A DNA stretch of 64,000 nucleotides, from contig NC_043006.1 in the NCBI RefSeq assembly GCF_006345805.1, positions 11,408,001 through 11,472,000 of the forward strand. The letters are read 5' to 3'. Below the pieces are notes generated by a model. It saw only the letters and a list, made by a program, of their open reading frames with translations. It ran no database searches and was not told the origin of the DNA. The position numbers and the translations under genes were made by a program. This document shows, piece by piece, positions 1 to 64,000 of this stretch; position 1 is the first letter of the stretch; every line of letters begins with the position of its first letter. This DNA comes from Octopus sinensis (lineage: Eukaryota).

Positions 1-187
1 AAGGACAGAAAAATGGATTAAGTCGATTACAACGACCCCAGTGTGTAACTGGTACTTAATTTATCGACCCCCGAAAGGATGAAAGGCAAAGTCGACCTCG
101 GCGGAATTTGAACTCAGAACGTAGCGGCAGACGAAATAGGGCTACGCATTTCGCCCGGCGTGCTAACGTTTCTGCCAGCTCGCTGCC
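1..187 (-). mobile_element. tRNA-derived SINE family A (runs off the window start)
   Basis: Head GAGCTGGCAGAAxCGTTAGC and B box GAGTTCAAATTCC. Other copies at about 22770-23175(-), 28007-28594(-), 33067-33298(+), 44625-44770(+), 47390-47560(+), 47610-47840(-), 52930-53065(-), 55132-55705(+). Confidence 0.85.
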
Positions 188-439
188 TTTTATATATATA
201 TGAGTGTGTGTGTGTTAACAAATATAAAACCCTGCTGCCAAATACTTATCTTGTAGATGTTTTTCCAGAAATTTAACATCTGCGATTTCATGTTGTTTGA
301 AACCAAACCTTTGCTTATGATTCCTCTCAATTTTTATCATTTATTGATTGTTTTCTATTTGTAACTTTTTAAAAAAAAGTTGGTAGTTTTTAGTTTTAAA
401 TATACTTTATCATTTAATTTCATGTTTTTTATAATTTTT

Positions 440-461
440 TATTATTTTCATTTTTAACCAG
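440..461 (+). promoter_or_regulatory. Splice acceptor 10 nt upstream of the ATG; the 5' UTR exon and promoter probably lie upstream of the window
   Basis: T-rich tract followed by CCAG (AG at 460-461), then ttaaaagaaaATG. Confidence 0.6.
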
Positions 462-471
462 TTAAAAGAAA

Positions 472-1532
472 ATGGAACAGGATAACACCAAAGAAAATGA
501 TCTGCCGCTGATGGCGAACATAGACACATATTGTGTCCAGCATTATATTCTGGATTTGATGTGTGACTTTTCTAAAAACATACTTTCTGGATCAACGACA
601 CTCTTTGTTAATCGTGTTAAATCAGATCCAGTGAAATCTCATTTAGAAAATTACATTTTACCAATAAAAAAGCGGAAACAGGTAACTACAGACCAAATTA
701 TTACAGAGAAGAAACAGAAGAATTGCAGCAAAGTTTTAAAATGTTCTGAAAGCAATTCAAATAAACTTACAGATTCTTTAAACTCTGATAATGTGTTTTT
801 TGATGAAGAACATTCTAGTTTTGCTCAGTCTGAGCAATATTTAAAAGACTGCGAGGAAACTGAGTCAAGTTTTGCAACGCATGATATTCCAAGCAATAAT
901 GAGAAAACGCCATATATTCCAAAATTGGGTACTGTTGGATCTACACAAATTAATTCTTCGTGTTCAGAAGAGGAAATTTTACCAACAGATATTACTTCAA
1001 ATGATAAAAACGTCGAAGAAATAATTCCATCAATTGGCAATCAAAGAAATTTTATGACTGCAAAGGATATAAGTAAAGAATCTACGGAGTCAATGAATTC
1101 TTTTACAATTTGTCATTCAGAACAGAAACAATTTACCAAAGTTTTACCTGGCAATTCAGACATTAACCTTCAGTCAGTGGAAGGTGGCAGTAACCAATAT
1201 AACCATTCCATATTTATACTCGATGCCTGCGATATTATTGTTTCTGAAGTTACTTTATTACCACTTCTTTGGTGCGATAAATGCCAAAATAAATGTTTTA
1301 AAGAATGTGAAACAGGTGCTGATTCCTCTGCCAAAAGAGAAGAATTTTATCGTCAATGTTCTTTAAAAATTGGTAAAGAAATGTCATTTAAAAATGACAA
1401 ATGGTCACTGAGAATTTTTGAGAAGGATCCAACAGAAGAATTCTGCCTAAATTCCAAGTTTGCTATTAAAATTAAATATTCAACACTTGCCAAAGGGAAG
1501 TCATTGAAATGGGTACCAGACCAAGATGGGAA
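472..1532 (+). CDS. AOPEP: AOPEP coding exon 1 (N-terminal domain with long low-complexity insertion)
   Basis: Starts [33 protein letters not shown]; ends WVPDQDG with donor AA|GTAAGT at 1533 (phase 2). Confidence 0.93.
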
Positions 1533-1852
1533 GTAAGTTTTAATTCTTTGAGATTTTCTTGAAACATTTATACATACATATATATAACTTAAAATAGAAG
1601 ATCTGAAATCCACCTGATGAATGTCCTGAGAAGAGACATGAAACAATTGTAGTGGCGAATATAATTTTATTTAATTTATATTAAAATGGTTTTATGTATT
1701 GGATTAAGTCTTTCTTTGTTTGATTTGCAAAATAGTGGTTTTGTCTCTAATTAATATTATATAATATTTTACTATAAAATTGGATTCAATCCTAAATCTG
1801 ATTTTCCCTGTAAATTTGGATTTATTCCCTAATATTTATTATTATATATATA

Positions 1853-1894
<42 letters not shown>

Positions 1895-4800
1895 TTCTAT
1901 ATATATATATAATGCTAATTCACAGCCTTTTCTGTTTTTACTTACTTTATGTCATTTTTGTAAGCAAGTTTTATGGCTATTTACACTTATATTGGACATA
2001 TTACAGAGGCAATTCATATTAATTTCACCAACTGTATTGCTATCAGGTGGTATATAATTACCTCCGCCAAGGAAGGAGGTTATGTTTCCATCGGTGTTGG
2101 TTTGTCCGTCTGTATGCAACATAACTCAAAAAGTTGTGAACGGTATTTGATGAAACTTGCAGAAAAAGTTGGTAATGACATAAAGAACAGACGATCCGGG
2201 AATTTTTATGGATTCTTGAAGGATTTTTCATTTGTTATATTTACTTTACATGAATTTATGGATGAGAAGCTTGATGTCTTCATCTTGTTGAGGGATAAGA
2301 ATATCCTTCAGCAATACACATATGTGTAGTTTCTCCAGCATTGCAACTAACCCACTCAAGTGGTCAGGAGGTTAATGAGTACACACACACACACAAGGAT
2401 TTAAATGTGAGCTACTATAAGTTTCATGCTTCTGAACAATTTTTCAGGCTAAAAGATTGCCCAGTAGTACATGGTATTCTATACAAGCTTGCCCAACTAT
2501 TGTGCTATCAGGAGCATGCAGCTTATTGTAAACTCACATTTAAATCCTGTGTATATTAAATGATATCTCTTACTGGATGGAATACTTTTTTTGGTTGATT
2601 CTCACTGAAATGGAACAGTACACTGTATATACAAGTAACCAAGACCTTTGGTGATATCATCCTCATCATCATCATCGTTTAACGTCCGTTTTCCATGCTA
2701 GCATGGGTTGGATGGTTCGACCAGGGTCTGGGAAGCCAGGAGGCTGCACCAGGCTCCAGTCTGATCTGGCAGTGTTTCTACAGCTGGATGCCCTTCCTAA
2801 CGCCAACTACTCTGTGAGTCTAGTGGGTGCTTTTTACGTGCCACCAGCACAGGTGCCAGGATAGGCTGGCAACGGCCACAATCGGTTGGTGCTTTTTACG
2901 TGCCACTCAAGGCGGCACATACAGATGGTCACATGCAGATGGTGCTTTTTAGGTGCCAGTATAGGCTGGCAATGGCCATGATTGGTTGGTGCTTTTTACG
3001 TGCCACCGGTACGGAAGCCAGTCAAGGCGGCGCTGGCATCGGCCATATACAGATGGTGCTTTTTACATGCCAGCAGCACAGGTGCCAGGGGAGGCTGGCA
3101 ACGGCCATGATCGGTTGGTGCCTTTTACGTGCCATCGGCACGGAAGCCAGTCAAGGTGGTGCTGGCATGTGCTTGAGAAAACTTGTCAAGCCAAGTAAAG
3201 TCATGGCTAATGCCAGTGTCCTGTTGCTGGTGGGACATAAAAGCACCTGTACCAGTGGCATGTATAAAGCACCCATTATGCTTTCGGAGTGGTTGGCAGC
3301 TGTAGAAACCATGCCAAATCAGACTGGGATTTGGTGCAGCTCTCCAGCTTACCAGTTCCAGTCAAACTCTCTAGCCCATGCCAACATGGAAAGCTGACAC
3401 TAAAGGAAGATAATGATGATATATATACACACACAATAACAACAACAACAGGCTTCTTTCAGTTTCCACTTGTCAAATTCACTCACAAGGCTTTGGTTAT
3501 CCCAAAGTTATAGTAGAAGGCACTTGCCCAATGTGCCATGTAGTGGAACTGAACCCAAAACCCTGTGGCTGGCAAGCATACTATTCAACCATGCAGCCAT
3601 GCCTGTGCCTGGATACATTAATGTATTTTAAGATGTTAGTATTGTTATCATAAAGACAGTAATTTGTATTTATTGGTATTGATCTTATGAAATTATACAC
3701 TACTATCAAAGTCTCTATTACTAAGTTTTTCTTTTCTTTATATTTCCCAATCTTTTCAGTATGTGCATGTTTACTTGTGGACACTGGATAAACAATAGAT
3801 CCTTATTTCCGAGTCAGGATCATTCTGAAGCTCTGTCTACTTGGCAAGCCTATGTTACTGTTGAGAATATTCACACAGTCATCATGACAGGAGACAAAGA
3901 ACCTCTAATTACTAACACTGAAAATGGTAAGCATTTGAATTATATTTTGGAAAACACTACCTCCTCCTCAGGTTTGCTACAGCTGTTTCAGATGTGTTTT
4001 TTTATTGATGAACGAATCAATTACATCATGAAAGAAACTGTTTTCTTCAGGTGAATTAAAATGTTAGCTCAAGTCTGTATACGGATTAATATATGCATGA
4101 GTGTCCATATATACAGTCGCCGAGATAGATCATTAGCCACTACACACATTTTTTTCTCTCCTTGTTTCTCTCCTTGTTTTTTTCTGCGTCCCTTTCTGTA
4201 GAAGAGCGTAGGCTCGAAACGTAAAAGATTTTTTCAATTCCTGAGCGTTATACTAATACATCTGTTTGTTTTGTACACCACCTGTCTTCGTCTTTTGTTT
4301 TTTTTGTAAACTCTCCCTATACTGTTGATACATGCATATGTTATTCTCAGCCCTAAATTGGTCCTTATTATTAAAATGCCTTGATTCAATTATATCCTTC
4401 AGATAATTAATAGGTGCAGGCGTGGCTGTGTGGCAAGAAGTTTGCTTCCGAACCAGATGGTTCCAGGTTCACTCCCACTGTAGCCATACTGGAGCACCGC
4501 CTTGAGGGGTTTTAGTTGAACAAATTGGCCCCAGGACTTATTTTTTAAGCCTAGTACTTATTCTACCAGTCTCTTTTGCTGAACCACTAAGTTATGGTGA
4601 CTTAAACGTGCCAACATCGGTTTTCAAGTGGTGATGGAGGAGGGGACACAGACACACACACACACACACTCACACACACAGATATATACTTGTGGAGTTC
4701 TGTCCAGAATACAAGCTGTTTTTTCTCTTCAACATGGTAAACATATCTTACCATATTTTAATGGCTACCAAAATATATCATCATTATCATCATCTCTACA

Positions 4801-7800
4801 TATATAAACGGCAAAATGTCTGTGTGTGTGTCCTTTATACAAATCCACAATTTTTCAGTTAGAGGGCTCGCACTTTCTATGGTCATTCAAAGCCGTCCAA
4901 GGGTGATCGTGCTCATCTTTACATTTCCCCAGTCACCCCGTAAAGCCATTAAAAAATCAATAGAAGTGACTTTTTTGTGAATTTTCTATCCAAAACCCAA
5001 TCAAAATGCCCGAAACTTGATACGCCAATTGAATGCCAGCTAGCTGTATGTGATTGGTTGGAGATTTGGACAGTACTCGCGTGTATGTGTGTACGCACAC
5101 AGCTGAATATGCATGTACTAGCACTATGACCTGGCGTTGCTGGGTCATAGCGCTAGTCAACATTTAATGCCCATCTTCCATATTGTCATGGATCCAATGA
5201 GCTTGGGGACTACAGTGAGCTTCAGTGTCTGCTTTGGCATAATTTCAAGAATGCTAAAAAAGCAGAAAGTTCAAAGACACATCTTGTTGAGAATCAAATC
5301 CACAAAGTTATCATATTTTAGACATGCACTATAAGTTGCTAGCAGTATCGCCCGGTGTTGCTCGGGTTTGTAAGGGAAATAACTATATAAGCATTTTTAG
5401 AGAGTTATAGCCAAAATATAGCAAAAAAATGCATTAAAAATGGAAAAAAAAATTATGGTAAATTTTTTTTTTAAATCGTAGACTCATCGTAGACATTTTT
5501 AGAGAGTTACTTCCCTTATATAATAGCGAAAAAAATGCATTAAAATGGGAAAAAATGATGGTAGATTTTTTTTAAATCGTAGACTCATCGTAGACGCGCG
5601 CTAATACCCAGAAAGGCTCGATATGAATCACGACTATAAGATACCCGCTTTTGGTTAAACTGCACCGCAAAATGTGGGAGTAGTTAGGAATCTAAATCGT
5701 AGGAGACAAACACACAACTTCACTTTTATATATAAAGATTTCCCAAGACCATTCAGAGAGAGTGTGGAGGGGAAGAGAACAAGAGGTCATCAAAGAAGTT
5801 TGTGGACTGACATCATTAATGAATGGGTTGGAAATAAGAGCCTGGCTGATTGTATGCATGCAGTATAGAGGACACTGGAGAGTGTTGGCAAGTCATCCCT
5901 GGACACCAAGTGACCAGCTTGTTTATAATTTCATTGTTTGTTCCTTCTCAAGCCATGCCTGGCTCATAAGGGCCGGTTTCCTGGTTTCCTTGGCGTATAG
6001 GTTCCCCACCTGGACGGGACGCCGGTCCATCGCAGGTGAGCTGCAAGATGCAGGAGGAAAGAGTGAGAGAAAGTTGTGGCGAAAGAGTCAGCAGAAGTTC
6101 GCCATTACCTTCTGCCGGAGCCGCGTGGAATGTAGGTGTTTCGCTCATAAACACACACATCGTCCGATCTGAGATTCGAACCCGCGATCCCTCAACCACG
6201 AGTCTGCTGCTTTAACCACCAAGCCATGAGCAGCTGGCTGATAATGGCTGATTAAGCAGACACACAAAAGTAGTTAGCAACAAGAATACCCATAAAATAT
6301 ATACTTTCAGATACTCAAAGGACTCTGTGCAAATAGTTGATAGTTTCTGTTATCTAGACTAGGGTTCCTCAAAGTGAGTTTCAAGTAACCCCCAATGTTC
6401 TGTGAAAAATTTCTGGGGTTCTGCAAGATAAAGGGTCTGTCTATAAAATTTAATGAAAAGTCATTTTATGAAATAAATTGTATTTAAATTTTTCAAAATA
6501 TAAAATTTTTCTATGTTTTTAGATTATTTTTCTATTTGAATAATTTCTCTCTGAAAATGTCTGGGGCAGTTGTCACTGAGGAGACTAAATCAGACTGAAA
6601 CACTGGTGTCCTGAATGCTCCACTGACCTTTTGAATGAAGCTCTGTTTTTAACACCAGTCCCTTTGAGAAATTTTTTGGAAGCAAAATGCTACAAGCTAG
6701 TACCATTCCACATTTGTATACACATATTATAAATGCTAGACACATCAGAACTTTTGTTTCATTTGATATTATAATCATTCGAGCCCCGTTCTAGTAGGGT
6801 ATTAAGAGCACCATCCGAGCGTGATCGTTGCCAGAGCGGCTATCTGGCCTCCGTACCAGTGGCACGTAAAAGACACCATTCGAGCGTGATCGTTACCAGC
6901 ATTGCCTTACTGGCACCTGTGCCGAAGATTCGAGCGAGGTCATTGCCAGTACCGCCTGACTGGCCCCATGCCAGTGGCACGTAAAAGTACCCACTATACT
7001 CTCGGAGTGGTTGGCATTAGGAAGGGCATCCAGCTGTAGAAACTCTACCAGATCAAGACTGGAGCCTGGTGCAGCCATCTGGTTCGCCAGCCCTCAGTCA
7101 AAATCGTCCAACCCATGCTAGCATGGAAAGCAGACGTTAAACGATGATGATGATTATATTAAAATTAGCTGAATTGATCACCTTCTTCCTGAAATGAAAT
7201 ATGCTTTTCACTACACATATGTTTTTAACATAAATTAGTTGTGTTTCTTTTTGTAGGAAAGCTTTGTTATTTTTACCAGTCGACCATGTTGTTACCTAGT
7301 TCTACATTAGCCATAGCAGTCGGACAATGGCAACATGCCACCATAACACACCTCATGTCCACACATCAAGATTCACAGTAAGTTATAGTTTCTTTTCTTA
7401 ACTCATTTTTATTGGCCTGTTTAAATTATCCTCAGACTTTTAGGGCAGCAAACTGGCAGAATCATCATCATCATCGTTTAACGTCCGCTTTCCATGCTAG
7501 CATGGGTTGGACGATTTTGACTGAGGGCTGGCGAACCAGATGGCTGCACCAGGCTCCATTCTTGATCTGGCAGAGTTTCTACAGCTGGATGCCCACCCTA
7601 ACACCAACCACTCCGAGAGTGTAGTGGGTGCTTTTTACGTACCACTGGCACGGGGGCCAGTCAGGCGGTACTGGCAACGACCTCGCTCGAATCTTTTACA
7701 CATGTCACCGGCACGGGTGCCAGTAAGGCGACGTTGGTAATGATCAAGCTCGAATGGTGCCCTTTTACGTGCCACCGGCACGGAAGCCAGCTGGCTGCTT

Positions 7801-10737
7801 TGGCAACAATCATGCTCGGATGGTGCTCTTGGCACCCTATTAAAAAATTGGTAAAAAATCAACATGCTGTATGACTTCTCTGAGGGGTGAATGTAGTGGA
7901 TTTAGAAAATGACGGTATCAGAATGCATGTGAGAGTTTCTAATTTTGGATTCAAATTTTGGCACAAGGCCAGCAGTTTTGGTGGAGGGGGTTAAGTCATT
8001 TACATTGTCTGTTTACCTTTGTGAAGAGTTATCTCAATCCTTTAAAAATATTATTATTATTATTATTATTGAGTGAGAGAGCAGTGCATGCCATCAAAGT
8101 GACACTGGGGTAAAATATATGAAGCCCAATATACCCACCATGACTACCCGTCTGATAAGGGTACACCAGGCACATGCATCACAACCATATGTGCGCGACA
8201 TGGTGATCTCATATCAAGATAAACAGCACATGACTTTGCAGGTGGGGCCCAGTTAGAATTTTCTTCTTGTCGAGTAACCCATCCTGCTCAAAAGGTCCCT
8301 GAATAAAGGTTGTTTAAGGATGGTGAACAAAACACCCATGTTTCCAGAGGTGAATTATTCAAACCCCAAAGAATTCCTTTCAGTACATGGCTATGATGCA
8401 TTGCCCACTACTTCTGCTCGTGGTCAGAGATGCACATATCATCAGCCACTAAGGGACATGCTCCACTGGTTAAGGTTAAACAACTGACAAGCAAATCTGT
8501 GGCATTGAGCAGAATATTTGCTGTAGCCCATCTTTTATAGCAAGACAAAACAATGTTCAAGATAACACTTGCAATCAGTTAAGATCAGAAGCCACGAGAG
8601 CCACTGCCTGGTACTGCATCAGGGCATTTATTATTATTATTGTTGTTGTTATGATTGTTCTTTGTATTATTTTGATGCTAACTTTTGTTTTCCTCTGTCA
8701 CATTTCATGACAAGCTTCTGATTAATGTTCAATATATTTATCTGCAGACAAAATCAAAAATGGGTTCCTGAATTTTGTGCCTCTGTGCATGGTTCTTGCA
8801 GTGTCAACTATTCTAAGACTCCTGTGCCTTGTAGAGTTTTTGCTCCAAGAAGTCTCATATCAAAAGCAGAATCAGAGTTTAAATCATACCTTCCAAAATG
8901 TCTTACTAAGGCCTGCAGCATTTTGGGCCCTTATCCCTTTCGCCGATTAGATATCCTTATTACTCCTTCTTGTTTTAGTTGTCTTGGATTGACAAGGTAA
9001 GTTAAATTCTTTTATACTTTCGCACATTTACAAATTGTCAAAGTTTAATTACAGATTATACAAAAAGAAAATTATTTTGTACTTTGGTAGGGTCATAATG
9101 GCAATAATAAACACACAACTTCGCCTTACTGGCACCTGTGCCGATGGCATGTGGAAAAAAATTTGAGCGATGTCGTTGTCAGTACCACCTGACTGGCCCC
9201 CGTGTCGGCGGCATGTAAAAGCACCCACTACACTCTCGGAGTGGTTGGCGTTAGGAAGGGCATCCAGCTGTAGAAACTCTGCCAGATCAAGACTGGAGCC
9301 TGGTGCAGCCATCTGGTTTGCCAGCCCACAGTCAAACTGTCCAACCCATGCTAGCATGGAAAGCGGACATTAAACGACAACACTGGTTCTACCTCACTTC
9401 TTTTATTATTAGTCAACTGGTTCATCATTTAACCAGTTTACTAATCCATTGTTTGAGTTATCATCATCATCATCATCATTTAGCGTCCGCTTTCCATGCT
9501 AGCATGGGTTGGACGGTTCAACTGGAGTCTGTGAAGCCAGAAGGCTGCATCAGGCCCAGTCTGATCTGGCAGTGTTTCTACAGCTGGATGCCCTTCCTAA
9601 CGCCAACCACTCCGTGAGTGTAGTGGGTGCTTTTTACGTGCCACCCGCACAGGTGCCAGACGGAGCTGGCAAACGGCCACGGACGGATGGTGCTTTTTAC
9701 GTGCCACCGGTCAATTAGTCAATCAGCTTGGTTAGTCAAAGTCTTTTCATCACCATTTGCAACCTCATCAATGAGGTATGCCCTCTCTACTCCGAGTTTG
9801 CTTCAGATCTGTGAGTAATGTTTCATTTTTAAAAAAAGTCTATATGAGAGGTGATAAAAGTACGTGGAAATTATGAAAGATTGCTAATGGTTTTTGGTTT
9901 TTGTTTTTTTGCTTTCTGTACTTTTGTTAGTTTATAGCACAGTTAGGTATAGAATAAATTAGAGTACAATTAATTAGGAACAATTGGTTTGCATTACAAT
10001 TAATTAGGTACAGAATTAATTTGGAGTACAATTAATTAGTAAAGAATTAATTTGTATCACAATTAATTAGGAACAAAAATAATTTGCATCACAATTAATT
10101 TGGTACAGAATTAATTTGTAGCACAATTAATTAGTTTGAAAAATAGTTTGTATCCTAATTAATTATGTACAGAATTAACTTGTAGTACAATTAATTAGTT
10201 TGAAGAATAGTTTGTATCCTAATTAACTATGTACAAAATTAACTTGTTGTACAATTAATTAGTTTGAAAAATAGTTTGTATCCTAATTAACTATGTACAA
10301 AATTAACTTGTAGCACAATTAATTAGTTTGAAAAATAGTTTGTATCCTAATTAACTATGTACAAAATTAACTTGTAGCACAATTAATTAGTTTGAAAAAT
10401 AGTCTGTATCCTAATTAACTATGTACAAAATTAACTTGTAGCACAATTAATTAGGTACAAAATAACTGTATCTAATTTCTTGGTGAGTAACAGTTTTTTT
10501 TTTATAATGGATAAAATGGGTTTATAGAAACAGACTGTCTGATTGGCTGAAAATAGCCACAAAAACTGTCACATGACGTCAGCTCTCTCAAATAGTAATA
10601 TGACAGTAAAGAACATTTGGATGTGTGCCAAAATCAAAGTAATTATGTTAGTAACTGAACAAAAGCAAACTGACTACTTGTTGCTTCTTTATGAACAACA
10701 GATGGTCGTGTATTTGTGTGTATGCTTGCGTACATTT

Positions 10738-10787
<50 letters not shown>

Positions 10788-12049
10788 CAGAATAAGAGTT
10801 AGAGTTAGGAATAGCGGAAGACAGAGTAAGAGTTTGTAAGAAAGGAGAACAGAGCGGGAGATAGTAAGGGAGGAAGACAGAGTAAGGGATGGTAAGAGAG
10901 AAAGACAGTAAGAGTTAGTAAGAGAGGAAGGCAGAGTAAGAGTTTGTAAGGAAGGAAACCAGAGCAGGAGATAGTAAGAGAGGAAGACAGTAATAGTTAA
11001 TAAGAGAGGAGGAGAGAAGGAGAGAATTAGTAAGAGAAGACGGTAAAAGTTACACTATATTATCATCAGTTACAATAATACTAAATATGATATTGAAATG
11101 GAGGCGCAATGGCCCAGTGGTTAGGGCAGCAGACTCACGGTCGGAGAATCGCGGTTTCGATTCCCAGACCAGGCATTGTGTGTGTTTATTGAGCATAAAT
11201 ACCTAAAAGCTCCACGAGGCTCCGGCAGGGGGTGGTGGCGACCCCTGTTGTACTCTTTTGACCCAACTTTCTCTTACTCTCTCTTTGTGTTTCTTGGGTA
11301 ACGCTGCGATGGACTGGCGTCCCGTCCAGCTGGGGGGAACACATACGCCACAGAAACCGGGAAACCGGGCCCATGAGCCTGGCTAGGCTTGAAAAGGGCA
11401 CATAAATAATAAAAAAAAAAATGATGTTAAATAATAAGTTATTTAATTAATATTATTCGTTATTTTTGGGCAGTGAACTTTCAGAATCTTTCAGACACCA
11501 GGCTTTACCTTTTGAGTTCAAATTCCTACAGGGTCAATGAAATAAGTACCAGTCGAGCACTGGGTCAATACAATTGACACCCTTCCCCCTAAATTACTGG
11601 CCTTTTGTCAAAATAGGAAACCGATATTATTCCATATTTAATATTTAATTTTTTTTCTTTTTAATTCTAGCCCCTGTGTGATATTTCTATCCCAATCTGT
11701 GTTGGTTGGAGATGGAAGCTTCTGTAACTGTTTGGCACATGAACTCTGCCATTCTTGGTTTGGGCTTCTTATTGGACCAAAAGACTGGACAGAAGAATGG
11801 ATGACAGAAGGCTTTGCTTCCTTTGTAGAAGATATTATACACACTGATTTGATTGGAGTAAGCGAAATACCTTAATGTTTATATATCTATCTGTCTGTCT
11901 GTCTCTCTTTCTCTCTCTCTCTCTCTAACCACATGGTTCCGGGTTCAGTCCCACTGCGTTGCACCTTGGGCAAGTGTCTTCTGCTATAGCCTCAGGCCAA
12001 CCAAAACCTTGTGAGTGGATTTGGTAGACAGAAACTGAAAGAATCCTGT

Positions 12050-12098
<49 letters not shown>

Positions 12099-14594
12099 GT
12101 TTATGTGTGTATATTTGTTTGTGTGTCTGTGTTTGTTCCCCCACCATCGCCTGACAACCGATGCTGATGTGTTTACATCCCTGTAACTTAACATTTCGGC
12201 AAAAGAGACTGATAGAATAAGTACTAGGCTTACAAAGAATAAGTCCTGGGGTCGATTTGCTTGTCTAAAGGTGGTGCTCCAGCGTGGCCGCAGTCAAATG
12301 ACTGAAACAAGCTAAAAATAAAATATATATATATAGACTGAGATGTTTGGCGATATGAGGTCCTAGGGAAGATCCATCCATGAAACTGAGTGTTTGAGTT
12401 GTGTCCCACCCACATGTAGTAACACACTTTTTGCCCAATCTACCCTAAGAAATCAAACTACAACTCCTCTTTTGAATGCATCTTTCTCTTCCTCACATTT
12501 CCTCCTCATACATTATGATTGTTTTCCAGACCCCTTTCTTGCCCTTACTGCCGTGCTCACTGTATCACTGCTCCTCCACCCACCACTACCCACACCCACT
12601 CCCTATTTTTGTCTATGGTCAATGAATGTTATTTCCTATTTGTTTCTGTCTACAGATCACAGGAAATGACTACTATTCCCTTCAAACTCTGTTTTTATGA
12701 TCTGGACAGCAATGTCTTGAAACCAACCTGTTTTCCATTACATTTGAGACAGACTCAGCACTGAGTTGCTGAAGCAGAATTTTCTAGAACTTTCTATTCT
12801 GTTCAGTATCACAGATTTGCTGATCAGTTGCCTGACCTTGACCACTTGAGTATGCCCCTTAGTGGTTGACAACATGTTCATCCCTGATCATGAGCAGGAG
12901 TAGTGGGAGAGCATAGTCATGCGCCGAGAGGGATTCTTTGGGGTTTGGATAAATGTAACGAAAGCAAAGTTTGAAGGAAATATTAACCATTTTTCATACT
13001 TTCTAGGGGTAAGTAAATAGTTTTCATACTTTTTAGGGGTAAGCAAATAGTTTTCATACTTTCTAGGGGTAAGCAAACAGGAAATAACAGTCGCTACCCA
13101 AGGACAAAAATCATGTTACACAGAGTTATTTGTTGATGCACACTGGAGGTCTGCCAAACAGATAATAAATCATTAGATGCACACAAAACTGCAAGAATAT
13201 ACAAAGGATATATATCTATACTTGTGTTGTTTTGCATGCATGTTATAAATTATTATGTTTGATCCTTTCATTACTATATTCATTTTGAGATGCTTTGCGT
13301 TTCTTTCAATTATTTTCAATATAACAAAGAATTTAGTAAAATAACAAGCCTCAAATTGTGTAGGTCTTTACCTCAATGAGTCCAAGACTGAGTATGTAAA
13401 CAAGTACCTGTCCAACAGTGGTTTCATCATCCATACTCTCAACAATACGCTCTTAAATATGGTTTCTGATTACAAATATCTTGAGTGATACATATCATCG
13501 TCTGAAAAAGATTTTCTAACTAGAAAGGGTATGGCCTGGTCAGCCTGTAATGATATGCATAAGATCTGGTCATCAAATCTAAGTAGAGACTTCAAGCTTA
13601 AAATCTTCAAAGCCACAGTCGAACCAATTCTACTATATGGCTCAGAAACCTGGACGTTATCAAAGAAGCTTGAGAGGCGGTTGGATGGAACTTACACTTG
13701 CCTCTTTATGAGAGCTCAAAATCTCTCGTGGAAGCGTCATCCAACCAAAGTACAAATATATGGGAAATTACCACCTGTATCATCTCTTGTGAAAGGTAGA
13801 AGAGTCCAGTTTGCTGGACATTGTTGTTGAGCTGAAAACGAGGTAATTTCTACTCTTGTCCTCTGTAAGCCATCAGCTCGCAATACCAGAGGGCGCACAC
13901 TCTCCTACCCTGATGTAATCTCCAGGGATACAGGCATCGAGCAACAGGACCTCCGTAATGTTATGATGGACCGTGAAGTCTGGCATAACATAGTAAATTC
14001 CATTGTCTCGACCACGGTCGAACAATGATGATGATGAGTAAACTAACTAAGTTTTCATTAAGCTAGTGTTAGAAACATAAATTAGGACTAAGGTTTGGTG
14101 GAAGATTTTAATTCAAAACTTATGAAAACAAGACATTTGTACCACAGAGCCAGAGACAGTTTCAGCCGGGTTGATAACGAAAGGGGTAAAATGTATTCTT
14201 AAAAGTCTCTGGTTTTTATGCTATTTTTAAAATTGTTTCATAACCGTGGATATTTTTCAAACATATCTATTTTCTTTAGTTAGATGAACTATTTGAGTTA
14301 CGAGCCTTCTTGAAATATAAATTACTTTCTGCTGAACTGGAACATACTGATACGAGTCTGCAAATTATGAGGTTAGTAGCTTATTAATTTCTGATACTCT
14401 TTCTCTTTACTTGTTTCAGTCATTTGACTATGGCCATGCTGGAGCACCACCTTTAGTCGAGCAAATCGACCCCGGCACTTATTCTTTGTAAGCCCAGTAC
14501 TTATTCTATCGGTCTCTTTTGCCGAACCGCTAAGTGACGGGGACGTAAACACACCAGCATCGGTGGTCAAACAATGCCAGGGGGACAAACACAA

Positions 14595-14635
<41 letters not shown>

Positions 14636-15245
14636 CATATATACGACAGGCTTCTTTCAGTTTCCGTCTACCAAATCCACTCACAAGGCATTGGTCGGCC
14701 CGGGGCTATAGCAGAAGACACTTGCCCAAGATGCCACGCAGTGGGACTGAACCCGGAACCATGTGGTTGGTTAGCAAGCTACTTACCACACAGCCACTCC
14801 TGCGCCTGATGTTTTTTATTTCTTTAAATGTATGAAATGAACATTTCATTCCAAATCAGACTGGAGTCGGGTGTGGTCCCTCAGCTTGCCAGCCCTGGTC
14901 AAACCATCCAACCCATTCCAGCATGGACCAGGGACACTAAATGATGACGATGATGATGAATAAGCTCATGATGTTATGCATCTGTTCTTTTCCCTGCTTT
15001 GCCTTGCTGCCTACTTGGCAACCTCTCTGGTGTTGGTGCCACATAAAAAGCACTCAGTACACTCTGTCGAGTTGTTGGCATTTGGAAGGGCATCCAGCCA
15101 TGGAAACCATGCCAAAGCCGACGTCAGAGCTCAGCATGGCCCCACAGCTTGCTGGATCCTGTCAAACAGTTCATTACATGCCTACATGGCGAATGGACTT
15201 TAAATAATAATGACTTACTACTTCTACTACTACTACTACTACTAT

Positions 15246-15291
<46 letters not shown>

Positions 15292-18200
15292 ACTACTACT
15301 ACCACCACCACCACTACTACTTTTACTACTACAGCTGCTGCTGCTACTACTACTACTACTACTACTACTACTGCTGCTGCTACTATTACTACTACTTACT
15401 ACTACTACAGCTACTACCACCACTACTACTACTACTACAGCTGCTGCTGCTACTACTACTACTACTACTATACTACTACTACTACTACAACTGCTGCTAC
15501 TATTACTACTACTACTACTACAGCTACTGCTGCTGCTATTATTACTACTGCTGCTACTATTACTACTGCTACTACTTTTGCACCACTTGTTTTTGATACA
15601 TAAGAACTACAACTATAATATCCCCCATGCATTCTCAGAAGGTCTAAGGAATTAGAATGTGGGAGGCCCTTAAAGTTTAAAATAAAAAAAAACATTGGTA
15701 AACCTTAATGAGAAGAAAAAAGCTGAAGTCAAGAATGGTCAAAGATATATTGTGCTGGAAAAGAAATGGATATACCATTCGTCATCATTGTTTTGATGTC
15801 CACTTCTTCAGGCTTCCATAGATCAGATGGAATTCAGTGAGGAAGATTTGCGATGGTTGGATGATGTCCTTCCTGTTGTCAGCCCTCACTTGTTTCCAAA
15901 CAAGGTCATATTTCACCATCACTGGACAAACGAACAACAATGCCTGTATAACAGTGATACTGTATTTACATTATTTACAATCGACGGATATTTGTCCTCA
16001 TCTTGTTTGTTGTTAACACAACATTTCGGCTGATATACCCTCCAGCCTTCATCAGGTGTCTTGGGGGAAATTTCGAACCTGGCTTCTCATTCCTAAGGTA
16101 TTTGTTGTTGATGTTGCTGTTGCTGCTGCTGTTGTTGTTGTTGTTCGTAGTTTGGGGACACAGACACACAAACACACACGCATATATAAATATGCATATA
16201 TACGACAGGCTTCTTTCAGTTTCCGTCTACCAAGGCTTTGATCGGCCCGAGGCTATAGTAGAAGACACTTGCCCAAGGTGTTACACAGTGGGACTGAACC
16301 TAGAACCATGTGGTTGGTAAGCAAGCTACTTACCACACAGCTACTCATTGCTAAATTTGTTTTCACTTTGGAATAAACAATATGAAAGAATAATGTTCTG
16401 TTTCATTCCTGTAGATCCCAAGCTCATTCCTTCAGTGTGTCAACTATGGCTTCATTTTTTTTCTGCTACTGGGTTCACTATGAGTCAGATATCTCTATAT
16501 ATATAAACGGCAAAATGTCTGTGTGCGTGTCATCATCATCATCATCATCATCATCGTTTAACGTCCGCTTTCCATGCTAGCATGGGTTGGACGGTTCAAC
16601 TAGGGTCTGGGGAGTCCGAAGGCTGCACCAGGCCAGTCAGATCTGGCAGTGTTTCTACAGCTGGATGCCCTTCCTAACGCCAACCACTCCGAGAGTGTAG
16701 TGGGTGATTTTATGTCCCACCGACACAGGTGCCAGATGAGGCTGGCGAACGGCCACGCTTGGATGGTGTTTTTTTTATGTGCCACCAACACAGGTGCCAG
16801 ACGAGGCTGGCGAACAGCCACGATCGGATGGTGTTTGTTACGTGCCCACAGCACGGAGGCCAGTCGATGCGGTACTAGCTACGGCCACGTTCGGATGGTT
16901 TTCTTATGTGCCACCGGCACTGGTACCACAAAGATACAAATTCCATTGATGTTCATCTATTTTGATTTGGTTTGATTTTAGTTTGATTTTCACTTGCCTC
17001 CACAGGTCTTCACAAGTGTCACAAGAAGGAAGGTATGCACAGGTGGACTGACTACGTCCCAGGTAGGGACCACGGGTTATGGCCTCACTAGTCTTGCCGG
17101 GTCTTCTCACGCACAGCATACTTCCATAGGTCTCGGTCTCTAGTCATTTCCTTGGTGAGACCTAAAGTTCGAAGGTCGTGCTTCACCACCTCGTCCCAGG
17201 TTTTCCTGGGTCTACCTCTTCCACAGGTTCCCTCAACTGCTAGGGTGTAGCACTTTTGCACACAACTATCTTCAGCCATTCTCGTCACATGACCATACCA
17301 GTGCAGCCGTCTCTCTTGCACACCACAACTGATGCTTCTTAGGTTCAACTTTTCTCTCAAGGTACTTACACTCTGTCGATTATGAACACTGACATTACAC
17401 ATCCATCGGAGCATACTGGCTTCATTTCTTGCGAGCTTACGCATATCCTCAGCAGTCACGGCCCATGTTTCACTACCATGTAGCATGGCTGTACATACAT
17501 ATGCGTCATACAGTCTGCCTTTTACTCTGAGCGAGAGGCATCTTGTCACCAGCAGGGGTAAGACTTCTCTAAACTTTGCCCAGGCTATTCTTACTCTAGC
17601 CATTACACTTTCAGCACACCCACCCCAACTACTGACTTGGTCACCTAGGTAGCGGAAGCTATCAACTACTTCTAGTTTGTCTCCCTGGAACGTGGTAGAA
17701 GTTGGTCTCTGCACATTTCCAGTGTTTATTGCTCCTGAGCATCTGCCACAGACAAAAATTATTTTCCTAGTTAGCCTTCCTTTGACATTGCTGCACCTCT
17801 TATGTCCATAGCTTACACTTGGTGCACCTTATAGAGTTTCTACCTACACGTTTTTTACAGATCAAGCAGGGCCATCTACCTGAAGTCGTTTGTGATTGGT
17901 CCATACAAATCCCCAATTTTTCAGTTAGAGGGCTTGCACTTTCTATGGTCATTCAAAACCATCCAAGGGTGGTCGTGCACATCTTTACATTCCCCCAGTC
18001 ACCCCACAAAGCCATTAAAAAAATCAATAGAAGTGACTTTTTTGTGAATTTTCTATCCAAAACCCAATCAAAATGCCCGAAACTTGATACGCTAATTGTG
18101 TGCACGCATGCAGCTGTATATGCACTATGACCCAGCAACTAATAAGATGCTAGGATCAGTTCTATTAACTATAATCCTTCATTACTTGTATCATCTGTGG

Positions 18201-20030
18201 TCCCAAGGAAGAAATTTACATTTCTTTTGTCTTACCATATAATTTCAGACCAAACAGGGAAGTTCCTGAAGAGAAGAAAACTAATTATATTAAAAATGGT
18301 ATGAACCCTGAGAAAAAATGCATGCAAGTACATTATTTAAAAGTAAGTTAATTCCTTATATTCTTTAAATGGTTTCATTTGTTCATTTCATTAAATCGTC
18401 AAATAAATTTGGTTTCTTTTTTCCATTATTTTAATTTTGAATTTCATTAACAATTTTAACAATTCAGTCAATAATATAAAATTATTAACCATCTTACAAA
18501 CAATAACTCTGAGCACCTTTTCAAACTCCACCTGTCTAACACCCATGGACATGTTTACAAAGCCAGAAAACAGCACAGCTCCCATGACTTTCGGAAACAT
18601 TTTTTCATGCTAAGAGTTGCTGAAGCATGGAACAAACTACCGGCATCAGTTGTTAGTTGTCGGAGCACTGCATCCTTCAAAACTTCCATGCTTCCTGAGA
18701 TTCACCAACACTACACCTGATTTTCTCCCCTCCATACACACGCAAGCATGTATCTGACTCATACACTGTTCACTTCCCAGACATTTGTACATTACTGCAT
18801 ATGCTTTATATGCACTTTTGACAAGTTGTGGTGCACCTGAGCACTGTATACAATAATTTCATTATCATTATATTATTATTATTATATTCTCTTTCGTTGT
18901 TCATTACTTCTTACTAATGTTCCACTAATTGGTTTGTCAATGCCTTGATGGTAGAAATCACCAGGTCTTGACTTAAATCTTTAAACCGTGTTTTCAGTTC
19001 CGCGTCATTGTTGAATCAAAGCACCTTGTAGAGCTTTCCTTCTGAGCTCTTGAATAGCATTTTTGGTCAAATTAGCAATATGGAAGAGGGATAGGGGTGA
19101 CTGTTGTTGTTTTGAAGAAGCTCACTATGTTGCCAGTTGAATCATTTCAGCTGGGTTGCCCATTGAGTGAAGGGGACAGGCAACAGTAATATGAGAGCAC
19201 CTGTTATGCCAGTTCTCTTGCAGATTGGCATGGACCCTCATAGATGACCTTGTACAGTTGGTCCTTATTGGACTGAACCTGTGAGCCTGGATGCAGAGAG
19301 TCTGTGAGGTTGAATTTCCCCTCATCATCATCATCATCATTTAACGTCCGTTTTCCATGCTAGCATGGGTTGGACGGTTCGACCAGGGTCTAGAAGCCAT
19401 GTAGACTGCACCAGGCTCCAGTTTCTACAGCTGGATGCCCTTCCTAACGCCAACCACTCCGTGAGTGTAGTGGGTGTTTTTTACATGCCACCGGCACAGG
19501 GGCCAGAGCAGGCTGGCAAACGGCCACGATCAGTTGGTGCTTTTATGTGTCACCAGCACAGGTATCATAACTACAATTTCCATTTGAATTTTTATTTGAT
19601 GTTGATGTACTTGACTCAACAGGTCTCCTCAAGAACAGCGGGTCACTCTACGATCCAAGGTTAGCACAGCAGGCCGTCCTGCAAGCCATGAACTCACTTC
19701 ATTTGTCGGGTCTTCGAAGTCACAGCATATCTCCAGAGGTTTCAGTCTTTCGTCATAGCCTCTGTGAGACTCAAAGTATGAAGGTCATGCTTGATTACTT
19801 CATCCTATGTCTTCCTGGGCCTACCTCTACCCTGGATTATTTTCCCTCCTTGATTAAAAACCATTCTCTACAGTTCTTTCAGTAATATTGCCTTCTCCAA
19901 ACATACCACATATGTCTTGAGTGGCTTTGGTAGCTATGGAACCTCAACTGAAAGCAAAGAGAAACAGGTATTGAAAAAGCTCATTTTTCTTTTTTGAACT
20001 TGGTACTCTTTCTCTCTCCCTCTCTCTCTC

Positions 20031-20063
<33 letters not shown>

Positions 20064-23000
20064 CACCATATACCTCCTCTATAGCAAAACACCTGTTTCT
20101 GTCTCTCCGTCACACTCGAACTGTTCACCTGACACAAGATTACCCTCAATGCCCCTTCTCCTCTCAAAGGATCTTTGTCTTGCATGTTACTTAGTAACCT
20201 TACCACTGTTAGTGCCATATCTCATTTAAAAAGTCATCATCATCATCATCATCATCATCGTTTAATGTCCACTTTCCATGCTAGCATGGGTTGGATGGTT
20301 TGACTGAGGGCTGGCAAACCAGATGGCCGCACCACGCTTCAATCTTGATTTGGCAGAGTTTCTACAGCTGGATGCCCTTCTTAACACCAACCACTCCGAG
20401 AGTGTAGTGGGTGCTTTTTACATGCCACCGGCATGGGGGCCCATTAAAAAAAGTGTTAAAATTTTAACAAATTTCAAAAATGAACAAAAGTTGTAGAAGA
20501 ATGGCGCTAAAAAAAACCCCATAAAACACTACAATAAAAATATTTTTCATGATTATTCAAATAACATCGGAAAGAAATGAAGATATTTATCAGACAACCG
20601 AATACGTCCATTTTTCATTGTTGGTATGAGTTAGGTGAATACATTAATGAGGCATTGATTTGTAGCTGGATATCTTCCCTTCCTGTTGCTAAATCGTACT
20701 TATTTTCAAGTAAGGGATCATTTATTTTTACACATCTTTGAAGGTGTGAAGCAAGCAGACAATTTGTCAGCAGTAGTGATGACAACAGCACTGAATATAG
20801 TGGGTGTCTTTTGTAGAAAGCAAATGTAACCACACACGCTCTCACACACACACACTCACATGTATGCACACGTACATATAATGGGCTACTTTCATTTTCC
20901 ATCTACCAAATTTGCAGGGCTGTACTTGCCTCCTCAGACAAAATTTAAAAACAAGAAACTGAGATAGGTGCTGGAGTGGCTGTGTGGTAAGTAGCTTGCT
21001 TACCAGCCACATGGTTCTGGGTTCAGTCCCACTGCATGGCACCTTGGGCAAGTGACTTCTACTATAGCATCGGGCTGACCAAAGCTTGTAAGTGGATTTG
21101 GTAGACAGAAACTGAAAGGAGTCTGTTGTATATATGTATATATATATGTGTGTGTGTGTTTGTGTGTCTGTTTGTACCCCCAACATCACTTGACAACTGC
21201 TGCTGGTTTGTTTACGTCCCCATAACTTAGCGGTTCGGCAAAAGAGACCGGTGGAATAAGTACTAGGCTTACAAAGAATAAGTCCTGGGGGTCGATTTGC
21301 TCGACTAAAAGCAGTGCTGCAGCATGGCCACAGTCAAATGACTGAAACAAGTAAAAAGAGTAAAGAGATAATTGCAAAAAAAAAGAAAAGAACAGGAAAA
21401 ATTATCCTGTTTTCAACTTACTGTATGTCATAGGTTGCCATATAATGAAATGGTGAAAATTTTCCAAGATCGTATCCCTGGTATGTATGAGGCATGGTTC
21501 AAAGAATTCAAATATCCATTTTTCTACAAAACACAGTGATCATCATCATCGTTTAACGTCCGATTTCCATGCTAGCAAGAGTTGGATGGTTTGACTGGGG
21601 TCTGGGAAGCCAGGAGGCTGCACCAGGCCCAGTCTGATCTGGTAATGTTTCTACAGCTGGATGTCCTTCCTAACGCCAACCACTCCATGAGTGTAGTGGG
21701 TGCTTTTTACGTGCCACCAGCACAGGTGCCAGACGGGGCTGGCAACAGCCACAATCGGTTGGTGCTTCTTACATGCCACCGGCACGGAAGCCAGTCAAGG
21801 TGGCGCTGGCATCAATCATGTACGGATGGTGCTTTTTACGTGCCACTAGCTCAGGTGCCAGGGGAGGCTGGCAATGGTCACGATCGGTTGCTGCTTTTTA
21901 CGTGCCACCAGCACGGCAGCCAGTCAAGGCGGCGCTGGCATCGGCCATTAAGTCAACTTATTGTGTTTTGTTGGAGGACAGCACTATAACAGAAGACACT
22001 TACCCAAACCAAAATACTGTACTGTGGGATTAAACCTATAACCATTCGCTTCAGAAGAAAACTTTTGAAACACACATCCATGCCTGTGTCTGTACTTATT
22101 TGTGTTTATTTAATGATATTAGGTCCATTTATGCTTATAAAAAAAACAACAAAAAATCTTATATTTTCGTTATTTTTTTGTGCCCTTCCATCTTTGGGTC
22201 TCACGTAAGCATTGACGTGTGACAGACCTTTCGCAATATATTGTACTTGAGAAGACCTGCCAAGCCAAGAGAGATTGCAATTGTGGCTGATGCCTGTGTT
22301 TCGTAACTGTCACCTGTGCCGGTGGCACGTAAAAAGCACCCACTACACTATTGGAGTGGTTGACATTAGGAAGGGCATCCAGTTGTAGAAACCCTGTCAA
22401 ATCAGATTGAACCTGGTACAGCTCCCCAGCTTACCAGTTTCCAGTCCAACCGTCCAACCCATGCCAGCATGGAAAACAGACAGTAAATGACGACGATGAT
22501 GATGGCGATATTACCAACCGTTTTTCCTGGAAAACTCTTTTGCTTGTTTTGCAATATGCTTGCGATGAAGATAATATTTCCACAAAGGATTATGGTCGGG
22601 TCGCTCAGGGTTCTCTCCCTTACCTTTTAACTATTGTCCATGGCAGTCTGGCACTCTGTTGGTTATTATGACAATGAAGGTTCCAATTGATCCGATCAAC
22701 AAAAACAGCCTGCTTGTGAAATTAACATGCAAGAGGCTGAGCACTCCATAGCCACGCATACCTATTTCATTACTACCCACAAGGGGCTAAACGCAGAGAG
22801 GACAAACAAGGACAGATAAACAGATTAAGTCAATTATATCGACCCCAGTGCATAACTTGTACTTAATTTATCTACCCTGAAAGGATGAAAGGCAAAGTCG
22901 ACCTCAGCGGAATTTGAACTCAGAAGGTAAAGACAGATGATATAACTATTTCTTTACTACCCACAAGGGACTAAACATAGAGTGGACAAACTAGGACAGA

Positions 23001-26000
23001 CAAACGGATTAAGTTGCTTACATCGACTCCAGTGCGTAACTGATACTTAATTTATGGACCCTGAAAGGATGAAAGGCAAAGTCGACCTCAGTGGAATTTG
23101 AACTCAGAATGTAACGGCAGACGAAATACGGCTACACATTTCGCCCGGCGTGCTAATGGTTCTGCCAGCTCACCACCCTTAACTTGGTTCTCAGGGAGAT
23201 TCAGCATGTCACAGAATGCGACAAGGCTGGCCCTTTGAAATACAGGAACAACTCATTTTTTTTTCAGTTGAGTATTCTGGAGCAATGTGTAATAATGCGT
23301 CTTGCTTAAGGACACTACGCACCACCAGAAAACGATCTCATGACCTTCCGACTGTGAGCCAAATACCCTAACCATTAAGATACACACCATCACTTCAAGC
23401 CAGTTTACTATATGGCTCAGAAACATGGACGTCATCAAAGAAGCTTGAGAGGCGGCTGGATGGAACTTACACTCGCCTCCTTATGAGAGCTCAAAAGCTC
23501 TCGTGGAAGCATCATCCAACCAAAGTACAAATATATGGGAAGCTACCACCTGTATCATCTCTTGTGAAAGATAGAAGAGTCCAGTTTGCTGGACATTGTT
23601 GTAGAGCTGAAAACGAGGTAATTTCTACTCTTCTCCTCTGGAAGCCATCTGCTCACGATACCAGAGGGCGCACACTCTCCTACCCTGATGTAATCTCCAG
23701 AGATACAGGCATCCAGCAACAGGACCTCCGTACTGCTATGATGGACCGTGAAGTCTGGCGTAACATAGTAAATTCCATTGTCTCGACCACGGTCGAACAA
23801 TGATGATGACAACTGAAATCATAAGCAACACTCTGAGATCTGTTTTGTGGATGTTGGTGTGGGTTTATTTCAGCCTAAAACTGTTCCCCTATATCAGTGT
23901 AACATACATGCTGCATACACGTCTGACAGGGAGCTGGAATGCAAAGGCTCTCAAGCACTTTGACTTTGTATTGCTTTGGAAATCTTTATTACCAGTATTT
24001 TAGCAATCAGTTTTCTACGTTTGCATGAGTCAGACAAAATTTGTTAGGGCAGATTTTCTGAGGTTGGATACCCTAACCTATTTCCAAGCAAGATACTATT
24101 TACCCCGGTGGCTCATAAAAAGCACCCACTACACCCTCGGAGTCGTTGGCGTTAGGAAGGGCATCCAGCTGTAGAAACTCTGCCAGATCAAGATTGGAGC
24201 CTGGTGCAGCCATCTGGTTCACCAGCCCTCAGTCAAAATCGTCCAACCCATGCCAGCATGGAAAGTGGACGTTAAACGATGATGATGACGGCGGCGGCGA
24301 CGACGACAACGACAACCACGACCAGATATGTTTTTATAGAATATTGGAGATGAATGACATTGCCTGTATGACAGTGACGCTCGTTTATAAATATACATGT
24401 AAGAAGCTTTTCATGTATGCGTCCGCGTGCGCACACACACACCACACTCACACACACACACCACACTCACACACACACACACAGATACATGCATGACAAT
24501 CTTATTTCAGTTCCTGTTTATCAAATCTATTCACAAAGATTTGATTGTCTCAGTGTTAGAGTAGAAGACACATGCCAAAGGTGCCATGCAATGGGACTGA
24601 ACCCAGCACCATAGATGTGCAGGAATATCAGTTTGCATCTGACTTTAGCTTTTGATCAGCTGTCAAGGTGTTCCCCTAAGTTTAGAAGGCGGTTCCTGCA
24701 GTGGCTGCTGCTGCTATTTTATTCAATCATATATTTTATTGATAAGCTTTCATTCATGTCATTTTCTGCTTGTGTGTGTGCATATGCACACACACACACA
24801 CACACATACACACACACACTGATATTTATCATTCATTTTGTTTTTTTCAGGGTTATTTCCTTCTCAGGTACCTTGCACAAATCGTCGGAATGGAACAGTT
24901 TCAGGATTTCCTCAGAGTTTATGTCACTAAGTACCATGGTCAACTTGTGACCTCTCAGGTAAAGAATTGACATAAAATATTTGTTACTGATTGCATATAG
25001 ACATCCTTGTTACTTATTTGCTTTTTATTCACCTTACTTCGAGCAGTGTGCAGGCGCGTGGCTTAGTGGTTAGGGTATCAGCACCATGGTCATAAGATTG
25101 TGGTTTCGATTCCTGGACTGGGTGATGCGTTGTGTTCTTGAGCAAAACACGTCATTTCATGTTGCTCCAGTCCACTCAGCTGGCAAAAATGAGTAACACT
25201 GCAATGGACTGGCGTCCCATCCACCTGGGGAACACATACGACATAGAAACCGGGAAACTAGGCTCATGAGCCTGGCTAGGCTTTAAAAAGGGCGCATTTA
25301 TTTATTTTTACTTTGAGCAGTGCAGATAATACCAGACTGACTTGGTGCCTCAACTTAAGTACTTAATTCAACTGAATCATAATTATTTTATATATATATA
25401 TATATGTGTGTCTGTGGAGGCACAATGGCCCAGTGGTTAGGGCAGCGGACTTGCGGTCGGAGGATCGCAGTTTCGATTCTCAGACCGGGCGTTGTGAGTG
25501 TTTATTGAACGAAAACACCTAAAGCTCCATGAGGCTCCGGCAGGGGATGGTGGTGATCCCTGCTGTAATCTTTTACCGCAACTTTCTCTCACTCTTTCTT
25601 CTGTTGGCCTGTTTGCTTAGCCTGCAGGGTGGCGTCATTTGAAGGCTAAAACAATGCAAAGCGCATTGTGACCAGTGATGTGTAGCAACATCTGATAGCC
25701 TGGTTGGTCACGGATATATATATATATATATACTGATTTTCCATTACATAATTCTTTCACAGCTGCAAGGCCTCCTTATTAGGGTTGATTAAACAGATCT
25801 ATGTCAGTTCATAGTCAGTTCATTAAATGTGTTGATGGCTTTTATAATTCACTGAGACAAAGGGGTATCAAAGACTTTGTTTTCATGCTATATATACCCA
25901 GATGCGACTAAGTTCATCAGTACCCATTTTACCCCATTCACTGCAGCCACCTCACAACTCCTGTCTAACCATCTGTCACACTCTCATAAACTTACCTACT

Positions 26001-29000
26001 TGCCTGCCCGTTCTGTTCTTTTACCTCTGTTCTCTCTTATTTTTACCTTGTACGTGAATGGTATGCTCTCTCTCTCTCTCTCTCTCTTTTTCTCTCTCTT
26101 TCTCTCCAGCTGAGGAAGCCTTACATCTAAAACCCTAAAAGTTTTTGGTCAAGTTAAAAGATCCACTAAAGACCTACCCAATGTTTGTCTTGCATCATCA
26201 TCATCATCACCATCATCACCATCTTCATCATAATCATCATCATCATTTTAGTGCTAACTTCTCCATCTTGCATGAAATAGAATTTATTGAGGCAGATTTT
26301 CTATGGCTGGATGCTCTTCCTGTCACCAGTCCTCATTCTGTTTCCAAGCAAGGTAATATTTCTCCATAGCTGGACATGTTTTCACGGAAGATTAGATGCA
26401 AGGGACATCGTTTGTATGATGGTGACTTTTGTTTACAACTATTGCACAAGGACAAAACAAGGAAATACAAATACTCACACACACGCACAATCACACACCC
26501 TACATACATGCATGCATGTACATGTGTATGTATGTATGTATGTATGTTTTCCTATGATGCTGACATGCAGTGTCTGTGCAAGACCCTGCGTCAGTAAAGC
26601 TGGACTCAAGAGTCATCTTCATAGTCATAAAGTGAGACCGATGATTGATAACCAGGCTGGTGGTGGTGGTGCTACACACCATACTAATCATATCTGTCAA
26701 GCATGTGGAAGAGAGTGTAATTCGGCAGGAGGACTTAAACGACATGCAAAGGTACATGAAGCCCAGTTACAACTACAGCCGGCTATTGCCGGTAAAGGTT
26801 TTAGCTGCCAATTCTGTACAAGACATTGTAGATCTTTAGCTGGGCTAAAAAGTCACATTCGATTACAGCACCAATAACTGTTAAGCTTCGTGCAATGGCC
26901 ATATTCGATAACGAGGGGGCAGCCATCATGTATGTATGTATGCATGCATGTATGCAATGTATATATGTACACATATATGATGGGTGCTTTGCAGTTTCTG
27001 CCAATTAAATTCAGGTTGTGGTCAGTGCCCCAGGCTATAACAGAAGACATTTGTTCAAATTGTCATACAGTGGGACTAAACCCGAAACCACTTGGTTTAG
27101 AAGCAAACTTTTGAGCCACACAACCACTCCTGCACCTAAATGTAAAATGGTTGTAAAGCATTAGAGGTGGGTTTGACCTGAACAAGTAAAAGGGTAATGA
27201 GTAAAGATCCCCTTTGATCACGACACAGTCCATGAGATTGAACCTTGAAAGTTACCCTCAGAGGTTCAAGTCCGGGCAAGGTTGTTTATGGAAGACCAAC
27301 TGTCACCCATGCATACCTGCCACCCCACACCACTGATGTTATCTAAGGGAAAGGCAAAGGTCGATACAGCTTGGCACCAGTGATGCTGCAACTCATTTCT
27401 ACAGCTGAGTGAACTTGAGTAATGTGAAATAAAGTGTCTTGCTCAAGAACACAACACGCAGCCCGGTCCGGGATTCGAACTTACTACCTCACTAGTTGTA
27501 AACCTGATGCTTTAACCACTGAATCATGCACATTCACTGACCTGAACAAGTAACCCATTATAAACCCTTACCAGTAAAGACAAGGATAAATGGATTGCAC
27601 TTTCATGTCCAATCTGAAAATTTGTCTGTCTGTTTGTTTGTCTGTCCATCTGTCAGTCCGATCGGTCAACTTGCCAGCGCCATATAAAGAGCTCTCCTGC
27701 TGACACCACATAGAATAGCACCCATGCTGGTGCCATGTATAAAGCACCCATGCTGGAGCCATATAAAAAGTACTTAGTACTGTCTGTAAAGCAGTTGGTG
27801 TTAGGAAGGTCACCCAGCAGTAGAAACCATGCAAAAGCAGACAACTAGAACCTGGTACAACACTCTGGCTTGCCAGCTCTTGTCAAACCGTCCAAACCAT
27901 GCCAGCATGGAAAACGGATATTAATGATGATGATGATGATGATGATGATGAGGTTCTTACTTAGGCTTAAGACCTGAAATTTTGAGGGAAGCGAGGAGCA
28001 ATCAATACCTATTTCTTTACTACCCACAAGGAGCTAAACACAGAGAGGACAAACAAGGTCAGACAAACGGATTAAGTCGATTATATCGACCCCAGTGCGT
28101 AACTGGTACTTAATTTATCGACCTTGAAAGGATGAAAGGCAAAGTCAACCTCGGCGGAATTTGAACTCAGAACGTAACAGCAGACGAAATACCTATTTCT
28201 TTACTACCCACAAGGGGCTAAAGAGGACAAACAAGGACAGACAAACGGATTAAGTCGATTACATCGACACCAGTGCATAACTGGTACTTAAGTTATCGAC
28301 CCCGAAAGGATGAAAGGCAAAATTGACCTCGGCGGAATTTGAACTCAGAACGTAGCAGCAGAAGAAATACCTATTTCTTTACTACCCACAAGAGGCTAAA
28401 CACAGAGAGAACAATTAAGAAAAGACAAATGGATTAAGTCGATTATATCGACCCCATTGCGTAACTGGTACTTATTTAATTGACCCCAAAAGGATGAAAG
28501 GCAAAATCGATCTTGGCAGAATTTGAATTCAGAATGTAGTGGCAGACGAAATACCGCGAAGCATTTCGCCCAGCGTGCTAATGCTTCTGCCAGCAATCAA
28601 TACCATTGACCTTAATGCTTGACCAGTACTTTATTTTTGTGACCCTGAAAGAATAAAAAAAAAAAAAAAACGAAGTTAGCTTTAGTAGGAATTGAACTCA
28701 GAATGTAAAGATCTGGAATAATTGTCACTAGAGGTTGACAAATGAGCTACACATGAATATCAAACTACTGGATTAAACATATGATGTAAAAAAAGAAGAA
28801 AAGGAAAAGGGATTTTCTTCTTTGTGTAATCTTATCTTGAATATTTCTGATTCAAAATAAATTTTTGAAAAATCCTCAGATCTTAAGAGAAATTATTTAA
28901 GCGGATAACAATGCAGTAAAGGATTGTAAAATTTAATGAACAAGGAAATAGAGAAATAAAAGTAGAATATATATATGCGTGTATGTATAGAAAGAGAGCT

Positions 29001-32000
29001 AGCTGTTAGCTCCTGTAATCCTTTAGTATCAGCTATTTATGATTTGAGTTTGTTTGCTTATCTAAAAAGATTGATAAATATCTAATAATTTATGATTATT
29101 AGAGATTTGATTCTCTTGGTCCAATATCTAGACATGTTTGAAAACTGGGTTGTTGGATGAATTTTATAAATATTTTTTGTTTTAATTTTTTTGGTTATTA
29201 CAATATGATTTAGTGCAGATTAGAGAAAAAGTATTTTATGTTGTATGATATGAAAGTTAAATCTATTGATATATATCTATATATATATATATATATAAAT
29301 AAGTTGGGTGTGTGGTTAAGAACTTTGCTTTTCGTCCATGTGGTTTCATGTTCAATCCCACTATACAGCATCTTGGGTGAGTGTTTTTATTATGGCTCTT
29401 GTTGACCAAAGCTTTGTAAGTGAATTTCAGAAATGGTAAACTGAAAGAAGCCTATTCTTTCTCTCAATATCTCTCTCTCCCTCTCTTATCATCATCATCG
29501 TTTAACGTCTGCTTTCCATGCTAGCATGGGATGGACAATTTGACTGAGGACTGGCGAACCAGATGGCTGTACCAGGCTCCAATCTTGATCTGGCAGAGTT
29601 TCTACAGCTGGATGCCCTTCCTAATGCCAATCATTTCGAGTAGTAGATGCTTTTATGTGCCACCAGCACGGGGGCCAGTCAGGTGGTACTGGCAACGACC
29701 ATGCTCAAATGTTTTTTCATGTGCCACCAGCACACACACACATATATGTGAAGGCACATGGCCTAGTTGTTAGAGCAACGAACTCGCGGTCGAGGGATCG
29801 TGGGTTCAAGTCTCAGACCAGGTGATGTGTATGTTTATGAGCGAAAAACCTAAGCACCACGCGGCTCCAACAGACGGTAATGGCAAAACTTCTGCTGACT
29901 CTTTCGCCACAGCTTTCTCTCACTCTTTCCTCCTGCATCTTGCAGCTCACCTGCGATGGACTGGCATCCCGCCCAGGTGAGGAACCTATACGCCAAGAAA
30001 CCGGGAAACCGGCCCTTATGAGCCAGGCATGGCTTGAGAAGGAACAAACAAAAAAAAACATATATATATATATATATATATAGGCGCAGTAGTGGCTGTG
30101 TGGTAAGTAGCTTGCTAACCAACCACATGGTTCCGGGTTCAGTCCCACTGCGTGGCATCTTGGGCAAGTGTCTTCTGCTATAGCCCCGGGCCGACCAATG
30201 CCTTGTGAGTGGATTTGGTAGATGGAAACTGAAAAGAAGCCTGTCGTATATGTGTATATATATATGTGTGTGTGTGTATGTGTTTGTCCCCCTAGCATTG
30301 CTTGACAACCGATGCTGGTATGCTTACGTCCCCGTCACTTAGCAGTTCGGCAAAAGAGACCGATAGAATAAGTACTGGGCTTACAAAGAATAAGTCCCAG
30401 GGTCGATTTGCTCGACTAAAGGCGGTGCTCCAGCATGGCCGCAGTCAAATGACTGAAACAAGTAAAAGAGTATATATATGTACATTCGTAAATATTGAAT
30501 AATGAGAATGAGTGCTCAGCACTGCATTGGTGGATAAAACTTCTTTATTTGTGTCTTAAGACTACCATTGACTTCATGTTAAGAACATATCCCAACAATT
30601 CTTCATGTTTTAATCTAAAATGGAGATGAACACCAGTGTTTCTAACTGACCAACTTGAAGAATTGTTGAGATATTTTCTTTCCATGAAACCAATGGTAGT
30701 CTTAATACACAAATAAAGTATATGTGTGTGTGTGAGGTGCGTGCGTGCGCACACACACCTACACACTATTTATATATCTGTTACTAATAGTTTTATGCTG
30801 TGGGAACACTATAATTCAGCAGATTTATATGTCATGCCTTGTGTCTTAACACAGATTGACTTTGAACTCTGCTTTGCATGTGCACTAAGTTTTAATGTTC
30901 TAGCTCACATCTGCTGTTTATAGCAGTGCTTGGAAGGAAGGTGTGTAGCATGGCTGCAGTCAAATGACTTAAGCAAGTAAAAGAATAAAAAATATTACAG
31001 TAAAATATTACAGTAAAATATTATAGTAAAATGTCATATCTTTGTCCTTATAAAGTTGGTGTTTGGAACATGTATTAACATGAAATCTTGAAAAGATTTA
31101 ATTTAACCCTTTAGCATTGAGATTACAAGTAGTCCAACATCACATGCAATTACTTCACAGTCTAGAATTAGCAGCATGTAATGTTGGACTGCTTGATAAT
31201 CCTAGTAAAACCAAGCCCATTACTCTCAATCTACAAAGATCTGTTGCTGACATCAGGTGAGGTCCCATCAATCAAGTTGATGATTTCATATAACTTGGTT
31301 CTGAGTTAGTCTGAACTTAAAAGGATGTAACGACTTGGATAACCAAAGCATAGTTGGCCCTTAGCAAACTGGATGTTGTCTGGAAATCAATCCTCTCAGG
31401 CAGCCTTATGAAGAACTAGCACTATGACCCGGCAACACCGGGTCATAGTGCTAGTACATGCATATTCAGCTGCGTGCGTGCACACATACACACGAGTACT
31501 GTCCAAATCTCCGACCAATCACATACAGCTAGCTGGCATTCAATTGGCATATCATGTTTCAGGCATTTTGATTGGGTTTTGCATAGAAAATTCATAAAAA
31601 AGTCACTTCTATTGATTTTTTAATGGCTTTGAGGGCTGACTGGGGAAATGTAAAGATGTGCACGACCACCCTTGGACGGTTTTGAATGACCATAGAAAGT
31701 GCAAGCCCTCTAACAGAAAATTTGTGGATTTGTATAAAGAACACACACACACACACACACATTTTGCCGTTTATATATATACAGATTTTTTTCCATACAA
31801 CAGCAGAGTTAGTCCTTTTATTTGGAGTAACAGCCTGGATGCTTACCAAAAAAAAAAACTCTGAAGACCTCCCTCAAGTAATGCAGGACTGTGATAGATG
31901 GCATGTGCTGGTTAAAAATGTCCAAGCAAGCTCAACCAGATGCTGATGATGGTGATGATTAAGACTACTCTGTAAAATGTAACGCTTATTTAGAATTAAT

Positions 32001-33401
32001 CATATATTAGGTCATACATTCAAGATTTCAGTGATGTGATTGTTTAGTTTTAGAACGGCATTGTAAAGGTAGATATGAGAGGCCAGATTGACTGGTTTGG
32101 ATATAAAACAAGTAGAGTATCTGAGCAAGATATGGTCATTTTAAATGCTAAAGGGTTAAATCACTTTAACCCTTTTGTTACCATACTTCTGTTGGATTTT
32201 TTTTTATTTATGCGCCCTTTTCAAACCTAGCCAGGCTCATGGGCCCGGTTTCTATGGCATATATGTTCCCCCCATCTGGACGGGACACCAGTACACTGCA
32301 GCGTTACTCAAGAAAGAATGAAAGAAAGTTGTGGCGAGAGAGTACAACAGGGCTCGCCATCACCCTCTGTCGGAACCTCATTGGAGCTTCAGGTGTTTTC
32401 GTCCAATAAACACACAACGCCCGGCCTGGGAATTGAAACCATGATCCTCCGACTGCAAGTCTGCTACCCTAACCACTGGGCCATTGCACCTCTGTTGGAT
32501 TACAATTGCATTATTTTGATTAATTTTGAAAGGAATGAAGAATTTGGACATTAAAATGATGATGATGATACTTTAATATATTTTAAAGTTTTAACTATTT
32601 TCTTGTTTTAGGATTTCCTCAAATTATTATTTGATGTCTTCCCTAATTTAAGGTATGTGTTTAAAAGTTTAATTTTACGCTTTTGTTTTTTCTATATTCC
32701 CAAAGTTTTTTTTTTTTTGTTTAAAACTTTCTATTTAATCCTTTTTTGTTTCTGTATTTCTGACAAAATACACTGCTTTTAAATTAATTTTGTAAAAATA
32801 AACAATTTATTAAAAGAACTTTGTTGTTATTAAGACAGTGTTTGGAACATAAATCTCAACACAAGATTTTGATAAGAGATGAGACTGATCGCAGCATTTT
32901 TTCTATAGCCAGTTGCCCTTCCTGTGGCTGATTCTTAGCTGATTTATAAGTATGGTATTTTCTCTCACTGGCTAGATAGATAGATAAGATGATGGGCTTC
33001 TGTACAATTTCCATCTACAAATTTCACTCATAAGGTATTACTTAGCCTAAGGTTGTACTAAAAGAATAGGCAGTGAGCTGGCAGAATCGTAAGCACGCTG
33101 GGCAAAATGCTTAGTGGTATTTCGTCTGCCACTACGTTCTGAGTTCAAATTCCATCGAGGTCAACTTTGCCTTTCATCCTTTCGGGGTCAATAAATTAAG
33201 TACCAGTTACGCACTGGGGTCGACATAATCGACTTAATCCATTTGTCTGTCCTTGTTTGTCCTCTCTGTGTTTAGCCACTTGTGGATAGTAAAGAAATAG
33301 GTTGTACTAAAAGAACCTGGAACCATATTTTTATGAACTGAATTTATTAACACACAGCCATGCTGTATGCATGTGTGTGTGTGTGTGTGTGTGTGTGCAT
33401 G

Positions 33402-33436
<35 letters not shown>

Positions 33437-35116
33437 CACACACATATATAAGGATCTTCAGACTCCTGGTGGTTTGCTGTGCATTAGAAAGCATGTCAAG
33501 CTAAATAAAATCATAGCATTAGGAAGGGCATCCAGTGGTAGAAATTGTGCCAAAACAGACAGGGAACCTGGGCAGCTCTTCAGGTGGCCAGTTCTCGTCA
33601 AACTGTTCAACCCATGCCAGCATGGAAAACAGATGTTAAGTAATGATGTGATGAAACCCACACACATATATATGTATAGATATATATTTACTCTTTTACT
33701 TATTTCAGTTATTTAATTGTGGCCATGTTGGAGCACTGCCTTTAGTCAAGGAAATTGATCCCAGGACTTAATCTTTGTAAGCCTAGTATTTTGCCAAACC
33801 ACTAAATTATAGGGATATAAACACACCAACATTGGTTGTCAAGCAATGGTGGGGGGGACAAACACAAACACACACACACACACACACACACACATACTTA
33901 CATACACACACATGATATATGATGGGCTTCTTTAAGTTTCCATCTACCAAATCCACCTACAAGGCCTTTGGTTGACCCGAGGCTATAGTATAAGGCACTT
34001 CCCCAAGGTGCCATGCAGTGGGACTGAACCCAGAACCATGTAGTTGGGAAGCAAGCTTCTTACCACATGGTCATGCCATATAGAATAAAGTTAAAATATT
34101 GATTTTTTTTTTAATAATGGAGGCACATAAAAGGGCACCATTCGAGCATGATTGTTACCAACGTCGCTTCACTGGCGCCTGTGTCAGTGGCACATGTAAA
34201 AGATTCGAGTGAGGTCATTGCCAGTACCACCTGACTGGCCTCCGTGTAGGTGTCATGTAAAAAGCACCCACTACACTCACGGAGTGGTTGGCGTTAGGAA
34301 TGGCAACCAGCTGTAGAAACTCTGCCAGATCAAGATTGGAGCCTGGTGCAGCCAACTGGTTGCCAGCCATCAGTCAAAACCATCCAACCCATGCTAGCAT
34401 GTTAAACGATGATGATGATGATGATGATGATGAGGTATTAGGAGTATGATGGAGACTTTTCTGTGAGTCTTGAAAAACTCAACATTTTAATAGGGCCTCT
34501 TTTAGTAAATTTTTTGCTGTAAAATTGAAATTTTTCAAATGGAATTTTTCCTTTGAGCTCTCAATTTTCTGTTTTGTTGCTAGTGAAGAAGGTTTAAGCA
34601 CAACACAGATCTGTACAGAGTGGCTGGATGGAGCAGGTCTTCCAGTGGTAAGTATTTTATTATTTATGTGTGGTAATATTTTGAGGGATTACTTCAACAA
34701 AACAAAACAAAACTGGTTTATTTATATTATCTGGCAAACAAAAGCCCTGTGTGTGTGGACATAGAGGGTGTTTGGGCTAAATTAATTTTGTAAAAAATGA
34801 ACAATTTATTAAAACAACTTTTTTGTTATTAAGAAAGTGTTTGGAACATAAATCTCATGAGATTTTGATGCAAGATGAGAGTGATCGCAGCATTTTTCTA
34901 TAGCCAGTTGCCCTTCTTGTTGCTGACTCTTAGCTGATTTATAAGTATGGTATTTTCTCTCACTGGCTAGACAGATAGATAAGATGATGGGCTTCTGTAC
35001 AATTTCCATCAACAAATTTCACTCATAAGGTATTACTTAGTCTAAGGTTGTACTAAAAGAACCTGGAACCATATTTTTATGAACTGAATTTATTAACGCA
35101 CAGCCATGCTGTATGC

Positions 35117-35147
<31 letters not shown>

Positions 35148-36782
35148 TGCATACACACACACACACTCCCATATATATATAAGGATCTTCAGATGTTGGA
35201 CCTCACAGAGGGGATAACAGGGGACCAAGACTCCTGATGGTTTGCAGTGCTTGCCTAAAAGGTAAAGGAAACAGAATATCCCATCCAAAAATAAAAGGTC
35301 TTAAAAAAGATACCGACTAGATAAAAGCTAGGAGACAACAGTTAACTCAATGTAGTCACCCTCAGCTTCCACCATGGTCTCAAAATGGTTCTGGAACCTG
35401 GTGCATGCATTTCTCTCTGTGTCCATGAGAAGCTCTTCAAAGACCTCCTTGATCTTGGCTACCAGCTTGGCCTTGGTGTTGCAGGCAGAACAGTTGGTTC
35501 CTTTCTGAACTGTGCCCCACTCATAGTAATTCATGGGAATACATCCAGGGGAATTAGAAGGCCAGAAATTTGGGTTATGAAGTCATAGAAATTCTCCAAC
35601 TCTTTCTGGTGGTATGGCATGGGGCTTAATCTTGCTGCCACACGTGTGGCCTTCCAACAGCAATCTCATCCAGCCTGGGTTTGACCACAGGAGCAGCACT
35701 CCTAAGGAATGTCACACTTTGGAGGAACTTGGTTTTCATGATGCCCATGTCACATCTTACAGTCTTTACAGTGTTCACAGAGCATTGAGGAGTAGTCATT
35801 TTGTTAACATTTTTGGCCCCTCCCTGATTGGATCTTGTGCTGGTGGCATGTAAAAAGAGCATTCTGAATGTGGTCGATGCCAGTGCCCTCTGTGTGAGAG
35901 AGAGAGAGAGAGATAGAGTGAGTGAGTGAAGGTGTGTATCATGATGGTTGATGTCTTTTAAGGTACACACACATAGAAAATGTGACGTCATCGTCGTTGT
36001 CATCATATAAAATGTTTACGATAGTTGATTTAGGGAAAAGATTATAATGTAAAATTTTGAAATGCAAGTATGTGAATGGAAATTAAATTTAGTTTGTAGC
36101 CGAAATAGTACTGAATATTTTGATAGCTCATATGTCAAAATCGGTAACTCGGTTTTGAAATGCATAAGGAATATATATAGATATATATATATTTGTTGAA
36201 ATAGAAAGATGAATTTTCTTGTTACAGATTATTCAAAAGTTTAACCGATACCTGGGTAGCAAAAATCACAGCAGAAAAAAGCGCGGTTGGAGATAAGACC
36301 ATTTGGTGTTGTAACCGTGCGTTGGTGCGGATAATTGAAGTTTAATATTATTAGTGAATGGAAGAAATGGAGTTGAACAAAGATTGTACAGAATTCCTTT
36401 TATTACATTCTACACATGTTTCAAAGGCCACAAATTTCCAAATTCTGATTAAATAAGGGTACCATATTGTGGCTTTCTCTTCAGGAAAAACAGGAAGAGA
36501 AAGCCACAATATGGTACCCTTATTTAATCAGAATTTGGAAATTTGTGGCCTTTGAAACATGTGTAGAATGTAATAAAAGGAATTCTGTACAATCTTCGTT
36601 CAACTCCATTTCTTCCATTCACTAGATATATATATATATATATATATAAATTTTTTGGGCCCATGACACTGTGTGGACCCTCAGTAAGGCATGTGTAAAA
36701 TTTGAATGAAATCGTTCTTGAGTATTAGGGATCCACAAAGACAGACAGACACACAAACAGACACGCATTCTCATCTGTATAT

Positions 36783-36831
<49 letters not shown>

Positions 36832-39800
36832 GATATATATAGATATAGATATATATACACACACACATGTGGTTTTTGATGAAATTTTCCAGTAAAAATT
36901 ATATTTCTGATGTTTATATATTATATTATATGTATCTATTGCAGCCTTTGCTGGGTTACAAAATACCAACCGAACTAAGTCTTATCAGTGATGTATGCAA
37001 TCAGGTGAGAACTTCTCTTGACTTTTCACTTTTTTGAACCAATAAAAAGCAAAAAAAAACTGTAATATACATGATTAGAAAAAAAAAAATAGTGTTTGGA
37101 CTCTGTGAAGATTTGACCCGTTGTTCTTGAGGAGACCTATTGAGTCAAGTACATCAACATCAAAATAAAAATTTTAATGGAAATTATAGTTAAGACACCC
37201 GTGCCGGTGACACGTAAAAAGCACCGTCCGAATTTGGCAGATGCCAGCGCCGCCTGGCTGGCGTCCGTTTCGGTGACACGTAAAAGCACCAACCGATTGT
37301 GGCCATTTGCCAGCCTACTCTGGCCCCTGTGCCAGTGGCACGTAAAAAACACCCACTACACTTATGGAGTTGTTGGCATCTAGCTGTAGAAACACTGCCA
37401 AATCAGACTAGAGCCTGGTGCAGCCTCCATAGCTTCCCAGACCCCGGTCGAACCATCCAACCCATGCTAGCGTGGAAAAACGGACGTTAAATGATGATGA
37501 TGATGTTTGATGACTTGGGATGGACTGAAAGTTGGAATCGTTTGCTCATTTTGACTGCCGTCGGTGAAAAGGACTCTCACTGCTGGAGATACAGAAAAAG
37601 ATAGAGACATTGGAAATAAGATGTTATTTCATCTTTGCCCTCTCCATATTTGGACTAGATTACATATGGTCATGTCTGTAAATCCATCCAGTATCATGCT
37701 AGACTCCATGAAGGTTTTTCTCTCACAATGCTGAAAAAAACAAAGCTGAGATCGTATGGTGATGTAGCAAGATAGTCTCATCGTCATCATCATCATCATC
37801 TACCTTCCATGCTTGCATGGGTTGGACAATTTGACAGGAGCTGGCCCGGCAGAAGACTGCACCAGACTTCTGTGTCTGTTTTGGCTCCTTTGTGTGTTTT
37901 GGCATGGTTTCTACTGCTAGATGCAGTGTTGGTGTTAGGAAGTGCATCTAGCTGTAGAAACCATGCCAAAACACACAAAGGAGCCTGGTACAGCTTCTGG
38001 CCTTGTCATCTCCATGCCAGCATAGAAAACAGTTATTGAATGATGATGATGATGTCATTCTAAAAATATATTATCTCACCATCAAAATTTTAGAGCAATA
38101 AGACAATGCATGATTCATCATCATCATCATCGTTTAGCGTCCGCTTTCCATGCTAGCATGGGTTGGACGGTTCAACTGGGGTCTGGGAAGCCAAAAGGCT
38201 GCACCAGGCCCAGTTTGATCTGGCAATGTTTCTACGGCTGGATGCCCTTCCTAACGCCAACCACTCCATGAGTGTAGTGGGTGCTTTTTACGTGCCACCG
38301 GCACAGGTACCAGACAAGTCTGGCAAACGGCCACGATCGGATGGTGCTTTTTATGTGCCACCGGCACGGGGGCCAGGCAAGGCTGGCAACGGCCTCTGAA
38401 TGAATAAGCATTATATTTGACAATGCTAAAGGGTTACATGTGCTTCAAAAGTTTGGTAACAAAAGGGGTTAAAGAAAGAAGTAAGCATACATCACAATAA
38501 GGAACAGTTTAAAGATGTTCTTCTCTTAATATTTCGTTTTTGGATTTGGTTTGCAAGATTCTTTATATGAGTTCGTGTTTTGAAGCATATTCTGTTGTGT
38601 CTGGGGAAAGTCATTTTCTTTTTGTGCCTTATGATTTAACACACTCACTGGTAAAATTTCCACTTTTTTCTTATTTTTATTTTCCTAAAATTGACTCTCA
38701 AGACTATTGAAAAGGTTGCAAGACACAACGAAAATTTTAGGAAAATAAAAATAAGAAATAAGTGGAAATTTTACCGGTGAGTGTGTTAAATCATAAGGCA
38801 CAAAAAGAAAATGACTCTCCCCAGACACAACTGCTCATAATAGTTTGATCTGAACGTATGTATTCTGTCTTAGTTGAATATAATGGTGGCACATAAGAAG
38901 CTCCCTTTGAACATTGGGCCTCATGGAGGTGACAAGTGACTGGCACCGTTGGCAATATGCGTGAAGCCAAGAGAGATTGTAGTTGTGGCTTATGCTAGTG
39001 TTATGTAACTGGTACTCATGCCAGTGGCACATAAAAAGCACTTATTACATTCTTGGGGTTGTTGGTGTTAATAAGGGCAATCCACCTGTAGAAACCATGC
39101 CAAATCAGACTGGAACTTGGTGTAGTTCTACAGCTTGCCAGTTGTCAAACCATCTGCCCAATCCAGCATGGAGAGCAGATGCTAGATGATGGTGGTGGTG
39201 GTGGTGGTGGTGGTGGTGGTGGTGGTGGTGGTGATGCTGATGATGATGATGAATTGCACAGATAATCTCGGTTCATGGAAACTTTGCAGATCACTATATT
39301 ACATAATGGAGGCACAATGGCCCAGTGGTTAGGGCAGCGGTCTCGCGGTCGGAGGATCGCGGTTTCGATTCCCAGACCGGGCGTTGTGTGTGTTTATTGA
39401 GCGAAAACGCCTAAAAGCTCTACAAGGCTCTGGCAGGGGATGGTGGCGACCCCTGTAGTACTTTTTTGCCTCAACTTTTTCTCACTCTTTCTTCCTGTTT
39501 CTTGAGTAACGCTGCAATGGACTGGCGTCCCGACCAGCTAGTGGGGAACACATACACCACAGAAACCGGGAAACTGGGCCCATGAGCCTGGCTAGGCTTT
39601 CAAAGGGCGCAAAAAGGAAATATTACATAATATGAAATACTAACTTACTAAGATATTTCATGTTGCAGTTTAACCCAGGGCCAGTTTTGCTCAAAGATAT
39701 TTCGTCCATGGTTGTTCTGTATTGAGTGGGTGGTAAACTCCAGAAAAAAACAAGCAAAACGAAACTTGCACTAATTCTCAAATATTCTAATTTTCAGGTA

Positions 39801-42800
39801 CAGCTTATTGAAAAGCATTGTGCACAAAGGGATTCCAAACCATTGAAAGATTTTATGGATATCCTCAACTTCAAGCCTGTTAGTATACGTTGCCTTATTA
39901 ATTATGTTTTGTTTTCATTTCATAGGATATGTTTATATTACTAAACTGTTTAGTAATATAAACATTGAGATCTTTTTTAGCAGGTATATGCAAGATTTTC
40001 GTGTATGTGTGAAATTTGAAGAAATGAGGATTTTGTATCTGTTAGGTTCTCTTCTAGATTATTTGCATAAATCCTAGCAAGGAATTGAATACAACTTTTC
40101 CTCTTCCTCCTCCTTTTTTTATGCAAATTCCACCGGAACTCCTTGATATAATAGAAAAAACCCCAAACGTTGAACAGCACATCCCATAATTAATAATATC
40201 ACACTACAAAAAAAAAAAAAAAAATTTTAAAGAAAAAAACAAAAAAGAGCATGATCGTTGCCAGAGCAGCCAGCTGGCATTCGTGCTAGTAGGGTGCCAA
40301 GAGCACTATCCAAGCGGGATCATTGCCAGAGCAGGCAGCTGGCTTCTGTGCCAGTGGCACGTAAAAAGGCACCATCCGAGCGTGATCGTTACCAACATCG
40401 CCTTACTGGCACCTGTGCCGGTGGCATGTGTAAAAAGATCTGAGCGAGGTCATTGCCAGTACTGCCTGACTGGCCCCTGTGCCGGTGGCATGTAAAAAGC
40501 ACCCACTACACTCTTGGAGTGGTTGGCGTTAGGAAGGGCATCCAGCTGTAGAAACTCTGCCAGATCAAGATTGGAGTCTGGTGCAGCCATCTGGTTTGCC
40601 AGCCCTCAGTCTTCGTCCAACCCATGCTAGCATGGAAAGCGGACGTTAAACGATGATGATGATGAGGAGGAGGACAAGTAAAAACAGAGAAAAGACCCTT
40701 CATCAGTTGTTGGCTGTCTATATACTCCTCATTTTGAGCACCCAATGACAATATGTGTCTTCAAAGACAGTTGCTCCCATAAATTTTAAAATAAAATTTA
40801 TGATTTATGGAGGGTGAATATTGGGAACAAAAACATGACAGTGGAGACATACAAACGAAAACAAGCATGGAGGGTCTTTAGACTAGAATGAGTGGGAAAT
40901 AGTGAACGCTGGGAAAAACACTTTTTTTTTTAAATGAGAAAAGATAGAAGAGAGAGAGAGTGAGAGAAAAACATATTTGTTATTTTGAATGTCTGTGCAG
41001 GAAAAGATAGATGGACGATGATCACGTGTGAGCAACGAGAGGGAGAGAGAGAAAAGAGAAAGACGGGCAGAGAGAGAGAGAAAACGGAGAAGGAAGGAGG
41101 GGAGAAAAAGGGAATTAGAGAAGGATGAAGGAAGAAAATAGTAGAGTAGAGAGTTGCATCAAAAAGGGGAAAATAGACTTACTTGGAAATGGATGTGTCA
41201 CGTTACACACACACATGCATATGTGGGTACAGGACGTCACCAATGGTGCAAATAACATGAAATATGTAAACAAATGAGTTAAATACATAAACAATGTGAA
41301 AAAATGGAAAACAGGACAAGTAAATATATATATATATTACAGAGATGTACTTGCATAGCAAGTGGCCTGAACTGAGATCGTGTGCTGGAACCAAAACAAT
41401 TGCAGCATGGAAGGTGTTTATAAGCCATTTAAGAAACACACAAAAACCATTAGATTCACTTCAACATTTAAATTTACTTTCTCAGATGCAGCACGGAAGC
41501 AGCCTCAAAACGACAAAAATATTTTGCCAAATTAATTTTAAATGTTGAAGTGAATCTAACAGTTTTTGTGTGTTTTTATATGGCTTATAAACACCTTCCA
41601 CACTATAGTTGTGTTGTGTGTGTGTGTGTGTAGCCACTACACACATTTTTTCTCTCTCCTTGTTTCTCTCCTTGTTTCTTTCTGTGTTCCTTTCTGCGGA
41701 AGAACATAGGTTCGAAACATAAAGGACTTTTTCAATTCCCAAGCGTTATACTAATACATCTGTTTGTTTTCTACACCACCTGTCCTCGTCTTTTGTTTGT
41801 TTCGTGAATTCTCTCTCTATATATATATGTATGTGTGTGTGTGTGTATAAATATATATGTGCATGTTTGTGTGTATAAATGTATATGTGCATGTGTGTGT
41901 ATATATATATGTGTTTGTGTATATATATGTGTGTATATATATATATGTATGTGTGTGTGTGTGCCTATATATATGTCTGGTCTCCGTGCCGGTGACACAT
42001 AAAAAGCACCAACCGATCGTGGCCGTTTGCCAGCCTCATCTGGCACGTAAAAAGCACCCATTACACTCACGGAGTGGTTGGCGTTAGGAAGGATATCCAG
42101 CTGTAGAAACACTGCCAGATCAGACTGGAGCCTGGTTTAGCCTCCTGGCTTCCCAGACCCCACTTGAACCGTCCAACCCATGCTAGCATGGAAAGCGGAC
42201 GTTAAATGATGATGATGATGATGATATATACACACTGGGGTCGATATAATCGACTTAATCCATTTGTCTGTCCTTGTTTGTCCCCTCTGTGTTTAGCCCC
42301 TTGTGCGTAGTAAAGAAATAGGTATGTAATTTTCTATAGCATCCAAATTTAATTGAAGATGCAGTGTATACGAGTCTGAGAAATTTGGAAGTGATTTATA
42401 GCATTGTTTCCGACTAGAAAGAAAAACCATTCTGCCAGCAAGCAGCATGTTTCTTCAGATTTAGTGAGTGTTATATATTTTTTTCATTAAGCTGAAGGTG
42501 TTACATATGTTCTCACATAAAAAGAAAAAAATGGAATGGCGTTTCTGCGTACGACTGTGTTTTTTTCCGTTCTTCGGTTCTCTTTCTTCCACTCACTGTC
42601 TCCTGTTTGACTTCTTGCTATCTAACTTGACATTTGTAATATAAATATAGAAATATATATAGACATACACACATGCATACATGTATACACATACACACGC
42701 ATATTTTTTTGTATATATATATATACATACATACATATATATATAATGTGTGTATAAATTGATATGTATGATACATATATATATATATATATATGTATGT

Positions 42801-43173
42801 ATATATAATGTGTGTGTATGTTTATTATATGTATATTATACATGTATATATGTATGTGTATAAATGTATGTATGTATATACATACATATATATATATATG
42901 TGTGTGTGTATACAATGTGTGTGCATGTTTATATATATGTATATTATACATGTGTATATATATATTTCTGTGTGTGTGTGTGTATTTATATTTGTATGTA
43001 AAATTATGTATGTATATATATATATATATGTGTGTGTATATATATATATGCATATATTTATGTATATATATATATATATATATGTGTGTATTTATACTTA
43101 TGTATGTAAAATTATGTATGTATATATATATATACATGTATATGTGTATATATATATATTATATATATGTATG

Positions 43174-43262
<89 letters not shown>

Positions 43263-46200
43263 GTGTATATATTTATGTATATATATGTGTGCGTTTATAC
43301 TTATGTATGTGTGTATGTTTGTATGTATATGATACATGTGTATATATATATATTTCTGTGTGTGTGTTTATGCTTATGTATGTTTGTATGTATGTATGTA
43401 TGTATGTATCTGTCATATTTGCATCTTCTTTTAGATGTCACACTCTAAATCTATCTGACCAAATGTGTACTCAGTTAAGCAACATCATATCGTATCATTC
43501 TAGCAACAAGATGCTTTATCCAACTTTACTTGAGTATATTAACACCTCGAATAAATATTATATCTCATGAATTCACTATATTTATCTTGTAATTGCTATA
43601 AAAAGAAGTGCTGGCAATGTTTAGTTTTTCTCTGGGAATGGTGATGCACTCATAACTGTTGCTTCCATGCAAAAAAAAAAGCAGAAAAAAGGGGAAGAAA
43701 TTAGGCATACAAAAAAATATATAAATAAACAAATGTGCAGGCTTGGTCGTGTGGTATGAAGCTTGCTTCTCAACCACATGGTTTCTGGTTCAGTCTCACT
43801 GCGTGGCACCTGGGGCAAGTATTTTCTACTCTAGCCTTGAGCTGGCATAAGCCTTGCGAGTAGATTTGGTAGAAGGAAACTGAAAAAAGCCTGTTGTATC
43901 ATCATCATCATCATCATCAATTAATGTCCATTGTCCATGCTGGCATGGGTTGGACAATGTGACCAGAGTTTGTGGGCTGCAACTGACTCCTGTCTGATTT
44001 GGCATGGTTTCTACGGCTGTATGGCTTTCCCAGTGCCAACTACTTTACAGAGTGTTCTGGGTCCTTTTAAGTACCACTGCATAGGCACCATTATGTGGTA
44101 CTGGTACACTGCACAAGTGCATTTACATGGCACCGCACAGGCACTCTTACATATCGCTGCATAAATATATATATATATATATATTGGCGTAGGGGTGGCT
44201 GTGTGGTAAGTGGCTTGCTTAACAAACACATGGTTCCGGGTTCAGTCCCACTGCGTAGCACCTTGGGCAGGTGTCTTCTACTATAACCTCAGGTCAACCA
44301 AAGCATTGTGAGTGGATTTGGTAGACGGAAACTAAGAGAAGTCCGTTGTATATATGTATGTATATATATATATATATATATGTTTGTGTGTCTGTGTTTG
44401 TCCCCCCAACATCGCTTAACAACCAATGCTGGTGTGTTTATGTCCCCACAACTTAGCGGTTCGGCAAAATACACTGATGGAATAAGTACTAGGCTTACAA
44501 AGAATAAGTCCTGGGGTCGATTTGCTCGACTAAAGGCGCTGTTCCAGCATGGCCTCAGTCAAATGACTGAAACAAGTAAAAGAGTATATAGTAAAATAAC
44601 TTTGTTATTATTAATTTGACGTTTAAAGCAGCTACCTGGTAGAATCGTTAGCACACCAGGTAAAATGCCTGGTGGCATTTTGTCCATCTTTACGTTCTGG
44701 GTTCAAATTCTGCCAAGATTGGCTTTTGCTTTTCATCCGTTCGGAGTCGATAAAGTAAGTACCTGTTAAGTACTGGTATTTATGTAATTGACTAGCAACT
44801 GCCTTTGAACTTTCTGGAAATATGCCAAAATTTGAAACCGTTATTAAGTTGGTAGTTTGGAACATTAATTAATTAATTAATCATCATCATCATCATCATC
44901 ATTGTTTAATGTCCGTTTTCCGTGCTAGCACGGGTTTGACGGTTCATCCGGGGTCTGGGAAGCCAGGAGGCTGCACCAGACTCCAGTCTGATCTGGCAGT
45001 GTTTCTACAGCTGGATGCCCTTCCTAACGCCAACCACTCCATGTGTGTAGTGGGTGCTCTTTACGTGCCACCGGCACAGGGGTCAGAGGAAGCTGGCAAT
45101 GGCCACGATCGGTTGGTACTTTTTACATGCCACCGGCACAGAAGCCAGTCAAGGCGGCGCTGGCATCAGCCACATTCGGATGGTGCTTTTTATGTGCTGC
45201 CAGCACAGGTATATGGCTTTAATTTAGAGCACTTTAAAACAGAAAGTTTGCATTGTACAACCAGAGACCAGATTAATACCAAATTGGCTAATCATTTTAT
45301 CTCAAAGGAATTAAAATAAAAATTAAACGATCATTGAAATAATGTGATAATGTGTAATATTTTAATATTTTACATTTTTGAAGCAAAATTTGAATAAACC
45401 AGTTTCTTTTTGTTGTTTTGAACAATTTGTTTTTTGTCTTTAAAGGTATGTCAAGACCAGATTGTATTGTTTTTGGAATTACTCCTTGATGTTGCTCTTC
45501 CAAAGAATATCCTGGACAATATCCGTGAAAAGTTTGATATCAGTTGTGCTAATCCAGATGTATGTCCGAAATTTCATCTTTTTCATCAAAATGCCATATT
45601 TTCGTAGTGATTGTTATATTATTAAATAGGCACAGGAGTGGCTGTGTGGTAAGTAGCTTGCTTACCAACCACATGGTTCCGGGTTCAGTCCCACTGCGTG
45701 GCACCTTGGGCAAGTGTCTTCTACTATAGCCTCGAGCTGACCAAAACCTTGTGAGTGGATTTGGTAGACGGAAACTGAAAGAAACCTGTCGTATATATGT
45801 ACATATATATATGTGTCTGTGTTTGTCTCCCCAGCATCGCTTCACAACTGATGCTGGTGTGTTTACGTCCCCATAACTTAGCAGTTCGGCAAAAGAAACC
45901 TATAGAATAAGTACTAAGTTTACAAAGAATAAATCCTGGGGACGATTTGTTCGACTAAAGGCGTGCTCCAGCATGGCCACAGTCAAATAACTGAAATAAG
46001 TAAAAGAGTAATTTGAGGACAGAAAATTGTAATTGTGTTTATAACAAGTCATCTCAGATGTTAACCATTCTGCTACCATATTTCTGTTGAAATACTCTGT
46101 CTTCATTTCAGTTTTGGAAAATAATTAGTCATCATCATCATCATCATCGTTTAACGTCTGCTTTCCATGCTAGCATGGGTTGGACGATTTTGACTGAGGG

Positions 46201-46937
46201 CTGGCGAACCAGATGGCTGCACCAGGCTCCAATCTCGATTTGGCAGAGTTTCTACAGCTGAATGCCCTTCCTAACGCCAACCACTCCGAGAGTGTAGTGG
46301 GTGCTTTTTACGTGCCACCGACACGGGGGCCAGTCAGGCAGTACTGGCCACAACCTCGCTTGAATCAATTTACACATGCTACCAGCACAGGTGCCAGTAA
46401 GGCGACGTTGGTAACGATCACGCTCGAATAGTACCTTTTTACATGCCACTGGCACGGAAGCCAGTTGGCTGCTCTGTAATTAGTAGTTTATTAAAATAAC
46501 TTGTTATTATTAAGTTAGTGTTTGCAACATAAATAAACTTGAAAATTTGATGGAAGAAGGTTTTCATTTACCTCACTATAAAACTGAGTTTGTATCATAG
46601 AACCAAGGATTGTGTCAGGCTAATTGGTATCCAAATCAGCGCTTTACTCTTTTACTCTTTTACTTGTTTCAGTCATTTGACTGTGGCCATGCTGGAGCAC
46701 CTCCTTTAGTCGAGCAAATCGACCCCAGGACTTATTCTTTGTAAGCCTAGTGCTTATTCTATCAGTCTCTTTTGCCGAACTGCTAATCAACCCCAGGACT
46801 TATTCTTTGTAAGCCTAGTACTTATTCTATCAGTCTCTTTTGCTGAACTGCTAAGTTACGGGGACCTAAACACACCAGCATCGGTTGTCAAGCGATGTTG
46901 GGGGTGTCAAGCACAGACACACAAACATATAAACACA

Positions 46938-46984
<47 letters not shown>

Positions 46985-49801
46985 TCGACGGGCTTCTTTC
47001 AGTTTCCATCTACCAAATCCACTCACGAGGCTTTGGTCAACCCGAGGCTATAGTAGAAGACACTTGCCAAAGGTGCCACACAGTGAGACTGAACCCAGAA
47101 CCATGTGGTTCATAATCAAGCTACTTACCTTGTGCTGCAGTTAGAATATATTCTTGTCACATTTCGACTTCAGCTCACAGAACTTTTGCTTTGCTTCTTT
47201 GAGAAAGAATCTAAAGCTCAAAATATCGGCTCTTTTTCCTCTTTATTGTAATGTGATATATTTTAACTATATCACTTCTTGGGTTAAGATTAACTTTGTC
47301 TTAAACGTCACCAGGACAAAATTGCAGTTCAAGTCCTGTCTAAGACAACTTTACCTCTCATCCTTTTGGGATTGTTAAATAAATAAGTTGTACCAAAGGT
47401 GGTGAATTACCAGAATTGTTAGCATGCTAGGCAAAATGCTTAGTCTCTATCTTTATGCTCTGAGTTCAAATTCCACTGAGGTCAACTTTACCTTTCATCC
47501 TTTTGGGTTAATAAAGTAAGTACCAGTTGAACACTGGGGTCGATGGAATTGACTTACCCTCTCCTACGGAATTGCTGGACTTGTGTCAAAATTTGAAACT
47601 AATTAATTAGTACCTGTTTCTTTATTACCCACAAGGGGCTAAACATAGAGGGGACAAACAAGGAAAGACAAACAGATTAAGTCGATTACATTGACCCCAG
47701 TGCATAACTGGTACTTATTTAATCGACCCCAAAAGGATGAAAGGCAAAGTCGACCTCAGCGGAATTTGAACTCAGAATGTAATGGCAGACGAAATACGAC
47801 TACGCATTTCGCCCGGCATGCTAACGATTCTGCCTGCTTGCCTAATTAAGTAGTACCACCAGTCAAATAATGGGGTTGATTGTTCTTTTTCTTTCTCACT
47901 AGAAGTAATTGGCATCTAAACCTGGAGAGGAATAGGTTCTGCCATGTGTTTAAATGGTCAAAACATGCTGTATGTCATGACAGTGCCCTATGACTACATC
48001 AAGAGAGTTGAGGACTCTAAGAAAGAAGGAAGCTTCCATTGTAGATAAACCAAGTCATATTTCTACGGGGATTGAGTCTGCCTTCTCCCATCTATTTCTT
48101 GTTAAAAAATTGTTAATATTTCTAAGCTGAAATTCATTTTAAAAAGATATATTTTTTATGTAATTTATTTTCCGTAATTTATATAATTAATTAATTTTGT
48201 TAATCATTTAAGGCAAAATAAATGAATGCATTTTTTTTAAAATCATATTTTTTATTGCAGATACAGCATAGATGGTGTGAACTCTTAATCAAAAATAAAT
48301 ATGCTAAATTTTATGGTGATATTAAGAATTTTCTGTTATATCATCAGGTAAGCTTAATTAAAATCCACATAATTGCAAAAATTCCCCTTCAGTTGACTGA
48401 TCAGATTTTAAAATTATTGTATCAGTGCCTTGTGGGTGAAGTTGGTAAATGGAAACTGAAAGAAGCCCATCCTCTGGAAGATTGGAAACAAGGCACATCA
48501 CTTGTATGATTGTGTGACATTTACAACTGTTTTTCAGTGTCAACACACAAGGACTACAAACACACACACATACACATATGCATCATCATGCTGCTGCTGA
48601 TGATACGTGTGTGTATGTGTGCGCATGTGTGTGTGTATGTATGTGTGCGTGCGTGCGTGTGTGTGTGTGTGTGTGGTCTTCTGTTGACATTGCACATCAT
48701 CATCATCATCATCATCGTTTAACATCCGCTTTCCATGCTAGCATGGGTTGGACGATTTTGACTGAGGGCTGGCGAGCCAGATGGCTGCACCAGGCTTCAA
48801 TCTTGATCTGACAGAGTTTCTACTGCTGGATGCCCTTCCTAACGCCAACCACTCCGAGAGTGTAGTGGGTGCTTTTTACGTGCCACCGGCATGGGGCCAG
48901 TCAGGTGGCACTGGCAACGACCTCACTCGAATCTTTTTACACATTACACGGGTGCCAGTAAGTGTCTTTTACGTGCCACCGGCACGGAAGCCAGATAGCC
49001 GCTCTGGCAATGATCACGCTCGGATGGTGGTCTTAATACCCTACTAGCACGGGGCTCAAGTGTCAGTAGTGCAACGCTGGTAATGATCACGCTCGAATGG
49101 TGCCATTATTGTCATACAATTGGTAACCTTTGTTTCCAATCTTCCATGAAAATGTGTCCAACTGTGGGGAAATAACACCTTGCTTGGAAACAGGTGAAGG
49201 TTAATGACAGGAAGAGCATCCAGCTATAGAAAAATCAGCCTCAAACAAATCCCTCTGACTTGTGCAAGCATGTAAAAAGGGCCATTAAATCGATGATGAT
49301 GATGGTGATGGCTATGGACACTTACAGTGTCATATTTATCTTCCCTAATAGTTCAAACTAGTAGGTTATGGCCACACTGGAGCACAGCAGTCCTTACATG
49401 AAGTCATAAAAGCAATAGCACTGGAATAAGTAATGCCTAACAATATTTAGTTCCGGTTATATTTGTTCTGGGTTCAAATCCTGTCTCAGTTGTTTCCTGT
49501 TTTTCTCTTTTTGAAATCCATAAATGTACCAGTTATATATTGGGGTTGATGTAGTTTAATTATTATAAATTTGTGGCCTTGAACCATTGAAAGAAACTAT
49601 TCATTTAAAACTATAATTTTGTGTAATTTGATGTCATAATCTTTGTTTATTTTGTAGGCAATGAGTACATATTTGTATGGAGAAATGGTTTTATCTGGTA
49701 CCAAGAAACAGACATCCATTGCTAAAGAATGCTTTAAGGAACTTTTACCATACATGGATGAAGATTTAAAGGAAGCACTTAGCAAGATGATATTTGGTTG
49801 A
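472..49801 (+). CDS. AOPEP: Aminopeptidase O (M1 family zinc metallopeptidase); 15 coding exons, 889 aa
   Basis: Exons 472-1532, 3760-3926, 7257-7377, 8748-8996, 11671-11857, 14280-14371, 18249-18342, 24851-24958, 32612-32652, 34584-34647, 36945-37004, 39798-39878, 45446-45559, 48261-48347, 49658-49801. All GT-AG with consistent phases; total 2670 nt with no internal stop. Motifs match human AP-O as I recall it: [69 protein letters not shown]. Confidence 0.95.
1610..1655 (+). ncRNA. Minimal type I hammerhead ribozyme (canonical core) in AOPEP intron 1
   Basis: CCAC-CTGATGA-ATGTC(CTGAGAAGA)GACAT-GAAA-CAATTG-TA^-GTGG. All core nucleotides are present; helix I 4 bp, helix II 5 bp, palindromic helix III ACAATTGT. 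Confidence 0.7.
2057..2260 (+). mobile_element. Probable Helentron-type non-autonomous fragment
   Basis: ATTACCTCCGCCAAGGAAGGAGGTTATG..GTCCGTCTGT..ATAACTCAAAAAGTT resembles widespread non-autonomous rolling-circle repeats (recognised by eye, not by search). Confidence 0.4.
3760..3926 (+). CDS. AOPEP: AOPEP coding exon 2
   Basis: ttttcag|T ATG..; [36 protein letters not shown]; G|GTAAGC. Confidence 0.93.
4134..4320 (+). mobile_element. Penelope-like terminal fragment with a hammerhead-like fold (variant core); second copy at about 41631-41820
   Basis: Two related copies of about 190 bp. CTTT-CTGTAGA-A-GAGC(GTAG)GCTC-GAAA-CG-TA-AAAG at 4192-4227. The Penelope assignment is inferred from the fold only. 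Confidence 0.45.
4793..5156 (+). mobile_element. Non-autonomous Helitron family H1
   Basis: A|TC 5' end, long 3' palindrome ending CTAG|T. Copies at 31416-31785(-), 56664-57028(-), and a split copy at 16492-16530 plus 17902-18143(+). Confidence 0.8.
7257..7377 (+). CDS. AOPEP: AOPEP coding exon 3
   Basis: tttgtag|GA; [39 protein letters not shown]; CA|GTAAGT. Confidence 0.9.
8071..8628 (-). mobile_element. Non-autonomous element of about 555 bp flanked by (TAA)n; second copy at 63265-63813 (+)
   Basis: Two full copies in opposite orientation, each with TAA tracts on both sides; partial copy at about 12815-12960. Confidence 0.75.
8748..8996 (+). CDS. AOPEP: AOPEP coding exon 4
   Basis: ctgcag|A; ..[39 protein letters not shown]; AG|GTAAGT. 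Confidence 0.93.
9955..10465. repeat. AT-rich minisatellite: units of about 32 bp plus five 64-bp higher-order units
   Basis: 64-bp period starting at 10124, 10188, 10252, 10316 and 10380. Confidence 0.9.
11099..11410 (+). mobile_element. tRNA-derived SINE family D
   Basis: Head GGAGGCGCAATGGCCCAGTGGTTAGGGCAG..GGTTTCGATTCC. Copies at about 5945-6228(-), 25416-25712(+), 29752-30050(+), 32205-32492(-), 39307-39612(+). Confidence 0.8.
11671..11857 (+). CDS. AOPEP: AOPEP coding exon 5 (zinc-binding HEXXH(X)18E)
   Basis: ttctag|C; [54 protein letters not shown]; exactly 18 residues between HELCH and the third ligand E; GGA|GTAAGC. Confidence 0.97.
13346..14037 (+). mobile_element. 5'-truncated RTE-clade LINE inserted in a TTAA-type MITE (about 13262-14187)
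   Basis: [35 protein letters not shown], a (GAT)n tail and an imperfect TSD GTAAA(A/C)TAAC. A second copy of the 3' part lies at about 23400-23810. Confidence 0.85.
14280..14371 (+). CDS. AOPEP: AOPEP coding exon 6
   Basis: tttctttag|TTA; [30 protein letters not shown]; AG|GTTAGT. Phases fit the flanking exons. Confidence 0.85.
15208..15610. repeat. Compound (TAC/TGC/CAC)n trinucleotide microsatellite
   Basis: Directly visible; it produces the poly-L/Y/S/T ORFs. Confidence 0.97.
16015..16060 (-). ncRNA. Minimal hammerhead ribozyme in a SINE-like repeat (copy 1)
   Basis: GACAC-CTGATGA-A-GGCTG(GAGGGTATAT)CAGCC-GAAA-TG-TT^-GTGTT. Confidence 0.65.
16931..17900 (-). mobile_element. RTE LINE 3' fragment (RT thumb plus 3' UTR) continuing into family C
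   Basis: ORF 17088-17714: [38 protein letters not shown]. It is followed by a 3' UTR and then the family C tail at 16531-16930. Confidence 0.9.
18249..18342 (+). CDS. AOPEP: AOPEP coding exon 7 (catalytic Tyr region)
   Basis: tttcag|A; [31 protein letters not shown]; |GTAAGT. Confidence 0.93.
18520..18890 (+). mobile_element. CR1-type LINE 3' end
   Basis: [25 protein letters not shown], stop, 3' UTR and an (ATT)n tail. Confidence 0.75.
24851..24958 (+). CDS. AOPEP: AOPEP coding exon 8
   Basis: ttttcag|[36 protein letters not shown]|GTAAAG. Confidence 0.93.
25052..25310 (+). mobile_element. tRNA-derived SINE family E (shares its 3' part with family D)
   Basis: GGCGCGTGGCTTAGTGGTTAGGG..GGTTTCGATTCC..GTGTTCTTGAGCAAAAC; second copy at about 54293-54525. 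Confidence 0.75.
26557..26928 (+). mobile_element. Probable RTE LINE C-terminus with three C2H2 zinc fingers
   Basis: CSVC-x12-HLHSH, CQAC-x12-HAKVH, CQFC-x12-HIRLQH, stop at 26875-26877, then a short tail inside an (ATGT)n tract. The fingers have the S..GL.SH signature typical of RTE ends. Confidence 0.6.
27190..27537 (-). mobile_element. SINE with a 16-bp TSD
   Basis: TGACCTGAACAAGTAA at 27174-27189 and 27538-27553; tRNA-like head at the right end. Confidence 0.75.
30083..30470 (+). mobile_element. tRNA-derived SINE family B with an internal (TA/TG)n tract (representative full-length copy)
   Basis: Head GGCGCAG.AGTGGCTGTGTGGTAAG..GGTTCAGTCCC and tail GTAAAAGAG. Other copies at about 3440-3605(-), 4413-4680(+), 11925-12320(+), 14397-14806(-), 16145-16345(-), 20968-21365(+), 33690-34070(-), 43735-43895(+), 44185-44585(+), 45630-46012(+), 46645-47130(-), 50328-50756. 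Confidence 0.85.
30544..30717. repeat. Degenerate foldback (old MITE)
   Basis: Arms of about 60 bp: TTTATTTGTG..GACTACCATTG..CAACAATTCTTCA and its mirror. Confidence 0.7.
31107..32155. mobile_element. TTAA MITE interrupted by an RTE fragment that itself contains Helitron H1
   Basis: TIR CCCTTTAGCATT/AATGCTAAAGGG with TTAA on both sides. RTE remnants at about 31200-31410 and 31790-31960 (with GAT tail) flank H1 at 31416-31785. Confidence 0.7.
32612..32652 (+). CDS. AOPEP: AOPEP coding exon 9 (41 nt)
   Basis: ttttag|[15 protein letters not shown]|GTATGT; corresponds to human DFLQMLLENIPEEK. Confidence 0.85.
33067..33298 (+). mobile_element. SINE family A copy with a 17-bp TSD
   Basis: AGGTTGTACTAAAAGAA at 33050-33066 and 33299-33315; an empty paralogous site is at 35045-35061. 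Confidence 0.9.
34584..34647 (+). CDS. AOPEP: AOPEP coding exon 10 (64 nt)
   Basis: ttgctag|[22 protein letters not shown]|GTAAGT. Confidence 0.87.
35330..35790 (-). pseudogene. Decayed Tc1/mariner-superfamily transposase (catalytic C-terminal part)
   Basis: [45 protein letters not shown]...EAEGDYIE; frameshifted. Confidence 0.75.
36352..36624. repeat. Foldback with 131-bp arms, one mismatch and an 11-nt loop
   Basis: 36352-36482 is the reverse complement of 36494-36624. Confidence 0.95.
36945..37004 (+). CDS. AOPEP: AOPEP coding exon 11 (60 nt)
   Basis: attgcag|[20 protein letters not shown]|GTGAGA; phase 0/0. Only weak similarity to the human exon. Confidence 0.7.
38594..38831. repeat. 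Foldback with 99-bp arms and a 40-nt spacer
   Basis: 38594-38692 versus 38733-38831, three mismatches. Confidence 0.9.
39798..39878 (+). CDS. AOPEP: AOPEP coding exon 12 (81 nt)
   Basis: ttttcag|[27 protein letters not shown]|GTTAGT; phase 0/0. Assigned by position and size; the sequence is divergent. Confidence 0.7.
40250..40665 (+). mobile_element. Repeat family C: RTE-associated 3' tail with internal tandem units of about 55 bp and a (GAT)n end (representative copy; 25 or more in the window)
   Basis: Conserved GGCGTTAGGAAGGGCATCCAGCTGTAGAAA..GCATGGAAAGCGGACGTTAAACGATGATG. Other copies at e.g. 2655-3160(-), 6775-7152(+), 7462-7850(-), 9460-9712(-), 16531-16930(-), 21540-21950(-), 34130-34432(+), 38116-38395(-), 44881-45210(-), 46129-46480(-), 48696-49110(-). 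Confidence 0.85.
41409..41599. repeat. Inverted repeat with arms of about 65 bp next to the Penelope-like fragment
   Basis: GGAAGGTGTTTATAAGCCAT..CATTTAAA is mirrored at about 41534-41599. Confidence 0.8.
42630..43420. repeat. Compound (TA/TG/TATG)n microsatellite, about 0.8 kb
   Basis: Directly visible; source of the YI/CV-repeat ORFs. Confidence 0.97.
45446..45559 (+). CDS. AOPEP: AOPEP coding exon 13
   Basis: ctttaaag|[38 protein letters not shown]|GTATGT. Confidence 0.88.
48261..48347 (+). CDS. AOPEP: AOPEP coding exon 14
   Basis: attgcag|[29 protein letters not shown]|GTAAGC. Confidence 0.93.
49658..49801 (+). CDS. AOPEP: AOPEP last coding exon (15)
   Basis: tttgtag|[47 protein letters not shown]; TGA at 49799-49801. 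Confidence 0.93.
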   Translation, partial: AMSTYLYGEMVLSGTKKQTSIAKECFKELLPYMDEDLKEALSKMIFG

Positions 49802-50043
49802 CATCCAAAGTGGTTTTAGAATTATTTTAATGGAATATATATATATATATATGTATTGATAAAAATGGTAAGACAACAAAAGAATGAAAGAGACCTCGAT
49901 ATTATGTAAATGGACGAATTTATCTGTAAATCCATGCCGCCATCTCTTCAGTTATCCTGCCATGGATTTCCACCTCAGCATCCGAAACTTGGAGTTTTAT
50001 CATGGCTACCAAATGATTGTCACATATTACATTTACAGATATG

Positions 50044-50079
<36 letters not shown>

Positions 50080-50664
50080 GGAGTAAGCACATAAATGTGA
50101 AACAAGGTGGCAAAAAAGAGTACTCAAATACCAGAGGTAGAGTAATATGCTTTATTTAAAAGCAGCAGGACTATAACAAAAGCTGTTACTCAGAGTTTCA
50201 AGTTCCCGTTTGTCAGACAAAACTGTCCAACAAACCGGAACATAAAAGTATATATATATATATATACACACTGATGCACACAGATACACACACACACTCA
50301 CACAGATACACACATATATACATATATAGGCACAGGTGTGGCTGTGTGTTAAGAAGTTTGTTTCCCAACCACATGAATCTGAATCCAGTCCCACGGTGTG
50401 GCTCTTTGGGCAAGCATCTTCTATTATAGTCTTGGGTCATGTGAGTGGATTTACTCTTTACTCTTTTACTTGTTTCAGTCATTTGACTGCGGCCATGCTG
50501 GAGCACCACCTTTAGTCGAGCAACCCCATACTTATTCTTTGGAAGCCTATTGCTTATTCTATTGGTCTCCTTTGCTGAACCGCTAAGTTACGGAGACGTA
50601 AACACACCATGACCATCGGTTGTCAAGCAATGCTGGAGGGACAAACACATACACACACACACAA

Positions 50665-50719
<55 letters not shown>

Positions 50720-50756
50720 TACAATGGGTTTCTTTCAGTTTCCGTCTACCAAATCA

Positions 50757-52440
50757 TGAGGACCAAAACCTTGGAGTGTTTCATGTTGCAAGACAGTGTG
50801 TGAGAGAGAATCATGATGTGGTAGGAGAGAAATGTGTCCGAATGGATGATGGCTCACTTGCATTTTGATGAGGCTGCAAGGAGAGAGACTTGGAGTCATC
50901 ACTATGAAAGGTTGCTAAATGAAAAGAATGAATGGGAGAAAGAGTCTGCCGAATGTCAACCCAACAGAGGGACCAGCTATCTGAATCGACAGTACCTTGG
51001 TAGATAAAGCAATTAAGAGTATGAAGACAGGGAAAGTCTCTGGCCCATCAGGAATTACCGCAGAGATGCTTAAGATATCTGGCGGTGTCGGCTATAGTCT
51101 AGTCACCCATATAGTCAATCAGGTGATACATGAAGGAGCCATACCCAATGACTGGTGTAGCAACACCATAGTCAACTGCTACAAAGGTAAAGGTGATGCA
51201 TTAGATACGAATAATTACAGAGCTATCAAGTTATTGGATTAGGTAATGAAAGTCACAGAGAGGGTCAATTTAGACGAGATTCGGTTTGGGTTTGTGCCAG
51301 GGAAAAGCACCACTGATACTATATTTCTGGTAAGACAGCTGCAGGAGAAATATCTAGCCAAAGATAAACCTGGCTTTCGTTGACATGGAGAAAGTTTTTG
51401 ATAGCGTCCCTCGATCCCTTATCTGGTGGTCAGTGCGGAAACTAGCGATAGATGAATGGTTAGTGAGAGCTGTACAAGCCATGTACAGGGATGCTGTCAG
51501 TAAGGTGAGGGTTGTCAACGAGTACGGTGAAGAATTCCAGGTAGGGATCCACCAAGGATCAATCCTCAGCCCCCTCTTATCATCATAGTCCTCCAGGCAA
51601 GAACAGAAGAATTCAAGACAGGATGCCCCTGGGAGCTTCTCTATGCTGATGACCTTGGTCTAGTAGCTGAGTCACTATCAAAACTAGAGAAGTTTGGTCT
51701 AGAATCGAAGGCCCTAGAGTCAATCTAGCAAAAACCAAAGTCTTAAGTAGGAAGGCAGACAAATCACAAATCCCTTCAGGTTGATAGCCCTGCTTGATAT
51801 GTAGGAAAGGTGTAAGTAAAAACTCCATGAGATGTACCTGGTGTAAGCTATGGACACATAAAAAGTGCAGCAATATAAAAGGAAGGCTAACTAAGAAGAT
51901 AGGTTTTGTGTGTGGCAAATGCTCAGGGGCGATAAACACTGAACATATGCAGAAAACAGCTTCCATCGCATTCCAGGGGGAAAAACTACAAGTAGTTGAT
52001 AACTTCCGTTACATAGGTGACCAAGTCAGTAGCTGGGGTGGATGTTCTGAAAGTGTAACTGCTAGAATAAGAATAGCCTGGGCAAAGTTCACAGAGCTCC
52101 TACCTCTGCTGGTGACAAAGGGCCTCTCGCTCAGAGTAAAAGGTAGACTGTATGATGCATGTGTACGAACAGCCATGCTACATGGCAGTGAAACATGGGC
52201 TGTGACTGCTGAGGACATGCGTAAGCTCGCAAGGAATGAAGCCAGTATGATCCAATGGATGTGTAATGTCAGTGTGCATACACGACAGAGTGTAAGCGCC
52301 CTGAGAGAAAAGTTGGACATAAGAAGCATCAGATGTGGTGTGCAAGAGAGACAACTGCACTGGTATGGTCATGTATTGCATATGGATGAGGAGAGCTGTG
52401 TGAAAAAGTTTCACATCCTAGCAGTAGCGGGAACCTACTC
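50757..52440 (+). mobile_element. Decayed RTE LINE ORF2 fragment (RT with an embedded PHD finger)
   Basis: GPSGITAEMLK, YKGKGD, GF.PGKSTTD, YADD (51642-51653), YIGD, GSETW; several stops and frameshifts. Confidence 0.92.
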
Positions 52441-53174
52441 TGTAAGAATGCGTGTGAGAGGAGTGTGATCAAGTGGAGGTATGAAGGCTATGAAGCCCAT
52501 TCCTACCTTCATACACACCTGTGTCGGCCTCCATGCACTGATGCTTGCATAGGCACACTTACTCATATACAGTAAATAAAGAAAACGAGAGAGAGAGAGA
52601 GCAAGAAACAACTCCAGTGACAATGCCCAATATATATGTATTTTCTATCATGTAGTCAGCAGGGAAGAGCAGAGCCCATGGCCATTTTCAGGATCTCCGA
52701 GCTTGGTTAAGAAACTTCCACTGAATGTTTGCAACAGACAGTACTTCACTAATGGCACTCGAGGTCCACATGGTGGTGTTAAACAGGTTGACGAGTTAAA
52801 TCTACCACATAAATATAAGCCACAGCAAGATTTGATCTGTGACTTTCAGCAATAAAGAGTTTGCAGAAATGTGTTTTTGAGTGTTTTCTTTCTTGTATTT
52901 GAAAAGGTGAATCTTTTCCGAAATATAGGTTTCAAATTTTGGTACAAGTCAAAAGGGATGAAAAGCAAAGTCTACTTCGGTGGAATTTGAATCCAGTATG
53001 TAGAGACAAATGAAATACTGCTAAGCATTTTGCCCGGTGTGCTAACGATTCTGTCTGCTCGCCACCTTAATCTTTTCTGAAATATCTGTGTAATGTAATG
53101 CAATATCTTTACTCTGTTTTCATTTATTGACACCACATGTATTCTGCCTAACTTCTCTCCAACATTGTTCTATG

Positions 53175-53419
53175 TTTAAGAAATGAGAATTATTTACATT
53201 TGACGGATATTTGTCCTCAACTTGTTTGTTGTTAACACAACGTATCGGCTGATATACTCTCCAGCCTTCATCAGGTGTCTTGGGGAAATTTCGAACTTGG
53301 GTTCTCATTCCTTCGATGTTATTATTATTATTATTGTTGTTGTTGTTACTGTTCAGGTCACTGCTTGGAATCGAACTCGGAATCTTAGGGTTAGTAGCCC
53401 GCGCTCTTAACCACTACGC
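53175..53419 (-). mobile_element. tRNA-headed SINE-like element carrying a hammerhead
   Basis: tRNA-like head with A box (AGTGGTTAAGAG) and B box (GAGTTCGATTC), then an (AAC/AAT)n linker, then a conserved body with the hammerhead. A headless copy lies at about 15960-16140 (-). Confidence 0.65.
53234..53279 (-). ncRNA. Hammerhead ribozyme, copy 2 (core mutated GAAA>GATA)
   Basis: GACAC-CTGATGA-A-GGCTG(GAGAGTATAT)CAGCC-GATA-CG-TT^-GTGTT. Confidence 0.55.
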
Positions 53420-53730
53420 GCACGGGCATATGGCGTAGTGGTTAAGAGCGCGGGCTACTAACCCCAAGATTCCGAGTTCGATTCTCTCCAACATTGTTCA
53501 GCTTTTTTTTTCTTTCAAACATAATAAATAAACCAAAGCAAGGAACAAAATAATTCAAAATAACAATAAAGAAACATATTTCTTTAAATCTAAGTATTTT
53601 TAATAATTCTTGTAATTGCTATACATGATGAAGTTTGTTCCACTTTGTCTCCAGTTCATAAAGAGTTGGCTTTAGAAAATCAGATCAGTAGTTAGGAATT
53701 TGTGTTCTTCTGCAAAATCTTTCCGTTTAT

Positions 53731-53876
53731 TCATTCAGACAAGGGTGTCACGCTCGACATGCATTTCAAACCGCACATTCTGTAGTCACTCTTGCAATCA
53801 TCGAAGGACCGTTTGGAATCTTTTGATTCCTTTGCACAACTAACCAATTCTGAGACACACAGTCGGATATAGCAAT
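53731..53876 (-). CDS. Candidate terminal exon of a small Cys-rich protein
   Basis: Strong acceptor (ttttgtcttttttctcttttacttccag; AG at 53878-53877). The phase-1 frame reads CYIRLCVSELVSCAKESKDSKRSFDDCKSDYRMCGLKCMSSVTPLSE*. ATTAAA lies about 130 nt downstream. Confidence 0.6.
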
Positions 53877-56210
53877 CTGGAAGTAAAAGAGAAAAAAGAC
53901 AAAAACAAAAACATTATACCACCGAAAATAAATCAGTCTTGTTAATCAAAGTTTATACAACATTTTCTTAAGAATACACGAGAAACTCGCTTCGCGACCA
54001 CGTGATTTCAGGTTCAGTCCCACTGCACGGTACCTTGGGAAAGTATCTTCTACTGTATGTATGTATGTATTATAGCGAGCTTCCACTCCATTTCCGTCTA
54101 TCAAATTTGTAATCTTCAGCCCCATTGATCTAAGGTGCTAATTAGGCCCTTCCTAAGCCTACCGAGGATATGTCTGTGAGCTCCTCTAGAGATGGCCTGA
54201 GCGTCATCTCTGTAGCGACTAAAGCGAACTGATGGGAAACTCTTCTTTAAAGTGTCTAAAATATATAGCCCTATAAGGTCGTATATGTGGAGGTGCGTGG
54301 CTTAGTGGTTAGGGTGGCAGCACCATGAATGTAAGATTGTGGTTTCGATTCCTGGACCGGGCGATGCGTTGTGTTCTTGAGCAAAACTCTTCATTTCACG
54401 TTGCTCCAGTCCACTCAACTGGCAAAAATGAGTAACGCTGCGATGGACTGGCGACCCGTCCAGCTGGGGAACACATACGCCATGGAAACCGGGAAACCAG
54501 GCTTTAAAAAGGGCGCATTTATTTATTTTATTATAAGGTCGTATATGTCCTATATATTTTAGACACGCGCACACACATGCATACGATAGATGTGTAAGAG
54601 TGATTGTGTGTATGTGTGTGCGCGCGGCACGCATGTGTAGCTAAGTGGTTAGGGTATTCGGCTCGTGATTTATGGTTGTGGGTTCGATACTTGGCGGTGC
54701 ATTGTCTCCTTGAGGAAGAAGCCTTATTTTGCGTTGCTCCAGTCCACAAAACTGGCAAAAAAAAAAAGTAGTACGTCTATTTCAGAGGGCCAGCCTCGTC
54801 ACATTTTATGTAACGCTGTTTGGGAACTACGTAAAGAGTATGCGTGTCTGTGGAGTGCTCAGCCACTTGCACGTTAATTCCAAGAGCAGGCTGTTCTGTT
54901 GATCGGATTACCTGGAACGCTCGTCATCATAATCAACAGAGTGCTAGACCACGTCCTTGTGCATCAAGATTCACCGTTCTAAAAAAGGATATTTTTACAC
55001 TCCCTCGATGTTTTAACATTTCTATGATATTAAAACGTTTTTTTATTTTTTTATTATGAAATGGACGCATTTTATAAGTATTTATATTTTTGCCAGCGTA
55101 ATTATTCGTGGTAATATATGTAAAATAAGAGGACAGCGAGCTGGCAGAATCGTTAGCACGCCGGGCGCAATGCGTAGCCGTTATGTTCTGAGTTCAAATT
55201 CCGCCGAGGTCGACTTTGCCTTTCATCCTTTCGGGGTCGATTAAATAAATACCAGTTACGCACTGGGTCGATATAATCGACTTAATCCGCTTGTCTGTCC
55301 TTGTTTGTCCTCTCTGTGTTTAGCCCCTTGTGGGTAGTAAAGAAATAGGTACTTCGTCTGTCTTTATGTTCTGATTTCAAATTCCCCCGAGGTCAACTTT
55401 GCCTTTCATTCTTTCAGGGTTGATTAAATAAGTACCAGTTAAGCACTGGGACCGACTTAATCCCTTTGTCTGTCCTTGTTTGTCCTCTCTGTGTTTAGCC
55501 CCTTGTTGGGTAGTAAAGAAATAGGTATTTCGTCTGCCGCTACGTTCTGAGTTCAAATTCCGCCGAGGTCGACTTTGCCTTCATCCTTTTGGAGTCGATT
55601 AAATAAGTACCAGTTACGCACTGGGATCGATGTAATCGACTTAATCCCTTTGTCTGTCCTTGTTTGTTCTGTATGTTCAGCCCCCTGTGGGCAATAAAGA
55701 AATAAATATATGTAAAATGAGTTATATGCTTGAAAATAGCATTTTAAATATGATACTTTGAACTAGAATGCTTAAAGTAGAACATTTTACCTCGCTTAAA
55801 TACGCTACTTTGAATTAACTATGATCAAGGCGAAATTAAACTTATAAAATGTTTCTAAAGGAACAAAAATTCCTTTGAAAATTATTCCCATTCATTATTC
55901 TGCAAAAAATACGGATATTGAATTTGTGTCTTTGAAATATATTAATTCTGCTTATTGTAAAAAATAAAAATGCTATCTTCACTACGCTTCAACATTAAGT
56001 GTCTGCCAATTCATGTATCTCTTTTATGTCATTATATTTCTGATGGATAGACTGCCGGCGATTTCCGATATCTCAATTTGATATCAGTGATTAAAAGCAA
56101 ATAATCTAATTTGCAATATAACTTAAAAGGCATGGAAAAACAATTAACGTGAACACAATTTTCTTTTCTTCGTTTTTGGTTGTTTCAAATGGAGAGGTAT
56201 TGTTACTTAC

Positions 56211-56261
56211 TAAAAAAGAATTTCGTCTGGTCACAGCGCAAATCTTCCAGTGATGAACGAT
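56211..56261 (-). CDS. Candidate 51-nt internal exon of the same small protein
   Basis: Acceptor ttatttccttctag and perfect donor GTAAGT (56210-56205). The phase-1 frame RSSLEDLRCDQTKFFF(N) is open and joins the Cys-rich exon. Confidence 0.55.
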
Positions 56262-56346
56262 CTAGAAGGAAATAAATGTAACGATATAGTTATTACAGAT
56301 GTAAAATTAGTTAATATGGAGGAAAGTTTATTTCTGGCAATCATAC

Positions 56347-56411
56347 AAGATGAAATGACATAAGATTATTATAAAAAGGATGGAGCCTTTGAGCTGCTCA
56401 TTTGCACGCAT
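56347..56411 (-). CDS. Possible signal-peptide exon (one base out of frame with the Cys-rich frame)
   Basis: MRANEQLKGSILFIIILCHFI then TT|GTATGA, followed by an 85-nt intron with a CTAAT branch motif. It is phase 2, so it needs a 1-nt correction near 56245 to reach the Cys frame. Confidence 0.3.
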
Positions 56412-58254
56412 ACACACACATGTATGTATATATGTATATAAATATATATATATATACATATACATATATGGCGGTGCCCCAGCATGGCCACAGCTCATTA
56501 GCTGAAACTGGAAAAATCAAAATCAAAAAATCATATATATAAATATATACACACAAATATACATACATATGTATGTACTTATAATGTCTGTGTACATACA
56601 TCTATGTATATATATATGTATGTATATATTATATATATTATATATAATATATATATATATATACTAACACTATGACCCGGCTTTGCCGGGTCATAGTGTT
56701 AGTGCATGCATATACATCTGCATGCGTGCGCACATACACGCGAGTACTGTCCAAATCTCCGACCAATCACATACACCTAGCTGGCATTCAATTGGCGTAT
56801 CAAGTTTTGGACATTTTGATTGGGTTTTGGATAGAAACTTCACAAAAAGGTCACTTCTATTGATTTTTTAATGGCTTTGCAGGGTGACTGGGGAAATGTA
56901 AAGATGTGCACGACCACCCTTGGACGGTTTTGAATGACCATAGAAAGTGCAAGCCCTCTAACTGAAAAATTGTGGATTTGTATAAAGGACACGCACACAG
57001 ACATTTTTGCTGTTTATATATATATATACTAGCAGTATCGCCCGGCGTTGCTCGGGTTTGTAAGGGAAATAACTATATAAGCATTTTTAGAGAGTTATAG
57101 CCAAAAAATAGCAAAAAAATGCATTAAAAATTGAAAAAAAGTTAAGGTAAATTTTTTTTTTAATCGTTGACACATCGTAGATATTTTTAGAGAGTTACTT
57201 CCCTTATATAAAAGCGAAAAAATGCATTAAAATGGAAAAATATGATGGTAAATTTTTTTTAAATCGTAGACTCATCGTAGACGCACGCTAATACCCAGAA
57301 GGGCTCGATATGAATCACGACTATAAGATACCGCTTTTGGTTAAACTGCACCGCAAAATGTGGGAGTAGTTAGGAATCTAAATCGTAGGAGACAGACACC
57401 ACACAACTTCACTCTTATATAAAGATGCTTTTTTTTTTCAGTCATAGAGTTAGATTTATGAAGGTCTTCAGTAGAAAATCCTTCGAATTCTGACTCGCTG
57501 CTTGATATAATGAAATTCGTATCCATTTTTTGTCAGAATTACAAATTTTGAAAACACAATAGGAACAAATTTCGAAAAAAAATCTCCATAATTCACGGAA
57601 TTAAAATTACACTTCGATTTTTGTACAAAACTGTAGTTGAAGTGTTTACGAAGTATAATACGTGTTTTCACGAATGTACTAAAGAGATTTGCTCTGATAT
57701 TCTCATTTAAATATGAATAGGTAAATTCGGGCGGCTTGGTAACTATATATAAGTGTCGTCTGTTTATACATAAACACTGTTTCATACTGCAATTATATAT
57801 ACATATATCTCTTATTATAAAAGGCAGATTTTATTTTATTTATTATAAAAGGCAGATTTTATCTGCCTCCCTTTGGGAGTTATACAAATCTACAATATAG
57901 GATTTCTTCAATTACAATTTACCTAGCATTTTTGAGAGTACAATGCATCGCGTCATGCCAGGTCCAGTTTTTAAAATTTAAACTCCAATTAAGCAAAATT
58001 TACAGAAAACTCACATTCTGGTGTGTGTGTCAAATGCTTTTCTTAGTCTGGTTTACACCACACGCAAACGCACACACACAGTGGGCAACGAATAAAATGA
58101 AAGTAAATAGCGACAGAGTGATTTGAGGAAGACTAAAGTGAAAGTATTCTGTCTATGACGATGATAGATACATGAGTAAAATGTATGGGAAGCTAAGAGC
58201 TAAGAGTGAGTGAAAATGTTCTTGGAAGAGAGTAATTAGTAATAAAGTAAACAT

Positions 58255-58286
58255 ACACTCATACATACATACATACATACATACAT

Positions 58287-58323
<37 letters not shown>

Positions 58324-58348
58324 TACATACACACACACATACATACAC

Positions 58349-58379
<31 letters not shown>

Positions 58380-58440
58380 CATACATACATACATACATAT
58401 ACATACATACATACACACACACACATACACACACACACAG
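58255..58440. repeat. (CATA)n/(CA)n microsatellite
   Basis: Directly visible. Confidence 0.95.
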
Positions 58441-58609
58441 TATTGAAGCTTGAGAACAATCAGATACATTTGCAACACATCTGTTGAAAATATTATTGTT
58501 CACACACATACATATACATATATACATACAGACAGATAGACACACACACACACACAACACACACATGATCCAGCATGGCCACAACCTCAAGGCTGAAACA
58601 TATAAAAGA

Positions 58610-58975
58610 ATAACAGAATAAAATGTGTGCAAAGTACAAGAAATATTTATGCAGTATATGGGGATTGGACAATAAGCGTAAGGCAGTGTCAATGGTGGTT
58701 CCAGAAATCCCGAGCCATAAACTACAGCCTAGAAGACGAGCCTCATCCTGAAAGATCTGTAGAACTCGACAAGGACATCCTGAAAACCCTGGTGGAACAA
58801 AATATCATCGTAACTGTTGAGGAACTAGCAGAGAAGCTTGGATTTGGTCATTCAACCATTCATTGACACCTGTGTGCTATCGGAAAGTCAGCAAATTGGG
58901 TCAATGGGTTCCTCACGAACTTTCCGAGTCTAATTGCATGCAGAGAGTGAATGTATGCTTTTCTTCTTTGCTGTC
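58610..58975 (+). pseudogene. Decayed mariner transposase N-terminus
   Basis: NIYAVYGD.TISVRQCQWWFQK..SLEDEP..ELAEKLG..STIH*HL..IGK then WVPHEL. Confidence 0.85.
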
Positions 58976-59637
58976 ATATCTCACCACTACTGCGCTATGT
59001 ATATCTATATATATAAAACTGTAGTTGTGTGAGTGTCTGTCCCCTTCGATTTAGATTCCTAACTACTCCCACATTTTGCGGTACAGTTTAACCAAATTCG
59101 GGTAGCTTATAGTCGTGATTCATGTCGAGCCCGTCTGAATATTAGCGCGCGTCTACGATGAGTCTACGATTTTAAAAATAATTTAACATCATTTTTTATT
59201 CCATTTTAATGCATAATTTTTCGTGTGTCGATGGCGGCGGAGTTGGCGTCCACGCTCACACCTGCACCTGTGGGGAAGGGAGTGTAAGGAAATCAACGTC
59301 GTAATGCGTTGTCAAGGAGACCAGTGTTCTTTTAGAACAACGACTTCATGGCTTGAAGACACCAAACAGAAATGGCTAAGAAAGCGTCTACATGAGTCTA
59401 TGATTTAAAAAAAAATTACCATCGTTTTTTTTCCATTTTAATGCATTTTTTCGCTATTATATAAGGGAAGTAACTCTCTAAAAATGTCTACGATGAGTCA
59501 ACGATTTAAAAAAAATTTACCATCATATTTTTCCATTTTTAATGCATTTTTTGCTATTTTTTGGCTATAACTCTCTAAATATGCTTATATAGTTATTTCC
59601 CTTACAAACCCGAGCGATACTGCTAGTCTATATATAA

Positions 59638-60281
59638 TCTCTTATTATAAAAGGCAGATTTTATCTGCCTCCCTTTGGGAGTTATGCAAATCTACAATAT
59701 AGGATTTCTTCAATTACAATTTACCTAGCATTTTTAAGAGTACAATGCATCGCGTCATGCCAGGTCCAGTTTTTAAAATTTAAACTCCAATTAAGCAAAA
59801 TTTACAGAAAACTCACATTCTGGTGTGTGTGTCAAATGCTTTTCTTAGTCTGGTTTACAGCACACGCAAACGCACACACACAGTGTGCAATGAATAAACT
59901 GAAACTAATTCACTGTGTGTTGACAGGTAGAAAATAGAATGCGATGGCGATGGCTATGGCGATGGCGATGGCTATGGCGATGTAATATTTGTTTCTCTCT
60001 ATGACGCTCATAAAAGCATTGATGTACATGTGTGCGTGCGTGAGTGTGTGTGTGTGTCATTCCTCACACACACGCATCACATACATATATGAGAGTGGCA
60101 AACACAAACGTTTCAAACAACTACATACAAACACGTGTGTGTTTGTTATTAGTAAAAAAAGGCGCCAAAACACAACTCACTTATCATTCCAACACATTTG
60201 CAAAGACACACGGACGGTCGAATAACAATACAGAAAAGGTAAATTGGTTTTTATTTTACTCTGTATATTTTATTATATAAT
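59638..60281 (+). mobile_element. Helitron/Helentron-like family H3
   Basis: Begins A|TCTCTTATTATAAAA with a subterminal hairpin GGCAGAT-TTT-ATCTGCC. Copies at 57808-58160(+) and 61720-62494(-). No CTAG at the far end, so orientation is uncertain. Confidence 0.55.
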
Positions 60282-60386
60282 ATTATATATAGATATATGT
60301 ATATATAATTGCAGTATGAAACAGTGTTTATTATAAAACAGACGACACTTATATATAGTTATTAATAAATGTATGCATCCGTTTAA

Positions 60387-61210
60387 CCCTTTCGTTACCA
60401 AACCGCCCGAAAAAAATTTTGGTTAATGTGACCAAGCCGCCCGAATTTACCTATTCATATTTAAATGAGAATATCAGAGTAAATCTCTTTAGAACATTCG
60501 TGAAAACACGTATTATACTTCGTAAACACTTCAACTACAGTTTTGTACAAAAATCGAAGTGTAATTTTAATTCCGTGAATTATGGGAGATTTTTTCCCGA
60601 AATTTGTTCCTATTGTGTTTTCAAAATTTGTAATTCTGACAAAAAATGGATACGAATTTCATTATATCAAGCAGCGAGTCAGAATTCGAAGGATTTTCTA
60701 CTGAAGACCTTCATAAATCTAACTCTATGACTGAAAAAAAAAAAGCATGTGGTATTTGATCTCAACCTAAACAAAGCGAAAGAAACGATAGTTTGTTATT
60801 TCCCACAACCTTAAATGAAATTAAGGCCTATTTTGCCATAAATATTATTATGGGTATTAGAAAGTTACCCAGAATAACAAATTCTATCGTAAAATTTTGT
60901 TGTATACCCAATTGAATATTAGCTAATAACCCATTTTCTATAGCGATGTTTGAACAAAATTTTAATAATTTTATATATTGTTGAATTTACCTGTATCTAC
61001 CTGCAATTAGAGTCACTTTGTGACAAAAATTATAGTATAGAATTGGTTGAGAACATTTCACTAAATTATCTTCCAAAAATCAGATTAATATATTCATAAA
61101 TAAAAAAGTTATAGTTGTTTAATGAAACCAGACTAAATTTATGATTACGTTAGAACTTAATTGAAACACATAAGGGGTGTATTTTGGTCAGAAATATAGT
61201 AACGAAAGGG
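60387..61210 (+). mobile_element. piggyBac-type internal-deletion derivative with TTAA TSDs
   Basis: TTAA|CCCTTTCGTTAC..GTAACGAAAGGG|TTAA. It retains an acidic N-terminal start MDTNFIISSSESEFEGFSTEDL. Confidence 0.8.
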
Positions 61211-61322
61211 TTAAGAAAAACCAAAAAATATTTTATTCTTTGTAAATGTTGTGTTCAAAATAACATTTTCTTTTAAGAATGTGTATATAACAAAGTATGT
61301 GTATATAACTACGTGGCTTATA

Positions 61323-61718
61323 TCTTTATATATAAGAGTGAAGTTGTGTGGCTGTCTCCTACGATTTAGATTCGTAACTACTCCCACATTTTGCGGTGCA
61401 GTTAACCAAAAGCGGGTATCTTATAGTCGTGATTCATATCGAGCCCTTCTGGTATTAGCGCGCGTCTACGATGAGTCTACAATTTAAAAAAAATTTACTA
61501 TCATATTTTTCCATTTTAATGCATATTTTTCGTTATTATATAAGGGAAGTAACTCTCTAAAAATATCTACGATGTGTCAACGATTTAAAAAAAAAATTAC
61601 CTTAATTTTTTTTCAATTTTTAATGCATTTTTTTCCTATTTTTTGGCTATAACTCTCTAAAAATGCTTATATAGTTATTTCCCTTACAAACCCGAGCAAC
61701 GCCGGGCGATACTGCTAG
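61323..61718 (+). mobile_element. Non-autonomous Helitron family H2
   Basis: A|TC..CCCGAGCAACGCCGGGCGATACTGCTAG|T (hairpin plus CTAG). Copies at 5339-5738(-), 57029-57425(-), 59004-59626(+). Confidence 0.8.
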
Positions 61719-62504
61719 TATTATATAATAAAATATATACAGAGTAAAATAAAAACCAATTTACCTTTTCTGTCCGTCCGTGTGTCTTTGCAAATGTGTT
61801 GGAATGATAAGTGAGTTGAGTTTTGGCGCCTTTTTTACTAATAACAAACACACACGTGTTTGTATGTAGTTGTATGTGTATGTAGTTGTATGTAGTTGTA
61901 TATGTATGTGTATGCGTGTGTGTGAGGAATAAGACACACACACTCACGCACGCACACATGTACATCAATGCTTTCGGAGTGATATGTTAAAATATTGAGT
62001 TTTCTCGAATTTTGTCTTAATTGGTGGTAAAATTGAAAGAAATTTTTTATGGCATCACCCACTGAAGTACTCTGAAAAATCTTAGGTAAATTCTAATTGA
62101 AGAATTTGTGTGAGGAGTAAATGGTTATGTATTTATTTGTTTCTGTTTGCTGTGTTTTTTTATTTTTTGAGTAGTGGTTTAAATACTTTCAGTTTAGTCT
62201 TCCTCAAATCACTCTGTCGCTATTTACTTTCATTTTATTCGTTGCCCACTGTGTGTGTGCGTTTGCGTGTGGTGTAAACCAGACTAAGAAAAGCATTTGA
62301 CACACACACCAGAATGTGAGTTTTCTGTAAATTTTGCTTAATTGGAGTTTAAATTTTAAAAACTGGACCTGGCATGACGCGATGCATTGTACTCTTAAAA
62401 ATGCTAGGTAAATTGTAATTGAAGAAATCCTATATTGTAGATTTGTATAACTCCCAAAGGGAGGCAGATAAAATCTGCCTTTTATAATAAGAGATATATA
62501 TATA

Positions 62505-63000
62505 TATATATATATCATGCTCTTTCTCTTTTTATCTCTCTCGTTGCTCGCACGTGACCATCGTCCATCTTTCTTTTTCTTCACAGACGTTCAAAAGATT
62601 GGACGTTTTCTTTCTCTCGCTTCTATCGTTTCTCTTTTCAAAGAAAATATTTCTCCCGGCATTCACTATTTTCCTCTCGTTCTGGTCTACGCCCCTCCAT
62701 GTTTTTTTCGTTCGGTTTCCTTGTACGTCTCCACTTTTCTGGGGGTTTTTTCTCAAATTTGACCCTCCGTAAATCCTAAACTTTATTTTGGAATTTATGG
62801 GAGCAACTGTCATTGAAGATTCATAATGTCGTTGAATGCTCGAAATGAGGAGTAGACAGACAGCCGACAACTGATGAAGGGTCGTTCTCTATGTTTACTT
62901 GTCCTGTTTTCCATTTTTTTCCCTCATTGTTTGCGTATTTAACTTATTTTTTTTTTGTATTTCATATTGGTTACACAGCTGGCGACATAATGTACCCATA
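62505..63000 (+). repeat. Unclassified interspersed repeat; inverted copy at about 40670-41330
   Basis: Shared blocks CACGTGA.CATCGTCCATC, GGAGCAACTGTC, GACAGCC.ACAACTGATGAAGGGTC, CCTGTTTTCCATTTTTT. Confidence 0.6.
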
Positions 63001-63011
63001 TATTACATACA

Positions 63012-63060
<49 letters not shown>

Positions 63061-63221
63061 CTACATAGTATAAAATCGTACAATATTTTTAAAGATTAAG
63101 AATATTCACTTTGGAAATCCTGCTTCTGGGTAAGCATGTTCCTAAGGTATTTCACGTATCGCAAAAATATTGTAAAAAACTTTTCTTCGAAAACTACTGC
63201 ATTGCTAATAGCAAAATATCA

Positions 63222-63264
<43 letters not shown>

Positions 63265-63813
63265 GCAGTACCAGGCAGTGGCTCTCATGGCTTCTGATCT
63301 TATCTGATTGGAAGTGTTATCATGTACATTGTTTTGTCTTGGTATAAAAGATGGGCTACAAATATTCTGCTCAATACCACAGATTTGCTTGTCAATTGTT
63401 TGACCATAACCAGTTGAGCATGTCCCTTAGTGGTTGACGATATGTACATCTCTGATCACAAGAAGAAGTAGTGGGGAAGCATCATAGCCATGTGTTGAGA
63501 GGAATATTTCGCAGTTTAAATAATCCACCTCTGGAAGCATGGCAGTTTCGTTCAACATTCCAAAACAGCCCTTATTCAGGAACCTTTTGAGCAGGATGAG
63601 CTACTCGACCTTAAGAAAATTTTAACTGGGCCCCACCTGCAAGGTCATGCACTGTTTATCTTGATATGAGATCATCTTGTCGCGCACATATAGTTATGAT
63701 GCATGTGCCTACTGTACCCTTATCAGACGGGTAGTCATGATGGGTATATTGGGCTTCGTATATTTTATCCCAGTGTCAGTTTGATGGCATGCACTGCTCT
63801 CTCTCTCTCTCCC

Positions 63814-63864
<51 letters not shown>

Positions 63865-63865
<1 letters not shown>

Positions 63866-64000
63866 TAGTTGTCAGAGATCAAGAAGAAATAAAATGCTTT
63901 CTAATTGATGTATCAATACCGGCAGATGACAACGTGTCTCTAAAAGAAATGGAGAAACTTTCAAAATACAAAGACCTGGAAATAGAGGTAACCAGAATGT
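63865..64000 (+). mobile_element. Dong/R4-type LINE fragment (restriction-like endonuclease domain) next to (TAA)n; truncated by the window end
   Basis: IVVRDQEEIKCFLIDVSIPADDNVSLKEMEKLSKYKDLEIEVTRM matches the PD..D-type RLE motif; it directly follows (AAT)n at 63814-63864. Confidence 0.8.

What the first reader, a model, noticed from the sequence alone, without database searches (positions are those of the whole stretch)
1610..1655. Canonical hammerhead ribozyme on the sense strand, 77 nt inside AOPEP intron 1
Seen: CCAC-CUGAUGA-AUGUC(9-nt loop)GACAU-GAAA-CAAUUG-UA^-GUGG. Every core nucleotide is present, all three helices pair, the cleavage triplet is GUA (cut after 1651) and helix III is a perfect palindrome (ACAAUUGU). 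Established: minimal type I hammerheads with palindromic helix III occur in Penelope-like elements and can cleave as dimers, and conserved intronic hammerheads exist in amniote genes. Inference: in the pre-mRNA just past the first coding donor it could cut the nascent transcript and affect splicing or output. Helix III is weak as a monomer, so activity is not assured.
Basis: partly seen in the sequence, partly recalled or inferred. Interest (0 to 1): 0.8.

Follow-up and report, generated by a model that had tools for sequence, protein, structure and literature searches.

The report
Hammerhead relic in young intronic insertion
A complete but minimal hammerhead-ribozyme motif really does sit in intron 1 of an octopus aminopeptidase O gene, but it came in on a roughly 245-base insertion that two other octopods lack, so it is most likely an ordinary, nearly inactive retroelement leftover and not a conserved gene regulator.

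Summary
The motif is real. Window 1610-1655 (+) reads CCAC/CUGAUGA/AUGUC-9 nt-GACAU/GAAA/CAAUUG/UA^/GUGG, 77 nt into intron 1 of the aminopeptidase O (AOPEP) orthologue, on the sense strand. A motif this compact never appeared in 280 Mb of random sequence.

It is not conserved. The orthologous intron of Octopus bimaculoides (93% identical flanks) and of a more distant octopod (three individuals) runs straight through a (TA)n microsatellite. The window instead carries an extra, 25% GC segment (about 1587-1830) that holds the motif. So this is a lineage-specific insertion into (TA)n, a preferred target of Penelope-like elements (PLEs).

The architecture matches the PLE/retrozyme-type minimal type I hammerhead: short helix I, 2-bp helix III with a palindromic loop, and no recognisable tertiary contacts. 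Position 10.1-11.1 is A-U, not the conserved G-C. Predicted folding gives helix III about 3% probability as a monomer. Only a dimer forms the active double hammerhead, and there is only one copy here.

No second copy of the insert was found in the little octopus DNA available, so the retroelement origin is inferred, not shown. Rfam hammerhead models do not score the motif.

Verdict: new member of a known kind; a regulatory role is unlikely.

The parts
472..1532 (+). First coding exon of the aminopeptidase O (AOPEP) orthologue
   Evidence: 354-aa ORF. It is 88% identical to O. bimaculoides aminopeptidase O. tblastn of XP_052826880.1 gives 13 collinear exon matches on the + strand.
1533..3760 (+). 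Intron 1 (GTAAGT donor at 1533-1538; 3' end approximate, just before the exon 2 match that starts at 3761)
1563..1586 (.). TA-rich target sequence left of the insertion; possible left copy of a long target-site duplication (AACATTTATACATACATATATATA)
   Evidence: Three-way alignment with the empty sites. It is a 79% direct repeat of 1831-1854. The sequence is low-complexity, so the duplication is only suggestive.
1587..1830 (+). Lineage-specific inserted segment (about 245 bp, 25% GC) that carries the hammerhead; contains a 36-nt internal tandem duplication at 1767-1833
   Evidence: Absent from O. bimaculoides L002 and from L001/L003/L004. GC 0.254 against 0.38 for the intron. Internal repeat D4. 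No other copy in the window or in L002.
1610..1613 (+). Helix I, 5' strand (CCAC)
   Evidence: pair probability 0.54-0.94 in contexts of 131 nt or less
1614..1620 (+). Core C3-U4-G5-A6-U7-G8-A9 (CUGAUGA)
1621..1639 (+). Helix II (AUGUC/GACAU, extendable by 2 bp past a bulge) with loop 2; the 10.1-11.1 pair is A-U
1640..1642 (+). Core G12-A13-A14
1643..1650 (+). Helix III segment ACAAUUGU: A15.1-U16.1 and C-G around AAUU as a monomer, or an 8-bp intermolecular helix in a dimer
   Evidence: Monomer pair probability about 0.03. The dimer MFE is the double hammerhead, -25.2 against 2 x -8.4 kcal/mol.
1651..1651 (+). H17 = A; predicted cleavage between 1651 and 1652 (GUA triplet)
   Evidence: follows from hammerhead numbering
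1652..1655 (+). Helix I, 3' strand (GUGG)
1831..1897 (.). Right flank: possible right copy of the target-site duplication, followed by the expanded (TA)n microsatellite

Best explanation
The motif is a genuine-looking minimal type I hammerhead of the kind carried by Penelope-like elements (PLEs) and their non-autonomous derivatives (animal non-LTR retrozymes and SINE-like elements). It arrived in this octopus lineage, after the split from O. bimaculoides, on an AT-rich fragment of about 245 bp. The fragment integrated into a (TA)n microsatellite 54 nt downstream of the AOPEP exon 1 donor, probably by retrotransposition with a long target-site duplication.

In the parent element such hammerheads work as dimers. 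Two neighbouring copies pair through the palindromic helix III and swap helix I strands, and each cuts the other to process multimeric element RNA. Here only one copy exists. As part of the AOPEP pre-mRNA it should form helices I and II at best, almost never helix III, and cleave negligibly. It is therefore a tolerated, probably neutral relic with no conserved role in AOPEP expression.

Shown:
- the motif itself
- its improbability by chance
- its position in the gene
- the empty site in two relatives
- the (TA)n target
- the predicted monomer and dimer folds

Inferred:
- the PLE/retrozyme origin
- the retrotransposition mechanism
- the lack of activity
For: - Motif and chance level.
- Gene, strand and intron position.
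- Empty site, O. bimaculoides: window 191-1585 matches L002 4718-6105 at 93%, and window 1891-2002 matches L002 6090-6201, with a contiguous (TA)n there.
- Empty site, second octopod: the same gap is seen in L001 and in two more individuals, L003 and L004, which are 98-99% identical to L001 with no indel.
- Polarity: L001 is 82-83% identical to both the window and L002. It is therefore the outgroup, and an insertion is the parsimonious reading.
- Insert composition: 25% GC against 38% for the intron.
- Possible 24-nt target-site duplication.
- Folding: helix III P about 0.03; the hammerhead helices are at or below 0.11 in the 228-nt context; the dimer MFE is exactly the double hammerhead, 8.4 kcal/mol better than two monomers.
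- Literature on the architecture: metazoan PLE hammerheads have a 4-5 bp helix I, a long helix II and a palindromic minimal helix III. They are inactive as single motifs and poorly active even as dimers, and occur mostly as scattered single copies from truncated elements (PMC4209133; PMC6765202).
- Literature on targets and size: (TA)n is a preferred PLE target and hammerheads lie near PLE 3' ends (PMC8557442). Animal retrozyme units are 150-450 bp and low in GC (PMC7229834). Monomer copies are dispersed, and about 43% are intronic in Xenopus (preprint 10.64898/2026.07.22.740005).
- PLE activity in octopus: 31 putatively active PLE families are annotated in O. vulgaris (PMC13282606).
- Independent support in the same window: a second hammerhead-like motif sits in the tail of a SINE-like element. 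One copy of that element is a 312-bp insertion with a perfect 17-bp target-site duplication that O. bimaculoides lacks. So short hammerhead-bearing retroelements were mobile in this lineage.
Against: - No second copy of the insert was found in the window, in 44 kb of O. bimaculoides, in the Logan contigs, or by a six-frame pseudo-protein search of the protein collection. Only about 110 kb of octopus DNA could be searched, so this is weak.
- No reverse transcriptase or GIY-YIG ORF lies nearby.
- The insert RNA is no more stable than shuffled sequence (z = 0.17), unlike what a compact retrozyme circle might be expected to show.
- The motif lacks two hallmarks listed for PLE min-hammerheads: the extra nucleotide between A9 and 10.1, and the G10.1-C11.1 pair.
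- Rfam hammerhead models give no hit. They also barely register a complete hammerhead-like motif in a metagenome contig (14.9 bits), so that negative counts for little.
- The proposed target-site duplication is low-complexity.
- Activity was not measured.
Confidence: 0.68

Rival explanations
1. It is a recently acquired but functional intronic ribozyme. The hammerhead cuts the nascent AOPEP pre-mRNA 119 nt past the exon 1 donor, either as a monomer helped by host factors or by pairing between transcripts, and so lowers or tunes AOPEP output in this species.
For: The core is complete, it is on the sense strand, and the GUA site is cleavable. Helices I and II are predicted to form in short contexts. 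Conserved intronic hammerheads exist in amniotes (cited in PMC7229834 and PMC6765202).
Against: - The motif is absent from the orthologous intron of two other octopods.
- Because the insertion is young (flanks are 7% diverged from O. bimaculoides), an intact 46-nt motif needs no selection to explain it.
- Helix III probability is about 0.03, and the core is mispaired in the monomer MFE.
- The 10.1-11.1 pair is A-U.
- No tertiary contact is recognisable.
- Single PLE-type motifs showed no detectable cleavage in vitro (PMC4209133).
- Retrozyme copies are depleted from introns in Xenopus, which suggests they are tolerated at best.
Confidence: 0.04
2. It is a chance hammerhead look-alike. The inserted AT-rich DNA is not derived from a hammerhead-bearing element (for example filler DNA or an unrelated repeat), and the motif arose by coincidence.
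For: No other copy of the insert or motif family was found. Rfam models do not recognise it. It lacks the G10.1-C11.1 pair and the extra nucleotide after A9. A genome of a few Gb is expected to hold some chance matches; my analytic estimate is about 14 compact matches per 2.7 Gb.
Against: - The expected number of compact matches per 64 kb is below about 1e-3, and about 1e-5 for a given 245-bp insert.
- The 8-nt palindrome at helix III is an extra feature that the descriptor does not require.
- The motif lies in a lineage-specific insertion in (TA)n, which fits the target preference of PLEs.
- The same window holds another hammerhead-bearing retroelement family.
Confidence: 0.15
3. It is an intronic box C/D snoRNA or another small RNA gene, not a ribozyme motif.
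For: UGAUGA (C-box-like) at 1615-1620 and CUGA at 1626-1629. Weak Rfam matches: snoR21 at 21.8 bits, E 0.95, and SNORD111 on the minus strand at 15.9 bits.
Against: Both scores are far below the gathering thresholds of 45 and 46. There is no D box near a 3' terminal stem in the alignment. The sequence is not conserved in the orthologous introns. It lies next to the 5' splice site, not upstream of the branch point.
Confidence: 0.01

Closest known systems
Minimal/small type I hammerheads of Penelope-like elements (Cervera & de la Pena 2014, PMC4209133; Lunse, Weinberg & Breaker 2017, cited in PMC6765202)
   Same: - Type I topology
- 4-bp helix I
- helix II longer than the canonical 4 bp (5 bp, 7 with a bulge)
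- 2-bp helix III with a palindromic loop, so that two copies form a double hammerhead
- found as a scattered single copy
- inserted into (TA)n
   Different: - No extra nucleotide between A9 and 10.1
- A-U, not G-C, at 10.1-11.1
- no PLE ORF or terminal repeat identified around it
- no family members found in the small amount of octopus DNA available
Animal non-LTR retrozymes (Cervera & de la Pena 2020, PMC7229834; Li, Clavereau & Pollet 2026 preprint)
   Same: A low-GC unit of a few hundred bp carrying one type I hammerhead. Dispersed monomer copies exist, many of them in introns. When target-site duplications are present, they are longer than the 4 bp seen in plant LTR retrozymes.
   Different: Not in a tandem array. 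The insert RNA shows no unusual structure (z = 0.17). No circular RNA evidence is available.
Newt satellite 2 and Schistosoma Sm-alpha hammerheads
   Same: Short helix III that requires dimerisation (newt). A hammerhead carried by a SINE-like non-autonomous element (Sm-alpha), as is also seen for the second motif family in this window.
   Different: Those are high-copy families with proven cleavage. Here there is one copy and no assay.
Conserved intronic hammerheads of amniotes (HH9, HH10; de la Pena & Garcia-Robles 2010)
   Same: On the sense strand, inside an intron of a protein-coding gene.
   Different: Those are ultraconserved across orthologous introns, have a stable helix III and tertiary contacts, and are detected by their own Rfam models. 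This one is lineage-specific, minimal and not detected.

Membership tests
Hammerhead ribozyme (motif definition) | Conserved core C3 U4 G5 A6 N7 G8 A9 / G12 A13 A14 / A15.1-U16.1 / H17 | tested here: met
   All present at 1614-1620, 1640-1643, 1650 and 1651.
Hammerhead ribozyme (motif definition) | Three helices radiating from the core | tested here: met
   Helix I is 4 bp, helix II 5 (+2) bp and helix III 2 bp. Helix III has only about 0.03 pair probability as a monomer.
Hammerhead ribozyme (motif definition) | Highly conserved G10.1-C11.1 pair | tested here: not met
   A1621-U1639 occupies 10.1-11.1. The conservation is stated in PMC4209133.
Hammerhead ribozyme (motif definition) | Tertiary contact between helix I and loop 2 | tested here: inconclusive
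   No loop 1 or internal loop is recognisable. A possible AU-rich extension of helix I (1604-1609 with 1664-1669) was seen by eye only.
Hammerhead ribozyme (motif definition) | Site-specific self-cleavage | not testable with these tools
   Needs in vitro transcription or end mapping.
Rfam hammerhead families (RF00163, RF00008, RF02275-RF02277) | Covariance-model score at or above the gathering threshold | tested here: not met
   No hammerhead hit at gathering, or at E<=10 in 261-nt and 66-nt searches. A complete hammerhead-like motif in L009 scored only 14.9 bits, so the models are narrow.
PLE-associated minimal type I hammerhead | Short helix I, long helix II, minimal palindromic helix III that allows a double hammerhead | tested here: met
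   The dimer MFE is the double hammerhead.
PLE-associated minimal type I hammerhead | Unpaired nucleotide between A9 and 10.1 | tested here: not met
   A1621 pairs with U1639. The second motif, at 16015-16060, does have this nucleotide.
PLE-associated minimal type I hammerhead | Lies in a PLE terminal repeat, or in a truncated copy of a multi-copy family | tested here: inconclusive
   No RT or GIY-YIG ORF nearby. No other copy in about 110 kb of octopus DNA or in the protein-collection search. The genome of the species itself is not available here.
PLE-associated minimal type I hammerhead | Insertion bias for microsatellites, (TA)n in several clades | tested here: met
   The empty sites in L002 and L001 are a continuous (TA)n run, and the insert splits it. 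The bias is described in PMC8557442.
Animal non-LTR retrozyme | Tandem repeats of 150-450 bp units, each with a type I hammerhead | tested here: not met
   Single unit, and no second copy in the window. The size (about 245 bp) and 25% GC fit a monomer.
Conserved intronic hammerhead (HH9/HH10 kind) | Conservation in orthologous introns | tested here: not met
   Absent in O. bimaculoides and in a second octopod.
Box C/D snoRNA | C and D boxes brought together by a terminal stem; model score | tested here: not met
   snoR21 scored 21.8 bits against a gathering score of 45, with no D box in the alignment.

The most novel reading that the evidence does not exclude
The hammerhead was co-opted within the last few million years. 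Helped by host factors or by pairing between nascent transcripts, it cleaves AOPEP pre-mRNA just downstream of exon 1 and gives this octopus lineage a species-specific, ribozyme-based brake on aminopeptidase O expression.
Probability: 0.03. Interest if true: 0.7.

Novelty: new member of a known kind. Interest (0 to 1): 0.2.

Why it matters
As it stands this is an ordinary case: one more scattered copy of the minimal hammerheads that litter invertebrate genomes.

It has modest value in three ways:
- I found no paper describing hammerhead motifs in cephalopods. This window shows at least two different hammerhead-bearing short insertions that arose after the split from O. bimaculoides, so the class seems recently mobile in octopus.
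- The locus is a natural example of a sense-strand ribozyme motif tolerated 119 nt from a splice donor. That is informative about how weak such motifs must be to escape selection.
- It is a useful caution for motif scans. A perfect core plus three helices does not imply a conserved or regulatory ribozyme, and one orthologous-intron comparison settles the question.

Tried and rejected
- **Rfam, whole window at gathering and three local E-value searches:** no hammerhead family was hit. The weight is low, because a complete hammerhead-like motif in metagenome contig L009 scored only 14.9 bits against Hammerhead_3.
- **snoRNA reading:** rejected.
- **Other copies of the insert:** blastn with word size 7 against the window, L002 and the Logan contigs found only TA-microsatellite noise.
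- **Metagenome contigs:** an exact-pattern scan with the helix II-specific pattern gave 6 hits, near the number expected by chance. None was an octopus-like family member.
- **Viral contigs:** scans for both motifs gave 0 hits.
- **Six-frame 'pseudo-protein' of the insert against the 5.8-billion protein collection:** none of 1097 candidates scored E<=10.
- **More octopod AOPEP loci:** the third protein search, with the conserved C-terminal 481 aa, confirmed the gene as aminopeptidase O. It returned no octopus other than O. bimaculoides.
- **Cuttlefish orthologue (P0014):** not on record for DNA retrieval.
- **UniProt model P0001:** not on record for DNA retrieval.
- **PLE protein near either motif:** no long RT ORF in the window, and Pfam hits were only PHD or zinc-finger fragments.
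- **Papers:** supplementary files of the two key PLE papers are not held. Lunse et al. 2017 is not held.
- **Fold of the whole insert:** no more stable than shuffles.
- **ARAGORN:** no tRNA in either insertion.

Full report
**Observation.** The window reads ccacCTGATGAatgtcctgagaagagacatGAAAcaattgTAgtgg at 1610-1655 on the + strand.
- In hammerhead numbering this gives helix I CCAC/GUGG (1610-1613 with 1652-1655) and the core C3-A9 CUGAUGA (1614-1620).
- Helix II is AUGUC/GACAU (1621-1625 with 1635-1639), closed by 9 nt. The MFE fold adds two more pairs past a bulge.
- Then come G12-A13-A14 (1640-1642), A15.1-U16.1 (1643/1650) and C15.2-G16.2 (1644/1649) around AAUU, and H17 = A1651.

**Chance level.** A descriptor search of both strands finds this as the only strict hammerhead in the window.
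- The loose descriptor occurs 7 times in 20 Mb of Markov-1 sequence searched on both strands, or 0.022 per 64 kb.
- A descriptor as compact as the real motif occurred 0 times in 280 Mb of composition-matched sequence.
- This agrees with my analytic estimate of about 2.6e-9 per position and strand.

**Gene context.** The 354-aa ORF at 472-1536 is 88% identical to an O. bimaculoides protein. The full-length member of that protein's cluster is annotated aminopeptidase O, XP_052826880.1.
- tblastn of that protein gives 13 collinear exon matches on the + strand between 472 and 49798.
- A search with the conserved C-terminal part returns aminopeptidase O / C9ORF3 from many animals.
- Exon 1 ends at 1532 and GTAAGT follows, so the motif starts 77 nt into intron 1 on the sense strand.

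**Orthologous introns.**
- I retrieved the O. bimaculoides locus (L002, CM046609.1:64326058-64370219).
- I also retrieved three short genomic contigs from a more distant octopod (L001, L003 and L004 from Logan runs SRR11869390, SRR11869385 and SRR11869394).
- Window 191-1585 aligns to L002 4718-6105 at 93%. Alignment resumes at window 1891 against L002 6090.
- In the three-way alignment both relatives run straight from the conserved start of the intron through a (TA)n run into ...TATAATRCTAATTCAC. The window has about 300 extra bases there.
- L003 and L004 are 98-99% identical to L001 over their whole length, without an indel.
- L001 is 82-83% identical to both the window and L002, while those two are 93% identical to each other. 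L001 is therefore the outgroup, and one insertion in the window's lineage explains the pattern better than two identical deletions.

**The insert.**
- The body (about 1587-1830) has 25% GC, against 38% for the intron.
- It splits the microsatellite.
- It may be flanked by a long duplication, 1563-1586 against 1831-1854 at 79% identity. That sequence is low-complexity, so I treat the duplication as suggestive only.

**What kind of hammerhead it is.** Cervera and de la Pena described 'min' hammerheads of metazoan Penelope-like elements (PLEs) with a 4-5 bp helix I, a long helix II and a minimal palindromic helix III.
- These motifs were not active as single copies and only weakly active as dimers. 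They were mostly found as scattered single copies attributed to truncated elements (PMC4209133; summarised with Lunse et al. 2017 in PMC6765202).
- PLEs prefer microsatellite targets, (TA)n in several clades, and carry the hammerhead near the 3' end (PMC8557442).
- Animal non-LTR retrozymes are low-GC units of 150-450 bp with one type I hammerhead (PMC7229834).
- A 2026 preprint argues that retrozymes are non-autonomous PLE derivatives. It reports dispersed monomers, about 43% of them intronic in Xenopus, although depleted relative to intergenic DNA.
- PLEs, including 31 putatively active families, are annotated in O. vulgaris (PMC13282606).
- The motif here fits this class in topology, helix lengths, the palindrome, the (TA)n target, and unit size and composition.
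- It departs in two listed hallmarks: there is no extra nucleotide between A9 and 10.1, and 10.1-11.1 is A-U where G-C is expected.

**Predicted behaviour.**
- In isolation or in contexts up to 131 nt, helix II forms with probability above 0.9 and helix I with 0.54-0.94, but helix III has only about 0.03.
- The monomer MFE mispairs part of the core.
- In a 228-nt stretch of the pre-mRNA all hammerhead pairs fall to 0.11 or less.
- Two copies together fold, as the MFE, into exactly the double hammerhead: an intermolecular 8-bp helix III and swapped helix I strands. That fold is -25.2 kcal/mol against -16.8 for two monomers.
- The RNA is thus built to work in pairs, as in tandem element transcripts.
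- A single intronic copy has no partner in cis, and pairing between nascent AOPEP transcripts is unlikely. I therefore expect negligible cleavage. This is inference and was not measured.

**Limits of the family assignment.** I could not find another copy of the insert.
- Searches of the window, L002 and the Logan contigs gave nothing.
- Pattern scans of metagenome and viral contigs gave nothing relevant.
- A six-frame pseudo-protein search of the protein collection also gave nothing.
- The species of the window is not in the collections. Its exon 1 product is not on record, and no octopus AOPEP other than that of O. bimaculoides was returned. Only about 110 kb of octopus DNA was searchable.
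- No RT or GIY-YIG ORF lies nearby.
- The insert RNA is not unusually structured.
- Rfam hammerhead models do not score the motif. They also barely score a complete hammerhead-like motif found in a metagenome contig, so that negative has little weight.
- The PLE/retrozyme origin is therefore the best-supported inference, not a demonstrated fact.

**Supporting context from the same window.** A relaxed descriptor found a second motif at 16015-16060 on the minus strand: GACAC/CUGAUGA/A/GGCUGG-8 nt-UCAGCC/GAAA/UG/UU^/GUGUU.
- It has the extra nucleotide after A9, a G10.1-C11.1 pair, a 6-bp helix II and no loop 3.
- Motifs this good are expected 0.0008 times per window.
- It belongs to a repeat with a second copy at 53189-53353, 85.5% identical, in which the core is broken (GAUA).
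- That second copy is the tail of a 312-bp insertion (53171-53482). The insertion is flanked by a perfect 17-bp target-site duplication and is absent from O. bimaculoides.
- Short hammerhead-bearing non-autonomous retroelements were therefore mobile in this lineage after the split from O. bimaculoides. This raises the prior that the insert at 1587-1830 is of the same general kind.

**Verdict.**
Its structural comparison to PLE hammerheads is apt.
- The functional inference is not supported. The motif is a lineage-specific passenger of an insertion, not a conserved intronic ribozyme, and it is predicted to be essentially inactive as a single copy.
- It is a new member of a known kind, of low interest.
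- The interesting reading, a recently co-opted brake on AOPEP, remains possible at a few per cent. It can be tested with a cleavage assay and end mapping.

Noticed in passing
window 16015-16060 (minus strand): Second hammerhead-like motif, antisense to AOPEP in a downstream intron: GACAC/CUGAUGA/A/GGCUGG-8 nt-UCAGCC/GAAA/UG/UU^/GUGUU. It shows PLE 'min-hammerhead' hallmarks: an extra nucleotide after A9, a G10.1-C11.1 pair, a 6-bp helix II and no loop 3. Expected by chance about 0.0008 times per window. Rfam does not score it.
   Followed up: partly
window 53171-53482 (element read on the minus strand); target-site duplication at 53154-53170 and 53483-53499: 312-bp insertion absent from O. bimaculoides, with a perfect 17-bp target-site duplication TCTCTCCAACATTGTTC. 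It consists of a hairpin-forming head with tRNA-like boxes (by eye only; ARAGORN calls none, and Rfam gives only a weak mir-885-like hairpin hit), then (AAC)n(AAT)n, then a tail of about 165 nt that is 85.5% identical to 15970-16133. The tail carries the second hammerhead-like motif with a broken core (GAUA). This is a SINE-like element with a hammerhead tail, possibly PLE-mobilised.
   Followed up: partly
L009 979-1036 (metagenome contig JACCDW010055480.1): Complete hammerhead-like motif with the same helix II stem (AUGUC/GACAU) as the finding, but a 6-bp helix I and a stable 5-bp helix III. It turned up in the pattern scan, its context is unknown, and Rfam gives only 14.9 bits to Hammerhead_3.
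   Followed up: partly
window 14394-14806 and 2648-3167: Further segments present in the window but not at the orthologous place in O. bimaculoides. They belong to SINE-like repeats with many copies in both loci, so intron content has turned over a good deal since the two species split.
   Followed up: no
window 1-190: The window starts inside a repeat that also occurs several times in the O. bimaculoides locus (78-83% identity), just upstream of the AOPEP first exon.
   Followed up: no
window 15127-15606: Long trinucleotide-type low-complexity tract, open in several frames (Ser/Asn-, Tyr- or Thr-rich translations), in the intron next to the second hammerhead-like motif.
   Followed up: no
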